DNA of 64,000 bases, taken from a virus. Shown here piece after piece: positions 1 through 64,000 of the stretch. Below the pieces are notes generated by a model. The model did no database searches. It was not told where the DNA came from and saw nothing but the letters and a program-made list of their open reading frames with translations. Position numbers and translations under genes: made by a program. Each line of letters starts with the position of its first letter. Within the stretch, counting starts at the first letter, position 1. Where the stretch lies: positions 32,001-96,000 of the IMG/VR virus record IMGVR_UViG_3300035698_017305; one strand, given 5' to 3'.

Positions 1-40
1 AGCACGACTCAATTATTCCCGTCGAATCCAGGTCACCCCC
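1..40 (-). ncRNA. ssrA: tmRNA (ssrA) 5' end, truncated by window edge
   Basis: Minus strand reads GGGGGTGACCTGGATTCGACGGGAATAATTGAGTCGTGCT, matching the conserved tmRNA 5' pattern GGGG(G/C)TGA..TGGATTCGACGGG. It starts 5 nt after tRNA-Glu. The 3' end and tag ORF are outside the window. Confidence 0.8.
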
Positions 41-45
41 ATAAG

Positions 46-118
46 AGCTCGGGACGGGACTTGAACCCGCGATCACCAGATTGAAAGTCTGGTGGCTTAA
101 CCACTGGCCTACCCGAGC
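46..118 (-). tRNA. tRNA-Glu(TTC)
   Basis: Full cloverleaf: acceptor GCTCGGG/CCCGAGC, D arm GGC-CAGTGGTTAA-GCC, anticodon arm CCAGA-CTTTCAA-TCTGG, T arm GCGGG-TTCAAGT-CCCGT. No encoded CCA. Confidence 0.95.
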
Positions 119-124
119 AAAGCA

Positions 125-427
125 CTATTTCTTTTTGGGTTTTATCTTAACCTTGACCAAACGCCGAAGCTCTACTGTATCTCCATCCAGTAAATCAAGC
201 AAGCGTGTTTTGAGATTTTCGATCTTAGCCTTCAGCCCCTTCTTCTCACCTTCTGGTAGGGATGGTTCAGTTAACTTCTTGACATGCCGACGTACCTGAG
301 CGGCTAGCTCTGCTGCCTTAGACTTACGTATGGACTCAGCTCTTACACTGACCTCGCACATCTCAAACAACTTAGAGGCGTCGGCTTTCTTTGCAGCAGC
401 CTGTATCGCATCCCGAATATTTTCCAT
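125..427 (-). CDS. hypothetical helical/coiled-coil protein
   Basis: 100 aa ORF with GAAAGGA RBS-like sequence upstream, co-oriented with neighbours. Confidence 0.7.
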   Translation of the reverse strand: MENIRDAIQAAAKKADASKLFEMCEVSVRAESIRKSKAAELAAQVRRHVKKLTEPSLPEGEKKGLKAKIENLKTRLLDLLDGDTVELRRLVKVKIKPKKK

Positions 428-487
428 GGTGGAAGGTTCCTTTCCGTGTGATTTTGCTTCATATTCCTTATGTCAGGATTTACAGCT

Positions 488-512
488 AAAAAGCGGGGGG
501 GTTCCCCCACTT
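488..512 (-). terminator. intrinsic terminator after the ubiquitin-like/IS110-like operon
   Basis: Minus strand AAGTGGGG-GAACCC-CCCCGCTT overlapping a TTTTT run, just after the stop of 521..1576. Confidence 0.6.
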
Positions 513-520
513 AATTCCAC

Positions 521-1576
521 TTATGCGGTAGTAAAGATCTGCTGAATCCTCTCATCTTCCCAGTATACTTTGGGTGGTTCCTTGCCAACCCACGGTGGGG
601 GCAACTTTTCAAGATGAGAATGTCCTAGCAGAGCTTCATCATAAGGTCTGTCAAAGTCTAGACCTTCTAAGGCTCTCCATACAGGGAACAAATCCCGTAG
701 GAATTGCTTGACCATGTAGCGTAGAGCCATGTTGTGCATGTGCCCCTTCCAACCCTTCTCATCCTTACGGGCGAGCAGGTCCTCCCTATGGGCAAGCCTG
801 TAACGGTATTGATCATAGATTTGTCTGTAGCGTTTGTGACCACACTTAATCAGGTTAGCGGACATCACCCCGATCAACTTAGTTTTGAGCGTAGGGTTGA
901 AGGTGATAGCCTTCTTTGTCTTCGTCTCACCCGCCGCATTAAGGTACTCCACATCAACCAAGTGCTCTGCTCTACGACTCCTGCCTAGCCCGTCCTTTGC
1001 AACGTCTAGACCTGCATACTTCCACAGACTGGATACGTGCCGTGCTTTGTGGATGTCAAACTCGGCGACTATGATACCACCCATGGCGGGGCCAATACCA
1101 CTGATACGTTCCAAGTATTCATTCCAGATAGGAAACTCTTCCAGCCCCATCCTGATAAGGCTTAGTTGTTCCCTTTCAACCCGTTCCAGCGCGACGTAGT
1201 GTTCCACTAGTTTGAGGGTGGCATAGTCTCCTATAACCCCGTCCCCTTCAAACTTGTGTGGTCTGATCCGTACAACGCCGTCTGTGATTCTCTTGTACGA
1301 CAGCTTCAGTGTCTTGAGGGTAGACTTGGCTTCCCCGCTGAGCTCATCCTTTTCAGCCTTCCCTGGGATCTTTCCGTTCTTGACCTTCCAGCTCTCTACC
1401 ACTCGGTTCCCCAGACCTATCCGTGTTTTCTGGATGTCCAGGTTCCCTCTGACCTGTGCTCTGAACCTCATTCGAGGTCCATCTGGGTCCACCACTGGGT
1501 CTGGAGGAGGAGCTTTTGCCTTCGGTTTGACCTTCGGTTTGACCTTGGATACCCTGGATTCTGCTGCTTCTCCCAT
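521..1576 (-). CDS. IS110-family/Nop-domain (Tas-like) protein lacking the RuvC DEDD domain
   Basis: Helical 'RAQVRGNLDIQKTRIGLGNR', HhH 'ISGIGPAMGGIIVAEF', 'SSLWKYAGLD' and C-terminal 'GHMHNMALRYMVKQFLRDL' resemble the IS110 Tnp20/Nop region. The N-terminus is Lys/Pro-rich with no DEDD nuclease motifs. Confidence 0.7.
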   Translation of the reverse strand: MGEAAESRVSKVKPKVKPKAKAPPPDPVVDPDGPRMRFRAQVRGNLDIQKTRIGLGNRVVESWKVKNGKIPGKAEKDELSGEAKSTLKTLKLSYKRITDGVVRIRPHKFEGDGVIGDYATLKLVEHYVALERVEREQLSLIRMGLEEFPIWNEYLERISGIGPAMGGIIVAEFDIHKARHVSSLWKYAGLDVAKDGLGRSRRAEHLVDVEYLNAAGETKTKKAITFNPTLKTKLIGVMSANLIKCGHKRYRQIYDQYRYRLAHREDLLARKDEKGWKGHMHNMALRYMVKQFLRDLFPVWRALEGLDFDRPYDEALLGHSHLEKLPPPWVGKEPPKVYWEDERIQQIFTTA

Positions 1577-1585
1577 AAGTTCCTC

Positions 1586-2239
1586 CTACAAGGTGGTCAT
1601 AGTGGCGAAGTCCATACGCGTCACCTTGTTGAATGTTCCACCGTTGATGTGCTGTTTGATAACGCCTGTGATAATACACGCGATACCAAATGCTGTATAG
1701 ATGATTGCTCTTTCCGTGCACGGTGCAGGAGTAGCCTCACTACTGGGATAGAGATTCTTTTCGTACATCTCTATGTCATCTGGATCGGTGGGGTCCACAG
1801 CGTACACCTCAGCATACTCTGCTCCCATGCGGGCTTCGATGAATAGGGGGATGTTGAAGTTGGACTTGCAGGCATTCCATATCTTGATACGGGTATCCAT
1901 TGAGTCAACTGCTACCACCACGGTACCTTCCAACTTTTGACTGGTGTACCACATAGGTTTGGTAGTGAGGGACGTGTCATGGAAGCACTTGACGATTTCG
2001 TTCATCGCCACCACCTTCATCTTACCCAGGTCTTCCTTCCGGAACATTTGGTTGGGGAGGTTGTGTGCTTCCACCTTATCGTTATCCCATACCGTCACCT
2101 TGCTTACACCCATCTTAGTGAGGGCAAACGTGGTGGGTGAACCTATTCCACCGACTCCGATGATGTGGACTTCGTAGTCTTTGATGGCGTCGGCACGGAG
2201 AATTCCGCTTTGACGGCAATAGATATCGCTTGCGAGCAT
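1586..2239 (-). CDS. ThiF/E1-like ubiquitin-activating enzyme (system 1)
   Basis: IIGVGGIGS nucleotide-binding loop, DNDKVEAHNLPNQ, GKMKV, AVDSMDTR; candidate catalytic Cys in 'APCTER'. Confidence 0.9.
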   Translation of the reverse strand: MLASDIYCRQSGILRADAIKDYEVHIIGVGGIGSPTTFALTKMGVSKVTVWDNDKVEAHNLPNQMFRKEDLGKMKVVAMNEIVKCFHDTSLTTKPMWYTSQKLEGTVVVAVDSMDTRIKIWNACKSNFNIPLFIEARMGAEYAEVYAVDPTDPDDIEMYEKNLYPSSEATPAPCTERAIIYTAFGIACIITGVIKQHINGGTFNKVTRMDFATMTTL

Positions 2240-3225
2240 TGTAGTATGTCCTTTAAGTGGGATTTCTTCGTGTACAAGTATTCATCTAGTTCAATGATAC
2301 CATTGTCACCTTCAGATTCGTTTATGAAGAGGTCATCAAGTAGCTCCATCATCTTTTCAGATGAAGCTTGGACGATGCTGGCTAGGCGATTTGAATCTCC
2401 GATGACAGGCTCTTCCTTAGGCATATCCACCCAAGTGTCCTCTATCTCATCTTTTACCTTTTCTGCCGCGAGATCTTCTGCCATGAGTTCTTCTTCGTCC
2501 CCTACTACGTGAAGACCCATTTCCGCCAGCTCGTCCTCCATTTTTTTTGCTAGAGACTCCTGTAGATGTGCATCCATCTCCAGGTCTCCATACTCATCCT
2601 CCATGTACATGTTGTGAGGACTGCATAAGCCACGGGGGTCACCCCTACCGTTGCCCCTAGCAGTACCGTTACCACCGGGCCATGGACCTCCTTGACCGTA
2701 GTGGTGGGTGTGTACAGGTAAGGCTCGTTTTACCTTCTCTTCAATCTCTGCTTTGGCTATAGCCATCTCATCTATATTCACCTTCAGCACTGGGGTGATG
2801 AGTACATTGCTAACTGTGAGTCGCAACGGTTTGTACACGTCCACCCTACAGGAGTATTCCCCCCTCTTGTTCATGCACAACGATATTAGGAACGTATCGT
2901 TCTTCAGATCGTCGTCGATGGTGGAGTCGTCTACTGATGAGAAGGCGGTGTCCATGTCAACGTGTGAGTGCTGCCATAGGCGTAGTAGCACAGGGTCTAC
3001 CCCCGCCTTGTCTAGGTCATACACTAACTTACCGACATCATCTTGGTCCATATCCGTAGAGGCCCCATGACATTCCTGCTTAGGCAGGTACACATCAGAT
3101 ATGTGGAGCTTATTTGGGCGGTTCTCATCTTGGTGCACAATCCCTAGAGAGGACATCTCAATAGGGCAGGCGCTTACCCAAGCTTTCAGCTTATCCCAAG
3201 CTTTCTGGTCAATAGTAATTTCCAT
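2143..3225 (-). CDS. JAB/JAMM (Mov34/MPN) metalloprotease with acidic C-terminal extension (system 1)
   Basis: N-terminal Glu (CPIEMSSLG) and JAMM motif HSH-x7-SSVD. The 3' end overlaps the E1 gene by 97 nt. Confidence 0.85.
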   Translation of the reverse strand: MEITIDQKAWDKLKAWVSACPIEMSSLGIVHQDENRPNKLHISDVYLPKQECHGASTDMDQDDVGKLVYDLDKAGVDPVLLRLWQHSHVDMDTAFSSVDDSTIDDDLKNDTFLISLCMNKRGEYSCRVDVYKPLRLTVSNVLITPVLKVNIDEMAIAKAEIEEKVKRALPVHTHHYGQGGPWPGGNGTARGNGRGDPRGLCSPHNMYMEDEYGDLEMDAHLQESLAKKMEDELAEMGLHVVGDEEELMAEDLAAEKVKDEIEDTWVDMPKEEPVIGDSNRLASIVQASSEKMMELLDDLFINESEGDNGIIELDEYLYTKKSHLKDILQCSQAISIAVKAEFSVPTPSKTTKSTSSESVE

Positions 3226-3230
3226 ACAAT

Positions 3231-5648
3231 CTACTCCTGGTCTTCTTCTTCTTCTGGTTCTTGCTCTCTCAACGCTTCTACCAACTCGTCTCCAATGGCG
3301 TCCAACATGGCTGCCGAGACAGTCCCTGCGTCTATGACAGCGGGTACCGGTGGTATTCTGAGTGTTGCCTCATTCAGTACTCTATGTACGGCCTGTATCG
3401 CCGCATCCCTAGCTGGGGTTTCCTCAGTCATAATTGACGGTGATATAACTATAGGCTCAAGTGCCTCACCTTCTGCGTCCAGGGCGGCTTGGAAACTATC
3501 CCTCATACCCTGTAACTCTGGGGAACCTTGTGCTAGCTCTACTATGCTTGGGTCTATCTCCAACACATCCTCAAGGGACTCCCCACTGCAACGGTCTACT
3601 TGCTCAACCGCAGAATCAACCTCAGCTATGTAATTCATAACTTCTTGGGCTCCTGGACTGTCCAGTGGGCCATACGGTACCGGTTCCTCATCTGCCATGT
3701 CCTCATCCCCAATGATCATCTCGTCTACAACCCTAGCAAACTCCCGGTCTTCCTCACTACGAATTTCAGTTGTTACACTAATCTCGTAAGGTTCAGCTCT
3801 CCCATATGACCAAGGCACAGTTGTTGAATCGTGGGCTGGAGGCATAGTCGGACTAGCGGCATCTACATGTCTCTGTGGAGCCCTGGGTGCTGCCACAAAC
3901 CCATACTGATTAAACCCATCACCACTGTCAGGTTGCCCCTCAACTACTTCAACTCCTACCTGCGGCGGTTCCACAGCGGCCTCAGATGCAGTTGAGTGTG
4001 CACATCTCGGGGATATGGTGCACCGAGCACAAGCTTGGGACCTATTTACCCTGTCGTAACAGAACTGTTGAGCAGCGACAATGGGGTAGTAGGGGCAGCC
4101 CGCTTGGTGGCATTCGGTACCCGATGAAGAAGATCCACTCACACGTCGTCTCTGTAAACAACTAATAGGTCCGGTCTCACCAATCTGTTGACCGTTTTGA
4201 CACGCGGTAATGCTCCGGTCTGTCCCTTCAGTGCAGTCATCCCTACTAGAACAAGTAGCACACTGAGACCAGTCACCTTCTTCTTCTAGATACTCAGCGC
4301 ACCTAGTGTAGCCAGAGTCGAAGTGGGGGCAATTCTCATCATCACAGACAGCGCAATCATGGTAACCGCTGTTTTCCCAACAACTATCCCGTCTGTTATC
4401 ATCGTCCTCATCTTCGTCATAGTCCTCATCATCACTGCCCCCATCACTGCCCCAGTTAGCAACCCTGACGTAGGAATCGTTGTCATTAGCATGGCGGAGG
4501 TAATCAGCTATTAGAGCCAATGCTGCCGCATACTCCTTGGTCTCTATCAGGTTCATTAACTGGTTGTCAATATTACCTAGGCAAGGGATACCAGAGTCAG
4601 AAATGTGCGGGTGACCAGAGCTCCGCCTGAACTTGGTGTCGTCCTGTTGATTTATCTTGAGGGCCCCAGTCCTGTCGTTGAGGGTTACCTCAAACCACCC
4701 CACGTCATACTTTACCCCATCATTCTCTCCAACGATGATGACCCTGGGGGTTGTGGCTACTATGTTGTCCTCTGATACCCTGATCTCTCTGTACACGTTG
4801 GGGATGAGTTTACACATAGCACCAAACTGGCCATCAAACTGAGACTTTTCCGAATCTTCAAAGTAGAGGTTGATGGACTTCATCTCTACCCTCTTCTTAT
4901 CACGCTCTCTACCCAGGACTAGGGCTTTTTGTCTCAGCTCCCTAATCTCGTGTCCAGCGGTGGTAATCTCCAGGTGAATGGCTGCAACCCTCTCCGATAC
5001 TGTCTTTCTACGCGTCCTGATGAAGTCCTCTTTGAGCTGTGTTGGGTCCCACACATGGTCTAACTCCTTGGTCAGCATCACCTCAATAGCCGCCCAAAGC
5101 CAGTTTACAGGGGCTTCTACGTCCGTACTGGACATATTTCGGAAACTTAGGGGTAAGAAGATATGACTACCCCCGTAAGAGAATCCGAAAAGTCCCGCCT
5201 CTTCTACTGGCGGGATTAGCTCAAAGGGTGTGCCTTCGTTTACATGCAAGGCTGTGTTGTATGGGCTTGAAATGACTCGTACCCCAGCCCCCAGGATTCT
5301 CCTTTTGGTCGCGTTTAGATCAGAGTAGAACTTAGCGTAATCAAATACTTTCGTTTTGACCTCAATGATCTTGTCCTTGACCTCGGTCCTGAACGTCTTC
5401 ATATCTCCTGACGTGTTGGATTGTACATATAGATGTAGTCCACGCCTCAGTACCATGTACCCTTCCGGATCTCGGTTGGTATACCCTTCAATCGGGTGAT
5501 CCCCAGCTAGTAACCGGGATAGTGGCTGTTGTAAGTCACATTCCGTATAGATGATTGGGATCCCCTTACTTGAGGAGAAGAACTCTAGTTGAGCCTTTAG
5601 TGCTGGGGGTGGTGCCGTTGTTGTGTTTTGTATCTCCGCTGTCGGCAT
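3231..5648 (-). CDS. large prokaryotic E2/UBC-like protein with coiled coil, Cys-rich repeats and acidic tail (system 1)
   Basis: UBC-like HPHISDSGIPCLGNI motif with catalytic-position Cys. Start moved to the ATG at 5648 (MPTAEIQ) because of an upstream AGGGAGG RBS. Confidence 0.75.
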   Translation of the reverse strand: MPTAEIQNTTTAPPPALKAQLEFFSSSKGIPIIYTECDLQQPLSRLLAGDHPIEGYTNRDPEGYMVLRRGLHLYVQSNTSGDMKTFRTEVKDKIIEVKTKVFDYAKFYSDLNATKRRILGAGVRVISSPYNTALHVNEGTPFELIPPVEEAGLFGFSYGGSHIFLPLSFRNMSSTDVEAPVNWLWAAIEVMLTKELDHVWDPTQLKEDFIRTRRKTVSERVAAIHLEITTAGHEIRELRQKALVLGRERDKKRVEMKSINLYFEDSEKSQFDGQFGAMCKLIPNVYREIRVSEDNIVATTPRVIIVGENDGVKYDVGWFEVTLNDRTGALKINQQDDTKFRRSSGHPHISDSGIPCLGNIDNQLMNLIETKEYAAALALIADYLRHANDNDSYVRVANWGSDGGSDDEDYDEDEDDDNRRDSCWENSGYHDCAVCDDENCPHFDSGYTRCAEYLEEEGDWSQCATCSSRDDCTEGTDRSITACQNGQQIGETGPISCLQRRRVSGSSSSGTECHQAGCPYYPIVAAQQFCYDRVNRSQACARCTISPRCAHSTASEAAVEPPQVGVEVVEGQPDSGDGFNQYGFVAAPRAPQRHVDAASPTMPPAHDSTTVPWSYGRAEPYEISVTTEIRSEEDREFARVVDEMIIGDEDMADEEPVPYGPLDSPGAQEVMNYIAEVDSAVEQVDRCSGESLEDVLEIDPSIVELAQGSPELQGMRDSFQAALDAEGEALEPIVISPSIMTEETPARDAAIQAVHRVLNEATLRIPPVPAVIDAGTVSAAMLDAIGDELVEALREQEPEEEEDQE

Positions 5649-5685
5649 GTTGGGTTCCTCCCTAAATAAAAGGTGGGGGTGGGGG

Positions 5686-5713
5686 AAAAGGAAGGGGGAG
5701 TGCTGTCCTCCCC
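5686..5713 (-). terminator. possible weak terminator/attenuator between Ubl and E2
   Basis: Minus strand GGGGAG-GACAGCA-CTCCCC followed by CTTCCTTTT. Confidence 0.35.
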
Positions 5714-5740
5714 ACATCCTACGCATCCCCCCGGAATGCT

Positions 5741-5950
5741 TTAGTTTCCACCCTCGATCTTGGGCACGAGCTGAATGGTGTCCTCTTCCCCGATCTGGAC
5801 AGTGGGGGAGGCTTCTTCACCGTTGAGCAAGACGCGGAATCCTGAGCGATCCAGTTGGGCAGCGGCCAGGGCATCCTGAATTGTAGCGCCCGGTTCCACT
5901 TCGACTTCTCTTGTGTTAGTACCCTGTTTCAACACTCTTACAGTGGCCAT
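5741..5950 (-). CDS. ubiquitin-like beta-grasp protein (system 1), ends -IEGG-N
   Basis: 69 aa from the ATG at 5950 (AAGGAG RBS): MATVRVLKQG...VEPGATIQDAL...VLLNGEE...DTIQLVPKIEGGN, a ThiS/MoaD/Ubl pattern with a di-Gly masked by one residue. Confidence 0.9.
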   Translation of the reverse strand: MATVRVLKQGTNTREVEVEPGATIQDALAAAQLDRSGFRVLLNGEEASPTVQIGEEDTIQLVPKIEGGN

Positions 5951-6029
5951 GTTTTCTCCTTCTTTCCCAGGTATGAATTGGGGTTTACGTTGACCCACTT
6001 ATGGCAGGCTTTTTCTTATATTCTCTACA

Positions 6030-6038
6030 TGCTATACT
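6030..6038 (+). promoter_or_regulatory. extended -10 promoter of the glycosyltransferase cluster
   Basis: TG-C-TATACT 22 nt upstream of the ATG at 6061, in a divergent intergenic region. Confidence 0.45.
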
Positions 6039-6060
6039 CGGGGCGGAGGGTTATAATTCA

Positions 6061-8916
6061 ATGATTTATGTTCTCACATCTCGCCCTAGCGGTAAGGGGT
6101 GCAAGGCTATGCTCCAACGGGGTAAGTCTTTAGGCATTCCCATCAAAGTCATTACAGGCAACACCGCAATGAGTCCAGGTGACGTGGTATTTGTATACGA
6201 AGCCAAGAAGCCAGCACTCAACACTATCAAGAACAGAACTGATATCACTGTAGTTAATGGTGTTAGGTACAACAAGCAGGGCCAGTATAAGATTCTTGCC
6301 CCGGGCGGTGTACCTGTACCTAACTGGGCTCTGTTAAAGCCGGGCCAGAAAAACCGTTTCGATACAGTGGCTTTCCCCGCTATCATGAAACCCAACGTCG
6401 GGGGATACGCCCGTGGGGTTAAGCTGGTACCCTCAGCAGATAAGGCTAAGTCTATAAGGCTCAAGGAGAATATGATTCTCCAAGAGTATGTGGACTGTAA
6501 GGGGGAGTGTACCAGAGTCCTGATGGTTGGGGACGACCCAGCTATTGTTGTGACCAGGATAGCGCATGATGGGTACATAGCGGCATACGACTTTGGTCGG
6601 AAAGGTAAGTTGGAGTTCACACCCCTGACGGACAAAGAGCTGGAGATATGTATAAAGGCGTGTAAGCTTCTAAAGATCGAGATTGGTGGGGTAGATATCA
6701 TCCGGGACTCCAAAACAGGAGAGCCCTATATACTGGAGGTGAATCACTTCGCAGTACCCTTCTACCTCAAAGAGATGTATAAAGACGCTACAGATACTAT
6801 ATTGAGGTATCTACACAAATTGGAAAAGCCGAGAACTACCAATATCAAAAGGACGAAGGCCGTGCCTACTAAAACCTCTATCAAACCAGCTAAGCCGAGA
6901 GTGCTGTGGATCGTAGATAAGCCAGGGTGGTCCCATGACAACAAGACTGAGGCTATCACCCGTCAATTATCTGATGAGTTTGACTTTGATAAACAGTATT
7001 TGTACCAGTCAGGCAATGTCTACGACTACTCTAAGTACTCACACGTACACATCTCACTGTGGTATTGGCCCGTTCAGCATAAGGACTTCCCAAGACCCCC
7101 CGCAGACATCACTACAACTACCATCAGTAGCTGGCAGTCCTGGGAGAAGTATGGGAGGGCCAAGACAGCGGCTCATGTGAAACATCTGTATGGTGGAGCT
7201 GTTTGTGTGAACCGAGAGCTGTTTAATGAATTCTCTCCTATCATACCTAGGACCTACCACTGCCCCAATGGGGTAGATACCGAAATGTTTACACCAGGAC
7301 CCGCCACCTCAAACCCAAAGTTCACGGTAGGGTTTGCCGGTAACCCCTGGATGCACAAGGGGCGCAAGAAGTACTTCAAGCTGATTAAACCTGCGTTGGA
7401 CTCTTTGAAGAACGTGACTCTACGCACCGCTCTGGGTAAGTACCCATACAAGGACATAAAGCCTCATGCTGAGATGCCCGCGTTTTACCAATCACTGGAT
7501 GCTTACGTCCATGCCGCTGGGGGCAAGTGGGATACAGCCCCTAACCCAGTGTTGGAGGCCGCTGCCTGTGGAATCCCGATAATTATCTCCCCAGTGGGTG
7601 ATTGGAAAGAGTTGTTTGTGGATGGTGAAACCGCGTTGGTGCTGCCTACTGACCCCAATCCTAAGGATATAGTTAATGCTATCAATAGGTTAGCTGGGGA
7701 TAAGAAGCTACAGCGCAAGCTAGCTATTGGGGCTAGGTTCGTAGCAGAGAAGCTTAGCTGGAGTGGGTTGGCTGAGAAGTATAGAAAAGTGTTTAAGGCG
7801 CACAACAGGCCACGGGGAGTTATAAAACCATCCAAGACTAGAACAGGGCTATCCTTAAAGGACAGGTTGGGTAGAAGGGATGCTATGAAGACAACTCTAC
7901 CCACGTTAAATAGTAAGATTAAGAAGTCCCCCAAGGCACAGGTCATAAAATCAAAACCACGCATAGGATTGCTAGTTGATTATAAAGGGTGGGCCTGGGA
8001 TATCAATGCCCATAACATAGCTAAGCACCTATCTCAGTACTACGACTTTGACATATACTATACATCCGGTGGGGGTGGTGGTCGAATACTGTTCCCCGGA
8101 CTAGACCTAGTGCTGTGTTTCAGAATAGATGAGACGCAACGACGAGGTGGTTACGTTAGAAGGATACCTGCCCATAAAAGGTTAGCATCCATATCCAGTT
8201 TTACCAACAAGGTGGCCAAACGGATACTGTCTGATAACAAGGAAGGGGCAAAGTTCCTACGTAACAGTTATGCTGGGGTGGGGGCTGTGTCCAGGGAACT
8301 CGCCGACTTCATTAAACCCTACCACAGACGCGTATACTACATCCCTAGGGGGGTTGAGACAGACCATTTCTTACAGGCTCCTAGGCCAAACGGTAAGAAG
8401 CTAGTGGTGGGTTGGGTAGGGACCCGGGACAGGGCCAACAAAGTGTACCCAGCATTTGAATTAGCTAAGAAGCATCTCGGTGACAAGTTCATTTGGTCTC
8501 CCAGGACAGAGAGTAGGGGGAACCCGGGCAGTCCCAAGTTGACCCATGAGGATATGGCCACCTACTACAGTAAGCTGGATGTGCTAGTTCACACAGCGTG
8601 CCATGACGGCACTCCTAACCCTATCTTTGAAGCTGCCTCATCTGGAGTCTGCATCGTTAGCACCCCGGTCGGGTCAGCCCAGGAGTTTATGCGGGATGGG
8701 GTTAACTGTCTAAAGCTAGAAAATGGGGGCAAGAGGGACATCGCAAGGTCTTTGGTAACTGCGTTAGAAAAGCTAGATGGCAACAGAGAACTAGTTGATA
8801 GGTTCGGTAGGACTGCCTCCAGAGAGATGAGAGATAATTGGGACTGGGAGAAGATCATACCGTTGTACAAACGGATGTTCGACCAATCCCTAACCCGAAG
8901 AAAGGGAGTAAGGTAA
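6061..8916 (+). CDS. fusion: RimK-like ATP-grasp + two tandem GT4 glycosyltransferase domains
   Basis: N-terminal IMKP..GGYARGV, ILQEYV, GGVDII, ILEVN (ATP-grasp). Two GT-B units begin KPRVLWIVDKPGW and KPRIGLLVDYKGW, with NPVLEAAACG and NPIFEAASSG signatures. Start at 6061 (GGAGG RBS). Confidence 0.85.
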   Translation: MIYVLTSRPSGKGCKAMLQRGKSLGIPIKVITGNTAMSPGDVVFVYEAKKPALNTIKNRTDITVVNGVRYNKQGQYKILAPGGVPVPNWALLKPGQKNRFDTVAFPAIMKPNVGGYARGVKLVPSADKAKSIRLKENMILQEYVDCKGECTRVLMVGDDPAIVVTRIAHDGYIAAYDFGRKGKLEFTPLTDKELEICIKACKLLKIEIGGVDIIRDSKTGEPYILEVNHFAVPFYLKEMYKDATDTILRYLHKLEKPRTTNIKRTKAVPTKTSIKPAKPRVLWIVDKPGWSHDNKTEAITRQLSDEFDFDKQYLYQSGNVYDYSKYSHVHISLWYWPVQHKDFPRPPADITTTTISSWQSWEKYGRAKTAAHVKHLYGGAVCVNRELFNEFSPIIPRTYHCPNGVDTEMFTPGPATSNPKFTVGFAGNPWMHKGRKKYFKLIKPALDSLKNVTLRTALGKYPYKDIKPHAEMPAFYQSLDAYVHAAGGKWDTAPNPVLEAAACGIPIIISPVGDWKELFVDGETALVLPTDPNPKDIVNAINRLAGDKKLQRKLAIGARFVAEKLSWSGLAEKYRKVFKAHNRPRGVIKPSKTRTGLSLKDRLGRRDAMKTTLPTLNSKIKKSPKAQVIKSKPRIGLLVDYKGWAWDINAHNIAKHLSQYYDFDIYYTSGGGGGRILFPGLDLVLCFRIDETQRRGGYVRRIPAHKRLASISSFTNKVAKRILSDNKEGAKFLRNSYAGVGAVSRELADFIKPYHRRVYYIPRGVETDHFLQAPRPNGKKLVVGWVGTRDRANKVYPAFELAKKHLGDKFIWSPRTESRGNPGSPKLTHEDMATYYSKLDVLVHTACHDGTPNPIFEAASSGVCIVSTPVGSAQEFMRDGVNCLKLENGGKRDIARSLVTALEKLDGNRELVDRFGRTASREMRDNWDWEKIIPLYKRMFDQSLTRRKGVR

Positions 8917-9986
8917 TGGGAAACATACGACTATTAGTTCTGGGAATGAACCGTAAGTGGTTTACGAGAAGGTCTACAGACTTTGACGATTCAGTTAACA
9001 CTGACCTACTTGAAAAGCATGGCATAGATGCCTTTGTCATAGGCCCTGGACATGGTGAAGTGCCACGTTCCTTTAAGGAGGTACTAACCATCATGGGGGG
9101 ACCCCCAGATGTAATCATCACCTCCGCTGTCTGGAAGTCCCAGTACTGGCGTAAAGGAGACCCCAGGAAGAGGTTGGTAGAAAAACTAATAGGGGCTACC
9201 CCTCTTCAGTTTGAGAACTTCAATAGGATCTGGGAAGAGGTCATGGCCTCTGAATCCCTATTCAAGATCGCTAGAATCGAACATGACTTCTGGTTGAAAA
9301 AGGATTCAGGTAGTGTGGTGGCGCAGCCACAGGCTGACTACAGGATAATCAACCCATACGCCTCCCCGTCTATGCTGGGGGATATATCCAGGTTCTGGCC
9401 CAATGCAAGGGTGTACTTTTTGCCCTTCAGTGTGAAGCCGGAGTTTATCAGGGACGTTAACCCGCCCAATAAGATATGGGATGTGTGCGTGCCGGGTAAG
9501 GGTAATCTAGGGCACCCATTGTACCCCTACCGTGGGCCTATGAGAGCCATAATGACGTCCTCAGGATTCTCTTATCCACCGTACAGTAACTCCACGGGTA
9601 AGCGACCGACTCAATGGGATTTCTTTAACCTCATGCGTGCCAGCAGGATGGTGGTGTTTAGTGGCACTAATTGGAAGGTACCGATAAAGAAATTCTCCGA
9701 GTCATTGGCTTCCGGGTCCTTGGTACTGGCTCATCCAGGTCTCAAGATATACAAGGATCTAGGGATAGTACACGGTAGACATTTCATACAGTGTCCTATA
9801 GATGAGGCGGAAAGTACGGTTAAGAGGTTCCTAGATAAGCCTAGGCTGCGGGAGAAGGTGGCTGCGGCGGGTAAGAAGTTCTTTATAGAAAACCTATCAC
9901 AGGACGTAGTGACCGAGAGGTGGTTTGTCCCATTAGTCCATGAGATACATGGGGAGAGTGAAGTTAATATTAGAGGTAAGCTATGA
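8916..9986 (+). CDS. CgeB/YkvP-like (GT-B) glycosyltransferase
   Basis: C-terminal 'KKFSESLASGSLVL...HGRHFI...REKVAAAGKKF' resembles Glyco_trans_1_2. TAATG coupling gives a start at 8916. Confidence 0.65.
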   Translation: MGNIRLLVLGMNRKWFTRRSTDFDDSVNTDLLEKHGIDAFVIGPGHGEVPRSFKEVLTIMGGPPDVIITSAVWKSQYWRKGDPRKRLVEKLIGATPLQFENFNRIWEEVMASESLFKIARIEHDFWLKKDSGSVVAQPQADYRIINPYASPSMLGDISRFWPNARVYFLPFSVKPEFIRDVNPPNKIWDVCVPGKGNLGHPLYPYRGPMRAIMTSSGFSYPPYSNSTGKRPTQWDFFNLMRASRMVVFSGTNWKVPIKKFSESLASGSLVLAHPGLKIYKDLGIVHGRHFIQCPIDEAESTVKRFLDKPRLREKVAAAGKKFFIENLSQDVVTERWFVPLVHEIHGESEVNIRGKL

Positions 9987-10711
9987 ACCTGATCTTGACT
10001 AGCTACTTCACGGGCAGTGACAATCCTATGTTTGGGGCTAACAAAAAAGGACTGCATAGAATTCAGCAGCACTCCCCTGACCAGTTCGCTCTGATGGAGA
10101 GTTGGTATAGATCGGTGGAGAGGCATGGGTTGAGCGCAGTTGTCCTGCATGATGAGCTGTCGGACGCCTTCGTGGAGAAGTACTCTACTGATCAGATCTC
10201 ATTCCTTCGCACCCCTCTTCAACACCCCCACCTATCCATTAACGAGGAAAGGTTCATACTTTGGAGGAAATTCCTTCTGGAAAAGGGGGACGTTGAGTAC
10301 GCCCTTCTAACTGATTTATTTGATGTTCATTTTCTTCGGGACCCTTTCCCCTTCATGGAAGAGCATCCTGAGTCTGGTTTGTTCACAGGGGACATCCAGG
10401 GTAAGCTACTTAGTGACCGGAAGGGTAAGTACACCTACACTCAGATCGTAAAACTGTTCGATGACTTCCCTTACTGGGACAATCCCAAACTAGGAGCCGG
10501 TACGGTGGGGGGAAGCAGAGAGAACTTGCTGAAACTGTTGGGGGGCATGGAGCAGTTGTTCCTCCACTTTAGGCAACCCAGAACTGATATGGCTGTGTTC
10601 AACTACTGCGCCTATTCCCTATTTGGTGGCCGCATCTTCTGTGGTCCTCCATTTAACAGCCCCTTCGGGGGATATGTTACGGGTGGGGACTTCATCGTGG
10701 TTCACAAGTGA
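9983..10711 (+). CDS. putative GT-A-like nucleotide-sugar transferase
   Basis: 'YALLTDLFDVHFLRDPF', 'GAGTVGG' and 'TDMAVFNY' patterns; lies within the GT operon. Confidence 0.55.
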   Translation: MNLILTSYFTGSDNPMFGANKKGLHRIQQHSPDQFALMESWYRSVERHGLSAVVLHDELSDAFVEKYSTDQISFLRTPLQHPHLSINEERFILWRKFLLEKGDVEYALLTDLFDVHFLRDPFPFMEEHPESGLFTGDIQGKLLSDRKGKYTYTQIVKLFDDFPYWDNPKLGAGTVGGSRENLLKLLGGMEQLFLHFRQPRTDMAVFNYCAYSLFGGRIFCGPPFNSPFGGYVTGGDFIVVHK

Positions 10712-10718
10712 GGAACAT

Positions 10719-11636
10719 ATGATTATATACACGCCATTGCTTAATGAGATGCCGTGGACTCCGTTCCTACTACGTAGTCTGCTAGATCATGACTGCCCTA
10801 TAGTACTGGCTGAGGGGAGGTCTGATTGGTTAAGTGGGATGGACACATCCAAGGATCCTTTTGAAGCCGCCCGTAGTGATGATGGTACTTGGGAGCTGTG
10901 TAAGCACTTCGCTAAGACTTGGCCGGATAGGGTTACACTGAGATACAACGACCCAGGGGAACAAAAGGTTACCTCAGGTAGGGAGAAGCGCAGACCTAGA
11001 CATCTCCACAGAGAGTATGCCTTCTCCCAGATTAAGAACGGGGATTGGCTTCTGACTTTGGATGGCGATAGTTTCTTCTATCCACCCGACATTCCTAAGC
11101 TAAAAAAGCTTATGGGGGCCAAGGAGAACAAGGAAGTGTTGCAGGTACTAGTGGCACAGAAGGTGTTCGTCCTGAACTTCCAGACGTATGTAACTAAGAA
11201 GAAGGTTCCAGGATTGGTTAGTACGTGGGCGTCCTTGTGGCCACTCATTTACCGTAAGGATCCTAGGGTTACTATCCCTATAGGGGATGAGCTGTACAGG
11301 TCTCTTACAGGTAGGCGGATAGTTAAAACTGGATGGCAGAGTAAGGAGTCTTTGCAAAGTGGAGTGGTGCGCCCCAACCCTCATGCTCTAATAGACAGGG
11401 GGATACAGTTCTTCCACTACAAAGGGGTTAAGAAGACGCACAACAGGCGTCTAAGGTATGGAAGAGCGGGAGGGGAAGCATTTGTGGAGCACCCATTAGA
11501 GGCTCCTTATCTCCACCCATATGACGGGCCACACCCAGCCTTGCTTGATACTCACCCGTGGAGGAATGTACCGGATGTTAGAAAAGAAGACCCCAGTTTT
11601 GATTGGCGTGACTACGCTTACCTACTGGATAGATAA
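10719..11636 (+). CDS. GT2-like glycosyltransferase
   Basis: 'TPLLNEMPW', 'VLAEG', 'GDWLLTLDGDSFF' (DxD) and 'FFHYKGVK'. Start at 10719 (GAGGA RBS). Confidence 0.7.
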   Translation: MIIYTPLLNEMPWTPFLLRSLLDHDCPIVLAEGRSDWLSGMDTSKDPFEAARSDDGTWELCKHFAKTWPDRVTLRYNDPGEQKVTSGREKRRPRHLHREYAFSQIKNGDWLLTLDGDSFFYPPDIPKLKKLMGAKENKEVLQVLVAQKVFVLNFQTYVTKKKVPGLVSTWASLWPLIYRKDPRVTIPIGDELYRSLTGRRIVKTGWQSKESLQSGVVRPNPHALIDRGIQFFHYKGVKKTHNRRLRYGRAGGEAFVEHPLEAPYLHPYDGPHPALLDTHPWRNVPDVRKEDPSFDWRDYAYLLDR

Positions 11637-11647
11637 AGAGGATTACG

Positions 11648-12187
11648 ATGGGTAAATTGGAGAGGTATGTTCAGTCACCCAACAGGTTAGACTCCTACAG
11701 GTACCAAGCCATTAAAAGGATATGCAGTGGGCTGTATACCACTGGTAGTACTGCACTGGAGGTCGGCCCAGCAGATGGCACCTTTGCCAGACTGATATCT
11801 GATTTAGGGTTTACCACCACAGCGGTAGACATGGAGAGGAACCCGCAGGTCAGGACTGAAAAGAGAAACGCATACGAGTATGTTATTGTCCCCGGTGGGA
11901 TAGAGAAGTTTGACCATACCCCGTTTGATCTCGTCCATGCTGGGCAAATGCTGGAGCATGTACCCGATCCTTATGAAGTACTATCCCATATCAAGCAATT
12001 GGTTAGGGGGCATATGATCATGACAGTACCGAACTTTCAGATAAAGAGCGGTGAGCACCTAACGGTGTTTACTAAAGAATCAGCTATGGACCTGTTCTCT
12101 AGTTGCTTTGAGGTGACCCACTCAGAAGTGGTGAGGGACCCCAGGAAACATAAAGAGGATTATGTCCTAGTTGGGAGGCCAATATGA
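11648..12187 (+). CDS. class I SAM-dependent methyltransferase
   Basis: Motif I 'ALEVGPADG', 'TAVDM', and 'FDLVHAGQMLEHVPDP...MIMTVPN'. Confidence 0.9.
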   Translation: MGKLERYVQSPNRLDSYRYQAIKRICSGLYTTGSTALEVGPADGTFARLISDLGFTTTAVDMERNPQVRTEKRNAYEYVIVPGGIEKFDHTPFDLVHAGQMLEHVPDPYEVLSHIKQLVRGHMIMTVPNFQIKSGEHLTVFTKESAMDLFSSCFEVTHSEVVRDPRKHKEDYVLVGRPI

Positions 12188-13209
12188 GCCCTGTTATATC
12201 CAAGAGTGAGCCAGACATTCTAGCACTCCATGCCGCTGGAGGCAGTGGACACTCCGGTGCTTTTCTAAACTATGTAAAGAGACACCATCCAAACTTCTGG
12301 TCCAGGATAGGGATGCGGCGGTTCAACATGTCCAAGGATGCAGCACGAACTGATACGTTTCCGTGTGTGGCTGATAAGTACAAGCTCCTGCTACTATGGT
12401 CCCGTGACAGTCTAGGTCTCACTAACCCAGTACTGCTACAGAGGCTGATGGAGCTGGAGGCTAGAGCTTCCACTAAAGGTGTACCATTCATTAACCCACC
12501 TTCAGCATCTGACTCCACCTCCCGTACAGAGCAGTGCCGGATTTGGTATGAGTATTCTCTGCCCGGCGCTGTAGTTCAGGTATGCCCACGAACACTGGAG
12601 GGGTTCAAACACTTCGGTGACACCTATGGCTGGCCATTCATCATAAAGCGTAACTGGGGGCACGGTGGGGGTGACCACGTACAGCTTATAAGCTGCATTG
12701 AAGACGTGAACCTAGAGTCTATGGTAACTGATCGTGTTTGCATTCAATATGTGGAAACTAAGGGACAAGATGGGCTGTATAGGAAGTACAGAGCTGTCGT
12801 GGTGGGTAATCAAGTCATACCTGCTCATGTACAGATATCTAAAACGTGGATGGTAAATTCCGGATCTCAGGATGTTCCCAGCCAGCTTCTGTCTCAAGAG
12901 ACCAAGGAGTATGTGGATGATGACATGCTACCTCACCTACGCTACAACCTGAAGCTGGCGGTACACACACTAGGCTTGACCATAGGGGCGGTGGACTATT
13001 CCTTTGACGCTAAACACGGTTTGGTGCTGTGGGAGGTCACGCCCTGTTTTTCTTTAGCTGACACTATTAAAAGGTATGGATCCGCTGTGTCTAACCGAGT
13101 GTGTGAGGCTATCTACCGGCATTACAAGACTACGTTGGGGGAAGAGTTTAAGGACTTTGAGCTAAAAAGGAAGTGGCCGTTAGACCACCCCTTTTTGTTA
13201 CGCAGCTAA
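12184..13209 (+). CDS. ATP-grasp enzyme
   Basis: 'WPFIIKRNWGHGG', 'CIQYVET', 'YRKYRAVVVG', 'GAVDYS', 'LWEVTP'. Confidence 0.8.
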   Translation: MSPVISKSEPDILALHAAGGSGHSGAFLNYVKRHHPNFWSRIGMRRFNMSKDAARTDTFPCVADKYKLLLLWSRDSLGLTNPVLLQRLMELEARASTKGVPFINPPSASDSTSRTEQCRIWYEYSLPGAVVQVCPRTLEGFKHFGDTYGWPFIIKRNWGHGGGDHVQLISCIEDVNLESMVTDRVCIQYVETKGQDGLYRKYRAVVVGNQVIPAHVQISKTWMVNSGSQDVPSQLLSQETKEYVDDDMLPHLRYNLKLAVHTLGLTIGAVDYSFDAKHGLVLWEVTPCFSLADTIKRYGSAVSNRVCEAIYRHYKTTLGEEFKDFELKRKWPLDHPFLLRS

Positions 13210-14235
13210 GCCAGCAGCCTCTAGCTTGATGAGGTTGTAGGCCATAGCTTTCTTGCTGGCCCCGTCATCAAACCACGCTGATTGGTAGCGTTTCCCGTCA
13301 TCGGAACCACGGTGGTGGTCCAGGTATTCAACGATAGCGTTGTAACCCCCCCACCATGTTCCATGGATTCTGTCCGACCCAAACCCAGCCCCCTCGTGCA
13401 GGCCGAGGATAGAATCCCAGATGTTTTGGGTCCGTGCTGACGCTTCCCCTTCCTCAGGTTCCGGCCAAATTCTCTTAATCACCCTGAACAAACGCTCGTT
13501 GGTCATGTTGGATCCTGCCAACTGGAGGAATTCACCCTGCATATTCCCGAATATGACATCACTACCCCTGACCATATCTTGCATGTCGCCCATTCGTTGG
13601 AGGGCACCTGACCTATGGACTATCCTGAAGAGGCGGGAACCGGTGCGTAGGGCGGTCATGAGCATGTTTGTGCAGGTGACCCTGATAGCTGTTAGTGACA
13701 TCCACAAAGCCCCAGTTCCACCATGCGCGTTAGTTACCATGACATACTTGGTAAGCTGATCTCCACGAACATCCATGGACCCGCCGGGGTATTGGAACAT
13801 CATGAATACCTTCTTACCGTTAGCGTAGTGACCAGCTACTGCCGGGATCATGCCCATCGCTATGAGCTCGTTGGCAATTCCGACCAGCATGCCATTCTGG
13901 ATTGGGATGTACCGTTCTGTCACGGTTCCCAGGGAGATGGGTGGGTGGTTAGGCCCTAGGTCCCGGATGATTTTGTAGTCTCCGTCATGGATGACTTGGG
14001 TCTTAACCTCCGTTTCAACCCACTCACCATTCTCATCAACAGTGGTGGGCGCAGTCTGTTTGAATGGGTAGTACAGGGGCATTTTCGTTACATCCCAGTT
14101 CAACCCAGCCGTCTCTAGAAGTTGCGCTCCAGTCCCCACCCCTCTCAGGTTGGTGGCGGATGAATGGTCTGACTCTTCTAAAGCCAAAGGTAGCCAGTTT
14201 TCAATAGGTTCATTCTCTGGTCTTTCAAAGGACAT
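13198..14235 (-). CDS. DUF932 family phage/plasmid protein
   Basis: 'AGLNWDVTKMPL', 'LGTVTERYIPIQN', 'NAHGGTGA...IRVTCTN', 'GTWWGGYNAIVEYLDH'. Confidence 0.85.
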   Translation of the reverse strand: MSFERPENEPIENWLPLALEESDHSSATNLRGVGTGAQLLETAGLNWDVTKMPLYYPFKQTAPTTVDENGEWVETEVKTQVIHDGDYKIIRDLGPNHPPISLGTVTERYIPIQNGMLVGIANELIAMGMIPAVAGHYANGKKVFMMFQYPGGSMDVRGDQLTKYVMVTNAHGGTGALWMSLTAIRVTCTNMLMTALRTGSRLFRIVHRSGALQRMGDMQDMVRGSDVIFGNMQGEFLQLAGSNMTNERLFRVIKRIWPEPEEGEASARTQNIWDSILGLHEGAGFGSDRIHGTWWGGYNAIVEYLDHHRGSDDGKRYQSAWFDDGASKKAMAYNLIKLEAAGLAA

Positions 14236-14293
14236 GATCTACTCCTTATGTTTACTTAGTATTCTTTTGACAGAATTAGGGCCTCGATTACTC

Positions 14294-14323
14294 TTGACAT
14301 CACTATGCAATCACCTCTACAAT
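14294..14323 (+). promoter_or_regulatory. sigma70-type promoter
   Basis: TTGACA-N18-TACAAT in a divergent intergenic region. Confidence 0.55.
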
Positions 14324-14568
14324 TCTAGGTATACAATACTTGCTTGAGGAGTTGGTGCATTGGAAACAAATTGGACAAAGGCTCGCAAGGCTGGAAATGA
14401 TAATGCGCTTATCAGGACACACTTCCCTAGGCGGGCTGTAAGGCTGCGCCCACAGAGTCGCTCAATAGTTGATATCCTTACTATTTACGTCCCAGTAATA
14501 GCTGGGCTAGTCGGTACAGCCGGATAGAGTTCTTAGTAAACCATACCAAGAAAGGGGGGCGCACAGAG

Positions 14569-14808
14569 ATGAAAACGCCCGGAGAATTGCAAACTGAGTT
14601 GCTAGATTTACCTGGGGTTGTCTTCGCTTCCGTGAAGGCATCTCAACGTGTTGGGGCTATGGCTGTGTACATCGGTACTAGCATCGAAGAAGAAGATGCA
14701 GCCGGTCTCATCCGTGAACTGTTGGGGCAATACCCTAACCACGACTTCGGTGTACAGATTGTACGTGGGGAGACCAGCCTACGATTTAACCGAGGATTGG
14801 TGAATTAA
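14569..14808 (+). CDS. hypothetical protein
   Basis: 79 aa ORF coupled (TAATG) to the next ORF. Confidence 0.6.
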   Translation: MKTPGELQTELLDLPGVVFASVKASQRVGAMAVYIGTSIEEEDAAGLIRELLGQYPNHDFGVQIVRGETSLRFNRGLVN

Positions 14809-15017
14809 TGCAAGGGTCCAAGGTACCAGCACCACTGTGTCCGAATCCTTTATGCCGCAATCAGTTCACCATACGAGTGAAGACTGTGGCAGGTGGGAAG
14901 CGCGCTGAATACATCTGTCCTAAATGCGCGGAGTCTTTTGAGATTCCTCGTGTTGTTATGGGGGAACCCAACCTAAAAAGAAGGGGGAGCACCATTGGCT
15001 CTCCCCCCTCTGACTAA
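14808..15017 (+). CDS. small zinc-ribbon protein
   Basis: CPNPLC...CPKC pairs. Confidence 0.6.
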   Translation: MQGSKVPAPLCPNPLCRNQFTIRVKTVAGGKRAEYICPKCAESFEIPRVVMGEPNLKRRGSTIGSPPSD

Positions 15018-15664
15018 CTGAACAGGTTGTAGGCAGTCATCTTCATGTCTTTCAACGTGAACATGTATCCTAGGTACTCGTCGTTGTCTATAAACCGGCA
15101 TATAGCCTCAGCCATCATACCCACAGTGAAGTGTACTAGGTTACGCGCAAGTGGGTACTCACACACATCCAGTCCGTCCTCTTCAACAGCGGGTCGTTTA
15201 AACCTAGGGTTCCAATACACCTCGGAGTAACCTTGAGCGGCCATCCCTCCGTGTAAGCAGGGCACCACACCATTTCCGCATGTGTCATGGATTAGTTGCC
15301 GGGAGTCCCAGTTGTCAAACGCATCCACCACAAGGCGGTTGCCCCTAAGTATCTTGAGTGCGTTCTTTTCAACCAGCCTACACGTCTCTATCACAGGTTT
15401 AACCCGGTATGCTTGGTAGATCATAGCCTGCATCACAGCAGCTTTGTTCTTCCCAATGAACCTCCTTTCAAAGTTCTGGTTACCTAGGTTATGAGATTCT
15501 ATCTTGTCATCATCCAGGAACCTGACGTTATTAAACCCCAGTTGGTACAGGATAGGAATTAGGTTTGACCCTAAAGCCCCCACGCCACACACCATTATCT
15601 GTGAGTTCTTTCTTCGTGTCAGGTCACCTCGATACAACTCCTCATGGGTTAGGGCATCCGCCAT
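15014..15664 (-). CDS. ThiF/E1-like enzyme (system 2)
   Basis: VCGVGALGS, DDDKIESHNLGNQ, GKNKA, VVDAFDN; candidate catalytic Cys in 'DVCEYPLARN'. Confidence 0.9.
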   Translation of the reverse strand: MADALTHEELYRGDLTRRKNSQIMVCGVGALGSNLIPILYQLGFNNVRFLDDDKIESHNLGNQNFERRFIGKNKAAVMQAMIYQAYRVKPVIETCRLVEKNALKILRGNRLVVDAFDNWDSRQLIHDTCGNGVVPCLHGGMAAQGYSEVYWNPRFKRPAVEEDGLDVCEYPLARNLVHFTVGMMAEAICRFIDNDEYLGYMFTLKDMKMTAYNLFS

Positions 15665-16136
15665 TTTTCCCTCTTATCTGCGGTAGACATGCCTGTCCGA
15701 GTATGGAGGCCCCTTCAAAGTAAAGGTTTCGTCCACGCATGGATAGCAGATCTATGCGGTTGTGGATTTGAATTGGTTGCTTATCCGGCAGGGGTAGAAA
15801 CAGGAAACACCCTATGGTTTGGAAGTCACCAGACGCTGATGCGATGATACATAGCAACGGTCTTCCCAATGCTATTGCCCACCCTGAGTGAGTCCTATGG
15901 TCTGTAGCACTCCAGTGCACGCCCCCACCCGGTGGATGCGTATGCAAGAAGCCAATGAAGTCACTGTGGGGTACAGACAGTTCGTGCAGTCTTTCCATAG
16001 TGACTTCAAAGTCGAAGTTAGCCGGTCCGTTGTCAGTGTAATCAATAGGTATCTTCTGGAGGAGGTGCTCAGCATCTATAGCCTCAGCGAAGTGCAAGGT
16101 CCATCCTAGTTCCCGGAACCTAGTCATAGTAGACAC
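15642..16136 (-). CDS. JAB/JAMM metalloprotease (system 2)
   Basis: 'GFLHTHP-x7-SATD' JAMM motif. Confidence 0.8.
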   Translation of the reverse strand: MSTMTRFRELGWTLHFAEAIDAEHLLQKIPIDYTDNGPANFDFEVTMERLHELSVPHSDFIGFLHTHPPGGGVHWSATDHRTHSGWAIALGRPLLCIIASASGDFQTIGCFLFLPLPDKQPIQIHNRIDLLSMRGRNLYFEGASILGQACLPQIRGKNGGCPNP

Positions 16137-16920
16137 CCCGATTGACCAGACCGCGTTTAGCGGCTTCTATAACCTGGGGGCTGACTCCCAGCTCATCCAT
16201 CATCTGTGAGGTGTGTAGGTTCCGTTCCACTATCATAGAGAACACTCTCCGCTCTAGGTCAAGCTGCTGTACAGCCTCAGTGAGAACTGTAGTCACGCCC
16301 TCACTGGATGTAACAGCCCGTACCGTACCACCAGTTGGGGCTGCAAACTCGGCGAATGCTTCCTCCAACGGTATATCGTGGTGTCCATGTACACATAGGG
16401 CGTGAATGATCACACCTTTCTTCTCAAATGCGGATGACACGTCATCCTCTGTGATACCTTCCCCCTGAGGGTAATGGTCATACTCCTTGTACTTGGGGAT
16501 CCCGTGTTGAGGGGCGTCACCAACCAGTATGCAGTACTTAAGGGAGTGCTCCCTCCATGGGTACTTCAGCGAGGCCGCCAACCCAGTCAGTACTGCCTCA
16601 GGAGCGTCAGCCCCTCCACCAGCGGTGAGCTTACGGATCATAGGTCCCACTTCGGATACCGGGACTAACCTACCATCCGTCATGTCCTTAACTATCCAGG
16701 CATCTGTGAAGTCTCGGTAGGCTGTCACCCCAACTTTGATGTCGGTGTCGGTGTCCTTGGCTACCTTGTTGATCATGCTGAGCATGGTTGTTTTGCAGTA
16801 TTCTAGATCTCTACCCATGGATCCAGTGGCGTCTAAGCAGAACACCAAATCCAGGGATGAGATGTTCTCTTTTTCACCAATCGTATTCATCATCATCTCC
16901 GTCATCATCGTCATCTCCAA
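16120..16920 (-). CDS. vWA-domain protein with C-terminal HTH-like segment
   Basis: MIDAS 'FCLDATGSMG', 'GGGADAPEA', 'ILVGDAPQH'. Exact start uncertain. Confidence 0.9.
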   Translation of the reverse strand: MEMTMMTEMMMNTIGEKENISSLDLVFCLDATGSMGRDLEYCKTTMLSMINKVAKDTDTDIKVGVTAYRDFTDAWIVKDMTDGRLVPVSEVGPMIRKLTAGGGADAPEAVLTGLAASLKYPWREHSLKYCILVGDAPQHGIPKYKEYDHYPQGEGITEDDVSSAFEKKGVIIHALCVHGHHDIPLEEAFAEFAAPTGGTVRAVTSSEGVTTVLTEAVQQLDLERRVFSMIVERNLHTSQMMDELGVSPQVIEAAKRGLVNRGVYYD

Positions 16921-17743
16921 TAGAGTCGGCCCCGTTGGTCCCGGGAACGCTCACTCTGTAGATCAGTTTTCTACGTTCCCCCTCAGCCACTACGCTTCCT
17001 AGTGCGGTTAGGTCATACACCTTGTCGGTACCATTCAGACATATCCCGGCGTTTACCACCTGGAAGTTAGTCTTTCTGACCCTGGTGAAGTAGGGGTTGC
17101 CAGCCCTAGACTTCCATTCGATCACAAGGTGGTCTCCTTGGTCCATCAGACGCATGAGCTTTCCGCCTGAGGCTAAGAGAGCGTCTCCTACCAACTCCTC
17201 TACAGATTTCTTGCGCCGTGCTTTCTCGTGCTGTACAGCCATGGCTAGGGCTAACAAGTCTGTGGGGGTCATGAACTTGGCTTTCTCTACAGTACCTGCC
17301 TTGAACATCTCTAACATGACAGGGGTTTGATCGAACCCTATCCCAGCAGGTTCCCAGTAGTACCAGTTGGTATGATCGGAGGCTACCCTGACCACATCAA
17401 ACCTTTCCGCACCCTCGACCAAGTGGATCGGAATGATCTCATCGTTCCAGGCACCAAACCAGATGCCGTCTTCTTCATAGAACAAACGTACATTAGCCTT
17501 CACAGGGAGGCACTTCAGGTAGTCGTCCTTCTCTATCTCATCTGCGGGCCGTTGAATTCTTAACCAAGGGGGAGCACATCTGAACAGATGCCACCCATGA
17601 GATGGATTACCCTGCACCTTGAGGGTTACCAGGGTCTTGTCCATTATCACTTTGATGCGCCTACTCCCTAGGAAAGGAGCTACCACGTCAGTAGGTGGTT
17701 TGGCACGCTCCTTTTGGATCATCTTTTCGACAAGACTATCCAT
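16874..17743 (-). CDS. hypothetical protein of the TROVE/Ubl operon
   Basis: 289 aa ORF with AAAGGAG RBS, between TROVE and vWA; ends 'GICL..D..YDL..L.SVV.E' plus an acidic tail. Confidence 0.75.
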   Translation of the reverse strand: MDSLVEKMIQKERAKPPTDVVAPFLGSRRIKVIMDKTLVTLKVQGNPSHGWHLFRCAPPWLRIQRPADEIEKDDYLKCLPVKANVRLFYEEDGIWFGAWNDEIIPIHLVEGAERFDVVRVASDHTNWYYWEPAGIGFDQTPVMLEMFKAGTVEKAKFMTPTDLLALAMAVQHEKARRKKSVEELVGDALLASGGKLMRLMDQGDHLVIEWKSRAGNPYFTRVRKTNFQVVNAGICLNGTDKVYDLTALGSVVAEGERRKLIYRVSVPGTNGADSIGDDDDDGDDDEYDW

Positions 17744-17784
17744 AGGACTCTCCTTTCATTGTTTAGGAATGTGTGGGTAGGGAG

Positions 17785-17858
17785 GGAGAATGACGGGATT
17801 CGAACCCGCAGTACCTGGAGTCACAGTCCAGTGCCATAACCGTTAGGCTACACTCTCC
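17785..17858 (-). tRNA. tRNA-His(GTG)
   Basis: 8-bp acceptor with G-1:C73 (GGAGAGTG/CATTCTCC), anticodon arm CTGGA-CTGTGAC-TCCAG, T arm GCGGG-TTCGAAT-CCCGT. No encoded CCA. Confidence 0.95.
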
Positions 17859-17887
17859 ATAAATTCTCCGCCCCCTACCCACACTAA

Positions 17888-19606
17888 TTAGGCTGCTCTA
17901 TCGTCTACGGGCAGTGGTGTGTCCATGATCTCTTGCAGAGTGTTCCTAAGAGTTCTGCGAGACAGGAACCTGATAACATCCGGGACCGCAATGAGGTCAG
18001 TGCTGTCGTCCAGGTTGAACACTTGAATGGCGGTGCCAGCGGTGGCCGCAGCATCACGTACACAGCGGTGTCTCTTGTCTTCCAGACTGCCCCACCTTCC
18101 CAGTTTAATCAAGCAAATACTTACCTCATCTGATCCAGGAGGAGCCGTCTCCAGATACTTGGGCCACACATCCGGGAACCGAGGAGCACTATTCTCTCCT
18201 TCATCCGTGATGATAATGACGTTTTCCGCAAAGTCACCACTCCTCATCATCTCGTCGATGCCTACACCAACAGAGGTGGATCCAAGTGCTCTTACCCTAC
18301 GGAACGCCGTAGTCCAGTCCTGTAGCGTACCTCTGCCCGGTACATTGATCTTGTCGGCTTTCACCTCGAAGGTGTATGTGTGCAGAGGAGTACCCGCAAC
18401 CATGGAGGCCGAAATCATAGACCCCAAGGTCTTGGCCAGCTCGATTGCAGCACCCATGGACGTACTACAGTCAACCAGAAGAACGGTCGGCTTGTTGATA
18501 ACCTTCTTGACGCGGGCGTCAGACACTTGGAGAATTTTCTCCTTGATATCTGCGCTGACAGCGGTAGATTCCGCAGCTTTCACCGCCTTTAAGGTATCAA
18601 CCCGACCAGACTTCTTGGCCTTCTTCAGTCGAGACTCCAAGAGCTTGGCAAGGTCCGGGTTGTCCCATGCACCTTTCTTCCTGAATGCTTCCACATTCAT
18701 CAGAAGCTCCTGAGGAGACATTACACTGATCAGTGCTGCCATAACAGCAGGAGTCTGAGTAGTCACCGAGCCTACCGCGATTGGGTAGGGGATTTTGTAC
18801 TTGGCGATCAATTCAGCCTGCTCAGCAGGGTCACTTGTGGTACTCAGCACCTTCTGGTAGTACAGCTTAGGAGTCCTGTGTTCGAGTGGATTCTTCTCAA
18901 ACAGGGCTGACTGTACCCATCCAACTGGTGGTGTATGCGTCCAACTGTACAGAGACTTCAGTGCGCTACCAGCTCTGACAGCGATGGCATCAAACATTTC
19001 TGTGTTGTCCTCCAGGTCACGGAGTAGGCCACCCACAACCTTGCTGACCCTCTTAGGAATGTTCTTAGCTCCCGGGATACCGGTTACCTGGAACACTGAG
19101 GTCATGTAGGTGCCGTCCCGATTCTTCTCAAACCGGAGGTCTGCATCTTTTGCTCTGGGAATCTTGGCTTTGACCAACCTCAGGAATGCTTCCCGTTCCG
19201 TAGCCGTGGAAGTGCCGTTCCGTAGCTTTGGGTTTAGGTCCGTCTTTGCCTTCATGATGTCCTTGTCGTCAGACAATTTCACCACAACCTTACCTTCCTT
19301 GAGCAGGTTGATGATCCGGTGAATCTCATACACTGGGAACCTGGGCAGTAAGGCAGCCCCAACATCCCTGAACAGGACGTCATCAGGCATACCTCGGAGT
19401 AAGTACGCTGTCATCAGTTCCTTGTGATCCCGGATCTCCGTGTTGTCCATGGCCCATACAGCGAGGTGGGCGAAGAATTCCGGGTCCGCTTCGAACATTG
19501 TCCGGAATAACTCATGAGATCCCTTGCCGATATTCCGGTGTGGAGTACTCATGAAAGCCTTTAGCATGTCCAATCGGACATCAGCTTCTCTGGTTTCGGT
19601 CGCCAT
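17888..19606 (-). CDS. TROVE-domain (Ro60/Rsr-like) RNA-binding protein with C-terminal vWA
   Basis: 572 aa; 'DVRLDMLKAFMSTPHR', 'DPEFFAHLAVW', 'YKIPYPIAVG', 'MSPQEL'; vWA 'LLVDCSTSM' and 'IIITDEGEN'. Confidence 0.8.
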   Translation of the reverse strand: MATETREADVRLDMLKAFMSTPHRNIGKGSHELFRTMFEADPEFFAHLAVWAMDNTEIRDHKELMTAYLLRGMPDDVLFRDVGAALLPRFPVYEIHRIINLLKEGKVVVKLSDDKDIMKAKTDLNPKLRNGTSTATEREAFLRLVKAKIPRAKDADLRFEKNRDGTYMTSVFQVTGIPGAKNIPKRVSKVVGGLLRDLEDNTEMFDAIAVRAGSALKSLYSWTHTPPVGWVQSALFEKNPLEHRTPKLYYQKVLSTTSDPAEQAELIAKYKIPYPIAVGSVTTQTPAVMAALISVMSPQELLMNVEAFRKKGAWDNPDLAKLLESRLKKAKKSGRVDTLKAVKAAESTAVSADIKEKILQVSDARVKKVINKPTVLLVDCSTSMGAAIELAKTLGSMISASMVAGTPLHTYTFEVKADKINVPGRGTLQDWTTAFRRVRALGSTSVGVGIDEMMRSGDFAENVIIITDEGENSAPRFPDVWPKYLETAPPGSDEVSICLIKLGRWGSLEDKRHRCVRDAAATAGTAIQVFNLDDSTDLIAVPDVIRFLSRRTLRNTLQEIMDTPLPVDDRAA

Positions 19607-19653
19607 ATGACTTTCTCCTTTTCATTTCTGGACCGCTACCGTTTTATAGGTAT

Positions 19654-19714
19654 AAAAAAAGATCGCAGGAAGTCACCGAGGTAGGTCCAATACCACGGAA
19701 GTGCTTGCGATCTT
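19654..19714 (-). other. long hairpin followed by a U-tract between the RNA array and TROVE (terminator/attenuator or divergent small RNA)
   Basis: Minus strand AAGATCGCA...TGCGATCTT outer stem, inner CAC/GTG, CG/CG and GGT/ACC pairs, then TTTTT. Confidence 0.5.
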
Positions 19715-19746
19715 CCCCATGTGGGGACTGTCTAATGAATATGGTT

Positions 19747-19825
19747 AGAACAGCTAGCTAGTCGTGGGAACCGTTGTTTTTCGCCAAATGAAAATGTATG
19801 TTCCGACTGTAGGGCTAGCTGTTCT
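19747..19825 (-). ncRNA. unit 1: scaffold + isolated anticodon-like stem-loop
   Basis: Terminal stem AGAACAGCTAGC/GCTAGCTGTTCT; payload TTTTC-ATTTGGC-GAAAA (5 bp, 7-nt loop, central TTG). Confidence 0.75.
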
Positions 19826-19838
19826 TTTCTGACTTGGT

Positions 19839-19987
19839 TTCTGGGGTAGCGAGTCTGTAGGCCCAATTGATTTGTTAGTCTGATCCGTAGTCAGATGCCT
19901 TAACCACTTGGCCACATATGATTTCTCACATGATGGGATTCGAACCCACGTTAAAATGTATGGCCCACATGTAGGGCTACCCTAGAA
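19839..19987 (-). ncRNA. unit 2: scaffold + permuted tRNA-Arg(ACG)-like domain opened at the variable loop
   Basis: Order: T arm GTGGG-TTCGAAT-CCCAT; closed acceptor CATGTGA-GAAA-TCATATG; D arm GCC-AAGTGGTTAA-GGC; anticodon arm TCTGA-CTACGGA-TCAGA. Confidence 0.85.
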
Positions 19988-19999
19988 CTGTATAGTGTT

Positions 20000-20149
20000 T
20001 TTCGAGAGTGCTAGTCGAAGGACCCATTGTAAAACTGGATGCTCTACCATTGAGCTACTTGGGCTCAAGCCCAAGACAGGAATTGAACCTGCGCCTTCCC
20101 CTTGGTATGGGACGTTTGTGTATGGCCCGTCTGTAGGGCACTCTCGAAA
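20000..20149 (-). ncRNA. unit 3: scaffold + permuted tRNA-Gly(ACC)-like domain opened between D and anticodon arms
   Basis: Order: TCCC-ATACCAA-GGGG; AGGC; T arm GCAGG-TTCAATT-CCTGT; closed acceptor CTTGGGC-TTGA-GCCCAAG; D arm TA-GCTC-AATGGTA-GAGC. Confidence 0.8.
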
Positions 20150-20163
20150 TTGTGTATAAATGC

Positions 20164-20317
20164 TATGGAACTAGCGAGTCGTAAAGCCCATTGATCTTTA
20201 ATCGCTTGTGCTAAATACAAGTGCCTTTACCAATTTGGCCACTCTGGGTGAGCCCCAGAGGAAGGATTCGAACCTCCAAAATGATATGTATGGCTTAACT
20301 GTAGGGCTAATTCCATA
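20164..20317 (-). ncRNA. unit 4: scaffold + permuted tRNA-Leu-like domain opened before the T arm
   Basis: Order: T arm GGAGG-TTCGAAT-CCTTC; closed acceptor CTCTGGG-GCTCA-CCCAGAG; D arm GCC-AAATTGGTAAA-GGC; CTTGT-ATTTAGC-ACAAG; short variable-arm-like hairpin GAT-TAAAG-ATC. Confidence 0.8.
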
Positions 20318-20329
20318 TTGAAACTGTTA

Positions 20330-20469
20330 AGGTGCGGCTAGCTAGTCGAGAGACCCATATTAGGTACACCGAGGTGGAATTGAACCACCGACTTTTTGCT
20401 TAATAGGCAAATGCTCTATCCAACTGAGCTATTGGTATGTATGGCCTAACTGTAGGGCTAACCGAACCT
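20330..20469 (-). ncRNA. unit 5: scaffold + unpermuted tRNA-Asn(ATT)-like cloverleaf (20365-20438)
   Basis: ATACCAA / TA-GCTC-AGTTGGATA-GAGC / TTTGC-CTATTAA-GCAAA / AAGTC / GGTGG-TTCAATT-CCACC / TCGGTGT-A-CCT, attached to the scaffold through the acceptor end. Confidence 0.85.
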
Positions 20470-20492
20470 ATATTTGATTTCCAAAGAACTGA

Positions 20493-20664
20493 ACATTAGA
20501 GAAGATGGGGCAGCTAGTCGAGAGATCCCAAGTAACTTAACTAAGCTACTCCCCCGTAGTGGTGGGGGAGGCTGGAATTGAACCAGCGACACTTTACTTT
20601 CACGTAAATGCTCTACCATTGTTTGTATGATCCAACTGTAGGGCTACCTCATCATCTCTAATGT
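20493..20664 (-). ncRNA. unit 6: scaffold + permuted tRNA-Phe-like domain opened in the D loop, with internal ACCA
   Basis: Order: AATGGTA-GAGC; TTTAC-GTGAAA-GTAAA; GTGTC; T arm GCTGG-TTCAATT-CCAGC; CTCCCCC-ACCA-CTAC-GGGGGAG; TA-GCTT-AG. Confidence 0.85.
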
Positions 20665-20674
20665 CAAAGAATTA

Positions 20675-20810
20675 AACTGTGAGCGGGTAACTAGTCGAAG
20701 GGCCTTTGTAACGTTCTGCTTCATCAGCAGCCCCCGTATGGTGGAGGCTCAGGGAGTTAAACCCCGAACTGTTATGTACGGTCCCACTGTAGGGTTACCC
20801 CGTCACAGTT
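20675..20810 (-). ncRNA. unit 7: scaffold + permuted tmRNA/tRNA-Ala-like acceptor-T domain
   Basis: T arm CGGGG-TTTAACT-CCCTG; AGCCTCC-ACCA-TAC-GGGGGCT with G3:U70 and A73; no D stem. Begins at the stop codon of the upstream Ubl gene. Confidence 0.8.
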
Positions 20811-21036
20811 ATTTACCGAACTTACCGTCTGGCCTCAAGTGTACTGTGCCGGACGCTTCAAATGGGTCTGCAACAAACGAGTTGAATGTTGAGACGTCTT
20901 TGCTGAGTGCACCGGCTACTGCCAGCTTAAGGTCTGCTTCATCGAAGACATCTCCTAAGTCCAACTCCTCCACTGGGAGTGTTTGGGATTGTCCGTCAAC
21001 GAACACGTTTATGAATTGGAAGTTATTACGTTCCAT
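20809..21036 (-). CDS. small ubiquitin-like (beta-grasp) protein candidate (system 2), ends -KFG-K
   Basis: 75 aa from the ATG at 21036 (AAGGAG RBS); 'INVFVDGQSQTLP...LDLG...DLKLAVAGAL...VHLRPDGKFGK'. Co-oriented with TROVE-vWA-JAB-E1. Confidence 0.6.
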   Translation of the reverse strand: MERNNFQFINVFVDGQSQTLPVEELDLGDVFDEADLKLAVAGALSKDVSTFNSFVADPFEASGTVHLRPDGKFGK

Positions 21037-21083
21037 CTTGATCTCCTTATGGCGTACTTTATACCTGATTCTCAGATGGCCCG

Positions 21084-22103
21084 TCAAGAACTTTTTATTT
21101 TTGATTTCCCCCACATGACCGGTGCAGGTTTTCCGTCCTTGAGTATGGGCTTAGCCTTGTGTTTCTTCTTTGGCCTGGGGGGAGGGGCTGGTAGCTTGTC
21201 AGACTTCCTGATCTTATCCAACGTTAGCTTAGCCACGGCCTCTCCTATAGCCAGTGCCTGTGAGTCCCTGGGGAATAGATGGCGTTTACCATCAGATAAC
21301 CCGTAGTGCCGGTTACCTTCCCAGAATATATAGCTACCATCCCGTAGTTTACTGTAGTCTAGTGCTACGAAATCGTGTCCGAGCAGTTGGCCCGCCCGCA
21401 ATACTTGATCAGCATTAGGCTCACCGCCCCTCAAGAACATCCTGTCCTCGTGCAGGGCCTGTGGGTGTGTAAGTGTATCCCTCATGTGAACGTTCCACTT
21501 GTCAGCGACAACCAACTGGCGCAGAATCAGTTGATCTCCTATGACAAACGTTCTCCACTTCCGGTAGTATCCATCTTCACTCTGGTAATCTGCATACTTG
21601 ATAGCCAGGGTTAGCTTTACCCTACTGTCTTTGATTACCTTAGCCGCCTCTTTACTGTTGTGTACGAGGTGCATGTGACGGCCACCATGGTCACTGTCTC
21701 TTCTTAGAATGGCTGGGTAGCCAATAGATAGAGCAGTGAATGATGAGAACAGTTGATGCTGCGGAGTTGGGATACCATTATCTTCCCACACCCTATACAT
21801 CGTAGAGTGTTTGTTATCGAACTTACTGATTGGTTGTATCACAGGCAGGCCAATCTCGCGTGCCCGGACTTCTATCTGTTTGGCTTTGGAGAGGTACTCT
21901 TGCTTGGCTCCATACGACCAGAACAAGATCGCATCATAGTCGAACAACTTGGGCATGGCCGTGAACTGGGGACATATAGTTGTCCATTTCAGCCCAGCCT
22001 TTTGAAACCCGTCAGTCAGGGATTTACCTGCGGGGTTACGGGTAAACATCGCTTCTGTGTTAGTTACCACTAGAACTCTAGGTCCCTGACCGACTGGTGC
22101 CAT
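21084..22103 (-). CDS. ATP-grasp enzyme (paralog of 12184..13209)
   Basis: 'YPAILRRDSDHGG', 'YYRKWRTFVIG', 'FVALDYS', 'IFWEGN'. Confidence 0.8.
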   Translation of the reverse strand: MAPVGQGPRVLVVTNTEAMFTRNPAGKSLTDGFQKAGLKWTTICPQFTAMPKLFDYDAILFWSYGAKQEYLSKAKQIEVRAREIGLPVIQPISKFDNKHSTMYRVWEDNGIPTPQHQLFSSFTALSIGYPAILRRDSDHGGRHMHLVHNSKEAAKVIKDSRVKLTLAIKYADYQSEDGYYRKWRTFVIGDQLILRQLVVADKWNVHMRDTLTHPQALHEDRMFLRGGEPNADQVLRAGQLLGHDFVALDYSKLRDGSYIFWEGNRHYGLSDGKRHLFPRDSQALAIGEAVAKLTLDKIRKSDKLPAPPPRPKKKHKAKPILKDGKPAPVMWGKSKIKSS

Positions 22104-22107
22104 TATG

Positions 22108-22563
22108 TTATCCCCTCCACAAAGATTTGTGCCCTATTGGTACGATGGAACGAGCCCTGTCAACGATACCCTTTGCGCCAGGGTTCACGATCTTAAGGCT
22201 GTCGGTTCTCCTTAGACCCGCTAGGATAGCACGGGTGAAGGCCAGAGTCTCGCCTACTATTCTTTCTTCCCCATCCTCATCCACTTTGAGAGCGATACCG
22301 GTGGCAGTTCCAGTCGGTGTTGTGATGAAGCAGGTACGGATGCTGGATTTATCCGCATACCTCTTTAGTTTGAACTGTACATCAGATGCCTCCAGGCTTT
22401 CGACCGCGATCCTGTTCATCCTTTTCTGGATCTGTGGCCCTACCACCCCCAGAACTTCGGAGTCCTTTTCATCCACGAAGTCTTCCAGGATGTAGTTCAG
22501 GGTTCTCTTGACTGACCTTTGCGTTCGATGGTTGTGTGCGTGGTTTATTGCTCGTTGTCCCAT
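22108..22563 (-). CDS. hypothetical protein
   Basis: 151 aa ORF abutting its neighbours. Confidence 0.65.
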   Translation of the reverse strand: MGQRAINHAHNHRTQRSVKRTLNYILEDFVDEKDSEVLGVVGPQIQKRMNRIAVESLEASDVQFKLKRYADKSSIRTCFITTPTGTATGIALKVDEDGEERIVGETLAFTRAILAGLRRTDSLKIVNPGAKGIVDRARSIVPIGHKSLWRG

Positions 22564-22869
22564 TTACAATGCTCCTTTGTCTCGTAGCTCTTCAATGACT
22601 GCTTTTTGAATCCGCTTCTTTTTCAACGCTGGTGGCCTATCCACCACTACTCTCTTCTTGCTGCCATCAGGCACCAGGACTGTAGTGAACAGTGTCCGGG
22701 CCCTGGCCTTGGCTAATAACTCATCCTCAAATACATGGCATGCAACTTTTATCCCATCGACCAATATGGGAACAATCAGACCGTTTAACATAGAATACCT
22801 CCAAGTCTTGAACCTCTTATGGCGGGAACTGATCAGTTTTTCCTTGACAGATGAGTATGGTTTATTCAT
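22564..22869 (-). CDS. hypothetical protein
   Basis: 101 aa ORF abutting 22108..22563. Confidence 0.6.
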   Translation of the reverse strand: MNKPYSSVKEKLISSRHKRFKTWRYSMLNGLIVPILVDGIKVACHVFEDELLAKARARTLFTTVLVPDGSKKRVVVDRPPALKKKRIQKAVIEELRDKGAL

Positions 22870-22905
22870 ATACTTGAGTACTGTATATGTATAACCGGAG
22901 TTGGA

Positions 22906-23151
22906 ATGGCAAACGTAAAAGAGGGTGAAGGATACCAGAGGGAGTTGGACGAACTCCTAGATATACTGGATTCGAAGAAGAAAGCCCGTAGTGCTAACAA
23001 CCGTATAGCCCATTGTCCTAAGTGTGACTCAACAAAGTACCGTGTAAAAGTAGCAGGCAGAACAGTTACTTACACCTGCAAGGACTGTGGTGGGTCTTGG
23101 CAGGGAACCATGTTTTCACCTATGGGAGTTATAGCGAATGGCAGAGAATGA
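22906..23151 (+). CDS. zinc-ribbon protein
   Basis: HCPKCDS...YTCKDCG. Confidence 0.7.
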   Translation: MANVKEGEGYQRELDELLDILDSKKKARSANNRIAHCPKCDSTKYRVKVAGRTVTYTCKDCGGSWQGTMFSPMGVIANGRE

Positions 23152-23941
23152 GGGACCGACGATCCAAGATCTACTTGAGGCGACCAAAGGAAAGAGCGCC
23201 CCGCGTGGAGGAGCAGGTGCAGAGGATGGAGTTAAGAGGATAGTTAATCGTCCGGCTAAGGGGGGCGGATCCAAAATTGACCCTGAGGCGGCCATGGCTA
23301 TGCTGGAGGGCATGATTCAAAAGCAGGAAGGCTCACCTAGCATGTCGGAAGATGCATTGGAACAGCATCTAGATGAACAGCAGCACGTCCCAGAACCGGT
23401 AGCGGCAGTAGAACCGCAGGAGACTAACCCAACTGATGATCTCCAAATGGAGATGCTGGCGGAAGAGGAAGCTTTCGCAGAAGTCTCAGAGCATATTACA
23501 GCCCTTGTTTCAGACTATAGAAGGGAGGCCATCGAGAAGCGGTGCACCCCACTAGACGTGGAACAGCTCATTGTAAACGGTGAAGTGAGGCAAAGGGTCA
23601 TCGTGGTACCGGGTAAGTTCGAACCCACCTTCAGATCAAACAGCACCAGAGAAGACATGTTCATCAAAGAAGTGATGTTCGGAGTTACTGGGTCAGCCCA
23701 ATACATCCGGGACAAGTTCGCTTTGATGCAACTGACCCTCGGGGTTGTGGCAATTAACAACCAACCATTACCGTCTCACCTGGATGGGTCAGGTAGGCCG
23801 ACTAAGGATCTGTTCTGGGCTAAGTACGAAAAGACCCTGGACCTTCCTGCTACTCTCATTGCGGACTTGGCTGTCAACCACACATGGTTTAGCCAGCGAG
23901 CCCAAGGTCTGACAATATTCGACGAAGTAAAAAATGGTTAA
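23138..23941 (+). CDS. putative tail assembly chaperone (G-like)
   Basis: Acidic disordered N-terminus; ends ...EVKNG over the slippery A-AAA-AAT, whose -1 frame joins the next ORF. Confidence 0.55.
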   Translation: MAENEGPTIQDLLEATKGKSAPRGGAGAEDGVKRIVNRPAKGGGSKIDPEAAMAMLEGMIQKQEGSPSMSEDALEQHLDEQQHVPEPVAAVEPQETNPTDDLQMEMLAEEEAFAEVSEHITALVSDYRREAIEKRCTPLDVEQLIVNGEVRQRVIVVPGKFEPTFRSNSTREDMFIKEVMFGVTGSAQYIRDKFALMQLTLGVVAINNQPLPSHLDGSGRPTKDLFWAKYEKTLDLPATLIADLAVNHTWFSQRAQGLTIFDEVKNG

Positions 23942-24312
23942 TGACTCCACTAGGGTGGGCAGTAGGCAATATGATGTACGACAAATCGCCTGTGCCCGAA
24001 CATGGCACCCCCGTGGAGTTGATGTTCCTATTGATCCGGTCCATGAAGTTCAATGCGGATATCGAGAAGACTCGTGCTTTGATGACTGCGGCGATCAACC
24101 CGGAGAAGGCACAGGATGCTTTCAAGGAATACAGGATAGCCGTACTTCCCTACCTAGTGAAGCAGGAAGAGAAGGAGAAAGCAGAGTTGGCTAAGGTCAT
24201 GGACAGGATGGTAGCTCAAGGACCACTGCAAATCACCCCGATGGTTGACCTAGGTGACCAGTTGCGGAAGATGAAGAAGGATGCACGTAGTGCCAAAAAA
24301 ACCGCAAATTGA
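23941..24312 (+). CDS. putative tail assembly chaperone partner (T-like frame)
   Basis: In the -1 frame relative to 23138..23941, continuous through KKWLMTP. Confidence 0.55.
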   Translation: MTPLGWAVGNMMYDKSPVPEHGTPVELMFLLIRSMKFNADIEKTRALMTAAINPEKAQDAFKEYRIAVLPYLVKQEEKEKAELAKVMDRMVAQGPLQITPMVDLGDQLRKMKKDARSAKKTAN

Positions 24313-24463
24313 TATCACTGATGCCATGAAGACGTTTAAGAGAGGGGTCACTGCGGGTGAGAAGATAGCTGAACAATTGGAGAGGCTCAACAATACTTTA
24401 GACAAGGTGGTTAAGTCCACTTCTAAGAAGAGTTGGCCTCTCCCAGGCACGGAGAAGGTATGA
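24281..24463 (+). CDS. small coiled-coil hypothetical protein
   Basis: 60 aa ORF overlapping both neighbours; true start may be internal. Confidence 0.5.
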   Translation: MHVVPKKPQIDITDAMKTFKRGVTAGEKIAEQLERLNNTLDKVVKSTSKKSWPLPGTEKV

Positions 24464-24804
24464 CGCCAAGAATTGAACTAATCGGACTAGTTAATGTGGT
24501 AGAAACAGATCTATTTGGTAACTGTAGTTCTAACCAGTCTTTCATCAAGGTTAGAGTTGACGGAAACGAACAATTGATCCCTGGGACTATCAACAAGGAG
24601 GCTTTGGCATCTCTCCGTAAGACCACTGAGCCTTTGTATGAGAGCATGGGGTGTAAGGTGCCTGACGCTGAACCCGTGGAGGTAGAAGCAGCCCCTTTTC
24701 CAAGCCCCCAGATGCCTATGACTCCGGAAGGGTTGCAGGAAGAGATCGAGACACTGGCAGGGGGAGACCCACACACAGACTCGGACGGGGTAGCGCCCCT
24801 TTAA
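24460..24804 (+). CDS. hypothetical protein
   Basis: ATGA coupling at 24460 (MTPRIELIG). Confidence 0.65.
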   Translation: MTPRIELIGLVNVVETDLFGNCSSNQSFIKVRVDGNEQLIPGTINKEALASLRKTTEPLYESMGCKVPDAEPVEVEAAPFPSPQMPMTPEGLQEEIETLAGGDPHTDSDGVAPL

Positions 24805-24810
24805 AGGTAA

Positions 24811-25209
24811 GTGATGAGCAAAGAATCAATACTAGCGGAGTCTCTATTACGCATCGAGGGGAAACTGGACTGGCTGGCCTTAGCCATGGTGCAGAAGGCG
24901 AGGTACGACGGAGCCCCATTCGATCCACTACCGGAGGCCCCACCATACGATATATCCGTGGTTGGAGGCAGATGTCCTTTTTGCAACCACGACATCAAGC
25001 TGGTGTCCCAGGACGGGGTAGCAGTAAGGCAGTGCGAATGTAAGTCAGGGGTGAAACCTATGGATGTAGGGGCACTCAAAGATATAACTGATGCCGTTGG
25101 TGAAAGACTGCGGCAGGAACAAGAAACTGTGAGGAGAACGAACGATGCCAGAAGCGCCGACGCAAGCAGATTATCTGAGACAGATGGGGATGACTCTACC
25201 GGAGCGTAG
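24811..25209 (+). CDS. hypothetical protein with Cys pairs
   Basis: RCPFC...QCECK. Confidence 0.65.
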   Translation: MMSKESILAESLLRIEGKLDWLALAMVQKARYDGAPFDPLPEAPPYDISVVGGRCPFCNHDIKLVSQDGVAVRQCECKSGVKPMDVGALKDITDAVGERLRQEQETVRRTNDARSADASRLSETDGDDSTGA

Positions 25210-25528
25210 TACCGGTAAGGCTCAGGTATTAGGAGTGTTTAAGATTGAACACCTTCTAGCAATCAAGTATGACGATGGACGGAAGATCAATACCCAGATG
25301 GGGTTTATGGCGGGGGATGAGGTAGTACTACTCCCCATTGATGTTGGTAAGGAGAAGTACAAACCGGACCACGCAACCACGTCCAAAGCTTCCGGGTTCA
25401 TTAACGAAGCTATCAAGAAGTGGAAGAAGAGGTTTGACGCGGCCATTGGTAAGGTGGACGTGGATCTAGCCCCAGAAGCACCTATGATGGGAGGAGAAGA
25501 CAAAGATGGCGATGAAGCCTCTAAATAA
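25145..25528 (+). CDS. hypothetical protein
   Basis: 127 aa ORF with GAGGAG upstream. Confidence 0.6.
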   Translation: MPEAPTQADYLRQMGMTLPERSTGKAQVLGVFKIEHLLAIKYDDGRKINTQMGFMAGDEVVLLPIDVGKEKYKPDHATTSKASGFINEAIKKWKKRFDAAIGKVDVDLAPEAPMMGGEDKDGDEASK

Positions 25529-25814
25529 ATGGGTTCAGATAAAGCCCGATCCCCGTCCAGAAACTACCGAAGCTGGCTTAGTGTTGGTTGAGTCCACCAC
25601 TGAGAAGCTAAGTGCGAGCGCGGGGACGGTCCTCGCGGTGGGCCTAGATGTTGATCATGCAAAAGTGACTGTCGGGGATCGGGTTATGTACAGGTTCTTC
25701 TTGGAACAAGCCCACACTCTGCAAGACGACTCGTGCTTGATTAAATACGATGACCTGATGGCTGTTGTTGACAAGGACACACCAGTAGGGTTCCTGAACA
25801 AGACAGGAGACTGA
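25506..25814 (+). CDS. groES: GroES/Cpn10 co-chaperonin
   Basis: 'MKPLNKWVQI', 'TEAGLVL', 'GTVLAVG', 'VGDRVMY', 'LIKYDDLMAVV'. Confidence 0.9.
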   Translation: MAMKPLNKWVQIKPDPRPETTEAGLVLVESTTEKLSASAGTVLAVGLDVDHAKVTVGDRVMYRFFLEQAHTLQDDSCLIKYDDLMAVVDKDTPVGFLNKTGD

Positions 25815-25815
25815 C

Positions 25816-26538
25816 ATGGGAGAGATCAGAAATGTATCCCCGCGTAAGGTTGATTACTACTGGGTTATACCCCTTAGTGAGATAGACTTCCCGGTTAAGG
25901 GCATCTATAAAACTCGGAGTGGGGAATTGCCCACGCGTATGAAGTTCCTACACCCCAAGGCTTACTGGGATTTCAAACGTCTTCAGAGGGACACTGACTT
26001 CAAGCTGGTGTACTCAGACATGTACCGGTCCTTTGCGGAGTCTCTGGCTGCTAAGAAACGTAAGCCTAGGCTGGTAGCGTCTCCCTCTTTCAGTGGTCAC
26101 AACTTCGGTGTCAGCTTTGACATCGACATGGGTAAGGCCCAGGAAGTGATTGGGAAGATACATGGCGCTGCCGATGCTACAGTGTTTGCAGTCCAGCAGT
26201 TCCTAGCGAAGTATGGGTGGACTCATATCAACAAGGAAAGCTGGCATTTCAACCATGTAACTGGGTACGGTTACTCTAGGCCATGGATAGACGCTACATA
26301 CGGTGACGAGTTTAACCTGACTGCTGAAGAGATTCAGTCGGCTCTGAACGAACTTGGGTACAACGTATGGCCTATTGACGGAGACATCGGTCCCCAAACT
26401 GAGGCAGCAGTTGAAGAGTTCCAGGAGGACTACAGCCTTGCTGCTGATGGGGTCCCGGGCAGAATGACCCAGAGGATTCTGGCTAGCTTTGCCGCTGAAA
26501 TTGAACTCATAGACCCGGTGGAATATACTAATGAGTAA
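25816..26538 (+). CDS. endolysin: M15-family peptidase + C-terminal peptidoglycan-binding domain
   Basis: 'SDMYRSFAES', 'SGHNFGVSFDI', 'ESWHF'; PG_binding_1-like 'IQSALNELGY...DGDIGPQTEAAVEEFQ..Y.L.ADGVPG..T'. Confidence 0.85.
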   Translation: MGEIRNVSPRKVDYYWVIPLSEIDFPVKGIYKTRSGELPTRMKFLHPKAYWDFKRLQRDTDFKLVYSDMYRSFAESLAAKKRKPRLVASPSFSGHNFGVSFDIDMGKAQEVIGKIHGAADATVFAVQQFLAKYGWTHINKESWHFNHVTGYGYSRPWIDATYGDEFNLTAEEIQSALNELGYNVWPIDGDIGPQTEAAVEEFQEDYSLAADGVPGRMTQRILASFAAEIELIDPVEYTNE

Positions 26539-26686
26539 GAAAGTTCGGGTTAACTACCTGATACCGGAAGACGTCAAGAAGTTCTTGGGCAAGTACGCCA
26601 AGGACAATGACACTACCTGTACGTCCGTGGTGGTTAAGCTCATAAAAAGGCTCAAGCACGAGGTAGAACATGTCGAATCAGTATGA
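26531..26686 (+). CDS. small ribbon-helix-helix-like DNA-binding protein (not in ORF track)
   Basis: My translation: MSKKVRVNYLIPEDVKKFLGKYAKDNDTTCTSVVVKLIKRLKHEVEHVESV; it fills the gap between the endolysin and the next gene. Confidence 0.65.
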   Translation: MSKKVRVNYLIPEDVKKFLGKYAKDNDTTCTSVVVKLIKRLKHEVEHVESV

Positions 26687-27290
26687 TGGCTACAAACTAG
26701 TAACGGATACCTATCCTCTACCGGTTAAGGCCACATTAGACGATGTTATCGGGGCACTGAAGGAAGTATTCCGACAGCCCTTTGTGCAGAGTTTAGTGAT
26801 CAGGATAGGTCTCGGCGATCCTGTTACGGTGGAGAGGTATGTCCCTGCGGATGCCGTTAGGGAAGTGACTGAATACGTAGAAACTAGTGTGTTGTCGGCT
26901 ATACGCAACGCTGATATGGAGGGTTTGAGGTCAGATGAACTTCCTCAGACAGTGCTTGGTAAGGTGGCAGCTATGTTCTACTACATCCAAAACAGGCGTC
27001 TACAACCAGCTTTTGTAGTTGTAGGATCGGTATCATTTCTTCTGGGTGAGTTAAGTAAAGAAGTAGAGGGTACTCCTCTAGCGAGCATGGTTGCTGACAA
27101 TATAGAAGAGGGGATCGACCGCATACTCGGAGTGTCTCTGGTGGAGGACGATGATCTCCCACCCGATGCTTTGATAGTATGCGGTGCCCCTACATCATTA
27201 GCTGAGCCTATAGACGTTAAGCTCAGTGTTATCACAACCATGGAGAACGCGAATGAACCCATCAGAGAAAGCCCCGATCCTGGAAGTTAG
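26670..27290 (+). CDS. hypothetical protein
   Basis: 206 aa ORF in an operon-like run. Confidence 0.7.
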   Translation: MSNQYDGYKLVTDTYPLPVKATLDDVIGALKEVFRQPFVQSLVIRIGLGDPVTVERYVPADAVREVTEYVETSVLSAIRNADMEGLRSDELPQTVLGKVAAMFYYIQNRRLQPAFVVVGSVSFLLGELSKEVEGTPLASMVADNIEEGIDRILGVSLVEDDDLPPDALIVCGAPTSLAEPIDVKLSVITTMENANEPIRESPDPGS

Positions 27291-27408
27291 GAAAGACAGG
27301 CTGAAGATTGATCTAACCGATGAAGGTATTGATTTCAAACTGGACATGTCGTTGTCCAAGATACTGGATGCAATTGAACGATGGCTGAAATCTCTACGCA
27401 AGGGTTAA
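27253..27408 (+). CDS. small hypothetical protein
   Basis: MNPSEKAPILEVRK..., GGAG upstream. Confidence 0.5.
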   Translation: MNPSEKAPILEVRKDRLKIDLTDEGIDFKLDMSLSKILDAIERWLKSLRKG

Positions 27409-27680
27409 GTCTACGTACTGTCGAGGCAGAGATAGTGGAGTCTAGTCTCGACTACAGATCCTTATTCGATGCTAGAGACGGTGTACGTAAGCGGGTGGAG
27501 GCCCAGTCTGACATCCCTCGAATGCTAACCCCACTACAGTATTGGTCTGGTACCGACGCTGTTCTTGGGTCTTTGGATATGGCTATCAGTGCGGTAGAGC
27601 GGACGATGGCAGAACTGAAAGAACTTTCCCGAAAGATTAGGGCGGGTGAGATACCCAACTTAGACACCGGGATTAATTGA
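27381..27680 (+). CDS. hypothetical protein
   Basis: 99 aa helical ORF. Confidence 0.65.
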   Translation: MAEISTQGLSLRTVEAEIVESSLDYRSLFDARDGVRKRVEAQSDIPRMLTPLQYWSGTDAVLGSLDMAISAVERTMAELKELSRKIRAGEIPNLDTGIN

Positions 27681-27687
27681 GGTAGGC

Positions 27688-28170
27688 ATGGCTGAATTCG
27701 ACAAGTCCCTAGTGGACCAAATAGTTAGAGCCCTGAACGCAACAGGGGGAGAGGTGATTGAAGTCACTTCGGTGACCCCACAGGTTAACTTCATTTGTAG
27801 GGTCAAGCCCGAAGATGAGGGGCAGTGGGTGCATGGACCGGTTGAACGGCTGGTTAAGTTTGCATTTGATTACAAGATGGAAAATGCAGGGGCTGAGCAA
27901 TGGAAGATCCATGCCTGTAAGCAGTATATGTACCGTCTACAGAAAGTAGGCGGGGCTAAGTATGCTTACGGTTGGAACCTATCATTCCGATTCAACATCC
28001 CCCTAGAAGACCTAATGGATGAGGTAGTCGGTTGTATCAGAGGGGTAGACGACAACAAGAAGGTGAATATCACTGAGATGGATCTACCGTTTGATCCTAC
28101 CTCCCCAGCTAACCCAGATGCCAGGGGCCTTCTAAGGGCCGGTAGGGGCATGACACCGGTTGAAAGTTAA
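27688..28170 (+). CDS. hypothetical protein
   Basis: 160 aa, GAGGT RBS. Confidence 0.7.
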   Translation: MAEFDKSLVDQIVRALNATGGEVIEVTSVTPQVNFICRVKPEDEGQWVHGPVERLVKFAFDYKMENAGAEQWKIHACKQYMYRLQKVGGAKYAYGWNLSFRFNIPLEDLMDEVVGCIRGVDDNKKVNITEMDLPFDPTSPANPDARGLLRAGRGMTPVES

Positions 28171-28173
28171 ACT

Positions 28174-28746
28174 ATGGAGTCAGTACCGTACAGTGTTCAA
28201 CTAGGGCGTGAGGGAGCAGGTAAGGACCATGACTGGGGTAAGTGGAAGGTAGAGATCACCTTTGCCAAAGACAGAACCCCCGGAGGACCTAACTCTTTTG
28301 TGGTAGAGGTATATGAAAATGGCATAGCCTTGGGTGCAGCAGGAGATATGAGAGCTTACCTATGTAGAGACATCGAAGAGAAGGATCTTGGGTGTCAAAA
28401 GGTATTCTCCGCCCTGTACGTTGACTTCAAGACCATAGCGGTGTGCCCTCACTGTAAACGGACCTGGAACCCCAACAGGTTAACCACGACCGTGGTATAC
28501 AGGCTGTCCACAGACAAAGCCGCTATCGCCATAGCCAAGATTATGCGGAGGGTTGAGTTTGATGCGGACATCTTTATCAAGTACCACCCCTCTGATATAC
28601 GTTACCAGGAAATGGTTAGAGAGCTGGGGTTGGACAAGGCTGCTACCCTACAAGGACTACTGGTATACAAGAAGTCAGACCTGATAAATGCCATATCAAC
28701 TGGAAAAGGTTTGGAAGAAGAGTTGAAAGGACTGCTCAGTGCGTAA
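28174..28746 (+). CDS. hypothetical protein with Cys pairs
   Basis: LCR..GCQK and VCPHCK. Confidence 0.7.
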   Translation: MESVPYSVQLGREGAGKDHDWGKWKVEITFAKDRTPGGPNSFVVEVYENGIALGAAGDMRAYLCRDIEEKDLGCQKVFSALYVDFKTIAVCPHCKRTWNPNRLTTTVVYRLSTDKAAIAIAKIMRRVEFDADIFIKYHPSDIRYQEMVRELGLDKAATLQGLLVYKKSDLINAISTGKGLEEELKGLLSA

Positions 28747-28758
28747 TATACTATACCC

Positions 28759-29196
28759 ATGTATTCTTTTTTACACGAGACAGACCAAATCAAACTCTCC
28801 GGTCTCAATGACTGGCTAGGGAAGATACGGTCAACTAAGGAACCTTCGCAACGGAACGTTGATAGGGCGGAGAGGTTAGCTAACGATCCTAACTGGAAGG
28901 ACTTCAATAGACGCCTGTTAGACCCACAGTTTCAGATGGCTGTCATTGAGAACAAGGATAGCGATGATAGGCTAAAAAGATATGTCATTTCGATGGCCCA
29001 ACTCTACAAGGGGGATAAGGTCGGACGAGTGAAGGGCAAGTCAGGCTCTTATGAAGTGCGGCAATTAGCAGATGGTAGACTGGGATGTACATGCCTGGAT
29101 TGGAAGTACGCTAAGTCACATAGAGGCGAGGACTGTAAGCACATCACAGCTTGGAAGAAGACACATCGTTCAGAGGGGAAGAATGTGAGGCTATGA
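28759..29196 (+). CDS. SWIM zinc-finger protein
   Basis: 'SYEV...GCTCLDW...DCKHI' (CxC-xn-CxH). Confidence 0.8.
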   Translation: MYSFLHETDQIKLSGLNDWLGKIRSTKEPSQRNVDRAERLANDPNWKDFNRRLLDPQFQMAVIENKDSDDRLKRYVISMAQLYKGDKVGRVKGKSGSYEVRQLADGRLGCTCLDWKYAKSHRGEDCKHITAWKKTHRSEGKNVRL

Positions 29197-29312
29197 GAAC
29201 TTCACCTTTCTCCTCTTCTACACATTCTGTGTTCTCCGATTCAATCAGTGAGGTGGCCGGTCTCTACCGGCGGATTCCAATGCCGCCATTCTCCTTATAG
29301 CAGGAAAGTAAT

Positions 29313-29582
29313 ATGAAGTTCCATGAGCTAAAACAGAAAGAAACTACGTTAATGCACCGAGCTGCGGTGCTATCCAGGGTAGCTGGGTTTATCAAGACTA
29401 ACTACCTACCAGATGACTCAGGTGAAGCCTCTGGTAAATTGTATGTTGAAGGCTGTTCTGTAAGTGAGGTCCCGGAAGAGACTCTATCAGACATGTACGA
29501 TACATTCATCGAGGAGATCCAGGACATCAATAAAGAGATAGACACACTACATAATTTGGAAGTTCAGGAGGGTGACGAATGA
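29313..29582 (+). CDS. hypothetical protein
   Basis: 89 aa, AGGA upstream. Confidence 0.65.
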   Translation: MKFHELKQKETTLMHRAAVLSRVAGFIKTNYLPDDSGEASGKLYVEGCSVSEVPEETLSDMYDTFIEEIQDINKEIDTLHNLEVQEGDE

Positions 29583-30022
29583 GTAAAGGCAAGAAGAGCA
29601 AGTCTGTAGACCCTGGCCGGGTGTCCTACAAGGACCTACTATTCAGGCAGGTAAAAGCAGAAAGAGCCATTGAAGCACTTGGACTTGATCTTACTGCGTT
29701 TAAGAAGAACGTCAGGGAGGCCATAAGTACTCTGTACGAGAACCAGATACTACTGGGCCGTAAGGTGGACACCCTTGATGAGTCTCTGACCGTTATAATC
29801 AGACTCCTACAGGACAAGAACATCATAGAATCTACTGAGGAGATCGCCGAGCTGTCCAAGGAGATGAGACAGGTGGTGGCAGCATCCAACTTGATTCTGT
29901 TGCTCACGGCACCGGTGGCTAAAAAAGGAGAGGGGGTAGAGTCTCCCCCACCCCCATCTACACCGCCGCAAGAAGCGGGGGCGCAACCGTATCCAAAAGG
30001 AGCCAGGATCTATAAGTCCTAG
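29579..30022 (+). CDS. hypothetical coiled-coil protein
   Basis: 147 aa, ATGA coupling. Confidence 0.65.
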   Translation: MSKGKKSKSVDPGRVSYKDLLFRQVKAERAIEALGLDLTAFKKNVREAISTLYENQILLGRKVDTLDESLTVIIRLLQDKNIIESTEEIAELSKEMRQVVAASNLILLLTAPVAKKGEGVESPPPPSTPPQEAGAQPYPKGARIYKS

Positions 30023-30360
30023 ACTTCCATAGTTCCGTCCTTTGAATTGATCTTAAGGCCATCCCGCACAGGGACAACGTATCTGATCATGTCTTTGTGT
30101 ACCATTAGAACGATTTCGGGGGTAACATCAGTGTTGTCCTCTTCCTCCTCACCGTCCTTGGGGGGCTTGCTCATCCTACGGAAGAACCCAATGAAGTCGT
30201 CCCCGATCTCGGAGATAGCACACACTGATTTGATCTTTACCGGGTTAGCATCCACTTCCGCTCCCTCCTTTGTCGGCTCCATAACAAGCAGCACATCAAT
30301 TGAATCAACGTCCCCGTACCCTTCGAAGTCAATCATCTCTGTATCGCAGTAAGTTCCCAT
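30019..30360 (-). CDS. hypothetical protein
   Basis: 113 aa downstream of the ligase. Confidence 0.65.
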   Translation of the reverse strand: MGTYCDTEMIDFEGYGDVDSIDVLLVMEPTKEGAEVDANPVKIKSVCAISEIGDDFIGFFRRMSKPPKDGEEEEDNTDVTPEIVLMVHKDMIRYVVPVRDGLKINSKDGTMEV

Positions 30361-30361
30361 G

Positions 30362-30625
30362 TCATCTACTCCATTTCTCTATGAATTTCACTCGCTCGGC
30401 CCTGGTGATAAACTCCGGATTCGGTTCATCTTCCCCAATGTCGTGGGGGCTGTAGAACACCAGATGCTTACCTCTTTCCTCAATCAGAATTGTGTTTGAA
30501 ACCCGCAGCACTTGGTTTGGTTCATCGGGCTTCACCGACTCCACTATCACCTTCAGTGTCTGGGGCTTGTTGTACTCTGCTACCTTTACCGGTCTGTCTT
30601 CCTGCTGCTCTTCGCTCATGCTCAC
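30362..30625 (-). CDS. hypothetical protein
   Basis: 87 aa overlapping the ligase stop. Confidence 0.6.
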   Translation of the reverse strand: MSMSEEQQEDRPVKVAEYNKPQTLKVIVESVKPDEPNQVLRVSNTILIEERGKHLVFYSPHDIGEDEPNPEFITRAERVKFIEKWSR

Positions 30626-32037
30626 TCCATATCAAGTAGTTCGTTCCCACACTCACTCGGTTCTTTGTCAGTCCGAACCCTCCTCTGCCTAGGAAAGGTT
30701 ACGGCGTTGGATATCTCTCCACGGGAAAGGTACTTCCTTTTAGCGTACTCCACTTCCCAAACCTGCGGGTACATACTCGGATCGGCATTATCTTTAGCCC
30801 AGTCGTCCGTAAAGCCTGAACCACAGTTACAGATAAAGACTGGAGTTCCTTTCGAATCGTACTGGTATAACGCCACTGATCCCACATGCCCCATATGTTT
30901 CCCTGTTCCATATTCTCCCATCCCTTCATCTGGATTCCAATAAATTACGAAGTCATCTTCAAAGATTGGCTTCACCTTACACGACACCGCTGATGGCCTG
31001 TACGGTTTCCCATGAAACATTAGGCCCTGTTCACCCATGATACCGTCTGGGTCTGTCACCACAAACCCTTCCCACTTGGCTTCAACCGCGATAGCTAACG
31101 CTACTGCCACCGGGTCCTTCATGTCTACCTCGGTCCTATCTGGGCCACTTACTCCTGATAGTAGGTTCCCCGTACTTAGAACTTCTGGGGGTAGAAGCTG
31201 CTCAAATCCTCGACACCCGGTGATCTTGTCCTTAACCCAACCGATCCGTTCCCTCATGTTCATGCTGCGGATGTAGTCATTCCCATCTACAAATGCTACG
31301 TCCCACACGTAGTAGAACAGCTTACCCTGCTTAGCTTGGCGCTCTACCGCGTCATTAGCATTGGATATACCGGTTACGTAGTCGAAGTTATCATCTTCCT
31401 TAGAGGCTACCAGTTCCCCCAGTAGTACTGTGTTGTGGGGGATCTTACCCATAGCACACCAAGTCTCTAACGACCTGACTATGTGGTCAAACTTCTCACT
31501 CCAAGTGATTGACTCCGTTTTCTTCTTATCCAGAAGTCTCCGGGAGTACAGCCTAGCTTTGCCGTCATCTTGGATCACTGCCACGCACATAAGTCCATCC
31601 CTCTTACGCATGAACCACGCGGTCTTGTCCACCAGGATCTTCTTCATCATAGCTTTGCTGGGGTTGTGGGCTGGCTTATAGAATGCCCAGTTCTGTGGTA
31701 GTGGTCCGTCGAATACAAACCCCTCATACTTTGTCATGTTCAGTTTCTCTACTTCTTCCTGCTTCACCGACCCGTCACTGTTTAACCCAATGTATCCCTC
31801 CCTCTGTTTCATCTCAGCCTTACGGGTTGCCGTGTTGATAGCTACCTGTTCCGGGCTGATCTCATTTGTCTTACCAACGTTCTTGGCTAAACAAACATCT
31901 GTTGTAGACTGCATCTTCCCACCCTTGATACCCCAAGTGGCAGTGACTGATGAGCCCTCTGTCTCAATCGACCACGCCTTTGTTTTGGCCGTCCGGCCTC
32001 TGAACTGCTCAAGATCTACACGCATAGCTACTCCCAA
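30622..32037 (-). CDS. ATP-dependent DNA ligase with N-terminal WGR domain
   Basis: WGR-like 'KAWSI...VTATWGIKG'; motif I 'RKRDG', 'LLGEL', 'YVWDV', 'WEGFVV', 'KVKP', OB-fold 'GSGF' and 'FPR'. Confidence 0.9.
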   Translation of the reverse strand: MGVAMRVDLEQFRGRTAKTKAWSIETEGSSVTATWGIKGGKMQSTTDVCLAKNVGKTNEISPEQVAINTATRKAEMKQREGYIGLNSDGSVKQEEVEKLNMTKYEGFVFDGPLPQNWAFYKPAHNPSKAMMKKILVDKTAWFMRKRDGLMCVAVIQDDGKARLYSRRLLDKKKTESITWSEKFDHIVRSLETWCAMGKIPHNTVLLGELVASKEDDNFDYVTGISNANDAVERQAKQGKLFYYVWDVAFVDGNDYIRSMNMRERIGWVKDKITGCRGFEQLLPPEVLSTGNLLSGVSGPDRTEVDMKDPVAVALAIAVEAKWEGFVVTDPDGIMGEQGLMFHGKPYRPSAVSCKVKPIFEDDFVIYWNPDEGMGEYGTGKHMGHVGSVALYQYDSKGTPVFICNCGSGFTDDWAKDNADPSMYPQVWEVEYAKRKYLSRGEISNAVTFPRQRRVRTDKEPSECGNELLDME

Positions 32038-32072
32038 ATTGTTAGCTTACTTATGTCAGGTTTCGTTAAAAG

Positions 32073-32102
32073 TTGACAGGATCGCCTAAGTGATGATAGC
32101 AT
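32073..32102 (+). promoter_or_regulatory. sigma70-type promoter
   Basis: TTGACA-N18-TAGCAT with extended TG, 9 nt upstream of the ATG at 32112. Confidence 0.55.
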
Positions 32103-32111
32103 TTTGTTATC

Positions 32112-32585
32112 ATGAATGGTAACCATAAAAATGGCAAAGTAGCCACCACCCTCAGGATTGACACCCTGGACTACGACCGGTTAACCACCTTGGCTGTCCG
32201 TAAGCGTGGTCGGTCCCTAAATTCCTACATCACCTACATCCTAAAGCAGCATTTGTCTAGGGAGTGGACGGATGTTACCTATCTCTGTACCATATTGTGG
32301 TCAGAAGATGGGGCCGTAGCGCACCTTCAGTGCCAAGCAGGAACAGGAGCCAACGTAAAGACAGTCGCGTTCTTTGAAGTACCCCACGAGGATAGATCAA
32401 AGGACATTCTACGTAAACTCATTGATGCTAAGATCAAACCATTGTCGCAAGGAGCGATTATCCATGTCAAAGAACTCCCCGGTCGGGGCAGGAAAGAAAG
32501 CGAAGTTAGACATATCCATCCAAGTAGAGGGCCCAGAGAAGCAAGTGAACAAGTTGTTAACCGAGGAGATACAACGGTTCAGTGA
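32112..32585 (+). CDS. protein with N-terminal ribbon-helix-helix (Arc/CopG-like) domain
   Basis: 'ATTLRIDTLDYDRLTTLAVRKRGRSLNSYITYILKQHL'. Confidence 0.7.
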   Translation: MNGNHKNGKVATTLRIDTLDYDRLTTLAVRKRGRSLNSYITYILKQHLSREWTDVTYLCTILWSEDGAVAHLQCQAGTGANVKTVAFFEVPHEDRSKDILRKLIDAKIKPLSQGAIIHVKELPGRGRKESEVRHIHPSRGPREASEQVVNRGDTTVQ

Positions 32586-32682
32586 CTTCGTAGTGTCGGG
32601 GTTGGGGCAAGAGAGGCTGAATGCTTTTGAACGGTCCGCTATCCTAGGGTTCCTGACAAACAAAGCTAAAAAGAAATTCTAA
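32464..32682 (+). CDS. hypothetical protein
   Basis: MSKNSPVGAGKK...; overlaps the previous ORF by about 120 nt, so start or reality is uncertain. Confidence 0.4.
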   Translation: MSKNSPVGAGKKAKLDISIQVEGPEKQVNKLLTEEIQRFSDFVVSGLGQERLNAFERSAILGFLTNKAKKKF

Positions 32683-32796
32683 CTTGACCCGTGGTTCAAG
32701 TGGGCCTATATAGTCAAGCTAATGAGAATTCTCCTGGACAAGTCCAGCTCAGGTGAAGGAGTTACCTCCTTCCCTTCACTGTTCTTATACCAGAAA

Positions 32797-33324
32797 TCAG
32801 CTAGCATTACCGGGCATTCTGTTGAACACGGCGGACGCTATAACGTCATCAATGTGCTCGCCATCATATACTGTAATGGTACCCAGTGACTTTCTATACC
32901 CCGGGATAGTTATCACAACGTCGTACTTGATGAACCCTTTATGGTCCATAAGGACATGCCCTCTCTCTGTGGCCGCCGCTATGTAGGAGAGGCATTTGAG
33001 ATTAGCCTCAATGGTTAGTCTGTCAAACGGTATGATTCCATCAGGTCCATACCCATAGTTGAGCGCACACTCTTGATGGGACTGCTCCACCCAGCTCATG
33101 TCCACACAGTAGACCCCTTTGAGTACCTGCATTGGCCTGTCTCGGAGATCCTTTGCTGCAACCCTGGGGTCCTCCCTTTCCTTAACCATATACGCATACG
33201 GCTCATTGGTACTGGTGTCCAGTAGGATTACCACATGTGTATAGCCCCCCTCCTTGGCCTTCTGTAACTGGGACATCACATATTCTCTGGTATCTTTGTT
33301 GTTCATCTCGTCCATGCCCTCCAT
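32797..33324 (-). CDS. hypothetical protein
   Basis: 175 aa ORF; start may be at MNNKD. Confidence 0.65.
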   Translation of the reverse strand: MEGMDEMNNKDTREYVMSQLQKAKEGGYTHVVILLDTSTNEPYAYMVKEREDPRVAAKDLRDRPMQVLKGVYCVDMSWVEQSHQECALNYGYGPDGIIPFDRLTIEANLKCLSYIAAATERGHVLMDHKGFIKYDVVITIPGYRKSLGTITVYDGEHIDDVIASAVFNRMPGNAS

Positions 33325-33584
33325 GTGTGTAGATTACTTGGTTTATCTCTCCAGCTAGACGTTGGCGGGTAGTTCTCCAGGAATCTATCAAGCCTGTCAT
33401 GTTCGCGGTGGGCCCACATCCCTGAAGCCTCATAAAACTCTCGGATGGACAGCTCATAGACTCTCCCTCTCCACCTCAGATACCTGTGATGAAATGAGTC
33501 GATATAGATGTCCCGTGCCCACAAAGCAGTCCTACCCGCACTTACTAGCGGTAATACCACGTTCTTGAAAATGCTCCATATCAT
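33303..33584 (-). CDS. hypothetical protein
   Basis: 93 aa, GGAAGGAGAG upstream. Confidence 0.55.
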   Translation of the reverse strand: MIWSIFKNVVLPLVSAGRTALWARDIYIDSFHHRYLRWRGRVYELSIREFYEASGMWAHREHDRLDRFLENYPPTSSWRDKPSNLHTWRAWTR

Positions 33585-33666
33585 AGCTTCTCTCCTTCCA
33601 TTACTCTTATGGCTGATGTAGAATCATTAATTGTAAGAATATTGTCCTCACCGCTGGAGAAACGCT

Positions 33667-36600
33667 TTGATTAACAGTCAAGAAGTATCTGCAATAGCCT
33701 CTAACCAAGCCTCTATGTTTACGAACATGGTGTCGTATGGGCAGCAGCAGGTGCAGCAGCAAGCATTCAGCCCGTACCAACCTGCCCCCTCAGGTTACTC
33801 TCCACCTGCCCCACAGCATCCGTATTCGTATAGACCTGTGTCTAACAACATCAGTGGCTTCTCTTCTAACATGGGTAGCGCAGCCACACACGTCATGGCT
33901 AAGTCAGTTCCGACCGCTATGGGCCTAGGTGCTCTTGCCGGGGGTCTAGCTATCGGTGGAGGAGTAGGAGTCGCTATAGGATTAGCTTCAGCCCCCATCA
34001 CACTAACCGCTGGAGCCATTGGTAACCAGATGGTGCGGGGCAGCCGTCAGCTAAACATCACTCAAGCGATGGCTCAGAGGCAGTTCGGTCCATCCACCAA
34101 CCGGGGTCAGGCATACGGCGTTCATAGAGACATGTCAGCCATGGGTCAAGACTCGGGGTTGATGACAGATGTCCAAGAGCTCACCCATCTGTGGGGGCGC
34201 ATGAACGAGATGGGCATGCTTCAACTGACTTCTAACGTTAAGCAGTTCCAAACCAAGTTTAAGACCGCAGTTAGATCCCTTAGGGACATCTCTCAGATAG
34301 TGGGCTCTACCATGGACGAGGCCATGCCTATATTCCAACAGGCTCAAAGCATGGGTATTGTTGGGCGCGGAGCTATAGCTTCTAACGTGCTCCAGGCTAA
34401 GGGTATAGCTAGCGCAACCGGTATGGGCGTTGGTACCACCATGCAACTCCAGTCCGCTGGGGCTCAGATGTCTTACCGTTCCGGTGCGGGAATGAGGGCT
34501 GGCCAAGTTGGGGCTATGCGGGATGCCCAAATGGCTTCCGCCATGGTGGCTAGAGGACCTGTCACCGAAGGTTTCTTACGAGAATGGACCGGAGGTATGA
34601 CCGGTGAGGCCGGTATGTCAACGTTCTCTAACTCTCTGACCCAAGCAGGGTTCAGGTTAGCCTACTCTCGTATGGGCCGTAACTTATCCGCTGCGTTGGG
34701 TGAGACCTCTGATGGTAGGTTCACAGGTAGGCTAGACCCAGGTAAAGTAGAGACTTACATGCAGGGCGGGTATGACCGTAAGGCATTAACCTCAATGAGG
34801 GAGAGTGCTCTCAGTACTGAAGCGGCTAAGAAATCGTTTAGATTACGGAAGGATAGGATACAAGGTCAGTTAGTACAGCAAATTGGCGGTATAGGCATGA
34901 CCTCCCAGCTTGAGAATTATTTAGGGGACAAAGGAGACACCAGTGATGAAAGGTCCCTGTTCCTTAGGAAAGTTACAGGGCTTAATGATAGCCAAGCTGA
35001 GTTCCTACAACAAGCTGCCAGGGAATTACCTGGGCTTACTCAGCAGTGGTTGTCTCAAGAACAGTCTGCGGCAGATAGCTCTGCTAGGTCCGCTACTATG
35101 TTCTCATGGGACAAATTTAAGACTAGATTTAAACGGGACTTGGACCGTAGGATTGGTGGCCCTCTCAGACAGATCGGTACAGATGTTAACTTCACGATCT
35201 CTTCCGGTATAGAACGCTATATTGATAAGCTAACCGGAACGTATGCTACTGGGGTAACCTCTGGGCAGATTAACGAAGCTTCTCTAAAGATGGCTATGGG
35301 TAACCCAGATGCTGCTGGGTATGGTGCGTTCAATCTGTCTCAGGCTAGGCAAAGCCCGATGACATCTAGGTTAGTGGGCCAAGCTTGGAATACGATGCAA
35401 GGAAGACCCCCCGACGAGTACTCCCAAGCAACCTCATGGGGTTCTGCTTGGTTATCCGACTTAGGCCAGTCTATGCCAGGGAGGGTGGGGGACAAGATAT
35501 CCCCTGCAATGGCCGAGGGTATACAGGATTATCGCAGTGCTATACGTAACAGGACTTTCGGGGGGTCACTGTCTGATAGGAGTCTTCCTGTTCAACTAGC
35601 CGCTCGTACACTTACCCAAAATATTGGTCGTTACTCTTACCTATGGGGTAAAGGAAAGTACAAGGGGGCTGAAGGGAAGACCTACATAACAGAGCTTATG
35701 AAGAATAAGATGATGGAGGACCCTAACTTTGCACAGATAGTGAAGAACCTAGAAGACACAGGGAGGTTAGTACCTGGAACGGTAGAGGCTAACCAACAAG
35801 GTCTTGAGCTAGTTCAGAGAGAGGCCAGCCGTGGGGGTGCGCTCAACGTCTCAACCCCATCCGAGGTAGGAGCTATGGGTTATTCTGGGGTGAATGAGGC
35901 GGCGGCAAAGAGTATAAACGTCAGGGCGGCTTCCTTTGCTAAGAACGCAGTAGAGGGATACCATGATATCGACGGGGGCGATGCAGCGATAGCCCCTGGT
36001 AGATGGGCCAAGCTTTTATCTTTTGCTGTCCACGGAAATGGTAGAGGAGCCACAAGGGGTAAAGACGGTAAGATGGTGGCATCGTCGTCCTTCCTTTTAA
36101 GTAGTAGGTCCAACGCGGAGCGGGAACTTATACAACAGATAGTTAAGGGGCAAAGTAGTGTCCCCCCACATATAAGTAACCTATTCTTGAAAGCAGTTAA
36201 GGAGGGGCCGGGTTCCGACTCTATGCGTCGCCTATATAAGTTAGCATCTACTAAAGATGCCGATGCCTTCGGTGGGGTGGCCAACAGAGATGCTATCACT
36301 CGCACCCTTGAGGTGGTACAGCAGGGGGGAGACACAGCCATGGCCGTGAGATCAGCGGCCACAGGAATACTACTTAACCAAGAGCAGATAGCAGGCCAGG
36401 AAGCGGCGGGGCTGTTTGAGCAAAGAGCTAAGAGTCTCACTAGGTCTTTGGATAGATCGGAAGATTCAGACCGAACCATGGACTACTCATCAGGAGAGAG
36501 GACTAGATTTAAGGGCCTGCTGATGAACCTTGAGGTGGATATAGGTAGCATAGAAGGTCAAGATAGTCTCGTTAATGGCGGCGAGTGGGGCCAGATTCTG

Positions 36601-37119
36601 GATGCCTATTCATCTAAGGGGGGGAACCTTGGTATAGGTGCTGCGTTGGCCCCTAGTAGGGCGATGGGAGCCGCGTCTCAAACGTATGACAGGTTGATGA
36701 AGAAATTCAGTAAGAAGCTGAAAGGCAAGGACTATGTAGCCTTTGCAGATCTAGGGTTCCATGATAGTGTTACTAAAGAACTGATGAGATCAGTATCTGG
36801 TCCTGGGTGGTTATCAGAAGGAAATAAGGAAGAGGTAGCTCAAAGGCTAGCTCTACAGCAGCTCGGTATCTCAGGGTCAGGGGCCGGTAAGAAGGGCCGT
36901 GGATATAGTACAGACGAAGCAGCATTACTAAATTCATTCAATAGTGTTATAGACTCTGCTGAAAGACTGGCTACCAAGGTGGATAGTATCACTGGTGAGA
37001 GCGGTGGACGATCTGGAGGAAGCAGTGGGGGTAAGGGGGCATTCTCCTACAATCTAAACTTCGGTTGGGGCGGTTGGAACGGCGGTTTAGAAACTCCTGA
37101 AGAAAAGGCGGCGGATTAA
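33667..37119 (+). CDS. tape-measure-like / large virion protein
   Basis: 1150 aa, Ala/Gly/Gln/Met-rich helical composition with a hydrophobic Gly-Ala segment; first gene of the tail/baseplate run. TTG start with GGAG RBS. Confidence 0.55.
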   Translation: MINSQEVSAIASNQASMFTNMVSYGQQQVQQQAFSPYQPAPSGYSPPAPQHPYSYRPVSNNISGFSSNMGSAATHVMAKSVPTAMGLGALAGGLAIGGGVGVAIGLASAPITLTAGAIGNQMVRGSRQLNITQAMAQRQFGPSTNRGQAYGVHRDMSAMGQDSGLMTDVQELTHLWGRMNEMGMLQLTSNVKQFQTKFKTAVRSLRDISQIVGSTMDEAMPIFQQAQSMGIVGRGAIASNVLQAKGIASATGMGVGTTMQLQSAGAQMSYRSGAGMRAGQVGAMRDAQMASAMVARGPVTEGFLREWTGGMTGEAGMSTFSNSLTQAGFRLAYSRMGRNLSAALGETSDGRFTGRLDPGKVETYMQGGYDRKALTSMRESALSTEAAKKSFRLRKDRIQGQLVQQIGGIGMTSQLENYLGDKGDTSDERSLFLRKVTGLNDSQAEFLQQAARELPGLTQQWLSQEQSAADSSARSATMFSWDKFKTRFKRDLDRRIGGPLRQIGTDVNFTISSGIERYIDKLTGTYATGVTSGQINEASLKMAMGNPDAAGYGAFNLSQARQSPMTSRLVGQAWNTMQGRPPDEYSQATSWGSAWLSDLGQSMPGRVGDKISPAMAEGIQDYRSAIRNRTFGGSLSDRSLPVQLAARTLTQNIGRYSYLWGKGKYKGAEGKTYITELMKNKMMEDPNFAQIVKNLEDTGRLVPGTVEANQQGLELVQREASRGGALNVSTPSEVGAMGYSGVNEAAAKSINVRAASFAKNAVEGYHDIDGGDAAIAPGRWAKLLSFAVHGNGRGATRGKDGKMVASSSFLLSSRSNAERELIQQIVKGQSSVPPHISNLFLKAVKEGPGSDSMRRLYKLASTKDADAFGGVANRDAITRTLEVVQQGGDTAMAVRSAATGILLNQEQIAGQEAAGLFEQRAKSLTRSLDRSEDSDRTMDYSSGERTRFKGLLMNLEVDIGSIEGQDSLVNGGEWGQILDAYSSKGGNLGIGAALAPSRAMGAASQTYDRLMKKFSKKLKGKDYVAFADLGFHDSVTKELMRSVSGPGWLSEGNKEEVAQRLALQQLGISGSGAGKKGRGYSTDEAALLNSFNSVIDSAERLATKVDSITGESGGRSGGSSGGKGAFSYNLNFGWGGWNGGLETPEEKAAD

Positions 37120-37343
37120 TGTCAGTAAGACTTCAGAAAATAGAGAGGGTGGAAGAGGTTCAACGCATAGTTGTGAGGGGTAAGACTGTGAGGGTAGCTG
37201 CCCGGGAAGACGTTCTACCGGAGGATGTAGTTATCAACGACGCCAAAGCCTACGCTTACTTTCTACGTACCAAGGAAGACCATACAGGCCCCCCTACTGA
37301 ACGAGTTAAATCATTGCTAACCTCTACAGGGTTATTATCATAA
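37119..37343 (+). CDS. hypothetical protein
   Basis: 74 aa, TAATG coupled on both sides. Confidence 0.65.
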   Translation: MSVRLQKIERVEEVQRIVVRGKTVRVAAREDVLPEDVVINDAKAYAYFLRTKEDHTGPPTERVKSLLTSTGLLS

Positions 37344-38593
37344 TGGCTATATTCGATGTTACATTAGAGTATGAACCAGCGGTTAACAACGGGTCCTCAG
37401 CTCATGGTAATTCCGCCCAAAAAGTAAGTGATCTTAGGGTTCGCCGTCCTCTTATGGGGATGGAGCAAACCAGAGATGAACCTAGGTACTCATACCTACA
37501 GATATTAGATTCTAACAATCAGGCAGTGCCTCTTCTGGACTCCTCTTGGCCGACCTCTAGGAGTCAAGTTGGCCGGAAATATGCTAACTTTGTTATTCAA
37601 AATGTGTCCAGGTCTAAGACTGAAAAGGCCCAGTTAATGCCAACGTTTGGTCAGAACTATGTCTTCTTCTTTGGGGAACAGCCCAAGACTATAACGTTCA
37701 GGGGACTCTTGACTAACACCGCAGACTTTGATTGGAAGCAAGAGTTTTGGCAGAACTATGATGAGAACTTGAGGGGTAGCCAGCTTGTATCTAAAGGGTA
37801 CCTAGCCTATGTGTATTATGATGGGCTGTTGGTGGGCGGTTACTTACTAGGGTGTTCTATGTCAGAGAATGTGGCGACCCCGAATGAAGTTCCTTTTGAA
37901 TTTTCGATGGTGGTGGTAACAGAGACATGGTTGACTGAAGTGCAGTCAGCTCAGACTCGGTACACACAGGTTGTGGACGCCAATATTGTGGCTAGGAAAG
38001 AAGCTTCTACCATAACAGGATCTATCGCTAACCAGACAGGCGGGTGGACTGTTGCCGGTATCAAGGTGCCTTACATAGGGGTGTCTGATGTAATCAAGGT
38101 AGCTAACATGACCGACGCCATGATCCAGATGGGCCGGGGTGGTCGGGACTTTGATGAGGATTCTATAGGAGTAGGGGACTGGCTAAATGCTACGGCACTG
38201 TACTCTGGCACAGCTTTGGGTATTCTATTTGGGGGTAACTCCCTCCGTGGGTTCCTAGGGGAGAGTAAAGCCGCCGCCTCCTCCACCATGTTCTCAGGGG
38301 ACATAGCTGCACAGTCCTACAGTCATGAGTTACTGTACGACTCATCTAGTTCTCTTGCTGATGTAGACGATAGGAGCATGGCCGCTCTCAAAAAGTTGGA
38401 AGAAGGCTTTGCTAAAGAGTATGGGTTCCTACTACTGAACAAGCTGGTGGGTATGGCCATCCACTACGCTGTTGAAGAACTAGCATCCTCTGTTATAGTT
38501 ACTGTCCCTGGAGAGAACGGGCAGGCGCACAAGAAGCTAAATCAGGTGACCTACGATGACCTCCTAGGTACAACCTTCTTTAAGTTGTTTTAA
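37343..38593 (+). CDS. putative tail tube initiator/baseplate protein
   Basis: 'VFFFGEQPKTITFRGLL' and 'VPFEFSMVV' beta-rich tube-like region; position after the tape-measure-like gene. Confidence 0.45.
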   Translation: MAIFDVTLEYEPAVNNGSSAHGNSAQKVSDLRVRRPLMGMEQTRDEPRYSYLQILDSNNQAVPLLDSSWPTSRSQVGRKYANFVIQNVSRSKTEKAQLMPTFGQNYVFFFGEQPKTITFRGLLTNTADFDWKQEFWQNYDENLRGSQLVSKGYLAYVYYDGLLVGGYLLGCSMSENVATPNEVPFEFSMVVVTETWLTEVQSAQTRYTQVVDANIVARKEASTITGSIANQTGGWTVAGIKVPYIGVSDVIKVANMTDAMIQMGRGGRDFDEDSIGVGDWLNATALYSGTALGILFGGNSLRGFLGESKAAASSTMFSGDIAAQSYSHELLYDSSSSLADVDDRSMAALKKLEEGFAKEYGFLLLNKLVGMAIHYAVEELASSVIVTVPGENGQAHKKLNQVTYDDLLGTTFFKLF

Positions 38594-41500
38594 TGGCTGC
38601 TAAAGAACTACGCATACGTTTATTTGTTGAAGGGGTGGAAGTCCCCGTGGTGGCTGCAACGGTAATGGCCTCAGTAGGTCAGGCTGCGGCAGCTTCTATC
38701 CAGATAATTCCTATGGATTCGGCTACCAACCTAGCCCCCCGTTCCAGTGTTCTTCTTTTTTACCTAGACCGTATTAAAGGGGCTACTGCGGAAGAGCCAA
38801 GCTTAGATGAGTGGAAGCTTCTGTACTACGGTGAGATCATTGGGTTTGCCTTCAGCCGTAAGCCAGATACTAGGGCTATGATTCTACAATGTATTGACAC
38901 GTCTTCATATTGGGACGCGTGTAAGTTATACATGTTGGGTAAAAGCCAAGACATTGGGGGTGACTCTGGGGTTGACCGCACCCATAAGTTCTCTGGTGCC
39001 CAGTCCGTGTCCGTAAAGAACATAACCGGCACATCTAAGACGCTGATATCTAATCTGCTATCAGAAGGATCCTCACAAGGACCTAAGTCCCCAGGGTTCT
39101 GGAAGGATGGTAAACCTATCAAAGGTGTCCTAGGTAGTATACTCAGGCTCCTTGAATCCGTCGGAGGTGTCAAGAAACATACTGCGGGGGTAAATGATTT
39201 CTTTACCTACTCTGAGATGCGCTCACGCATACTGGATCAGATAGGCTCTGACTCTGGTAAGTCCGCAGGTAAGCTGCTGAAAGAGAAGATGTTTAGGAGA
39301 TACTTGAACTCTAGGATAGGTAGAGCTGGGATGATGATCAGTGTTCGAGACGTTATCAACCTGATTAACGCATACATCTTCTACAATGTAGTGCCTATTA
39401 CTTCACCAGTGTATCATCCTTCTAGTAAAGAGAAGGCCACTACCCCCTCCACTACTAAGGCCCCTGTGGCAACAAAATCTATACGGGATAAGACTGCTCG
39501 TTTCTCATCTACACTACTTGGGTTTGTTGGCCTATATGACCTAGCCAAAAAGTCTGATGTGCCTAATGAGGCAGTGACCACTAGTATTGCCAACCATATG
39601 AAGACTAAATTAAAGCCAGCACTCATAGAGATGGCCCCATTTATAGACCTGTTGAAAGGGTCGTCCGTGGCTAACCAGACTAAGGATAACCTTGGTAACA
39701 TTGAGGCTTCTATAGATCAGATGTTGATGAACATAGATCAGATGATAGCAACTCCAACGTCAAGCCCTGAGAACACTGATCCATTTGAGTTAATGGAAAC
39801 CTTAAATATGGTTAGAGAAACCTCTAATCAAATGAGGGCCGTCAGCAAGATAGTTTCGTCCAGTATATCAGTACCTATAAACCTGCCCTCCAGTGAAGCT
39901 GATAGGCTACTTACCCAGTTGATAATTCCAGACATCTGGTTCACTGCCCCAGCGGCCTGTAATGTAGTGTTCCCTACTCAGGTATCCTCGTTGAACATGA
40001 ATCGCAACTACCTACAAGAGATCACTAGGATGCAGGTAGAGTCGGCTTACGCTTTAGAGTCTGGCGGGGTTAACACCAAGTTCTACTACGCGCCTAAGAT
40101 GTATGGGATTAAGGATGGCAAGCCGGTGCCCTTCACAAAGAAGAACCTGGGGGCCACCTTCCACCACGAAAGGTTCGTAGGAGTCATCCCCGGTAGGGAG
40201 ACCCTGATTAACCTTGGGGCTAAGGCTACCAACAACTCTAAGGACGATGTGCTGAACTACGCGGAACAAGTAGCGCACTTCCAATTCTTTAGAAACAGAT
40301 TCAGTAGCCGCACAATGACTGTAAGGACCCCGTTCAATCCGAATATGGTTGTGGGTATTCCTGGGGCTGTGCTATTGAGGCAAGTACCTTCTAGTATGAC
40401 AGGCATATCCTCACACACCGACACTACCTCTACTTGGTACGATCAAGAAGGCGGCATAGCCGGGTTTGTTAAGAAGCTCAGAGAGGATATGAAAGATTCT
40501 TTACTAGGGGAACTACCTTATCATGCCGTTGGGGTCCCTATAAGTATGACCCACTCGGTAAACCAGCTAGGAGGCAGCACCGATACTAACTGGAGTAAGG
40601 TAAGGTTCCACCGTGGCATAGATGATGAGTATCTGAACCTGGAAGCAGGTATTGTAAAAGATTCATCGGCGTCCAAGTCTATACGCACAGTGTATTCTTT
40701 AGAAAGTTCTAAGTTTGCAGAAGGAGATGAGGAGAGGCAGAAGGAACTGGAGTGGTTGTATGACACCTGCCCACAGCCCCGCGCCCACGGGTCAGCTAAA
40801 GATCAGAAGGCATTGGACTGGTTCAAATATAAATTGTACCTTGTGCCTTGGGGTGTTTTTGATGAGGAGAAGTTCACACCGGGCTCAGGCTCCCAGTTCC
40901 TAGACACTGGGTTGACCCCCAACATAGCTGGGGAGTCCCTGGAAGACCATGCGTTACAAGATGCACAAGCGTACTTCTTCAAAACAACCGAGAGTGGCGT
41001 GTCCCCGGCAAACCCTGGGATAAAAGCCATAGGATCTAAGGGGCCAAACGGTAAAACCATTTCTGCTATTAAACCTAGTGGGGTTAATTTTGATAAGGTG
41101 ACTGGTGAGTTCAAGTGGGGTAAGGTTGAGATACATGAGAAGTACTCTGTTACCACCACTGACGTTAACAAGGATGTAGCATTTGAAGACTTGGTTAGGC
41201 CCCCATGGTTCTCTGACGAGTACACCAATGGTAAAATAGGTAAGGTTTACGATGAGTTAGTAGGGTCCGACAGCATACTTGGACGCCTATGGGGTAACCT
41301 TGGGCTCCTGCAAGATGGGTCGCTGACCTCAGAAGAAACAGGGAAACCTGCTGAAATACCTGATGATGCGGCGATAGGCACTACAGAAGATGCCCTAGAC
41401 GTGCTCGCTTTGTTGTATAGTGTAGTTACTGAAAACGGAGACCCAGGCGAATTTGCTGACTCTTTTGGTAAGAGGCGCATCGCCACACTGAAACAAGTCA

Positions 41501-41724
41501 TGGGTGACTCCACTGGAGACACAGAGGATGAGGTAGGATATCTCACCACCGGGCTAATGGATTCTGAGAACTTGGAAGGGTTTGAGTACCAGGACCTACC
41601 CAGGGTCACCGAGACAGGGGCTGTAGCCAAAGTACCGAAGGAGTTAGACACTCGTAAGGAAAGAAAAGAGAGAGTGCTAACTTATCGAAATGCTTTGTTG
41701 AAGAGCCAGGGTATATTAGGCTAG
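38593..41724 (+). CDS. putative baseplate hub (gp27/tail protein D-like)
   Basis: 1043 aa; N-terminal 'IRLFVEGVEVPV...AASIQII...VLLFY...LYYGEIIG...LQCID' typical of hub proteins; module position. Confidence 0.5.
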   Translation: MAAKELRIRLFVEGVEVPVVAATVMASVGQAAAASIQIIPMDSATNLAPRSSVLLFYLDRIKGATAEEPSLDEWKLLYYGEIIGFAFSRKPDTRAMILQCIDTSSYWDACKLYMLGKSQDIGGDSGVDRTHKFSGAQSVSVKNITGTSKTLISNLLSEGSSQGPKSPGFWKDGKPIKGVLGSILRLLESVGGVKKHTAGVNDFFTYSEMRSRILDQIGSDSGKSAGKLLKEKMFRRYLNSRIGRAGMMISVRDVINLINAYIFYNVVPITSPVYHPSSKEKATTPSTTKAPVATKSIRDKTARFSSTLLGFVGLYDLAKKSDVPNEAVTTSIANHMKTKLKPALIEMAPFIDLLKGSSVANQTKDNLGNIEASIDQMLMNIDQMIATPTSSPENTDPFELMETLNMVRETSNQMRAVSKIVSSSISVPINLPSSEADRLLTQLIIPDIWFTAPAACNVVFPTQVSSLNMNRNYLQEITRMQVESAYALESGGVNTKFYYAPKMYGIKDGKPVPFTKKNLGATFHHERFVGVIPGRETLINLGAKATNNSKDDVLNYAEQVAHFQFFRNRFSSRTMTVRTPFNPNMVVGIPGAVLLRQVPSSMTGISSHTDTTSTWYDQEGGIAGFVKKLREDMKDSLLGELPYHAVGVPISMTHSVNQLGGSTDTNWSKVRFHRGIDDEYLNLEAGIVKDSSASKSIRTVYSLESSKFAEGDEERQKELEWLYDTCPQPRAHGSAKDQKALDWFKYKLYLVPWGVFDEEKFTPGSGSQFLDTGLTPNIAGESLEDHALQDAQAYFFKTTESGVSPANPGIKAIGSKGPNGKTISAIKPSGVNFDKVTGEFKWGKVEIHEKYSVTTTDVNKDVAFEDLVRPPWFSDEYTNGKIGKVYDELVGSDSILGRLWGNLGLLQDGSLTSEETGKPAEIPDDAAIGTTEDALDVLALLYSVVTENGDPGEFADSFGKRRIATLKQVMGDSTGDTEDEVGYLTTGLMDSENLEGFEYQDLPRVTETGAVAKVPKELDTRKERKERVLTYRNALLKSQGILG

Positions 41725-41755
41725 AATCAGGATAGATAAACCGAAGGAGACCGAG

Positions 41756-41989
41756 ATGATTTCCACCGACGCTTTTTTACAAGAGACTGACCGAATCAAT
41801 GGTCACACTAAGACAGCGGTAGGCATGCTACCAGCGTTGGGGCTAATGGGTATGGGCGGAGCCGGACTGTTTGGCACGATGAATGCCGTGGACAGTTACC
41901 GTATAGGTAGGGCCCGCAAAGAGATGCTTAGAGCCCAGCAACAGATGCAGAAGCAGCAACAAACGGCCCAGATGTATAGTGGGGTATAA
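41756..41989 (+). CDS. small Gly/Met-rich protein with F-L-x-E-x-D...K-x-A leader
   Basis: MISTDAFLQETDRINGHTKTA; AAGGAG RBS. Confidence 0.7.
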   Translation: MISTDAFLQETDRINGHTKTAVGMLPALGLMGMGGAGLFGTMNAVDSYRIGRARKEMLRAQQQMQKQQQTAQMYSGV

Positions 41990-42197
41990 CATGAATGATT
42001 ACTTTTTAGATGAGCATGATCGGATCAGAGGGATACCAAAGGAGGCCCAGGACATGGGTATGGGCAGTGTCGGCCCTAGCCCTCTAGCTTCCATAGCACG
42101 TCAACAAAATACTGGTGCGGCTAAGATGCCAGCTAAGGTAAAGCCGTTGGCACAAGGCACCCCCGGGGCTAACCTTCGTATGACCAAGTTGATGTAA
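41979..42197 (+). CDS. small protein with F-L-x-E-x-D...K-x-A leader
   Basis: MNDYFLDEHDRIRGIPKEA; true start probably the second Met. Confidence 0.65.
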   Translation: MGYNMNDYFLDEHDRIRGIPKEAQDMGMGSVGPSPLASIARQQNTGAAKMPAKVKPLAQGTPGANLRMTKLM

Positions 42198-42971
42198 ATG
42201 ACCCCAGCCACTTTTAATACTGCGGATGTAGACGCTTTCTTGGTTAAGATAGGAGCTAAGAAGGAGACGTCACAGGAACGTCAACAAGCAGACATTAAGG
42301 CGTGGGAAGAATGGAATGCCAGTGATAGAGACCCAGCTCTAGTGACCCCGTTGTTCAAAAGATTCCAGGGGTTCATCGAGAGTGAGGCAAGGAAGATGTC
42401 CAACGTTGAGATGCCTAAGAACGCTATCCGTTCTGAATTCAACAACATGTTTATGACTGCTATCAAGACCTACAAACCAGACAAGGGAGCTGCTCTAGGT
42501 ACTTGGATAGGCAACCAACTGCGAGGAGCTGGCCGGTATGTCCGGACTTACCAGAACCCTGGACGCATTGTTGAAGCTAGGCACAGACACATCACTGACT
42601 TCCAAGTAGCCCGTAGAGATTTAGAAGAACAGTACGGCAGGCCCGCCTCGGGTTTAGAACTGGCTGACAAGCTAAGCATACCCGTAAAGGAAGTGGAGAG
42701 ACTGTCTAGGGAGCTGTCCCGTAAGAGCCTACCTATGAGTGGGTTTGAGGGTGAGATGTTCTCTAGGACACCCAGCAAAGAGGCTGAGAGTCTACGAATG
42801 ATGATGCATGAACTGCACGGAGAAGAGCAGGTAGTCATGGAGCATCTGTTGGGTGCTAACGGAAAAGAAAGGCTCGACCCCATAGCTATTGCTGGCAAAA
42901 TGGGGGTGTCTCCTGCTAAGGTATATAGAATCAAGAAGAGACTGGTTGAAAAGGTCAGGGATTATATCTAA
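42198..42971 (+). CDS. sigma-70 family RNA polymerase sigma factor (FliA/SigF-like architecture; probable late sigma)
   Basis: Region 2 'AIKTYKPDKGAALGTWI..QLRG'; region 3 HTH 'RPASGLELADKLSIPVKEVE'; region 4 'IAGKMGVSPAKVYRIKKR'. Confidence 0.85.
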   Translation: MTPATFNTADVDAFLVKIGAKKETSQERQQADIKAWEEWNASDRDPALVTPLFKRFQGFIESEARKMSNVEMPKNAIRSEFNNMFMTAIKTYKPDKGAALGTWIGNQLRGAGRYVRTYQNPGRIVEARHRHITDFQVARRDLEEQYGRPASGLELADKLSIPVKEVERLSRELSRKSLPMSGFEGEMFSRTPSKEAESLRMMMHELHGEEQVVMEHLLGANGKERLDPIAIAGKMGVSPAKVYRIKKRLVEKVRDYI

Positions 42972-43165
42972 TGGCCACCAGTCTTAAAGAACAGCAGATA
43001 GATTCTCTGGTCAGTACGGCCAAAGAATACATAGCCAAAGAGAGGACTAGGTTGGAGGATGAAGCTATCTTTTTGAAGGCTATTAAGAAAGGCTCTGGGC
43101 AATTGGAGGAGATCCTAGTTGATCTAGCCCAGATTGAAGTGAACCAATTTTTAGGAGAGTCCTAA
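42971..43165 (+). CDS. hypothetical protein
   Basis: 64 aa, TAATG coupled. Confidence 0.65.
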   Translation: MATSLKEQQIDSLVSTAKEYIAKERTRLEDEAIFLKAIKKGSGQLEEILVDLAQIEVNQFLGES

Positions 43166-43503
43166 TGGAATCAACGTCCGTGTCTGACACAATTGAACTG
43201 ACAGAAACAGAAGCCCTCAAGGTAGAGAACTACAACCTCAAGCGAGAGAGTCTAGGCACCCGCTTGAAAGACCTTCAAGCCAAGTACCAGAAGGATGTGA
43301 AGATGATCCAGGAAGCTGCTAGTCAAATAGCAACTGAAGAATCTGCCTTCATTGATGGTCTGAACGACAAGTACGGGGTTGAACTTCGACACTACAAACT
43401 GGAGGGGACCATGGCCGTGAAGGTTATGACTCCACCAATACAGGCGGCGGCAGCAAATGAAGCCAAAGATAATAAAGGTAACCCGGATCAAGCCGATCAT
43501 TAG
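43165..43503 (+). CDS. hypothetical coiled-coil protein
   Basis: 112 aa, TAATG coupled. Confidence 0.65.
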   Translation: MESTSVSDTIELTETEALKVENYNLKRESLGTRLKDLQAKYQKDVKMIQEAASQIATEESAFIDGLNDKYGVELRHYKLEGTMAVKVMTPPIQAAAANEAKDNKGNPDQADH

Positions 43504-43535
43504 GCGGATAAGAGACTGGGGGAAAGCGCAAGGCA

Positions 43536-44492
43536 ATGAGCCAAACATCCGTTCAGATAGACGTGGTGATTCCAGATACGATGAGTTTCGCCCGAAGTTT
43601 TAATCGACTCAGGGTATTCATCCAGGACGGTCCCGAAGGGGACATAGAAGAAATCACTGCTGAGGATGAAGAGAAGGCTGCACTTACTGGTGTGGTCAGT
43701 GGCCCGTGGGATCTAGAAGACCTGGATCTCCACTTGGTTATTGATGGCATCCCATACGTTGTGCCCTTCCAAGCTCCATTCCCAGTGTCATTGGGAAGAG
43801 CCATTGAGCGGGTCAATGCCGTGTGCCAATCTGAACTAGCCTCCCCTGCGGGTGGAGGTATAAAACTAGAATCAGTAATCTCTGGGAGAGAGTCGTATAT
43901 TGACGTTGGTGGCCCAGCCTCCGAAGTCCTAGGTTTCATTGATGAAACTGAGGCTAGAGGTAAGGCTAGACGGATGCACACCTGTGGGGACACAGCTACT
44001 TATACTTTTGTGGATACGCAAGGGGACACTGAGTGGCTGTACTACACAGACCTGTACAATTCTGAGACAGGCGCTTCCAGTGAGATGTCTGACCCCCAAG
44101 CTATTGATTATGAAGGACTAACTCTCCCTGACTCTGTGTTAACTACCTGTAAAATACGTTTAATTAACAAAAGTGGCGGGTACATCCAGGGTCAGGGAGT
44201 TCGTTTTCATGTTGCATCAGTACCTTACCGTATAGAGATACCCGACTCTTTAGATGAAGCATTTATCATGGACCATGTTCCGTCTGTGGTATACACAAAT
44301 GCTTACGGGTATGCGACAATACAACTAGTTAGGGGCGCTACGTATGATGTTGTCTTTGAAGGGACAGGATTCACTCGTAAGATAGTAGCCCCCGATTCAA
44401 GTGAGTTTGATGTGTTGAACCTCCTGACCGAGGAGGATGACCGTTTTGATATAGTAGTACCAGAAATAAACTTGCTCATCAGGAGATCATAG
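43536..44492 (+). CDS. putative virion structural protein
   Basis: 318 aa acidic beta-rich ORF in the structural module. Confidence 0.55.
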   Translation: MSQTSVQIDVVIPDTMSFARSFNRLRVFIQDGPEGDIEEITAEDEEKAALTGVVSGPWDLEDLDLHLVIDGIPYVVPFQAPFPVSLGRAIERVNAVCQSELASPAGGGIKLESVISGRESYIDVGGPASEVLGFIDETEARGKARRMHTCGDTATYTFVDTQGDTEWLYYTDLYNSETGASSEMSDPQAIDYEGLTLPDSVLTTCKIRLINKSGGYIQGQGVRFHVASVPYRIEIPDSLDEAFIMDHVPSVVYTNAYGYATIQLVRGATYDVVFEGTGFTRKIVAPDSSEFDVLNLLTEEDDRFDIVVPEINLLIRRS

Positions 44493-44501
44493 GAGAACTC
44501 A

Positions 44502-44960
44502 ATGAACACCTTCTTTGAAGAAACAGACGCCATCCGTAAAGAAGCCGGTGCCGGTAGACTTGCGGGTATGCTGGGTAACAAAGCTGTCCGTTATGGAGGC
44601 GGCGCTATGCTTGGGGCAGGAGCTCTAGCTGGAGCGGCTAAGGGCGGACATGAACTGGGACAGGATCGTTATACCCCAGAAGCATTACAGATGTCTATGG
44701 GTGACCAGAATATGGGTACCTACGTGGCACCGAGCAAGACCGTTGACGAGTTCAAGGGCATCCTGGGAGAGCAGGGACCCGAAGCTGCTATGCAGTGGGC
44801 TCAGCAACAACCTAACTCTGGATACTTCGTGAATCCACAGCTAGTAGCTAGCGCCGTAGCCCAAGCCATTCAAGGCGGCGGTCAAGGGGGCGGAGGTGCC
44901 CCTAAGATGGCATCATTCAGGGGGCAGGCAGTTCCATCCGTCCCTTTCTCTCGGAGATAG
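44502..44960 (+). CDS. Gly/Ala-rich protein with F-F-x-E-x-D...K-x-A leader
   Basis: MNTFFEETDAIRKEA; AGGAG RBS; C-CCT-TTC near its end. Confidence 0.7.
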   Translation: MNTFFEETDAIRKEAGAGRLAGMLGNKAVRYGGGAMLGAGALAGAAKGGHELGQDRYTPEALQMSMGDQNMGTYVAPSKTVDEFKGILGEQGPEAAMQWAQQQPNSGYFVNPQLVASAVAQAIQGGGQGGGGAPKMASFRGQAVPSVPFSRR

Positions 44961-45187
44961 ATGCTGTTGGCCTGACTAAGCAAGCTGGGCCATGGCTTCA
45001 AGGGCTTGGGCAGTTATCTGCTAAGGCCGAAGGTGCGTTTGGTGGAGCCCTTAAAAAGGGCTGGGGCCGCGTCTCTGGAGCTGTTAAAGGGGAGGTAAGT
45101 AACCTAAAGGGAGCTCCCGGTGCCGTTAAAGAATGGGCTGTTGGTGCAAATCCTTTAGGTAGCAGAGCCAAATCTGTACCTCAGGGC

Positions 45188-45772
45188 ATGGGCAAAGGCT
45201 CCTTTAACATGAGTCCTCAAGTTCGCCAAGGGTATGATAAGTTCCAGAAACCTATGGGTAATATGGCACCGTCTGCTAAAGCCCCTGTAGGAAATATAAA
45301 GAACAACGTCGGTCAAATGCGTAGGTCCGGTTACAATGCTGCCGGTGGGGTAGAGGCCGGAGGTGGTGGTGGGCAAGGTGTTTACAGCAGGTTAGCCGCA
45401 AGCACAGGTCCTAGGCCATCAGGACAAAAGATGCAGGCAGCCAACACAGCCATACAAGACACTGCTCAGCATGAACAGATGAGTGCGGGTAGGAACTGGT
45501 TAAAGAAGACACTGGATGGAATCGGAGGCGGTAAGTTTGACGTCGATGGGTTGGTATCTGGAGCGAAGAAGTATGGCCCCGGAGTACTAGCTGGTCTAGG
45601 CGGGACAGCCGCACTCGGTGCAGGGGTGTATGGTGCAGCCAAACACTTGGCACCAAAACTAGTCGGGCATGGTGTTAAGGGCTTTGTAAAACAGAACCCG
45701 TGGGTAATACCCGCCGCTGTAGGTGCCCCACTAGCCGCTGGTATGGCTGGCGGCGCTATGACGGGGAACTAA
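45188..45772 (+). CDS. Gly/Ala-rich protein; reading frame is open upstream to 44906
   Basis: The frame continues without a stop through PFLSEIDAVGLTKQA at about 44942-44986; C-terminal hydrophobic Gly-Ala segments. Confidence 0.65.
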   Translation: MGKGSFNMSPQVRQGYDKFQKPMGNMAPSAKAPVGNIKNNVGQMRRSGYNAAGGVEAGGGGGQGVYSRLAASTGPRPSGQKMQAANTAIQDTAQHEQMSAGRNWLKKTLDGIGGGKFDVDGLVSGAKKYGPGVLAGLGGTAALGAGVYGAAKHLAPKLVGHGVKGFVKQNPWVIPAAVGAPLAAGMAGGAMTGN

Positions 45773-46698
45773 TGGCCCTTGAACTGATCACAGTAATAGT
45801 AAGCGATGATTCCGTACCTTCTCAATTAGTTGAGGGGGTTACTGTTCGTTTGTACCCTGAGGGTGAATACACCCACGTCCAAGAGCAAGAGACGGACGAC
45901 GAAGGGGAAGCCACCATGCTGATTGATGTGGAAGAACCATCTCAGCGATTTGAAGTGCGCTTCTACAAAAGGCAGACTCGATTTCCCACTAACACATTCA
46001 TAGAGGTGGAGAGTCCAGCAGAGGACACCCAAGTATTCGACGTTACGGCAACAGTGCAAGATCGTCCTGTCTCTACCGACCCAAACCTCTGTCGGTGTTA
46101 TGGGTACGCGTCGTCATTGAACACTGCCGGGTTACCACTGGAGACATCAGTAATATGGTTGTCCCCATACGATGAAACATTCGTAGGTCATGGCTTGTTT
46201 GTGGCAGGGAAAGCGCAAGTAAAAGTCGTCGGTACAGATGGGTTATTCTGGATTGATCTGGTAAGGGAACAGACCTACATTGCAGAGGTCCTCGGGATGT
46301 GTAATGTCTTAGAGTTCACTGTACCCGACAGATCATGGGCGGACTTCAGCGATTTGTTATTCATATACGTAGCTACATTGACACTAACACCGGATGACGA
46401 TTCAGTATCCTTAGAGCAAGGCACTGAAACAGAGTTGGACTTGTCCGTAATCCTGTCTAACACTCAAGAGCTAACCGATTACGACGCAAGGAATTGGCTC
46501 ACGATAGAGAGCAGTGATGTGTCGGTCGCTTCCATCAGATGGGAACTAAGTTCCAGGAAGCTGACCATACGAGGGGTAGCCACTGGGTCCACCACTATAA
46601 CTATAGATGCGGATCCGGATTACTCTCTCCCACGGGTGCCTCCTAAGGTGGTGGACCCTGTGACCATTACTGTAACGGTTGTGAGCGATGGAAGTTAA
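45772..46698 (+). CDS. virion protein with Ig-like/transthyretin-like domains
   Basis: 'VEGVTVRLY...TDDEGEA' and C-terminal 'SSDVSVASI...TIRGVATGSTTIT' (Big_2-like). TAATG start at 45772. Confidence 0.6.
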   Translation: MALELITVIVSDDSVPSQLVEGVTVRLYPEGEYTHVQEQETDDEGEATMLIDVEEPSQRFEVRFYKRQTRFPTNTFIEVESPAEDTQVFDVTATVQDRPVSTDPNLCRCYGYASSLNTAGLPLETSVIWLSPYDETFVGHGLFVAGKAQVKVVGTDGLFWIDLVREQTYIAEVLGMCNVLEFTVPDRSWADFSDLLFIYVATLTLTPDDDSVSLEQGTETELDLSVILSNTQELTDYDARNWLTIESSDVSVASIRWELSSRKLTIRGVATGSTTITIDADPDYSLPRVPPKVVDPVTITVTVVSDGS

Positions 46699-47943
46699 AT
46701 GGAAAATGAGCTTAGGTCTTCAGTACAAGACTTGCTCGGTCGTGTTTCTTTCCCAGATGAATTCACCCGGCTGAGAGACACCGCTGCGCTAACGCTATAC
46801 CTGTCTCCAGCATCCTTCCCTTCTGTGTCTACAATGATACGCAACGAGGCCCTCCTGTACATGGGTGCCGCCGCCGATGCAGGGTTGTCTATAATACTAG
46901 CTCTGAAAGACTCCTGGAGACCAGAGGAAGGGTATACCAATGGGGTCGCCCCGTTAGAGAAGGCGGCTCAGGACATGAAGGTAGCGGCCCGGGCCCCATC
47001 AGGGGTTAAGAGCTCACAGATAGGGTCCTTTGTTAACAAGATTGAGAAGTTCGAAACAGGTATCAAGTCATCTGTAAGGGCGGGGGCTTCAGGAAAGACC
47101 GGCATGGATGCCAGTACCTACATAGATGAACAGTACATTCTCTTCACCGATAACTTGGTTAAGGGGGTGGCTTCTTGTTGGGGGTTGGTCGGAGCTTCAA
47201 CATCCTATCTATCATTCTTACCAACGGATTTATCCAATAGGATTATGGAAGCCGCAGGTGACATGATAGGAGAGCTTGCGGAGTACCTGTCTGAGGGGGG
47301 CGGACGAGGTGAACAGTACTCGGTACTAGCTCTGACCTCTACTATAAAGGCAGTGGTTAAAGCTACTGACTCAGAAGTGGAGGTGGACGTACCAGACTCT
47401 CACGCTGAAGCTATACAGACACTAGCCATTCTACTTAAGGAAGTAGATAAGTCATTTGGTACTATAGATTCTGACTTTTTCAGAGGGGTGTTGTCATCAT
47501 CCTTGACATCTTCAGTTCAGTCTAAAGAGAAGGCCAGGGAGATGTCTAAGAGACTCATGCGATTCTTAGTCTTCGTGACCGATGACATCAGTGATGAGGT
47601 GTTGAGGTGGGTAGGTCCTACCTCTAGCCAAGACCCCACGGTCCTGGGAGTGTTAGAAGGGTACTCTGTCACTACCAGTGATGATTCTAACCAAGTAGTG
47701 TTAGGTATCATTGATAGATTAGAGGACAGAGGGTACGATAGAGCTGCGGATTCTCTAAGGTCAGGGGACATAGAGGTCTTTGCAACAATGACTGAGGAGG
47801 AAGCTTCCTATGCTGGGGCTGCTACTGAAAGCCTGCGTAGGATCTCCCTATTCCAGAATAACAACAACGATATAGATTGGGTTGGTAAAGAGGAGCTGCT
47901 AAGCAGGACATTTCGCGGTGGGCTCCCATCATTGGAGGAATAA
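46699..47943 (+). CDS. hypothetical virion-module protein
   Basis: 414 aa helical ORF. Confidence 0.7.
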   Translation: MENELRSSVQDLLGRVSFPDEFTRLRDTAALTLYLSPASFPSVSTMIRNEALLYMGAAADAGLSIILALKDSWRPEEGYTNGVAPLEKAAQDMKVAARAPSGVKSSQIGSFVNKIEKFETGIKSSVRAGASGKTGMDASTYIDEQYILFTDNLVKGVASCWGLVGASTSYLSFLPTDLSNRIMEAAGDMIGELAEYLSEGGGRGEQYSVLALTSTIKAVVKATDSEVEVDVPDSHAEAIQTLAILLKEVDKSFGTIDSDFFRGVLSSSLTSSVQSKEKAREMSKRLMRFLVFVTDDISDEVLRWVGPTSSQDPTVLGVLEGYSVTTSDDSNQVVLGIIDRLEDRGYDRAADSLRSGDIEVFATMTEEEASYAGAATESLRRISLFQNNNNDIDWVGKEELLSRTFRGGLPSLEE

Positions 47944-48308
47944 TGGCGGACACTCCTGGCACAAGTTTAGAGGTGCGGATAGCGATAGGCAACGCCATAG
48001 CCTTGCTGCGTGCACTGGATGCCAATGAGTTCATAGCCAGTACGGGCATGGCCGGTAGGTCAGGAGCGGGCAACCCAATCACTCCAGTGTCTTTAGACGA
48101 CCTGTTGGAGCAGGCCATCAGTTCCATAGAGGGTGAGAGATCATTCTTCGTGACAGAATGGAAAGCGGCAGAAGAGGTGACGGCCCCATCTAAACTGGGT
48201 AGGCTGGATGAACTTGAAGCTATGCTAACTAAGGTGTCGCAGGCAGCTAAGACCCTGGATACTGAGAGTGGCAGCTACTTACACGACCGTAACCTGGATT
48301 CATTGTAA
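47943..48308 (+). CDS. hypothetical protein
   Basis: 121 aa, TAATG coupled. Confidence 0.65.
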   Translation: MADTPGTSLEVRIAIGNAIALLRALDANEFIASTGMAGRSGAGNPITPVSLDDLLEQAISSIEGERSFFVTEWKAAEEVTAPSKLGRLDELEAMLTKVSQAAKTLDTESGSYLHDRNLDSL

Positions 48309-48961
48309 TGAGCCAAGACATACAAGCCATAAAACTATCTGATGTACTTCAGGTAACGGGGGTAAGGGGTGCTCTAAGTTCCCCTCCAACATTTGCTGTT
48401 ACCGGGGAAGACTTTAGGAATATTGAGACCGTATTGATCAATGGTGTCCCATCCCCTGAGGTGGTAATACTATCGGACACACGGCTATTAGCACAGGTAC
48501 CTGATTCGGTAGTGGGGGAGACCTTTAAGGGAGTGGAAGCCCTCAGTGCCTACTTTACCAACACCAAAGAGGCTAGTAAGATCCAGTTCGGCCTTGGCCG
48601 AAGCACTAAGAAGGTTAGTGGGATAATGAAGATGGCCCAGACATTTTTGAAAGTTCTATTGCAGTCCCCGGGGTCCGACATCTTTGATCCTACATCCGGA
48701 GGAGGACTGATGAAGCTTATCGGTTCTAACACAGACAAATCTGGTGCCGACATCTCAGCCTCTGTGTCTATGGCAGTGGCAAGGGCCTCAGACCAAGTAC
48801 GAAACAAACAAATGCTAGATTCTAGGCTTAACGCTGATGAGAAACTGGCGGTAGCACAGATCATACAAATGCAGTATGATTCTAATAGCACAAGGCTTTT
48901 GGTCAGCTTGTCTCTATTGGCTATCTCTGGAGCTTCTGCCGGGGCAATACTAGCAACGTAA
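48308..48961 (+). CDS. baseplate wedge gp25/GPW-like protein with N-terminal IPT/TIG-like domain
   Basis: 'VTGEDF..IETVLING...VILSDTRLLAQVP'; 'FLKVLLQSPGSDIFDPTSGGGL'; immediately before the J-like gene. Confidence 0.65.
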   Translation: MSQDIQAIKLSDVLQVTGVRGALSSPPTFAVTGEDFRNIETVLINGVPSPEVVILSDTRLLAQVPDSVVGETFKGVEALSAYFTNTKEASKIQFGLGRSTKKVSGIMKMAQTFLKVLLQSPGSDIFDPTSGGGLMKLIGSNTDKSGADISASVSMAVARASDQVRNKQMLDSRLNADEKLAVAQIIQMQYDSNSTRLLVSLSLLAISGASAGAILAT

Positions 48962-48970
48962 GGTGGGTTA

Positions 48971-51900
48971 ATGGCTACCGATATGAAACAGTTTTTGGAG
49001 GAACTCCTTGGAGCATTCTCCCCAGATCTAGACTTGAGCGAAGGTTCGCCTGCTCAAGAAGAGTTGATTAACCCTATCATCAGTAGGATGGGCACCGACC
49101 CATTGGATACTGATACCTATGCCTTCATAAAGGATAGGCTGTCTAGAGAGTATCCAGAGCTGGCATTAGGGGATCAGGAAGCCTTAACAGACTTCATGGT
49201 GAAGCCTCTTACCATACTTATGGAGCCCTTCAAGAACTCCATTAACAGGATTAAGCAGGGGCAGACTCTACGGGACCCATCAGTTTTGACATCATCTGAT
49301 GTAGACAACCTTGTGGCTAACCAATTTCTGACCCGAGATAAAGGGGCTAGGTCTACGGGCACCGCCCGGGTATACTTTAGGGCCCCAACGTTTGCTGAGG
49401 TCACCCCATACAACCAGCTCTTGTCTGACACTGGGTTAACGTTCCTACCCACCGAGTTCCAGAGCATCACCGCTGAGTCCATGGCCCTTAACCGGGAGTC
49501 CAGGGCTAAGTACTACTTCGATATCCAGGTAGTGGCCGAACAGGCTGGAACTAGTTACAACCTGACCCCAGGTAAACTGCAAAGCATTGATGGGCTGCCA
49601 CAGGCTACTGGTTTAACTAACCTAACTGACATAGCTGGAGGTCTGGATGAGCAACCTCCTTCAGACTTTGCGGCGGAAGCTGAGAGGAGTACTACTGAGA
49701 GGTCCCTCAACACGTTCAGAGGCATCTACACCCGCATCATGGATGATTACCCCAACGTCAGGTCTGTGGAAGTAGTAGGGTACAACGACCCTGAGATGGA
49801 GAGGGATGAAATAAGGGCTGATAACAGACCATTCACTATGCTGTCTGGGTTCTGCATCATCCTCTATGATTTAGTAGTGTTTGTGTCTGAGTTCGGTGAC
49901 CTTGGCCCGGGTGGACTGTACCGCATTGAAGCAGGTGACACATTCAAGATGTCGTACTCTGATATATTCTACAAAGGTATGGCCTGGGCTGACAGATCAG
50001 AGGAACTTGAGATTGAGAGGGTATACTTCAGTCTGTTGGACTTCCTGCCTAACATGGTGGGCCCTTCAGTGCATATCTTTAAGCTGAGTACCTTACCATC
50101 CGTGGATGCGTCGGTCATGCTTAACTCCGTGGCGGGATGGGGTCTTATCCAGAAGGACATGACTCCTAACATCACCTTGTCTGATATCCCTGGGGGCCTC
50201 ACTTACGAGAGCACTAGGAACGGTTCCCCTATGGTGGACAGCAACGCCATACATATTGGGGGGCATTCGGATGTGTATGTTAGACCGTACACTACTATGA
50301 CAGACACCCTAACTGTGTCCAACATTCTTGGTCTTTACCCTGAGAAGAACGGTGAGGACATGATCCTTACCACTGGTAGCAACGTTGTTTCGGTAGCGGA
50401 GTCTGAGACTAATGCTGACTTCGACTTTACCGAAACAGTATCTCCTAGCATGGGCATTAAGATCTATGGGGTTGGTACATACAAGGTGCTGGCAGTAACT
50501 GCTACCTCCTTGGTGTTGGATGCCGAGATGCCTGCCACCAGAACTGGGGTTAGGTACAGGGCGTTCAGTGATATTGATGTGAGCTTGACCGAGAACAAAC
50601 AACTATTGTATCCGCCTGATGGTGCTAATGATGCCGTTGGGTTACGCACTGATGTAGGAAGCGATGTAGTCAGACTACCTATCAACCCCAGATTGTATGG
50701 GGCTGTGGTGGGGGACACTATCGAGATAACTAGTGGCCTCGACCAAGGTTTCTATTCCATCGTTGAATTCATTGACAATTCTAGAGTAGAGATCAGCGGC
50801 TCCACTGGGTCAACTGACACCACTACGTTCAAGCTGTTCAAACCTTTGGATAACATAACGCTTCCACTGGTCCGTATTAAAGACGTAGATCTTCTTGACA
50901 CAACTGCTCAACCCACCGGGTTGAAGATCCCTTATGCTTACCCTGTTGATACTAGAAACACCCGCAGTTTTGGTGGAGCTAAAACAAAAGGGGAAGCAGC
51001 GGCTGGGTTTGTGCTACCAGAGCTTAAGTTCTGGGACGACTCGATTGTACCGTCCGGTCTAACCAACTTGGCGGCAGCCTCATCCATATGGCCTGATGAA
51101 GAGCCAGCAGGGTGGCCTGAAATGTTGCCTTGGCCACCCCCAACTATAGGAGCATGGTTTGGGTTCACAGTCCCCATGCTTACTGTAGGCCCTGGAGGAA
51201 TCGGGTTTGAGTACGCTACGGACACCGCCACACTGCTTGACCCTAAGCTGGCCTGCTGTGAAGATGGCATACCTGTAGTCATGCTAATCCCTGGCAGTGG
51301 TATCATTGACGGAAATGATGACTACCAGTTCAGTTTTGTGGAAGTATGTTTTCCTAACGCGGTATGGGATGGTGAGTCCAATGTATTCATAGGGCTACCT
51401 GATGTACCATGGGGTTCTATTGCAAAGTACTTTGATGCTATCAACACATCTGTCGGTGATGAGGTGTACGCACCCCCATTCCCTGATATACCACGCAACC
51501 CACTGAAGGATGCTGTGGCCGGGGATATACTGACAGTGAAGTCTGGGCTAGTAGAAGGCTCATACAAGATCAAGAAAGCCTATTGCCTACCATTCCACCT
51601 AGGGGATGTAGTGGATTACCTGTACGGTATCCCTGCAAAGCCGGATTGGTATCCTAGTTGGCAGGTATGGCCACCCATTTGGACACCATCTGATGACGAT
51701 CCAGAGCCTGACTGGTGGGCTAAGCTAGTAGCGGCTCAATATGATGAAGCTGACTACGACTCAACTCAGTACGCTTTGCTTACCCAGTGGCCGCCGATAT
51801 ATCCTCCACTGACTTCAGACCCACCTTGGTGGGACGCTGACGTCGCTGGTGGGGCTGCTGTAACATTCATCCCCGAGTTCGGTGGGAGTGGTTGGCCTAC

Positions 51901-54667
51901 CGCTGACCCTAGCACTGGAGTACCTACTGGCTGGGAAGAGTTCTGGCCATTGGAAGACACTCCTCCGTTCCCATACCCGCCAGCTTTAGAAGACTGGCCC
52001 CCATATACTCAGCCTGTTTTTTGGCCAGGGGCTTTGCCTCTGTCTCAAATACCGCTGCCTGTGGTTGGGGCGGGTGTTCTGCCAGACTTAAACTTGATGG
52101 TACCTTGGCCTCCTAAATCATGGACTCCCCCAGAGGATCCGCCTTGGTGGTGGCCTACTACGGGGGAAGGTGAGGCAGAAGGAGAAGGGTACGTTCAGGA
52201 GTGGCCCTGGGATCCATATGATGGGGTAAGTGCCTACCCCTCATCCACAACTGACTCTACTACAGGTTCGTCTGATGTAACTGGGGCACTCACTACCCCC
52301 TTTACTATCGAGGCTTCTATAGTTGAGCTGGATGCACTGTTCCATGACAGATCTTCCGTTGTTAACCAACTGAATGAGATCCTTAACGATGAGGCACAAC
52401 TAGGGTCTGTCATAGAATCTATAGCGACACTGGCTGGGACACCCCTCACCGATGAGGAGGTGGCTATCTGGGTTGGTATGGTGCAGTCCTTTGTAACCCT
52501 GTTCGGAGAGAATGTAGGGCTGTTAATATCAGTGTTGGGCACAGCGATTAACCTAGTGTTTGGGGTTAACATATCCTCTTGGTTAATACCCATTGTGTAC
52601 AACCTTTGGGCCCTTATGATTACAGACGGCATAGGTACGGACACGTCCCAACTACTAGAGCTGGTTGAAGCGATGGGCATTGACCCTTCCCTCATCCCAG
52701 GACTTGAGGATCTGGAACTTGACTTCACTGTGCCTCCTGAGACTGTCAAGTATGCGTTTGAGCAGATCAAAGACTTGCTGTTCCCTGCATACTCAGTAGG
52801 AACACCGGCCCGTGGGTACCTACGTACTTACTTTATGAACCCCACCACGGTTCAGTTCGAGGGTAAGCACGCGTGGCCTTCACTGTTTATGACTGAGGTA
52901 GCTGGCGCTCCCAAGTTCTTTGCTGCTGATAATAGTGAAGACCCTTACGACCTCGTTCCTCCTAGAGATGAGGATGGCGGGGCGCTGGATACTGCATTAC
53001 CCCGGGACTTGGTTGTAGTTAACCCTCTCGAAGGCATACTTAAGTTGACAGACCTGTCCAACCCGACGCTGTTGGAGCGGGGAGTGCTAGCCGGTACTGA
53101 CCGGATTGAAATACACGAACAGGTGTTCATTAACACCGAGCTTAGAGGACCATATGCACAGGGTTACTTAGGTGTAGCCGGTGTGTTGACCACTGCTGGG
53201 TCTACTGAGGTAGAAATACCCGTCGGTTGCCCTCAGACATTTACCCCAGATAACAAGGGGGATTTACTCTTCATAGAAGATGGAGATGACGAGGGCGGCT
53301 ACGTTGTCACTCAGTGGGTGAACTCTAGGACAGTAGTGTTGGACAGGGAGATGTCTAAGACGTCAGTCCAAGGGGCAAAGATAGGCCAGGGCGTGGTCAT
53401 GTTTGACGCGGACGAAGAGACCAACCTTGTCATTGGTGATGCTGTGTTTGACGCCGGAGACGTGGGTCTGTACATCACTGTATGGGGAGGGGTAGAGCCA
53501 GAGATGGACGGTACCTTCCTCGTCACAGCGGTTGGGGAAGATCTAGATACCCTAACCGTTACTAGATCTAGTGGTAACTTCCCTGAAATTACTGCGGGTA
53601 TGACAGAAGATGAGATGAACGTCTACAGTGTGTGCTGGGTTATCCACTCAGCCCCTGAAGACGACCCCATCCCCACGTCTGGTGGGGGTACTGAGTTGTA
53701 CGCCGTCCAACCGTTCAGGCTGTACAGAAAGGTACCCAAGACCTATGACATCCTTACCATCGACACCACGTTGGATCTGGATGCATCCACCTTCTCAGTA
53801 CAGAATGCTGGGAGAGGTGCCCTCACAACCCAAGTAAGGCCCAGTGACTACTGCCCTTACCGTGTGGTTAGACCGTTTGTTCAGAGGATTAGTGCCACGG
53901 AGATGGCTAATAACCGCACCATAGGAGACATGTACTACTTCGACGTCATGGTTTACTCACTATCTCATGACCCGTCTGTGAACTTGGATGAAGCTACTAG
54001 GTTCGAACCTATAGTGGGCACCTACTCATCAGATGGATGGAGAGCAGAGGTAGAGGACACTAAGTACACATTCTCTACGTTGGAAGAGCCCAGTGTGGTG
54101 CTGAGCTCACAGGTCCTCCCTAGCGGTAGCCCGGATAGCGGAGAGAACTATATCCAGTTGTTGGATCAGAGTATCCAGATCAACTATGACCGATCACCAG
54201 TGGTAGCTACTATCCAGAACTTACTTACGTCCCGACAGGACAGGGTAATAGACTGTAGCCCACTGGCTAGGCACTTCCTGCCATCGTATGTAACGGTCCG
54301 GAAGACCTATACTGGGGGCAGTGAGTCCAACGTTGTGGCGAAGTCCGTTGTTGACTACATCAATGGTCGTGGGGCTATTGATCCTATTCAAATGGACGAA
54401 GTAGAGGACCTGATTAAGAAGACAGGATCTAACCACATCACTCAAGAGTCTTGGATCATATCGTTGACCCATGACTTGGACCGTAGGATTGTGGGCAACA
54501 GAACCAGAGATATGATAGGAGGCTCCGAGCCCTTCTACTTCAAGGGTTCTAACAGGATCTCGTACTTCATAGCTGGTGAGGACATCAGTGGGGTTGACTT
54601 GGACGAGGTAGGGGACGATGCGGTAGTGTTTATGGACCGCTCTCCGGGAGCAATCTCATTTAGATAA
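48971..54667 (+). CDS. giant baseplate J/gp47 (T4 gp6)-like protein with large insertions
   Basis: 'RDKGARSTGTARVYF', 'FDIQVVAEQAGTSYN', 'NLTDIAGGLDEQ', 'ERSLNTFRGI'; C-terminal 'VAKSVVDYIN'. Confidence 0.75.
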   Translation: MATDMKQFLEELLGAFSPDLDLSEGSPAQEELINPIISRMGTDPLDTDTYAFIKDRLSREYPELALGDQEALTDFMVKPLTILMEPFKNSINRIKQGQTLRDPSVLTSSDVDNLVANQFLTRDKGARSTGTARVYFRAPTFAEVTPYNQLLSDTGLTFLPTEFQSITAESMALNRESRAKYYFDIQVVAEQAGTSYNLTPGKLQSIDGLPQATGLTNLTDIAGGLDEQPPSDFAAEAERSTTERSLNTFRGIYTRIMDDYPNVRSVEVVGYNDPEMERDEIRADNRPFTMLSGFCIILYDLVVFVSEFGDLGPGGLYRIEAGDTFKMSYSDIFYKGMAWADRSEELEIERVYFSLLDFLPNMVGPSVHIFKLSTLPSVDASVMLNSVAGWGLIQKDMTPNITLSDIPGGLTYESTRNGSPMVDSNAIHIGGHSDVYVRPYTTMTDTLTVSNILGLYPEKNGEDMILTTGSNVVSVAESETNADFDFTETVSPSMGIKIYGVGTYKVLAVTATSLVLDAEMPATRTGVRYRAFSDIDVSLTENKQLLYPPDGANDAVGLRTDVGSDVVRLPINPRLYGAVVGDTIEITSGLDQGFYSIVEFIDNSRVEISGSTGSTDTTTFKLFKPLDNITLPLVRIKDVDLLDTTAQPTGLKIPYAYPVDTRNTRSFGGAKTKGEAAAGFVLPELKFWDDSIVPSGLTNLAAASSIWPDEEPAGWPEMLPWPPPTIGAWFGFTVPMLTVGPGGIGFEYATDTATLLDPKLACCEDGIPVVMLIPGSGIIDGNDDYQFSFVEVCFPNAVWDGESNVFIGLPDVPWGSIAKYFDAINTSVGDEVYAPPFPDIPRNPLKDAVAGDILTVKSGLVEGSYKIKKAYCLPFHLGDVVDYLYGIPAKPDWYPSWQVWPPIWTPSDDDPEPDWWAKLVAAQYDEADYDSTQYALLTQWPPIYPPLTSDPPWWDADVAGGAAVTFIPEFGGSGWPTADPSTGVPTGWEEFWPLEDTPPFPYPPALEDWPPYTQPVFWPGALPLSQIPLPVVGAGVLPDLNLMVPWPPKSWTPPEDPPWWWPTTGEGEAEGEGYVQEWPWDPYDGVSAYPSSTTDSTTGSSDVTGALTTPFTIEASIVELDALFHDRSSVVNQLNEILNDEAQLGSVIESIATLAGTPLTDEEVAIWVGMVQSFVTLFGENVGLLISVLGTAINLVFGVNISSWLIPIVYNLWALMITDGIGTDTSQLLELVEAMGIDPSLIPGLEDLELDFTVPPETVKYAFEQIKDLLFPAYSVGTPARGYLRTYFMNPTTVQFEGKHAWPSLFMTEVAGAPKFFAADNSEDPYDLVPPRDEDGGALDTALPRDLVVVNPLEGILKLTDLSNPTLLERGVLAGTDRIEIHEQVFINTELRGPYAQGYLGVAGVLTTAGSTEVEIPVGCPQTFTPDNKGDLLFIEDGDDEGGYVVTQWVNSRTVVLDREMSKTSVQGAKIGQGVVMFDADEETNLVIGDAVFDAGDVGLYITVWGGVEPEMDGTFLVTAVGEDLDTLTVTRSSGNFPEITAGMTEDEMNVYSVCWVIHSAPEDDPIPTSGGGTELYAVQPFRLYRKVPKTYDILTIDTTLDLDASTFSVQNAGRGALTTQVRPSDYCPYRVVRPFVQRISATEMANNRTIGDMYYFDVMVYSLSHDPSVNLDEATRFEPIVGTYSSDGWRAEVEDTKYTFSTLEEPSVVLSSQVLPSGSPDSGENYIQLLDQSIQINYDRSPVVATIQNLLTSRQDRVIDCSPLARHFLPSYVTVRKTYTGGSESNVVAKSVVDYINGRGAIDPIQMDEVEDLIKKTGSNHITQESWIISLTHDLDRRIVGNRTRDMIGGSEPFYFKGSNRISYFIAGEDISGVDLDEVGDDAVVFMDRSPGAISFR

Positions 54668-54968
54668 CTGAGTGGGACAATACCAGTCCGGTGTGTGGGT
54701 CCGATGTGGCTCCACACTCCTGGCACTTACCAACGAAGTTGGGCAATATGGCCCCAGTTTTAAACGGGGTTACAGGATGAAGGACTTTTGACACAGGACC
54801 ACCGCACACAGTGCAGGATACCTGGGCGAAGAAAGCTTCTTCTTTCTCCACTTCAGGGGTTATAATGTCTTCAACTCCGTCTACGAGTTCCGCAAACTCT
54901 GATGGTGGTTTTGGTGGCAAATTATAATCCATGGACACAGGATAAACAATGTACTTGGTAAATGTCAA
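54660..54968 (-). CDS. zinc-ribbon hypothetical protein
   Basis: SCTVCG...KCQECG; likely start MDYNLPP. Confidence 0.6.
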   Translation of the reverse strand: MTFTKYIVYPVSMDYNLPPKPPSEFAELVDGVEDIITPEVEKEEAFFAQVSCTVCGGPVSKVLHPVTPFKTGAILPNFVGKCQECGATSDPHTGLVLSHSVI

Positions 54969-57201
54969 TCCTCAATCTGTAATAGTTAACGATCCGGATG
55001 TCCGGTTCTCCTTTTCAGTGCGCCCTGATTCTATATCTCAAGCCGTTACCTTGGCCGGAGTGTCTTTCCCTCATGGTAAGGCCAAAGACTTCTATAACCC
55101 GGCACTAGGATACCCAGAAGACATAGACTCTCCGTTCGGATACTCCGCATCACTCGGTAGCTTTAACGATTTTGCAACCGAACCTTCCTCTCCTAATGAA
55201 ATTGTTCGGGTTGTAAGTGAAAATTCGGATGACCCCTCTCTGGTAATGTATAACGGCCCCAATGATACAGAGGACCGTAATGACACCTACTATATGTTCA
55301 AGGACCAGGAGAACTTAAACGCCGGTGTGTACATGGCAGAGTTCGAGTTAGAGGTGACAGAGTATACCTCCAAAGCTTCCGCTACATACTTCCCTGCCGG
55401 GGTCCCAACAGGTTACACCGGAGTAGTATTCGGGGTTTACTGTGCACCTCTACTCACTTCTATATCTTTGTTCTTATGTGATGATGTCTTGGGAGCTGGT
55501 AAGTATGTGGCCATATCAGGTCCCCCTTCTGACTCAGGATCTAGAGAGTTCTATGAGGAGGTGGCATTTGACTGGAACCAAAACGCTAAATACATTGTGT
55601 TGTTCAACACGATAGAGAATAAGCTGGCCGTCATAGCCACCAACGCTGATCAGTCAGTGAAGATGGTGGGCGTGGCCTTGAACCTACCCCTACTACGTAC
55701 TGCTGCCACCCCACATGATCAGACAGGGTTCGGACTATACTTCGGCATCGACAACGCTGAAGAAGGTAACAGCATGACGGTGCGGGGGGCTTACTTGTAC
55801 GAAGGTGGGTTGGCTATACGGGACGGAGCTATCCAAGGAGGGTATGACTTCCGGTACATGATGGACCACACTTGTGAGTATGCCTATGGGGAATCCCCAG
55901 AGCAGGCTATCCAACCCTGGCACTTAGTTAACCTGAACCCTATTCAGATACCCGGGTTCTTGGAACTGGAGAAGGGTGAGGAAGATGGGTACATGCTCAG
56001 GGAAGAGCCTCTGTTAGACCTGAGTGAAGCAGGGTATCCTGTATTGGTAGAGACTACATTCAGAGCGTCGTCATCTAACTGGCCGACCACCAAGTTCACT
56101 GGAGTGGCCATAGTTGTAGACGATGGAACTAGGTGTGTATACTTGGGTCTACTACAGAGCAGAGGCCAGAGAACCATGGCACTGACTGGTAACGACTTAG
56201 ACCTCAGGGACGATGATGCTTGGGTAGAGATATCTGGCAACGGCCACAGTTGGATGGTGCCTCATAAGCTCAGGTGGTTGATAGACCCTACGGAATCAAA
56301 GATGACTGTATTCCTTGGAGAGGATACTGAACCTTTGGGGGAAGTGGACATGGACGCCGTTGAGTTCCAGCAATCTTACTTCGGTAGGGCTGGAGTGGGT
56401 CTGGTACTACTAGGGTCTGATAATGAGTATGACTCTGAGATCAAACTCCATGTAGACTACATTAAGTACCACAAAGACCCGGTGTTTTATGACTCCCGTA
56501 AGGATGGCTTACCTCCTACCCAGTCTGAAGAGGACTTCGGGGGGACTTGGACTTACGATGGGTGGCAGGATGGCGGTGTAGGGTTTGATGACGACGAAGA
56601 CTTGTTGCTTCAGACAACTTCAGAGTCCACTCTCCCACTCAGTCTAGCTAGCACTGTACCTTCCACCGCTGCTGATGGAGGGGTGGTGTTTGAGTCACGT
56701 CTTAGAGTGTCGGCATGGAAGGACTTAGATACCAACACGTCTGACCCAGCTAACTCTATAGTTCCGTTCTTCATAGACTCCCCTGTTAGCTCAGGGTTCC
56801 GGTTAGGTTTTGTTGACCTGGGATCACGGGGTAAATACATAGCTTTGATGGACAGAGTGGTTACTTCCATCTATGATTTGAACTGGGACTACCTGTACAA
56901 GGTTAACTGGACAGAGTACCATACGTATAAGGTCATACAGGATAGGTATAACGGGCTGAAGCTATACCAAGACGGTACGCTACTAGTTACGCTGAAGGAG
57001 TCGGAGTACTCCGGTCCAAACCTGATAGAAGATGATGAATTAGCGTTGCATTTCCCAGACTTAACTGCTTCTTGTAGTGTTTTAATCTCCAGGATTTGGT
57101 ATGCTTGTTCAACAGGTCAGGATGTGTGGGTTAAACAGAAATCACCGTATGGAGAGGTAGAGGGTCACCGGATAGCCGGTATCCTTTTAGCTGAGGATTA
57201 A
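54949..57201 (+). CDS. beta-rich (lectin/ConA-like) virion protein
   Basis: 750 aa acidic aromatic beta-strand repeats such as 'HKLRWLID' and 'YHTYKVIQD'; baseplate module position. Confidence 0.5.
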   Translation: MYLVNVNPQSVIVNDPDVRFSFSVRPDSISQAVTLAGVSFPHGKAKDFYNPALGYPEDIDSPFGYSASLGSFNDFATEPSSPNEIVRVVSENSDDPSLVMYNGPNDTEDRNDTYYMFKDQENLNAGVYMAEFELEVTEYTSKASATYFPAGVPTGYTGVVFGVYCAPLLTSISLFLCDDVLGAGKYVAISGPPSDSGSREFYEEVAFDWNQNAKYIVLFNTIENKLAVIATNADQSVKMVGVALNLPLLRTAATPHDQTGFGLYFGIDNAEEGNSMTVRGAYLYEGGLAIRDGAIQGGYDFRYMMDHTCEYAYGESPEQAIQPWHLVNLNPIQIPGFLELEKGEEDGYMLREEPLLDLSEAGYPVLVETTFRASSSNWPTTKFTGVAIVVDDGTRCVYLGLLQSRGQRTMALTGNDLDLRDDDAWVEISGNGHSWMVPHKLRWLIDPTESKMTVFLGEDTEPLGEVDMDAVEFQQSYFGRAGVGLVLLGSDNEYDSEIKLHVDYIKYHKDPVFYDSRKDGLPPTQSEEDFGGTWTYDGWQDGGVGFDDDEDLLLQTTSESTLPLSLASTVPSTAADGGVVFESRLRVSAWKDLDTNTSDPANSIVPFFIDSPVSSGFRLGFVDLGSRGKYIALMDRVVTSIYDLNWDYLYKVNWTEYHTYKVIQDRYNGLKLYQDGTLLVTLKESEYSGPNLIEDDELALHFPDLTASCSVLISRIWYACSTGQDVWVKQKSPYGEVEGHRIAGILLAED

Positions 57202-57202
57202 G

Positions 57203-60200
57203 ATGGCAGACCACGAATTCGTACAATATTCAGTAGCTTCCCCATCTTCAGCTCCAGTAGCTCGTCTTCTTCCAGCTTCAGTGTCTATACTGCTGGGGGA
57301 AGTGGTTAGACTGGTAGGAACACATAGCCAAGCCCCTTCTGGGGGAACCCTAACCTACGGGTGGTCATTTACAAAGACACCTACGGGAAGTTCAGTTTCT
57401 CTCCATGGATTCAGAGAAGAGTTTGCTGACCCTGGGGTGGTCACCTTTGTCCCTGATCTACCGGGAGAGTATGAAGTACAACTGGTAGTATCGTCGGGCG
57501 GGGTAGACTCCCTACCTGCCTACTGCACAGTGGGTACGAGATCTGCACACTCCGGTATAGGTTATGGAGGCCCTGATGCTTCCTTCATGTGGAAGTACCT
57601 GTCAGATACGTGGCAGTTGATGCCTGACAAAGAGTACATTACCTCTACGTGGTCCGCTTACATTCAGATGCTGGCCGCTGATACACAGAGGATGTACCAG
57701 ATTGATGCTAATAAGTCTATCCACACTGCACCTAACCTGTATCAGAGGCGGTGGCTGGCTTACTCTACCCATATTGATTTGCAGGCTAGTGACGTAGAGC
57801 TAGTGTTGGGTAACACTGCCGCCGGTATAACTGGCGCGTCGGGGTATCTTGGGCAGCAAGGTATCGGAATCGTTGTGTCCAACTCGGAGATGCTGGTTGC
57901 GGAAGGAGCTGTATCTGAGTTAGTGCCTAGCAATTCCATCTCTTTCCCAGACCGTAGTGTTGAATATGATGTAGCCCGGGTTAACCCCACCAGGACAGGG
58001 TACATTATTAAGCGTAGTGATTCGTTTGCAGATGAGTTTAAGGGCAGTGGGCAGTACAGGGTGGGAGCCACTCTATCCGCCACCATATACAGAGACAACG
58101 GACAGGATATAGTTGACAGCTCAGGGTTCCTTATCACCGACGTAGGTCTGTGGGTATGGGTTGAGTCTGTTGAGTTCTCTGGTCTGGCGCTGGTAACATC
58201 AATAGATGGGGACAAAGCATACGTATCATCCCAAACTGCATTCCCTGCCACGGCTGTTGCGGTCACTGCAAAAAGATATGTTGGTAACAACTTCTCTCCA
58301 CAGTATCCGGAGACTGCCTACACTAATGTGTTGAGGGCCCCTTACGGTGACTTTGATTTCACCACCTTAGGTGTGGGGGCAGGCAGACTAATCAGGTTTG
58401 GTAATTTAACCCATACAGTACAGCGGGTGTTCAACGAGCTCAACCAGAGCCCCTTACCCGTTACAGTAGCTTTGTTGGATCAGTCCGAAGCCCCCTCCGA
58501 CTTACAAGATCAGGTGTGGAGGGTGCCTCACGTCCTTCGAGTAGAGGGTATGGACTTTGAGGAGCTGGGAGTTTCTTATGGTGACTTGTTAGTAGGTGAG
58601 CTTACCCGTCTAGACACAGGAGCCCACACGGAGATCAACCTCTTCGTGACAGGTGCCTCTGGGGACAGGATTGGGTTTGAGCTGGGAACATCTACTCTAT
58701 CTAACACCGTATCCGGCTCATTCTCTGCGACTGAGATCGTTAAGATAGCTACTGACTTAGGCATAGACACAGTAACCCCAGCCCTTGACGGGTCCCTTGT
58801 CTACACGAATGAGGCCAGAGAGATACGTGAGATCGTAACTTCTGAATTGTTTGGGCGCACCCACTACAATACTGAGATATCTGTGTTGGATGTTGGGGAA
58901 TTCCAAGTAAGCTTGAAGGCTATTAGGTTAGTACGTAACTCACGTATCCCTGTGGACTCAGATCTACGTAGCGTACCGTCCCTACAGGAAGTTATCGAAC
59001 CGCCAGACGTAGTGGAGAGGGAAGGCACCTTCTATGTAGACAGAGGAGACTGGGGTCTGTACGAGATGGACAGAGAACCTGTCAGGCTCCTAGAGAATGA
59101 AGACTTTATCATTGATTTCTTAGCTGGGTTTACCGGCTGGGGTGCAGTCACTATCATGGAGTCTGATGTAGTTACCATTGAGTCTGGTAACCTGATCCAG
59201 CGAGGGGTTATCCCCGGTGACTCCCTATACCTGCTAGAGACAGAGGTGGCGGGTGATTACAAGATCCTTGAGGTCCTGTCCGATACCGAAGTTAGAGTGG
59301 ACGCACCACTACTGTCAGACCAAGCCGGTATTTTATACAGAGTAGATAGAGCAGAGGAGGGTACCTACCTTAGGTTTAACGACCTGCTACTGACTCCTTC
59401 TAACCCGGCCCCTGAGAGATGGTGGGCTGAGATGTCCCTGTTCGACAACAGCGTGGCCATAGAGGATAACTTCGGTTACCCACTGGGTGTGCTGAGAGAG
59501 GACATGCCAGAGTCTGAAGCGGCGGTGTCGTACATGTCTGCTATCCGTGGACTTATGTTCGCCTCATCCTATGGACCACACGTTCATAACCTCAGGATAG
59601 GTGCTCAGATACTGTTGGGGCTACCAGTGGCAGAGGTTAGGGGTATCATCGCATCCATCGACAAGGTGTATGAGATCAATCCCTACACCAATGAGCCTAG
59701 GTTTGGACGGATGGTTCTGGAAGATGTTGATGACAATGACCAGCCCCTTGGGAAACTGAGGCCATACATATTCCCCTACCAAGGTAATCAGGTACTGGAA
59801 TACTACAATAGCATGGGGTACTCCCCATCTGCTGACGACGTGGCCTATGAAGGGATCGTAGCCGGGGTTGAAACTAACCCAGCCACAGACCTTGAGTACG
59901 CCGTGGGTGATGTAGTAGAAGCCCTGGCCCCGCTGTGTACTGGGGTTGAAGTGTACGACTACATCGAGGACCCAGACTGGTGGGTACCCGTGGTCGGCTC
60001 CGGTATATATGACTCTGAGCTCATGAAGTATCACAACTTCTTGGTTAGAGCTGACGTTGACATATCAGACACCAACAACCTACCAGTGCTGGTTGAATAC
60101 CTACGTGGTATTGCTAGGCCAGCTCACAAAGATGTACTGGTTGTAGCTAGTAAGCATGTAGTGGATACAGTTGAGGTCAAAGACAATGTTGATATCAATC

Positions 60201-62482
60201 TACAACGTGACTTCTACGACAACATCCACGGGCTAGAGTCTCCGTTCATTCAAGACTGGGTTAACGGGAACAGCGTAGAGCTTAATAGGATTGGGCACAA
60301 CCCATTCACTCGCAGAACTATCTTCATAGGGGAAGATCTGGTGGTTGGAACTGACGGGTCCGCTTCTACTGAACGTGGGGGTTTGACCGGTCCTTACATT
60401 GGAACCCCCTCCGTCTACCATGACGGTCAGATAGTAAAGGAAGGGGACATCCTCTTCATCATTGATGGTAGGAACCGGGGCAGGTATCTCATCTCAACCG
60501 TAGACTCAGACACTGAGTTCACCTTTGAGGCTATAACTGAGTCCGGGTTTAGCCCAGACACCCCACCCATGACTGAGGTGGAGGCTGCGGTTGACCAGCG
60601 GTTCTTTATCGAGAGGGAATTGAATAACCCATTAGTAACTGGTTACTTCCTACTGTCAGAGGATGGAGACGCGTACTTATACAGCACCATGGTATCTGGG
60701 GGGTACGTTGAAGACTTCTCTACAGATTTTGAGAGTGATACTATAGGCTCCCACCCCACAGGGTTTACATTCTCCGAGCCGGGTACAGCTACTGTCACAG
60801 TACAGGATGATGGAGCCCCACGGGAACAGGTGACCCGTCTTATAAGTGGCAACGTGGGGGCAGACCATGCAGTTATGTATTACAACTTGGTAGATGATGC
60901 TGTATCTACATCGCACATAACGTTTTCCATGTGGGCTTGGAGGGCAGCGAGTGCCGGAGAAGACCTGCACCTATCATTATTTGATGATGACGATGATCTG
61001 GTAGCTGCGGTACTCATAAAGCCAGGGTTTAGTGTATGGGATGCAGACAAGGTAGACACTGGGTGGACTTGGGCGGACTCAACATGGCATTGGTTTGAAG
61101 TAGATGTAGACCTTGATGCTGATGTTGTTACCATGACCATGGACTCCAGCACATACGTTACCACCGTTTGTGCTGACCATGCAGCGGGCACCGCACTCAA
61201 GCGGATTATGATGCGTATGTCAGGAACAGTGTCCCCTAAGACTGCATTTCTAGATGACTTTACTGTAACCTATCAAGACCCTCCCGAATTTGAGGACCCT
61301 ATAGGTTTGTTTGTAGAGAACGTGGGGCCCGGAGATCTGTTAGCTTTGAACTTCGCTATTGTCCCCGGTGGGGATATGTCTGGCGGGTGTATGACCTTCC
61401 CCATAGCAGGCATAGGTCTTGATGATGACACCCTTTACCCATTTGTGGATAGGAACGTCGTCTACTTAGCTGACGCAGTAACAGGGATGACCACGGGGTT
61501 AGAAGGAGAGTACGGTACGTTTGAGATACATAAGAAGCTGCTGTCTGTTGCCCCATTAGTACAAAGATCAGACACAGAATCTACGTTGGCTATGAGTACC
61601 GTATCTAAAGCCATACAACTGGGCAATGAACCATACTATACCAACGTCTTGTTAGGTCAAGATGATCTCAGGTGTCTGCCTAAGTTGATTGTGGATAGTG
61701 GCCTGGATGAAGGTAAAGAATACAGCATACTATTCTCTGTAATATTTGGGGGAGATACCTTGGCTTATGTAGACCCGATCCCAGCAAACTCTCATTCAGG
61801 TGAGGCGTTTAGGATCGTTGGGTGCTATGACAAGGAGGACAAGTCTGTCGGCGCTGACCTACTAGCTACTGTCCCTGAGGACGCCTGGGCTATTGGGTGG
61901 TACGAGGTGGACCTTATACATAGTGGTGCAGACATGGCCACATGGGGTGACCCGGAAGAAGGGGAGTTCCATAACGAAGTGTTTGGGGTGTCCACCCCAA
62001 TGGTCTCAGCTTTGGAGGGCGATATACTGATCATCACCTCTACTGAAGCTAGCACCTGCCCCGACCGGCTACAGACTGTAGTGACTTGTAACTACACTGT
62101 TGAAAGTGTGGCTGTAATAGGACTCGACACGGTGGTAACTCTGGACAGGGACATCCCTGAGGGTATCGGCTACACCTATGAGTTGGTAAGGCCCACGGAG
62201 AACTACACTGTGACCGGTGTGTACCCAGCGTCCATAGCTACAGTAAATGGAGACACTCCCACAGATCTTAGGTCTTTCTCTGGTAGGTACGTAGAATTCA
62301 TATCAGGGTTGATGTCCACTGAGGATTACGAGGTAGGGCTAGGACCTGGACAGCACACTATCATAGATGTGGATGGGTCTGACGTTTACACTGCGGCCCT
62401 CGGTGGGTATGATAACACCGCACCTAACACCCACGCCGTAAAGATTTGGGCTAGGTCTAAACTATTTGGAGTGTACGGGTAG
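57203..62482 (+). CDS. large baseplate wedge/tail protein with N-terminal PKD-like domain
   Basis: 'LTYGWSFTKTPTGS...FVPDLPGEYEVQLVVS'; wedge-like 'YMSAIRGLMFASSYGP'; repeated 'G.Y.I..V....' fibre-type motifs. Confidence 0.6.
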   Translation: MADHEFVQYSVASPSSAPVARLLPASVSILLGEVVRLVGTHSQAPSGGTLTYGWSFTKTPTGSSVSLHGFREEFADPGVVTFVPDLPGEYEVQLVVSSGGVDSLPAYCTVGTRSAHSGIGYGGPDASFMWKYLSDTWQLMPDKEYITSTWSAYIQMLAADTQRMYQIDANKSIHTAPNLYQRRWLAYSTHIDLQASDVELVLGNTAAGITGASGYLGQQGIGIVVSNSEMLVAEGAVSELVPSNSISFPDRSVEYDVARVNPTRTGYIIKRSDSFADEFKGSGQYRVGATLSATIYRDNGQDIVDSSGFLITDVGLWVWVESVEFSGLALVTSIDGDKAYVSSQTAFPATAVAVTAKRYVGNNFSPQYPETAYTNVLRAPYGDFDFTTLGVGAGRLIRFGNLTHTVQRVFNELNQSPLPVTVALLDQSEAPSDLQDQVWRVPHVLRVEGMDFEELGVSYGDLLVGELTRLDTGAHTEINLFVTGASGDRIGFELGTSTLSNTVSGSFSATEIVKIATDLGIDTVTPALDGSLVYTNEAREIREIVTSELFGRTHYNTEISVLDVGEFQVSLKAIRLVRNSRIPVDSDLRSVPSLQEVIEPPDVVEREGTFYVDRGDWGLYEMDREPVRLLENEDFIIDFLAGFTGWGAVTIMESDVVTIESGNLIQRGVIPGDSLYLLETEVAGDYKILEVLSDTEVRVDAPLLSDQAGILYRVDRAEEGTYLRFNDLLLTPSNPAPERWWAEMSLFDNSVAIEDNFGYPLGVLREDMPESEAAVSYMSAIRGLMFASSYGPHVHNLRIGAQILLGLPVAEVRGIIASIDKVYEINPYTNEPRFGRMVLEDVDDNDQPLGKLRPYIFPYQGNQVLEYYNSMGYSPSADDVAYEGIVAGVETNPATDLEYAVGDVVEALAPLCTGVEVYDYIEDPDWWVPVVGSGIYDSELMKYHNFLVRADVDISDTNNLPVLVEYLRGIARPAHKDVLVVASKHVVDTVEVKDNVDINLQRDFYDNIHGLESPFIQDWVNGNSVELNRIGHNPFTRRTIFIGEDLVVGTDGSASTERGGLTGPYIGTPSVYHDGQIVKEGDILFIIDGRNRGRYLISTVDSDTEFTFEAITESGFSPDTPPMTEVEAAVDQRFFIERELNNPLVTGYFLLSEDGDAYLYSTMVSGGYVEDFSTDFESDTIGSHPTGFTFSEPGTATVTVQDDGAPREQVTRLISGNVGADHAVMYYNLVDDAVSTSHITFSMWAWRAASAGEDLHLSLFDDDDDLVAAVLIKPGFSVWDADKVDTGWTWADSTWHWFEVDVDLDADVVTMTMDSSTYVTTVCADHAAGTALKRIMMRMSGTVSPKTAFLDDFTVTYQDPPEFEDPIGLFVENVGPGDLLALNFAIVPGGDMSGGCMTFPIAGIGLDDDTLYPFVDRNVVYLADAVTGMTTGLEGEYGTFEIHKKLLSVAPLVQRSDTESTLAMSTVSKAIQLGNEPYYTNVLLGQDDLRCLPKLIVDSGLDEGKEYSILFSVIFGGDTLAYVDPIPANSHSGEAFRIVGCYDKEDKSVGADLLATVPEDAWAIGWYEVDLIHSGADMATWGDPEEGEFHNEVFGVSTPMVSALEGDILIITSTEASTCPDRLQTVVTCNYTVESVAVIGLDTVVTLDRDIPEGIGYTYELVRPTENYTVTGVYPASIATVNGDTPTDLRSFSGRYVEFISGLMSTEDYEVGLGPGQHTIIDVDGSDVYTAALGGYDNTAPNTHAVKIWARSKLFGVYG

Positions 62483-62524
62483 TAATGAACACAGTTAGAA
62501 TTCATGATAAGATAACCGTGGCGG

Positions 62525-63199
62525 ATGGGGTTAAGATCCGTACCGTTCCAGAGGGAGAAGTTTCGGATGAGATTAAACGACAAGAAGATTCAGACAGAGC
62601 TGTTAACAGGAATAGACGTAGAAGGTCATGTGACCATACGAATTCTAGACCCTGAGGGCAGACCTGTTCATAGAATCGAGAAGAATAATATATGGACGTT
62701 GACTGGGAGGGAGTACCTAGCCCAGTTGATTGCATACCAGTCCACTGCATCCACTACCATTGATGGGGAGCCTGGGACACCTTTTCGTAGAGACAGGGTA
62801 CTGTACCTAGGAATGGGTTCAGGGGCTTTCCCCCAGACAGTCAGTGTCAATAGGCTGGCGGAACCAGTGGAGTTCCAGTCCAATGAATTCCTGGCACCCC
62901 TAGTTATACCCCCTGACTTCCCACTATCACCTGCTCGCACAAGTGTGCGGTTCTCCAGGATATTCAGTGGTACTCAGATCAGTTTAGCTGGTAGTGGTAC
63001 ATACGTTGACATCACAGAGGCCGGGTTGTTCACTAGCGGCGGATCCGCTGATGACTACGCACCAGGAACACGCGAAACCGGATTCGGACCGGGGGGTACC
63101 TACGCTGAGCAACAAGCTCCAGTAGCTTACGTATCCTTTGAACCTATCCCAAAGTGGTACGGTTACGCGTTGGAAATACTTTGGGAAGTGAGGTTCTAA
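62525..63199 (+). CDS. tail-collar/fibre-associated protein
   Basis: 'KNNIWTLTGREYLAQL...YLGMGSG...ITEAGLF...FEPIPK...LEILWEVRF'. Confidence 0.6.
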   Translation: MGLRSVPFQREKFRMRLNDKKIQTELLTGIDVEGHVTIRILDPEGRPVHRIEKNNIWTLTGREYLAQLIAYQSTASTTIDGEPGTPFRRDRVLYLGMGSGAFPQTVSVNRLAEPVEFQSNEFLAPLVIPPDFPLSPARTSVRFSRIFSGTQISLAGSGTYVDITEAGLFTSGGSADDYAPGTRETGFGPGGTYAEQQAPVAYVSFEPIPKWYGYALEILWEVRF

Positions 63200-63202
63200 C
63201 AC

Positions 63203-64000
63203 ATGTCTAGCGCAACGTATCTCAGAAGACCATTTCTTATTGGCCAAACTACATACCCATACCTTAGCTACCCTAAGATTCGGTGTCAGATCCGTAGAGG
63301 ATCTGGTGCAGGACTGAGAGAGTATGCTGAGCTGCCCGGAGACGGGGGCATCACTGCGTCCATGATAGTGGAGGTACACCCTGAGACTGAAGACTATTAC
63401 GTTGCTACAGTAGACGTAGCTGTTGGCCACACCACAATTGACGATGTTGTGGACGATATAAACACAGCTTTGGGTGCCGCCACCCAGATGACAGACCCAG
63501 TAACTACTCCAGTAGCGTCTCCGGCCACAGCTTATGAGAGGGACGGATACATCTGGATTGAATGTACGGTAGCCGGAGGGGGGTCGCATTTAATTATCAA
63601 GAAGCCGCTTGACGTCCCCGCCAGGGAAGACTTGACCTCCTTACTCAAATTCCCTGCATATCCAGACCCACTCGCTACGTCAACAGCAGGTGACTTGGAA
63701 GATGCGCCCCCCTCCTTCCTACACAATGACAATCCTAACTTGGATGTAGTAGGAAACCCGGTAGGTACTAAGCTGCTTGCAAGCCACGAGGATCTAACCT
63801 CGCAGTCTATCAATAGGTCTCTGAATGCGCTGGCCCTTAACTCAGATCTGGTACATGCGGCAACCACTGCTGAACTTCCATTAGGTTGGAAGAGAATGCA
63901 GGTAGACTGCGAAGCTGACGGCACATTTTATGTAGACATTGAAGACAGGGTGTTCGTGGGCCTACCTGATGGGTTTGGCACCCCAATAGAGGGGATCCAG
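63203..64000 (+). CDS. putative tail fibre/virion protein, truncated by window edge
   Basis: ATG at 63203 (MSSATYLRRPFLIG...); the frame appears open to the window end, so it is absent from the ORF track. Confidence 0.65.
   Translation, partial: MSSATYLRRPFLIGQTTYPYLSYPKIRCQIRRGSGAGLREYAELPGDGGITASMIVEVHPETEDYYVATVDVAVGHTTIDDVVDDINTALGAATQMTDPVTTPVASPATAYERDGYIWIECTVAGGGSHLIIKKPLDVPAREDLTSLLKFPAYPDPLATSTAGDLEDAPPSFLHNDNPNLDVVGNPVGTKLLASHEDLTSQSINRSLNALALNSDLVHAATTAELPLGWKRMQVDCEADGTFYVDIEDRVFVGLPDGFGTPIEGIQ

What the first reader, a model, noticed from the sequence alone, without database searches (positions are those of the whole stretch)
19839..20810. The same scaffold is grafted onto tRNA at five different positions
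Seen, by reading arm order. Units 2, 4 and 7 open just before the T arm (variable region); unit 3 opens between D and anticodon arms; unit 6 opens inside the D loop; unit 5 is unpermuted and attached through the acceptor end; unit 1 shows only an anticodon-like hairpin. In permuted units the acceptor stem is closed by a short loop (GAAA, TTGA, GCTCA, ACCA-CTAC, ACCA-TAC). Known: YrlA uses one topology (scaffold replacing the anticodon arm), and permuted tRNA genes in some algae and archaea mature through circular intermediates. Inference: repeated independent capture of circularised or ligated tRNA (or cDNA) into a scaffold, or selection to expose different tRNA faces. An alternative is that the scaffold is a cut-and-ligate module that releases tRNA-like RNAs.
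Basis: partly seen in the sequence, partly recalled or inferred. Interest (0 to 1): 0.88.

Follow-up and report, generated by a model that had tools for sequence, protein, structure and literature searches.

The report
Ro60-partner RNA array, five tRNA wirings
A salt-lake phage encodes seven tandem small RNAs that share one conserved handle, probably for a Ro60-like ring protein, and carry tRNA look-alikes joined to it at five different cloverleaf positions; the same design recurs in hundreds of bacterial genomes and many phage contigs, and I found no description of it.

Summary
On the minus strand, 20810-19747, seven tandem units share one covarying handle: an outer helix, an invariant internal loop (CC-N-AC / RACU), a second helix and a UACA box. 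The array lies directly upstream of a 572-aa protein whose predicted fold is Ro60 (TROVE plus vWA).

Six units carry tRNA-like bodies. I read the joins to the handle as:
- A: anticodon side (YrlA-like)
- B: D loop
- C: acceptor end (complete cloverleaf)
- D and F: variable region
- E: between D and anticodon arms
- G: handle only

A covariance model of the handle finds 296 units next to Ro60-like genes in 91 phage and bacterial loci. The same wiring classes recur there with compensatory changes and anticodon-loop signatures. They are therefore maintained classes, which argues against recent captures by this phage.

Most likely this is a divergent branch of the known Ro60/Y RNA (YrlA) particles, with a new handle and several tRNA topologies. 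Protein binding, RNA processing and function are inferred. No RNA data exist.

I found no support for a cut-and-ligate module or for capture of circular tRNA. This scan has noted the same class before on other DNA. I found no paper describing it.

The parts
19747..20810 (-). Whole array of seven handle-plus-payload RNA units (A-G in transcription order)
   Evidence: Model R1 hits all seven units and nothing else in the 64-kb window. Repeats, folds.
20675..20810 (-). T arm 20750-20766. Acceptor hairpin 20729-20749 with G3:U70 and loop ACCAUAC. Small hairpin 20718-20728. Closing stem 20766-20774 with 20709-20716. No anticodon arm, so the join is on the anticodon side (YrlA-like).
   Evidence: MFE fold, arm coordinates, R1 56.6 bits. 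No ARAGORN call after circularisation.
20493..20664 (-). D-loop 3' part plus D 3' strand 20610-20620. Anticodon arm with a 6-nt loop 20593-20608. T arm 20571-20587. Acceptor hairpin 20549-20570 with loop ACCACUAC. D 5' strand plus D-loop 5' part 20539-20546.
   Evidence: (junction in the D loop in the commonest class of ARAGORN solutions, 62 of 168). Same wiring in L095:2471-2624 and L078:2896-3032. R1 75.8 bits.
20330..20465 (-). Complete unpermuted cloverleaf 20365-20438 with anticodon AUU, joined through the acceptor end. Its 5' acceptor strand overlaps the handle's UACA box. The 3' tail is ACCU.
   Evidence: ARAGORN, Rfam tRNA 60.8 bits, classifier.
20164..20317 (-). T arm 20261-20277. Acceptor hairpin 20242-20260 (loop GCUCA). 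D arm 20223-20239 (class-II-like, 3-bp stem). Anticodon arm 20205-20221 (anticodon UUA).
   Evidence: R1 71.9 bits.
20000..20149 (-). Anticodon-like arm 20097-20113 (loop AUACCAA). V loop AGGC. T arm 20076-20092. Acceptor hairpin 20058-20075 (loop UUGA). D arm 20041-20055.
   Evidence: R1 98.6 bits. Rfam YrlA only 36.4 bits against a threshold of 69.
19839..19987 (-). T arm 19933-19949. Acceptor hairpin 19915-19932 (loop GAAA). D arm 19897-19912. Anticodon arm 19879-19895 (anticodon ACG).
   Evidence: ARAGORN on the circularised payload gives tRNA-Arg(ACG) with the junction in the variable arm, without any trimming. Also.
19747..19825 (-). Handle only, with a 4-bp hairpin and a 7-nt anticodon-like loop and no T arm.
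   Evidence: Fold. R1 43.6 bits.
19653..19713 (-). Terminator-like element between the array and the Ro60-like gene: an 8-bp closing stem followed by U7.
   Evidence: Fold z -2.7. The consensus terminator scan did not list it.
17888..19606 (-). 572-aa Ro60-like protein (HEAT-repeat ring plus vWA domain with conserved DxSxS...T...D), the presumed partner of the handle.
   Evidence: AlphaFold2 model, pLDDT 81. The top 12 Foldseek PDB hits are all Ro60/TROVE, E 6.5e-10 to 8.7e-8. phrog_850 7.7e-10. Pfam TROVE is not detected. Invariant columns.
20812..21036 (-). 75-aa ORF ending ...GKFGK, just upstream of unit A. It sits in the same position as the 75-aa ORF ending VFG in bacterial locus L011 and is a candidate ubiquitin-like protein.
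   Evidence: No Pfam hit. The fold was not tested.
15014..17743 (-). Downstream genes of the same strand block: 289-aa unknown (16874-17743), vWA protein (16120-16920), Prok-JAB (15642-16136), ThiF/E1-like (15014-15664).
   Evidence: Pfam: VWA_4 4.9e-8; Prok-JAB 3.8e-4, below the curated cut-off; ThiF 1.3e-23. Similar order in L011.

Best explanation
The array encodes seven Y-RNA-like partner RNAs of the phage's Ro60-like protein.

Each RNA has a constant handle: outer helix P1, an invariant internal loop (5' CC-N-AC-R opposite 3' R-ACU-N), helix P2 and a UACA-N-AC box. I infer that the handle is the docking site for the ring protein encoded just downstream.

Each RNA also has a variable head that mimics tRNA. 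The handle leaves the tRNA body through a different outward-pointing element in different units:
- anticodon side (A)
- D loop (B)
- acceptor end (C)
- variable arm (D, F)
- the 26/27 hinge (E)
- no tRNA body at all (G)

These wirings are old, maintained classes of one RNA family shared by many bacteria and large phages.

By analogy with Rsr/YrlA and with phage phiLo Ro60/Yrl, the heads probably present tRNA surfaces to tRNA-binding factors, so that they tether, gate or sequester those factors at the Ro60-like ring. Most heads keep a free, canonical anticodon loop. Candidate factors are nucleases, modification or repair enzymes, and RNase P.

Units with a 7-bp acceptor stem, especially A and B whose closing loops hold ACCA, may be opened by RNase P, as M. 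smegmatis YrlA is.

Shown here: the anatomy, covariation, linkage to the protein gene and the protein fold. Inferred: binding, processing and function.
For: Handle structure:
- 92% of cells are paired against 67% in shuffles, and 20 of 21 pairs have compensatory changes. Slid controls give 33-44%.
- In 150 units the loop and box letters are nearly invariant: CC 149 and 143, A 148, UACA 150/150, ACU 148-150.

Linkage to the protein gene:
- R1 finds 296 units at E<=0.1 in 91 loci. About 12 of the 289 outside the window lie on the opposite strand to the Ro60-like gene, and most units lie within 3.5 kb upstream of it.
- In three whole bacterial genomes (23.5 Mb), 8 of 9 hits lie at that locus.
- Among 121 genomes of one phylum, only the genome with the protein has the array, plus one orphan hit on a short contig.

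Protein: Ro60 fold.

tRNA-like heads:
- ARAGORN circularised payloads, against 0/150 shuffled and 0/150 reversed.
- Wiring classes among the 150 best units: 26/27 join 37, acceptor-end join 28, YrlA-like 14, variable-region join 11, D-loop join 3.
- Compensatory changes in T, acceptor, D and anticodon stems.
- Anticodon-loop signature: U33 in 31/37, 11/11 and 23/28 units; R37 in 33/37, 11/11 and 28/28. V loops are AGGUU or AGGUC.

Precedents: YrlA is a closed-acceptor tRNA mimic bound by Rsr, and M. smegmatis YrlA is cut by RNase P and receives CCA (PMC4201824; 10.1101/312249). Phage phiLo Ro60 binds two upstream Yrl RNAs and host PNPase (PMC12135203).
Against: - There is no expression, end-mapping or binding evidence.
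- The handle lacks the published Ro60-binding motif GNCGAAN0-1G on the transcribed strand. No unit reaches the Rfam YrlA threshold.
- Pfam does not recognise a TROVE domain in the protein.
- The P1 covariation in alignment A2 is biased, because my regex required P1 pairing. P2 and the T arm were not required.
- The model was trained on those regex-selected units.
- The wiring classifier is a heuristic, and about a third of the units were left unclear.
- Unit E can also be read with its hairpin as a variable arm. Unit A has no convincing D arm.
- Several heads are complete cloverleaves with canonical anticodon loops, so a role as real tRNA precursors is not excluded.
Confidence: 0.72

Rival explanations
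1. The units are precursors of working tRNAs. The handle is a processing module whose removal, together with opening of the closed acceptor loop by RNase P and CCA addition, yields decoding tRNAs: Arg-ACG, an ochre suppressor UUA, Asn-AUU and Gly-ACC.
For: - C is a full cloverleaf at 60.8 bits.
- F and D become ARAGORN tRNAs once circularised.
- NCCA follows 9 of 28 open acceptors and starts 7 of 95 closed acceptor loops; about 0.4 and 1.5 are expected by chance.
- Anticodon loops are canonical.
- The phage also has a CUA suppressor tRNA.
- M. smegmatis YrlA is cut by RNase P and gains CCA (PMC4201824).
Against: - No bacterial or phage pathway is known that excises and religates at the D loop, at 26/27 or in the V region. 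By inspection the handle has no bulge-helix-bulge geometry, and no ribozyme family scores.
- Bodies and anticodons do not match. Unpermuted units called Leu or Ser are 72-77 nt and lack the long variable arm. A34 anticodons AUU and ACC are unusual for bacteria (my own knowledge).
- B has a 6-nt anticodon loop. A and G have no tRNA core.
- The acceptor 5' strand of unpermuted units is the invariant handle box.
- The phage carries a separate set of 15 canonical tRNAs.
- The units track the Ro60-like gene across genomes.
Confidence: 0.1
2. One reading: each unit arose in this phage lineage by a separate capture of a circularised or ligated tRNA (or its cDNA) into a pre-existing scaffold.
For: - Closed acceptor loops in A and B contain the mature 3' end ACCA.
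- The payloads differ in sequence. Among all 150 payloads only B and C are each other's close matches.
Against: - The same five wirings occur in distant bacteria and other phages and keep their order in related genomes, so the classes predate this phage.
- A spacer of 3-4 nt lies between ACCA and G1.
- Unpermuted units use the handle box as their acceptor strand.
- B (D-loop join) and C (acceptor join) share about 80% identity over 49 nt. That fits rearrangement of a paralogue as well as it fits new capture.
Confidence: 0.08
3. The units are decaying tRNA pseudogenes or a tRNA-derived repeat with no function of their own.
For: Some arms are imperfect: the A:C mismatch in C's acceptor stem, U56 in A's T loop and the 6-nt anticodon loop in B.
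Against: Compensatory changes in every stem class. Invariant single-stranded handle letters in 150 units. Fixed position beside one protein family in hundreds of genomes.
Confidence: 0.02

Closest known systems
YrlA / bacterial and mycobacteriophage Y RNAs with Rsr (Ro60) (Rfam RF02553; Chen et al. 2014, PMC4201824; Wang et al. 2018, bioRxiv 10.1101/312249)
   Same: - Small RNAs encoded next to a Ro60-fold protein.
- A stem module plus a tRNA-like module with T arm, closed acceptor hairpin and D arm.
- More than one RNA per locus.
- Possible RNase P opening when the acceptor has 7 bp.
   Different: - The handle is different. It has CC-N-AC / RACU / UACA and lacks GNCGAAN0-1G on the RNA strand.
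- The best YrlA score is 36 bits against a threshold of 69.
- YrlA has one topology (join on the anticodon side). Here there are five, most keeping a complete anticodon arm.
- Arrays reach 7-10 units.
- The protein is too diverged for Pfam TROVE.
- The operon carries JAB and E1-like genes, where the Salmonella rsr operon has RtcB/RtcA.
Thermus phage phiLo Ro60 with Yrl1/Yrl2 (PMC12135203; PDB 9KOP, 9L5Y)
   Same: A phage-encoded Ro60-fold protein with its partner RNAs directly upstream. 9KOP is the best structural match of the model.
   Different: - phiLo has two RNAs, of the stem-bulge type with a CGAA motif.
- The passages I read from that paper mention no tRNA-like heads and no permutation series.
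Circularly permuted tRNA genes of Cyanidioschyzon merolae and Thermofilum (as cited in 10.1101/312249)
   Same: Gene order 3' half, then closed acceptor, then 5' half. Junctions fall at several cloverleaf positions.
   Different: - Those are processed through bulge-helix-bulge cleavage and a circular intermediate into working tRNAs.
- Here I see no BHB by inspection, the hosts are bacterial or phage, and the flanks are a conserved protein-associated handle.
Two-piece (permuted) tmRNA (Rfam RF04321)
   Same: Units A and B have T arm, 3' acceptor strand, ACCA, a short spacer and the 5' acceptor strand. A has G3:U70 with discriminator A73.
   Different: Scores are below threshold (26.4 and 13.4 bits against 47). 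There is no mRNA-like part. The phage has its own tmRNA elsewhere.

Membership tests
YrlA (Rfam RF02553) | Reaches the family's curated score (69 bits) | tested here: not met
   Best scores are 36.4 (E), 25.2 (B) and 16.2 bits. No YrlA hit at the gathering score in 15 related loci.
YrlA (Rfam RF02553) | Encoded next to a Ro60/Rsr orthologue | tested here: met
   The array ends 141 nt upstream of a protein with a Ro60 fold. The linkage repeats in 91 loci.
YrlA (Rfam RF02553) | 5' motif GNCGAAN0-1G thought to contact Ro60 (PMC4201824) | tested here: not met
   Within the array GNCGAANG occurs only on the + strand, at 20014 and 20694. That is the complement of the RNA.
YrlA (Rfam RF02553) | tRNA-like module of T arm, closed acceptor and D arm, joined through the anticodon stem | tested here: inconclusive
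   Unit A approximates it but lacks a clear D arm. B-F use other join points.
Ro60 / TROVE proteins (partner protein) | HEAT-repeat ring plus vWA domain with MIDAS residues | tested here: met
   The top 12 Foldseek hits are Ro60 over the full length. DxSxS, T and D are invariant in 25 homologues. The Pfam TROVE HMM itself gives no hit.
tRNA (Rfam RF00005) | Contiguous cloverleaf above 29 bits | tested here: met
   Unit C only: 60.8 bits. The 27.9- and 27.7-bit hits at 19925-20064 and 20068-20248 are chimeras across neighbouring units.
Permuted tRNA genes processed through circular intermediates | Bulge-helix-bulge motif at the junction, and maturation to a working tRNA | not testable with these tools
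   By inspection the handle is a 6x5 internal loop plus a 1x1 mismatch. It is not the pair of 3-nt bulges 4 bp apart that defines BHB. No formal BHB search was run. No RNA holder was listed for maturation.
   The only hit is Twister-sister at 17.4 bits against 34, E 1.9.
Permuted tmRNA (Rfam RF04321) | Reaches the curated score (47 bits) | tested here: not met
   26.4 bits (B) and 13.4 bits (A), each covering only the T arm and acceptor part.

The most novel reading that the evidence does not exclude
The five wirings form a purpose-built panel. Each leaves a different face of the tRNA free (anticodon loop, elbow, or acceptor end with CCA) while the Ro60-like ring holds the handle. The particle would then work as a multi-bait sensor or sponge for tRNA-directed enzymes, such as anticodon nucleases, modification enzymes, RNase P and synthetases. 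Its read-out would be coupled to the ubiquitin-like / JAB / E1 genes of the same operon. In the phage it would serve as counter-defence against host tRNA-cleaving immunity.
Probability: 0.2. Interest if true: 0.85.

Novelty: new variant of a known kind. Interest (0 to 1): 0.7.

Why it matters
Ro60/Y RNA particles are conserved from bacteria to humans, yet what the bacterial tRNA-like module does is still open. This locus belongs to a large, apparently undescribed branch. Relatives of the protein were found in 421 stretches of bacterial species-representative genomes and 22 viral contigs.

In this branch evolution has attached the same protein handle to tRNA in at least five ways and kept each one. 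That is a natural experiment on which tRNA surfaces must stay free.

It also gives direct handles for testing whether Y RNAs act as tethers, gates or decoys for tRNA enzymes. It supplies natural designs for mounting a tRNA fold on another RNA. Finally, it matters for annotation: unpermuted units are called as ordinary tRNA genes, some with odd anticodons, by standard tools.

Tried and rejected
- Single-sequence search of viral contigs with the protein found no relatives. The alignment-based search was needed.
- The protein has no significant sequence match to solved structures and no Pfam TROVE match. Only the fold search identified it.
- Sequencing runs: no RNA holder listed. Four salt-lake DNA metagenomes hold parts of the stretch as short contigs identical to the window, so they gave no variants or compensatory changes.
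- The consensus promoter scan found none in 19400-21400. The terminator scan missed the long hairpin plus U7.
- My first two arm classifiers misfiled known units and were replaced.
- The majority class of ARAGORN junctions was too crude to type the units.
- I tested whether the two linkers of 26/27-type units pair to form an anticodon-stem analogue. The result was weak: 3.24 bp against 2.81 bp in shuffles. So I kept the anticodon-arm reading.
- Payload similarity search for recent paralogy: only B and C stand out, and their score lies within the range of cross-genome matches, so it does not decide the origin.
- The phylum-wide RNA search scored only 27 candidates per genome, so its negatives are weak.
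- I considered a k-turn and a bulge-helix-bulge reading of the internal loop and rejected both by inspection.
- A resemblance of the 3' handle strand (CGACUAG) to the 3' strand of vertebrate Y RNA stems is from my memory only. Rfam Y_RNA gave no hit.
Full report
**What is there**

ARAGORN and Rfam call a tRNA at 20438-20365 on that strand. The T loops read UUCRANY only on that strand. All flanking genes of the block are on it too.

Read 5' to 3' from 20810 to 19747 there are seven units. Unit G (19825-19747) lies just outside the coordinates given.

Every unit has the same frame:
- a variable outer helix P1 of 12-22 bp
- an asymmetric internal loop, 5' CCUACA opposite 3' GACU(A/C)
- a second helix P2
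- the box (A/G)UACA(U/A/C)
- a payload
- the returning strands

Six units fold 4 to 7.6 sd below mononucleotide-shuffled sequence. Unit C is 1.9 sd below. The signature CCTACA-N(8-14)-ATACA occurs six times in the array, with 0.3 expected in the window. One further match in the window, at 28647-28669 on the plus strand, is unrelated. The same seven matches are all there are in the whole 132.8-kb virus record.

**Arm order in the payloads**

I located the arms with an explicit finder anchored on the T arm. I checked them independently by circularising each payload and running ARAGORN.

| Unit | Order of elements | Join to the handle |
|---|---|---|
| F | T arm, acceptor closed by GAAA, class-II-like D arm, anticodon arm (ACG) | variable arm; ARAGORN calls tRNA-Arg(ACG) without trimming |
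| D | same order, loop GCUCA, anticodon UUA | variable arm |
| E | anticodon-like arm, V loop AGGC, T arm, acceptor closed by UUGA, D arm | between positions 26 and 27 |
| B | starts inside the D loop, runs through a 6-nt-loop anticodon arm, V loop, T arm, acceptor closed by ACCA-CUAC, ends with the 5' D strand | D loop (commonest class of ARAGORN solutions) |
| C | contiguous cloverleaf (Rfam 60.8 bits, anticodon AUU) | acceptor end |
| G | handle with a small hairpin | none |
| A | T arm, acceptor with G3:U70 closed by ACCA-UAC, small hairpin | anticodon side |

It has no anticodon arm. An 8-bp closing stem encloses its T arm, acceptor and small hairpin. That is the YrlA-type join on the anticodon side, not a variable-region join.

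With that change the window still shows five join positions.

The ARAGORN test is not prone to false calls. Of 150 family payloads, 125 gave a tRNA call. None of 150 shuffled and none of 150 reversed payloads did.

**The neighbouring protein**

The array ends 141 nt upstream of a 572-aa ORF (19606-17888). A terminator-like hairpin with a U7 run lies between them.

Pfam sees no TROVE domain in this ORF. It does match phrog_850 'RNA-binding protein'. Its AlphaFold2 model, built from 25 homologues with pLDDT 81, matches Ro60 structures over its full length. The twelve best PDB hits are all Ro60/TROVE, including Thermus phage phiLo Ro60, Xenopus and human Ro60 and Deinococcus Rsr, with E 6.5e-10 to 8.7e-8. 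The vWA metal-site residues are invariant in the family.

The strand block reads:
1. 75-aa ORF ending GKFGK
2. the array
3. the Ro60-like gene
4. tRNA-His
5. a 289-aa unknown
6. a vWA protein
7. Prok-JAB (below Pfam's cut-off)
8. ThiF/E1-like

. A bacterial locus, L011, has a similar order, with a 75-aa ORF ending VFG and two RNA units.

**The family**

Homologues of the protein (27-40% identity) occur on 22 viral contigs. In species-representative bacterial genomes, 421 stretches encode a relative. They come from Planctomycetota, Cyanobacteria, Chloroflexota, Desulfobacterota, Acidobacteriota, Bacteroidota and others.

A regex for the handle found it upstream of the gene in many of these loci, with 45 hits on the gene strand and 3 on the other.

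In an alignment of 32 units the handle and T arm covary strongly. 92% of cells pair, against 67% after shuffling and 33-44% when partners are slid. 20 of 21 pairs show compensatory changes. The P1 part of this is biased, because I selected units for P1 pairing. P2 and the T arm were not selected.

A covariance model (R1) finds 296 units at E<=0.1 in 91 sources. Arrays of 2 to about 10 units are common. About 12 of the 289 hits outside the window lie on the strand opposite the protein gene. In the 64-kb window it hits only the seven units.

In 150 aligned units, 120 of them outside the training set, the single-stranded letters are almost invariant: CC-N-A-C, UACA (150/150), A-C-U.

In three complete or large bacterial genomes (23.5 Mb), 8 of 9 hits lie at the Ro60-like locus. 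Of 121 genomes of one phylum, only the one with the protein has the array, apart from one orphan hit on a short contig. That search scored few candidates per genome, so its negatives are weak.

Rfam's YrlA model reaches its threshold neither here (36.4 bits against 69) nor in 15 related loci. The published Ro60-contact motif GNCGAAN0-1G is absent from the RNA strand.

**The wirings are family-wide classes**

Among the 150 best units my classifier finds:
- 37 with the 26/27 join (like E)
- 28 unpermuted units joined at the acceptor end (like C)
- 14 YrlA-like
- 11 joined in the variable region (like D and F)
- 3 joined in the D loop (B, L095:2471-2624 and L078:2896-3032)
- about a third left unclear

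Related genomes keep the same order of classes: L055 with L071, L057 with L060, and L070 with L084.

Eleven variable-region units from nine sources give a consensus with P1, P2, T arm, a 7-bp acceptor, D arm and anticodon arm. 29 of its 36 pairs show compensatory changes. For 29 units of the 26/27 class the figure is 23 of 30.

The hairpins that I call anticodon arms carry the anticodon-loop signature. U33 is present in 31/37, 11/11 and 23/28 units of the three classes. R37 is present in 33/37, 11/11 and 28/28. In the 26/27-join and unpermuted classes canonical V loops (AGGUU or AGGUC) follow them.

In the 26/27 class the two linkers pair little more than shuffled linkers do (3.24 against 2.81 bp). 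That favours the anticodon-arm reading of E over the reading 'YrlA plus variable arm'. ARAGORN can produce either reading, depending on trimming.

**What this says about origin**

Three observations argue against it.
1. The classes are shared across phyla.
2. In unpermuted units the 5' acceptor strand is the handle's own invariant box.
3. Closed acceptor loops that hold NCCA (7 of 95, with 1.5 expected) also hold a 3-4-nt spacer before G1.

The spacer is what a tandem tRNA dimer trimmed at both ends would leave. Permutation by duplication and deletion is also the origin suggested for YrlA by Wang et al. (10.1101/312249). This origin is my inference; I did not test it.

B and C share about 80% identity over 49 nt despite different joins. 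That score lies within the range of cross-genome matches, so it does not settle the question.

**Function**

I have no expression data. No RNA holder was listed, and the DNA contigs from four salt-lake metagenomes are identical to the window.

Three published precedents guide the inference. Rsr binds YrlA, whose tRNA-like module is recognised by tRNA enzymes. M. smegmatis YrlA, with a 7-bp acceptor, is nicked by RNase P and receives CCA (PMC4201824). Phage phiLo Ro60 binds two upstream Yrl RNAs and host PNPase (PMC12135203).

By analogy I propose that the handle docks on the Ro60-like ring and the heads present tRNA surfaces to tRNA-binding factors. The join position would decide which surface stays free.

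The rival view is that the units are precursors of decoding tRNAs. Full cloverleaves, canonical loops and NCCA tails support it. Several facts weaken it:
- Unpermuted relatives called 'Leu' and 'Ser' lack long variable arms.
- B has a 6-nt loop, and A and G lack a core.
- The phage has a separate set of 15 canonical tRNAs plus a tmRNA.
- The units track the Ro60-like gene.

**Novelty**

The searchable literature describes one YrlA topology and a differently oriented Yrn1 (PMC4201824). It describes phage Ro60 with two simple Yrl RNAs (PMC12135203). A survey of jumbo phages mentions TROVE proteins with a tRNA-like partner in passing (PMC7824862).

I found nothing on this handle, on arrays of this size, or on a series of join positions.

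This scan has noted the same class many times on other DNA, and earlier follow-ups also found it undescribed. I rate it a new variant of a known kind.

Noticed in passing
window 17771-17884 (-): The canonical tRNA-His(GUG) just downstream of the Ro60-like gene sits inside a 12-bp leader/trailer helix (GUGUGGGUAGGG with CCCUACCCACAC). It has no handle loop, and R1 does not hit it. In bacterial relatives this position, right after the Ro60-like gene, often holds a short handle unit (for example L011:5586-5666 and L056:5215-5352).
   Followed up: partly
window 15014-21036 (-): The array and the Ro60-like gene are embedded in a block with a 75-aa ORF ending GKFGK, a vWA protein, a JAB-like peptidase and a ThiF/E1-like enzyme. 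A similar order occurs in bacterial locus L011. This suggests a link between the Ro60-like particle and ubiquitin-like tagging. The fold of the small protein was not tested.
   Followed up: partly
window 20014-20021 and 20694-20701 (+): The complement of the handle's 3' strand in units E and A reads GUCGAAGG. That matches the published Ro60-contact motif GNCGAAN0-1G, but on the non-transcribed strand. It is probably a by-product of helix complementarity.
   Followed up: partly
window 20665-20677 and 20482-20494 (-): The spacers after units A and B share a 13-nt motif, GUU(U/C)A(A/G)UUCUUUG. It may be a processing or spacing signal between units.
   Followed up: no
G000:C1:17832-32118 (mostly before the window's start; tRNA-Glu at window 45-118): The phage record carries 15 canonical tRNAs, among them a CUA (amber suppressor-type) tRNA, plus a tmRNA with tag AENQLPIAA. 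Unit D of the array carries the ochre-type anticodon UUA.
   Followed up: no
L071:19-1549: In a Phycisphaerales genome a run of about 17 canonical tRNA genes lies directly upstream of the handle-RNA array and the Ro60-like gene. This echoes the phage's arrangement, with its tRNA cluster on the same strand as the array.
   Followed up: no
L041, L024, L030, L083, L113, L020 (arrays upstream of position 3501): Standard tools call the unpermuted handle units as ordinary tRNA genes. Anticodons such as AUC, AUU and AAG appear, and 72-77-nt 'Leu' and 'Ser' units lack a long variable arm. These are likely mis-annotations in public genomes.
   Followed up: partly
L008:3876-3947: In a cyanobacterium-like locus, a single payload-less handle unit lies upstream of the Ro60-like gene. 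A Tpt1/KptA-type RNA 2'-phosphotransferase gene follows the Ro60-like gene, where other loci have the JAB/E1 set.
   Followed up: no

What the first reader, a model, noticed from the sequence alone, without database searches (positions are those of the whole stretch)
20675..20810. Unit 7 mimics the tRNA-like domain of tmRNA/tRNA-Ala (G3:U70, A73, CCA) in permuted form
Seen: GGGG-TTTAACT-CCCTG-AGCCTCC-ACCA-TAC-GGGGGCT gives a 7-bp acceptor with G3:U70, discriminator A and intact CCA, and no D stem. Known: G3:U70 is the AlaRS identity element; tmRNA ends look like ...CTCCACCA and GGGG(G)C..., lack a D stem, and are arranged 3'-end-first in two-piece tmRNAs. The phage also has a separate tmRNA (1-40). 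Inference: a decoy or substrate for SmpB, AlaRS or EF-Tu, or for a tmRNA-cleaving toxin. Cutting the 3-nt linker would expose a chargeable CCA. The unit starts exactly at the Ubl stop codon.
Basis: partly seen in the sequence, partly recalled or inferred. Interest (0 to 1): 0.75.

Follow-up and report, generated by a model that had tools for sequence, protein, structure and literature searches.

The report
Alanine-type tRNA mimic in phage Y-RNA
The flagged 136 bases are the first of seven small RNAs encoded just before a phage Ro60 gene; it is an inside-out tRNA look-alike of a published class (YrlA Y RNAs), and its tip carries the mark that the alanine-loading enzyme reads, a mark that recurs in related RNAs of many bacteria, so charging of such RNAs can now be tested.

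Summary
On the minus strand, 20810-20675 folds (z -4.2) into a long terminal rod topped by a four-way junction. The junction carries a T hairpin, a 7-bp acceptor hairpin (G1:C72, G2:C71, G3:U70, G4:C69, A73, CCA, 3-nt linker UAC) and a small hairpin in the D position.

The "permuted" layout is the known YrlA architecture. The unit is the first of seven rod-plus-tRNA-mimic RNAs upstream of a divergent Ro60 gene (17888-19606), which I confirmed by profile and by fold.

It is not a tmRNA. Rfam gives only 11.5-13.4 bits for the T arm plus acceptor. However, it shares 12 bases (CCUCCACCAUAC) with the 3' end and trailer of the phage's own tmRNA gene.

New here:
- The rod is a covarying scaffold found beside this Ro60 clade in phages and in bacteria of several phyla.
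- Among 75 distinct closed acceptor hairpins there, G:U sits at 3:70 in 14, against 14 of 450 at the other positions and 6 of 225 ordinary tRNAs.
- Encoded NCCA is also enriched in the loops.

Best reading: a Ro60-tethered, alanine-type acceptor minihelix, probably opened by RNase P as in M. smegmatis YrlA. Charging and the tmRNA-decoy role are untested. The scan has noted alanine-marked Y-like RNAs before on other phage DNA.

The parts
20675..20810 (-). Unit 7 (first transcribed unit of the array): a complete Y-RNA-like unit, rod plus permuted tRNA-like domain
   Evidence: Fold -54.3 kcal/mol, z -4.21; flanking motifs shared with six other units
20794..20810 (-). Outer stem, 5' strand (AACUGUGA..GGGUAAC); pairs with 20675-20691
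   Evidence: All seven units have complementary outer stems of different sequence
20786..20793 (-). Conserved internal loop 1, 5' strand CCUACAGU
   Evidence: Present in all 7 units; homologous CC-N-A-(C/A) strand in related loci
20780..20785 (-). Stem 2, 5' strand GGGACC; pairs with GGCCC at 20700-20704
   Evidence: covaries between units and in the 18-sequence closed-rod alignment
20775..20779 (-). Conserved internal loop 2, 5' strand GUACA (the CAUACA / UACAAAC box of the family)
20766..20774 (-). Stem 3, 5' strand (UAAC-A-GUUC). It takes the place of the anticodon stem and pairs with 20709-20716
20750..20766 (-). T arm CGGGG-UUUAACU-CCCUG (5 bp; loop lacks C56)
20743..20749 (-). Acceptor 3' strand AGCCUCC (positions 66-72; U70 at 20745)
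20736..20742 (-). Acceptor loop: A73-CCA (20742-20739) plus linker UAC (20738-20736)
   Evidence: The same CCUCCACCA-UAC run occurs at the 3' end of the phage tmRNA gene
20729..20735 (-). Acceptor 5' strand GGGGGCU (G1 at 20735, G3 at 20733). The predicted RNase P site lies between 20736 and 20735
   Evidence: the cleavage is inferred from M. smegmatis YrlA
20718..20728 (-). Small hairpin in the D-arm position (GCU-GAUGA-AGC), with no D-loop consensus
20692..20699 (-). Conserved internal loop 1, 3' strand UUCGACUA
   Evidence: the ACU core is invariant in relatives
19747..20674 (-). The other six units of the array (rods carrying other tRNA mimics; one rod has almost no cargo)
17888..19606 (-). 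Divergent Ro60 homologue (TROVE ring plus vWA domain with a DxSxS motif)
   Evidence: PHROG 850. Family profile against PDB Ro60/TROVE, E 1.9e-7 to 4e-3. AlphaFold model pLDDT 78.5; its top 11 Foldseek hits are all Ro60, E 1.7e-9 to 3e-7
20809..21036 (-). 75-aa ORF whose stop codon overlaps the unit's first pairs; a conserved small protein ending ...FG(K)
21058..21087 (-). Promoter-like TTGACG-18 nt-TATAAA ahead of the small ORF
   Evidence: Direct reading; not called by the consensus scan. Inference only
19655..19716 (-). Terminator-like hairpin followed by U7, after the last unit
   Evidence: Fold (z -3.0); inference only
1..40 (-). 5' end of the phage's own full-length tmRNA (the gene runs off the window's start)
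   Evidence: ARAGORN on the whole record; ends read

Best explanation
Unit 7 is the promoter-proximal member of a seven-unit array of Y-RNA-like RNAs that serve the phage's Ro60 homologue.

Each unit has two modules:
- A conserved rod: outer stem, internal loop CCUACAG / CGACUA, stem 2, and a second loop with the UACA box. This is most likely the Ro60 handle.
- A cargo that mimics a tRNA.

In unit 7 the rod replaces the anticodon arm and the acceptor stem is closed by a loop, which is the YrlA layout. What remains of the tRNA is essentially the acceptor-T minihelix. It carries the whole alanine identity set (G1:C72, G2:C71, G3:U70, G4:C69, A73) and an encoded CCA followed by a 3-nt linker.

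The most likely mechanism is as follows. Host RNase P cuts 5' of G1 (20735), and exonucleases trim UAC back to CCA. The nicked two-piece RNA stays together through the rod and the acceptor pairs. Its Ro60-tethered minihelix is then read by proteins that need only this part of tRNA-Ala or tmRNA, first of all alanyl-tRNA synthetase and, if charged, EF-Tu.

Shown: the sequence features, the fold, the Ro60 neighbour, conservation of the rod, and family-wide enrichment of G3:U70 and NCCA.

Inferred: Ro60 binding, RNase P cleavage, alanylation, and the downstream purpose (protection of the RNA, or tethering or titrating an alanine-acceptor-specific factor).
For: Architecture:
- The fold of 20810-20675 gives a rod plus four-way junction, z -4.21.
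- The Rfam YrlA consensus has the same order, T arm then closed hairpin then D arm. It matches neighbouring units at 36.4, 25.2 and 16.2 bits (E 5e-6 to 3.8).
- Published YrlAs are described as circularly permuted tRNAs with closed acceptor stems.

Ro60 context:
- The downstream gene is a Ro60 homologue.
- YrlAs lie within 4 kb of Ro60 on the same strand.
- Thermus phage phiLo Ro60 binds two upstream Y-like RNAs.

The rod is a real, conserved structure:
- All seven units in the window have complementary stems of different sequence.
- At least 12 of 27 IMG/VR loci with this Ro60 clade carry arrays of it.
- In an 18-sequence alignment, 9 of 13 pairs show compensatory changes.
- All multi-copy hits of the motif in IMG/VR lie in Ro60-bearing contigs.
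- The rod also sits upstream of the bacterial homologues.

Alanine mark:
- Among 75 distinct closed 7-bp acceptor hairpins on the Ro60 strand, G:U is at 3:70 in 14, against 14 of 450 at the other six positions (odds ratio 7.1, p 3.6e-6).
- Among 225 ordinary tRNAs of the same loci it is at 3:70 in 6 (odds ratio 8.4, p 1.4e-5).
- Eleven of the 14 read GGG..../....UCC with different, compensated pairs at positions 4-7, and 8 of those have A73.
- The eight bacterial G3:U70 units that I scanned (L210, L218, L250, L208, L209, L255, L266, L237) all match YrlA in their T-acceptor-D core at 34-38 bits, below the gathering score of 69; in six of those loci this is the only YrlA match.

CCA and processing:
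- NCCA begins 7-9 of the 75 loops, against 1.2 expected (p 2e-4 or lower).
- Only 2 of the phage's 15 tRNA genes encode CCA.
- M. smegmatis YrlA, with a 7-bp acceptor, is cleaved by RNase P and receives CCA in vivo.

Established knowledge: G3:U70 is the major AlaRS determinant, and acceptor-T minihelices carrying it are charged (Hou and Schimmel 1988; Francklyn and Schimmel 1989; from my own knowledge).
Against: - There are no RNA data at all; only DNA contigs were found. Expression, ends, Ro60 binding and charging are therefore unshown.
- Unit 7 itself matches neither the Rfam YrlA model nor the tRNA model.
- Its T loop (UUUAACU) and D hairpin are the most degenerate in the array, so it may not form a tRNA elbow.
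- The rod lacks the published GNCGAAN0-1G Ro-binding motif near the 5' end.
- No orthologue of unit 7 exists in any collection searched, so conservation of its own G:U cannot be checked.
- G:U can be a neutral intermediate. In Nostoc loci the same acceptor occurs as G:C, G:U and A:U.
- Many G3:U70 relatives lack CCA in the loop, so cleavage and charging are not a given.
- The enrichment statistics count sequences, not independent events.
Confidence: 0.6

Rival explanations
1. tmRNA-specific mimic. The unit copies the tRNA-like domain of the phage's or host's tmRNA and acts as a decoy or substrate for SmpB, or for a defence nuclease that targets tmRNA.
For: - It shares GGGGG and 12 exact bases, CCUCCACCAUAC, with the phage tmRNA gene. 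These include the 3-nt trailer, which is not part of mature tmRNA (2 of 2000 shuffles score as well).
- The tmRNA is the best match of the 3' part among the phage's tRNA-type genes.
- Three Nostoc loci of the same Ro60 clade hold an 84-nt RNA that matches only the tRNA-like domain of the Rfam tmRNA model, at 48.6 bits against a gathering score of 47, with G3:U70.
Against: - Rfam tmRNA_permuted gives only 11.5-13.4 bits (E 1.2-3.7), and only for the T arm plus acceptor.
- Unit B, which has G3:C70, matches tmRNA better than unit 7 does (26.4 bits; score 34 against 24).
- There is no tmRNA-type D loop, helix 2a, pseudoknot or tag frame, and the T loop differs from the tmRNA's.
- The bacterial G3:U70 relatives carry a canonical tRNA D arm, not a tmRNA D loop.
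- No SmpB gene is in the held 71% of the genome.
Confidence: 0.1
2. A decaying or purely structural unit. Unit 7 is a degenerate tRNA-mimic cargo whose G3:U70 is a chance wobble pair. It works (or no longer works) only as a Ro60-bound rod.
For: - It has the most degenerate T loop and D hairpin of the array, and it matches neither the tRNA nor the YrlA model.
- Its acceptor is one C-to-U transition from unit B's GGGGG/CCCCC-ACCA.
- In Nostoc, G:U appears as an intermediate between G:C and A:U.
- One rod in the window and several in relatives carry almost no cargo, so the cargo is dispensable for some units.
Against: - G:U is enriched sevenfold specifically at 3:70 across the family, and mostly with the full GGG/UCC/A73 set.
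- The unit keeps a stable fold (z -4.2) and a perfect 7+5 bp minihelix with encoded CCA, which only 2 of the phage's 15 tRNA genes have.
- Two other lineages combine G3:U70 with NCCA plus a 3-4 nt linker: L229/L245 and L259.
Confidence: 0.22
3. A permuted tRNA gene. The rod is a processing signal that is cut and ligated, as at the bulge-helix-bulge motifs of archaeal and red-algal permuted tRNAs, to give a circular intermediate and then a working tRNA.
For: - In relatives the same rod is found both at the ends of permuted units and as a hairpin inserted in the D region of otherwise ordinary-looking tRNAs (L001, L007).
- Encoded CCA-linker-G1 junctions resemble those of permuted tRNA genes.
Against: - Unit 7 has no anticodon arm at all, so no decoding tRNA can result.
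- Removing the rod from the D-region insertions does not restore a normal D arm (my reading).
- The rod's conserved UACAAAC box forms the acceptor strand of many cargo tRNAs, which therefore share one acceptor sequence.
- No RtcB ligase is in the held genome.
- The rod is conserved as a structure next to an RNA-binding protein, as expected for a handle.
Confidence: 0.03

Closest known systems
YrlA Y RNAs (Rfam RF02553), especially Mycobacterium smegmatis YrlA (Chen et al. 2014, PMC4201824; Wang et al. 2018, bioRxiv 10.1101/312249)
   Same: - Encoded just upstream of a Ro60 gene on the same strand.
- Modular: a terminal stem plus a tRNA-like domain in the order T arm, closed acceptor hairpin, D arm, with the stem in place of the anticodon arm.
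- M. smegmatis YrlA also has a 7-bp acceptor, is cut there by RNase P and ends in CCA.
   Different: - Unit 7 does not reach any score with the Rfam model; its neighbours reach 16-36 bits against a gathering score of 69.
- The handle is a different, longer rod with two conserved internal loops, and it lacks the GNCGAAN0-1G motif.
- CCA is encoded rather than added.
- The D arm and T loop are degenerate.
- The full alanine identity set is present, which the papers I could read do not mention for YrlA.
- There are seven units in tandem rather than one or two.
Thermus phage phiLo Ro60 with Yrl1/Yrl2 (PMC12135203; PDB 9KOP, 9L5Y)
   Same: - A phage-encoded Ro60 with Y-like RNAs immediately upstream.
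- This protein is the best sequence-profile and fold match of the window's protein.
   Different: The phiLo RNAs are described as a stem, a bulge with a CGAA motif, and a stem, without a tRNA-like acceptor. There are two RNAs, not seven. Binding to Ro60 and to host PNPase was shown there; nothing is shown here.
tRNA-like domain of tmRNA, including two-piece (permuted) tmRNA (Rfam RF00023, RF04321)
   Same: A G3:U70 acceptor with ACCA, read by AlaRS. In permuted tmRNA genes the 3' acceptor strand also comes first. Unit 7 shares 12 bases with the phage's own tmRNA 3' end.
   Different: It has no mRNA-like region, pseudoknots, tmRNA D loop or helix 2a. Its scores are far below the family thresholds. 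The two acceptor strands are joined by 3 nt rather than by a long excised spacer.
Synthetic minihelix-Ala and microhelix-Ala substrates of alanyl-tRNA synthetase (Francklyn and Schimmel 1989; from my own knowledge)
   Same: An acceptor-T coaxial helix with G3:U70 and A73-CCA and no anticodon, which is sufficient for alanylation in vitro.
   Different: Those are laboratory constructs with free ends. Here the helix is closed by a loop that must first be opened, and it is attached to a protein-binding rod.

Membership tests
YrlA (Y RNA-like A, RF02553) | Encoded within about 4 kb of a Ro60/Rsr gene, on the same strand | tested here: met
   The unit ends 1.07 kb upstream of the Ro60 homologue, on the same strand
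YrlA (Y RNA-like A, RF02553) | tRNA-like domain in the order T arm, closed acceptor-like hairpin, D arm, opened at the anticodon stem | tested here: met
   Predicted fold. The D-position hairpin is present but degenerate
YrlA (Y RNA-like A, RF02553) | Scores at or above the Rfam gathering threshold (69 bits) | tested here: not met
   No YrlA match for unit 7 at E up to 10. Other units score 36.4, 25.2 and 16.2 bits; bacterial G3:U70 relatives score 34-38 bits
YrlA (Y RNA-like A, RF02553) | GNCGAAN0-1G motif near the 5' end (the presumed Ro60 contact) | tested here: not met
   The 5' strand reads CCUACAGU. A CGAC sits on the 3' strand instead
Y RNA in the operational sense | Bound by Ro60 in vivo | not testable with these tools
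   Only co-location, and co-occurrence of the rod with this Ro60 clade, are available
tmRNA (RF00023) / permuted tmRNA (RF04321) | Alanine-type acceptor: G3:U70, A73, CCA | tested here: met
tmRNA (RF00023) / permuted tmRNA (RF04321) | Family covariance model at or above the gathering score (47 bits) | tested here: not met
   11.5-13.4 bits, covering only model positions 36-93 of 213
tmRNA (RF00023) / permuted tmRNA (RF04321) | mRNA-like tag region with pseudoknots, and a stemless D loop plus helix 2a for SmpB | tested here: not met
   The 46 nt after the acceptor form a small hairpin and the rod's 3' strand. An 18-codon open frame there is not unusual by chance (direct reading)
tRNA-Ala | G3:U70 with G1:C72, G2:C71, G4:C69 and A73 | tested here: met
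tRNA-Ala | Complete cloverleaf with an NGC anticodon; match to the tRNA model | tested here: not met
   No anticodon arm. Neither ARAGORN nor the Rfam tRNA model finds it
Permuted tRNA genes processed at bulge-helix-bulge motifs | Flanks that form a bulge-helix-bulge motif; the product is a decoding tRNA | tested here: not met
   The flanks form a 35-bp rod with 8/8-nt and 5/4-nt internal loops, and no anticodon arm is present

The most novel reading that the evidence does not exclude
A class of Ro60-associated Y RNAs, of which unit 7 is the phage example, is opened by RNase P and actually charged with alanine by the host synthetase. This would give an aminoacylated, Ro60-tethered minihelix. 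It could engage EF-Tu or the ribosome, or it could titrate factors and defence toxins that recognise the acceptor end of tRNA-Ala or tmRNA. That would be the first natural aminoacylated Y RNA.
Probability: 0.2. Interest if true: 0.8.

Novelty: new variant of a known kind. Interest (0 to 1): 0.55.

Why it matters
The partner of the tRNA-like domain of bacterial Y RNAs has been unknown since 2014, and aminoacylation was raised only as a possibility for one species.

A positionally specific enrichment of the alanine determinant G3:U70, together with retained NCCA, now points to a concrete and cheap test: RNase P cleavage, followed by AlaRS charging with a U70C control. The enrichment is seen in closed-acceptor Y-like RNAs beside one Ro60 clade in phages, Planctomycetota, Desulfobacterota and cyanobacteria.

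The work also shows that this Ro60 clade travels with a conserved, covarying RNA handle that is in neither Rfam nor the papers I could search. The handle is grafted onto tRNA bodies at several positions.

For the finding itself, the lesson is that the 'permuted tmRNA-like' look is the ordinary YrlA layout. The alanine mark is real and recurrent.

Tried and rejected
- Close relatives of the unit were not found. blastn against GenBank phages found only tRNA matches. The best protein relatives of the Ro60 gene are 38% identical or less. An IMG/VR scan with the window-type motif GCCCTACAG..CATACA gave 95 stretches (80 listed), each with a single match, so these look like chance hits. Conservation of unit 7's own G:U therefore could not be tested.
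- Sequencing runs: no RNA holder is listed. Four salt-lake DNA runs hold identical low-depth contigs with no variant letters, so they give no evidence on expression, ends or natural variation.
- I tested whether G3:U70 goes with loss of the anticodon arm. It does not: 10 of 50 against 4 of 25, p 0.76.
- Two-piece tmRNA reading: the frame that starts after the acceptor is open for 18 codons, which is not unusual by chance, and it does not resemble the phage's tag AENQLPIAA.
- The UUCGAC in the rod resembles the tmRNA D-loop region, but in relatives only ACU is invariant, so I dropped this lead.
- Intron or permuted-tRNA-gene reading of the rod: rejected (see rival explanations).
- Pfam finds nothing for the Ro60 homologue, the small ORF or three neighbouring ORFs. 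Rfam has no family for the rod.
- SmpB, RtcB and CCA-adding enzyme models find nothing in the held record, which CheckV rates 71% complete. Absence is therefore not proven.
- The consensus promoter and terminator scan called nothing relevant. The promoter-like and terminator-like sites I list are my own readings.
- An earlier scan note likens such handles to Dictyostelium Class I RNAs. No such Rfam family appeared at E up to 10, and I did not pursue it.
Full report
**What is at the coordinates.** Everything in this region is encoded on the minus strand.
- T hairpin CGGGG-UUUAACU-CCCUG
- acceptor 3' strand AGCCUCC
- ACCA
- a 3-nt linker UAC
- acceptor 5' strand GGGGGCU

This gives a 7-bp acceptor with G1:C72, G2:C71, G3:U70, G4:C69 and discriminator A.

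RNAfold places these elements in a four-way junction on top of a long rod. From the outside in, the rod has:
- an outer stem of 8+7 pairs, whose first pairs use the AA of the TAA stop of the upstream 75-aa ORF
- an 8/8-nt internal loop, CCUACAGU / UUCGACUA
- a 5-bp stem 2
- a second internal loop, GUACA / CAAA
- an 8-bp stem that stands where an anticodon stem would be

The energy is -54.3 kcal/mol, z -4.21, and none of 200 shuffles folds as well.

One detail of the observation needs correcting. A 3-5 bp hairpin (GCU-GAUGA-AGC) does sit in the D position. It has no D-loop consensus, and the T loop lacks C56, so a normal tRNA elbow is doubtful.

**The tmRNA comparison.** The window lies in a 132.8-kb IMG/VR virus record, rated 71% complete, that is seen in salt-lake metagenomes. 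ARAGORN finds 16 tRNAs there, none for alanine, and a full tmRNA whose 5' end is window 1-40.

The tmRNA's ends are GGGGGUG and CACCUCCACCA, followed in the DNA by UAC. Unit 7 shares GGGGG and an exact 12-nt run, CCUCCACCAUAC, which includes the trailer. Only 2 of 2000 shuffles score as well.

The likeness stops there:
- Rfam's permuted-tmRNA model gives 11.5-13.4 bits (gathering score 47), and only over the T arm and acceptor.
- Unit B, which has G3:C70, scores higher at 26.4 bits.
- Unit 7 matches neither the tRNA nor the YrlA model.

So the unit is an alanine/tmRNA-type acceptor end, not a tmRNA.

**What the unit belongs to.** Seven units lie between 20810 and 19747. Each has the same two flanking motifs and outer stems that are complementary but differ in sequence.

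The 572-aa gene that follows (19606-17888) has no Pfam match, but three lines of evidence identify it as a Ro60 homologue:
- It hits PHROG 850.
- A profile of its family hits phage phiLo Ro60, human, Xenopus and Deinococcus Ro60 at E 1.9e-7 to 4e-3.
- Its AlphaFold model (pLDDT 78.5) has Ro60 structures as its top 11 Foldseek matches over the full length.

Rfam's YrlA model, whose consensus order is T arm, closed hairpin, D arm, matches three neighbouring units below threshold: 36.4 bits (E 5e-6), 25.2 bits and 16.2 bits.

The literature describes exactly this class. [quoted passage not shown] M. smegmatis YrlA has a 7-bp acceptor, is cut by RNase P, is nibbled and receives CCA in vivo, and aminoacylation was mentioned as a possibility (PMC4201824; bioRxiv 10.1101/312249). 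A phage Ro60 with two upstream Y-like RNAs has been characterised (PMC12135203).

The "permuted form" is therefore the standard YrlA layout. It is not a borrowing from two-piece tmRNA.

**The rod is a conserved RNA structure tied to this Ro60 clade.**
- Of 27 IMG/VR loci encoding relatives of the protein, at least 12 carry same-strand arrays. Their consensus is stem 2, N-(G/A)ACU(U/C), outer stem, CC-N-A-(C/A), stem 2', (A/U)UACAAAC.
- In some units the rod is terminal, as in the window. In others it is a closed hairpin inserted into the D region of a tRNA-like body.
- Eighteen closed rods align with compensatory changes in 9 of 13 pairs.
- All multi-copy hits of the motif in IMG/VR are in Ro60-bearing contigs.
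- The protein has 455 relatives in bacterial genomes, including Planctomycetota, Cyanobacteria, Chloroflexota and Desulfobacterota. Many of the 80 loci fetched carry the same rod with YrlA-type cargo just upstream.
- Rfam has no family for the rod.

**Is the alanine mark more than chance?** For unit 7 alone I cannot say, because it has no orthologue and unit B is one transition away. Across the family the answer is yes.

- I collected every perfect 7-bp hairpin that directly follows a T arm. There are 89 on the Ro60 strand in 63 of 108 sources, against 4 on the opposite strand, and 75 are distinct.
- A 5'G-3'U pair occurs at 3:70 in 14 of them. At the other six positions together it occurs in 14 of 450 (odds ratio 7.1, p 3.6e-6).
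- Among 225 ordinary tRNAs called in the same DNA it occurs at 3:70 in 6 (odds ratio 8.4, p 1.4e-5).
- Eleven of the 14 read GGG..../....UCC while positions 4-7 differ with compensation, and eight of those have A73.
- Several loci hold one such unit beside a second closed unit with a GGCG-type acceptor.
- The eight bacterial G3:U70 units that I scanned all match YrlA in their core at 34-38 bits, below the gathering score of 69.
- Loops that begin NCCA are also enriched: 7-9 of 75, against 1.2 expected. Only 2 of this phage's 15 tRNA genes encode CCA.
- Two other lineages combine G3:U70 with NCCA and a 3-4 nt linker: L229/L245 and L259.
- Alanine-type acceptors also appear in other architectures in these loci. 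L001:3142-3254 and L017:832-954 are units with the rod in the D region. Three Nostoc loci have an 84-nt RNA that matches only the tRNA-like domain of tmRNA, at 48.6 bits against a gathering score of 47.

Caveats:
- The counts are of sequences, not independent events.
- In Nostoc the same acceptor occurs as G:C, G:U and A:U, the classic neutral path.
- G3:U70 is not linked to loss of the anticodon arm.
- Alanine is one identity among several in these arrays.

**How it most likely works.** By analogy with Y RNAs, the rod is the Ro60 handle and the cargo is the effector-binding module. This is inferred from co-location and co-occurrence only.

Unit 7's cargo is reduced to the acceptor-T minihelix. 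That is the part of a tRNA that RNase P, the CCA enzyme, AlaRS and EF-Tu recognise. AlaRS needs nothing beyond G3:U70 in that helix; this is established knowledge, not tested here.

I therefore expect the following sequence:
1. RNase P cuts 5' of G 20735.
2. UAC is trimmed back to the encoded CCA.
3. The nicked RNA is held together by the rod.
4. AlaRS recognises it.

Whether it is charged, and what a Ro60-tethered alanyl-minihelix would do, remains open. Possible roles are protection from exonucleases, titration of a factor, or a decoy for defences that attack tRNA-Ala or tmRNA ends.

My confidence by level:
- About 0.85 that this is a Ro60-associated YrlA-type unit.
- About 0.45 that the alanine mark is functional here.
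- About 0.2-0.25 that it is actually charged.

**Rivals.**
- A degenerate unit with a chance wobble pair: 0.22.
- A permuted tRNA gene that is cut and rejoined: 0.03.

The evidence for and against each is given in the rival entries.

**Novelty.** The class (YrlA next to Ro60, including in phages, with RNase P and CCA processing in one species) is published. Four things appear to be new relative to the papers I could search; no paper holds both "YrlA" and "alanyl-tRNA synthetase":
- the divergent rod handle
- the seven-unit array
- the encoded CCA
- the family-wide enrichment of the alanine determinant

Earlier notes of this scan report alanine-marked Y-like RNAs next to Ro60 in other phages. 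My counts were made before I read them, and they agree.

Noticed in passing
L275:1560-1643 (also L283:2204-2283, L287:1309-1388): Three Nostoc loci of the same Ro60 clade start their RNA array with an 84-nt RNA that matches only the tRNA-like domain of the Rfam tmRNA model. It scores 48.6 bits (gathering score 47), with acceptor GGGGCCG/CGGCUCC-ACCA and G3:U70. In effect it is a tmRNA with its 316-nt middle missing.
   Followed up: partly
L230:3614-3696 and L287:6345-6400: Short pieces next to the Ro60-like gene match bacterial 23S rRNA positions about 1077-1160 (the GTPase-associated centre) above Rfam's gathering score. These arrays seem to collect mimics of several translation RNAs, not only tRNAs.
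   Followed up: no
window 20809-21036 (-); L001:3400-3624, L017:2084-2317 and 13 more loci: A small protein (...H-I/V-R-Y-D-G-R-S...T-L/V-R-P-E/Q-A-V-F-G, ending at or 1-3 residues after the Gly) sits just upstream of the Ro60-like gene in 16 of 27 phage loci and in Nostoc L275. In the window a ThiF-type E1 (15014-15664) and a Prok-JAB peptidase (15642-16136) lie downstream in the same direction.
   Followed up: partly
window 20498-20662 (-): Unit B is a whole tRNA body opened in the D loop. Its acceptor GGGGGAG/CUCCCCC is closed by ACCA-CUAC, and its anticodon-like loop has only 6 nt. It matches the phage tmRNA's T arm and 3' end better than unit 7 does.
   Followed up: partly
L001:2905-2985, L007:2390-2480, L013:2520-2600: A non-tRNA cargo type recurs on the same rod in three phages: a UUCGG hairpin followed by GGCCCGGC...GCCGGGCACC.
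   Followed up: no
L001:3010-3073, L007:2758-2821 and others (alignment A2): In several relatives the rod is a closed hairpin inserted into the D region of otherwise standard-order tRNA-like genes. The conserved UACAAAC box also supplies the 5' acceptor strand of many cargo tRNAs, which therefore all share one acceptor sequence.
   Followed up: partly
L210:3426, L218:1061, L255:3463, L228:7373, L248:3697 and others: The loops that close the acceptor in planctomycete-type units follow a consensus A-(C/U)-U-(C/U)-A-C. The window's ACCA-UAC and ACCA-CUAC also end in UAC just before G1. The reason is unknown.
   Followed up: no
G000 record 17832-17906 (outside the window): ARAGORN calls a tRNA with anticodon CUA (amber-reading, labelled Pyl) among the phage's 16 tRNAs.
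   Followed up: no
window 20363-20438 (-): Unit C is a complete cloverleaf in normal order (Rfam tRNA 60.8 bits). It has the unusual anticodon AUU, and its acceptor stem continues into the rod. Its 3' end reads ACCU, not ACCA.
   Followed up: no
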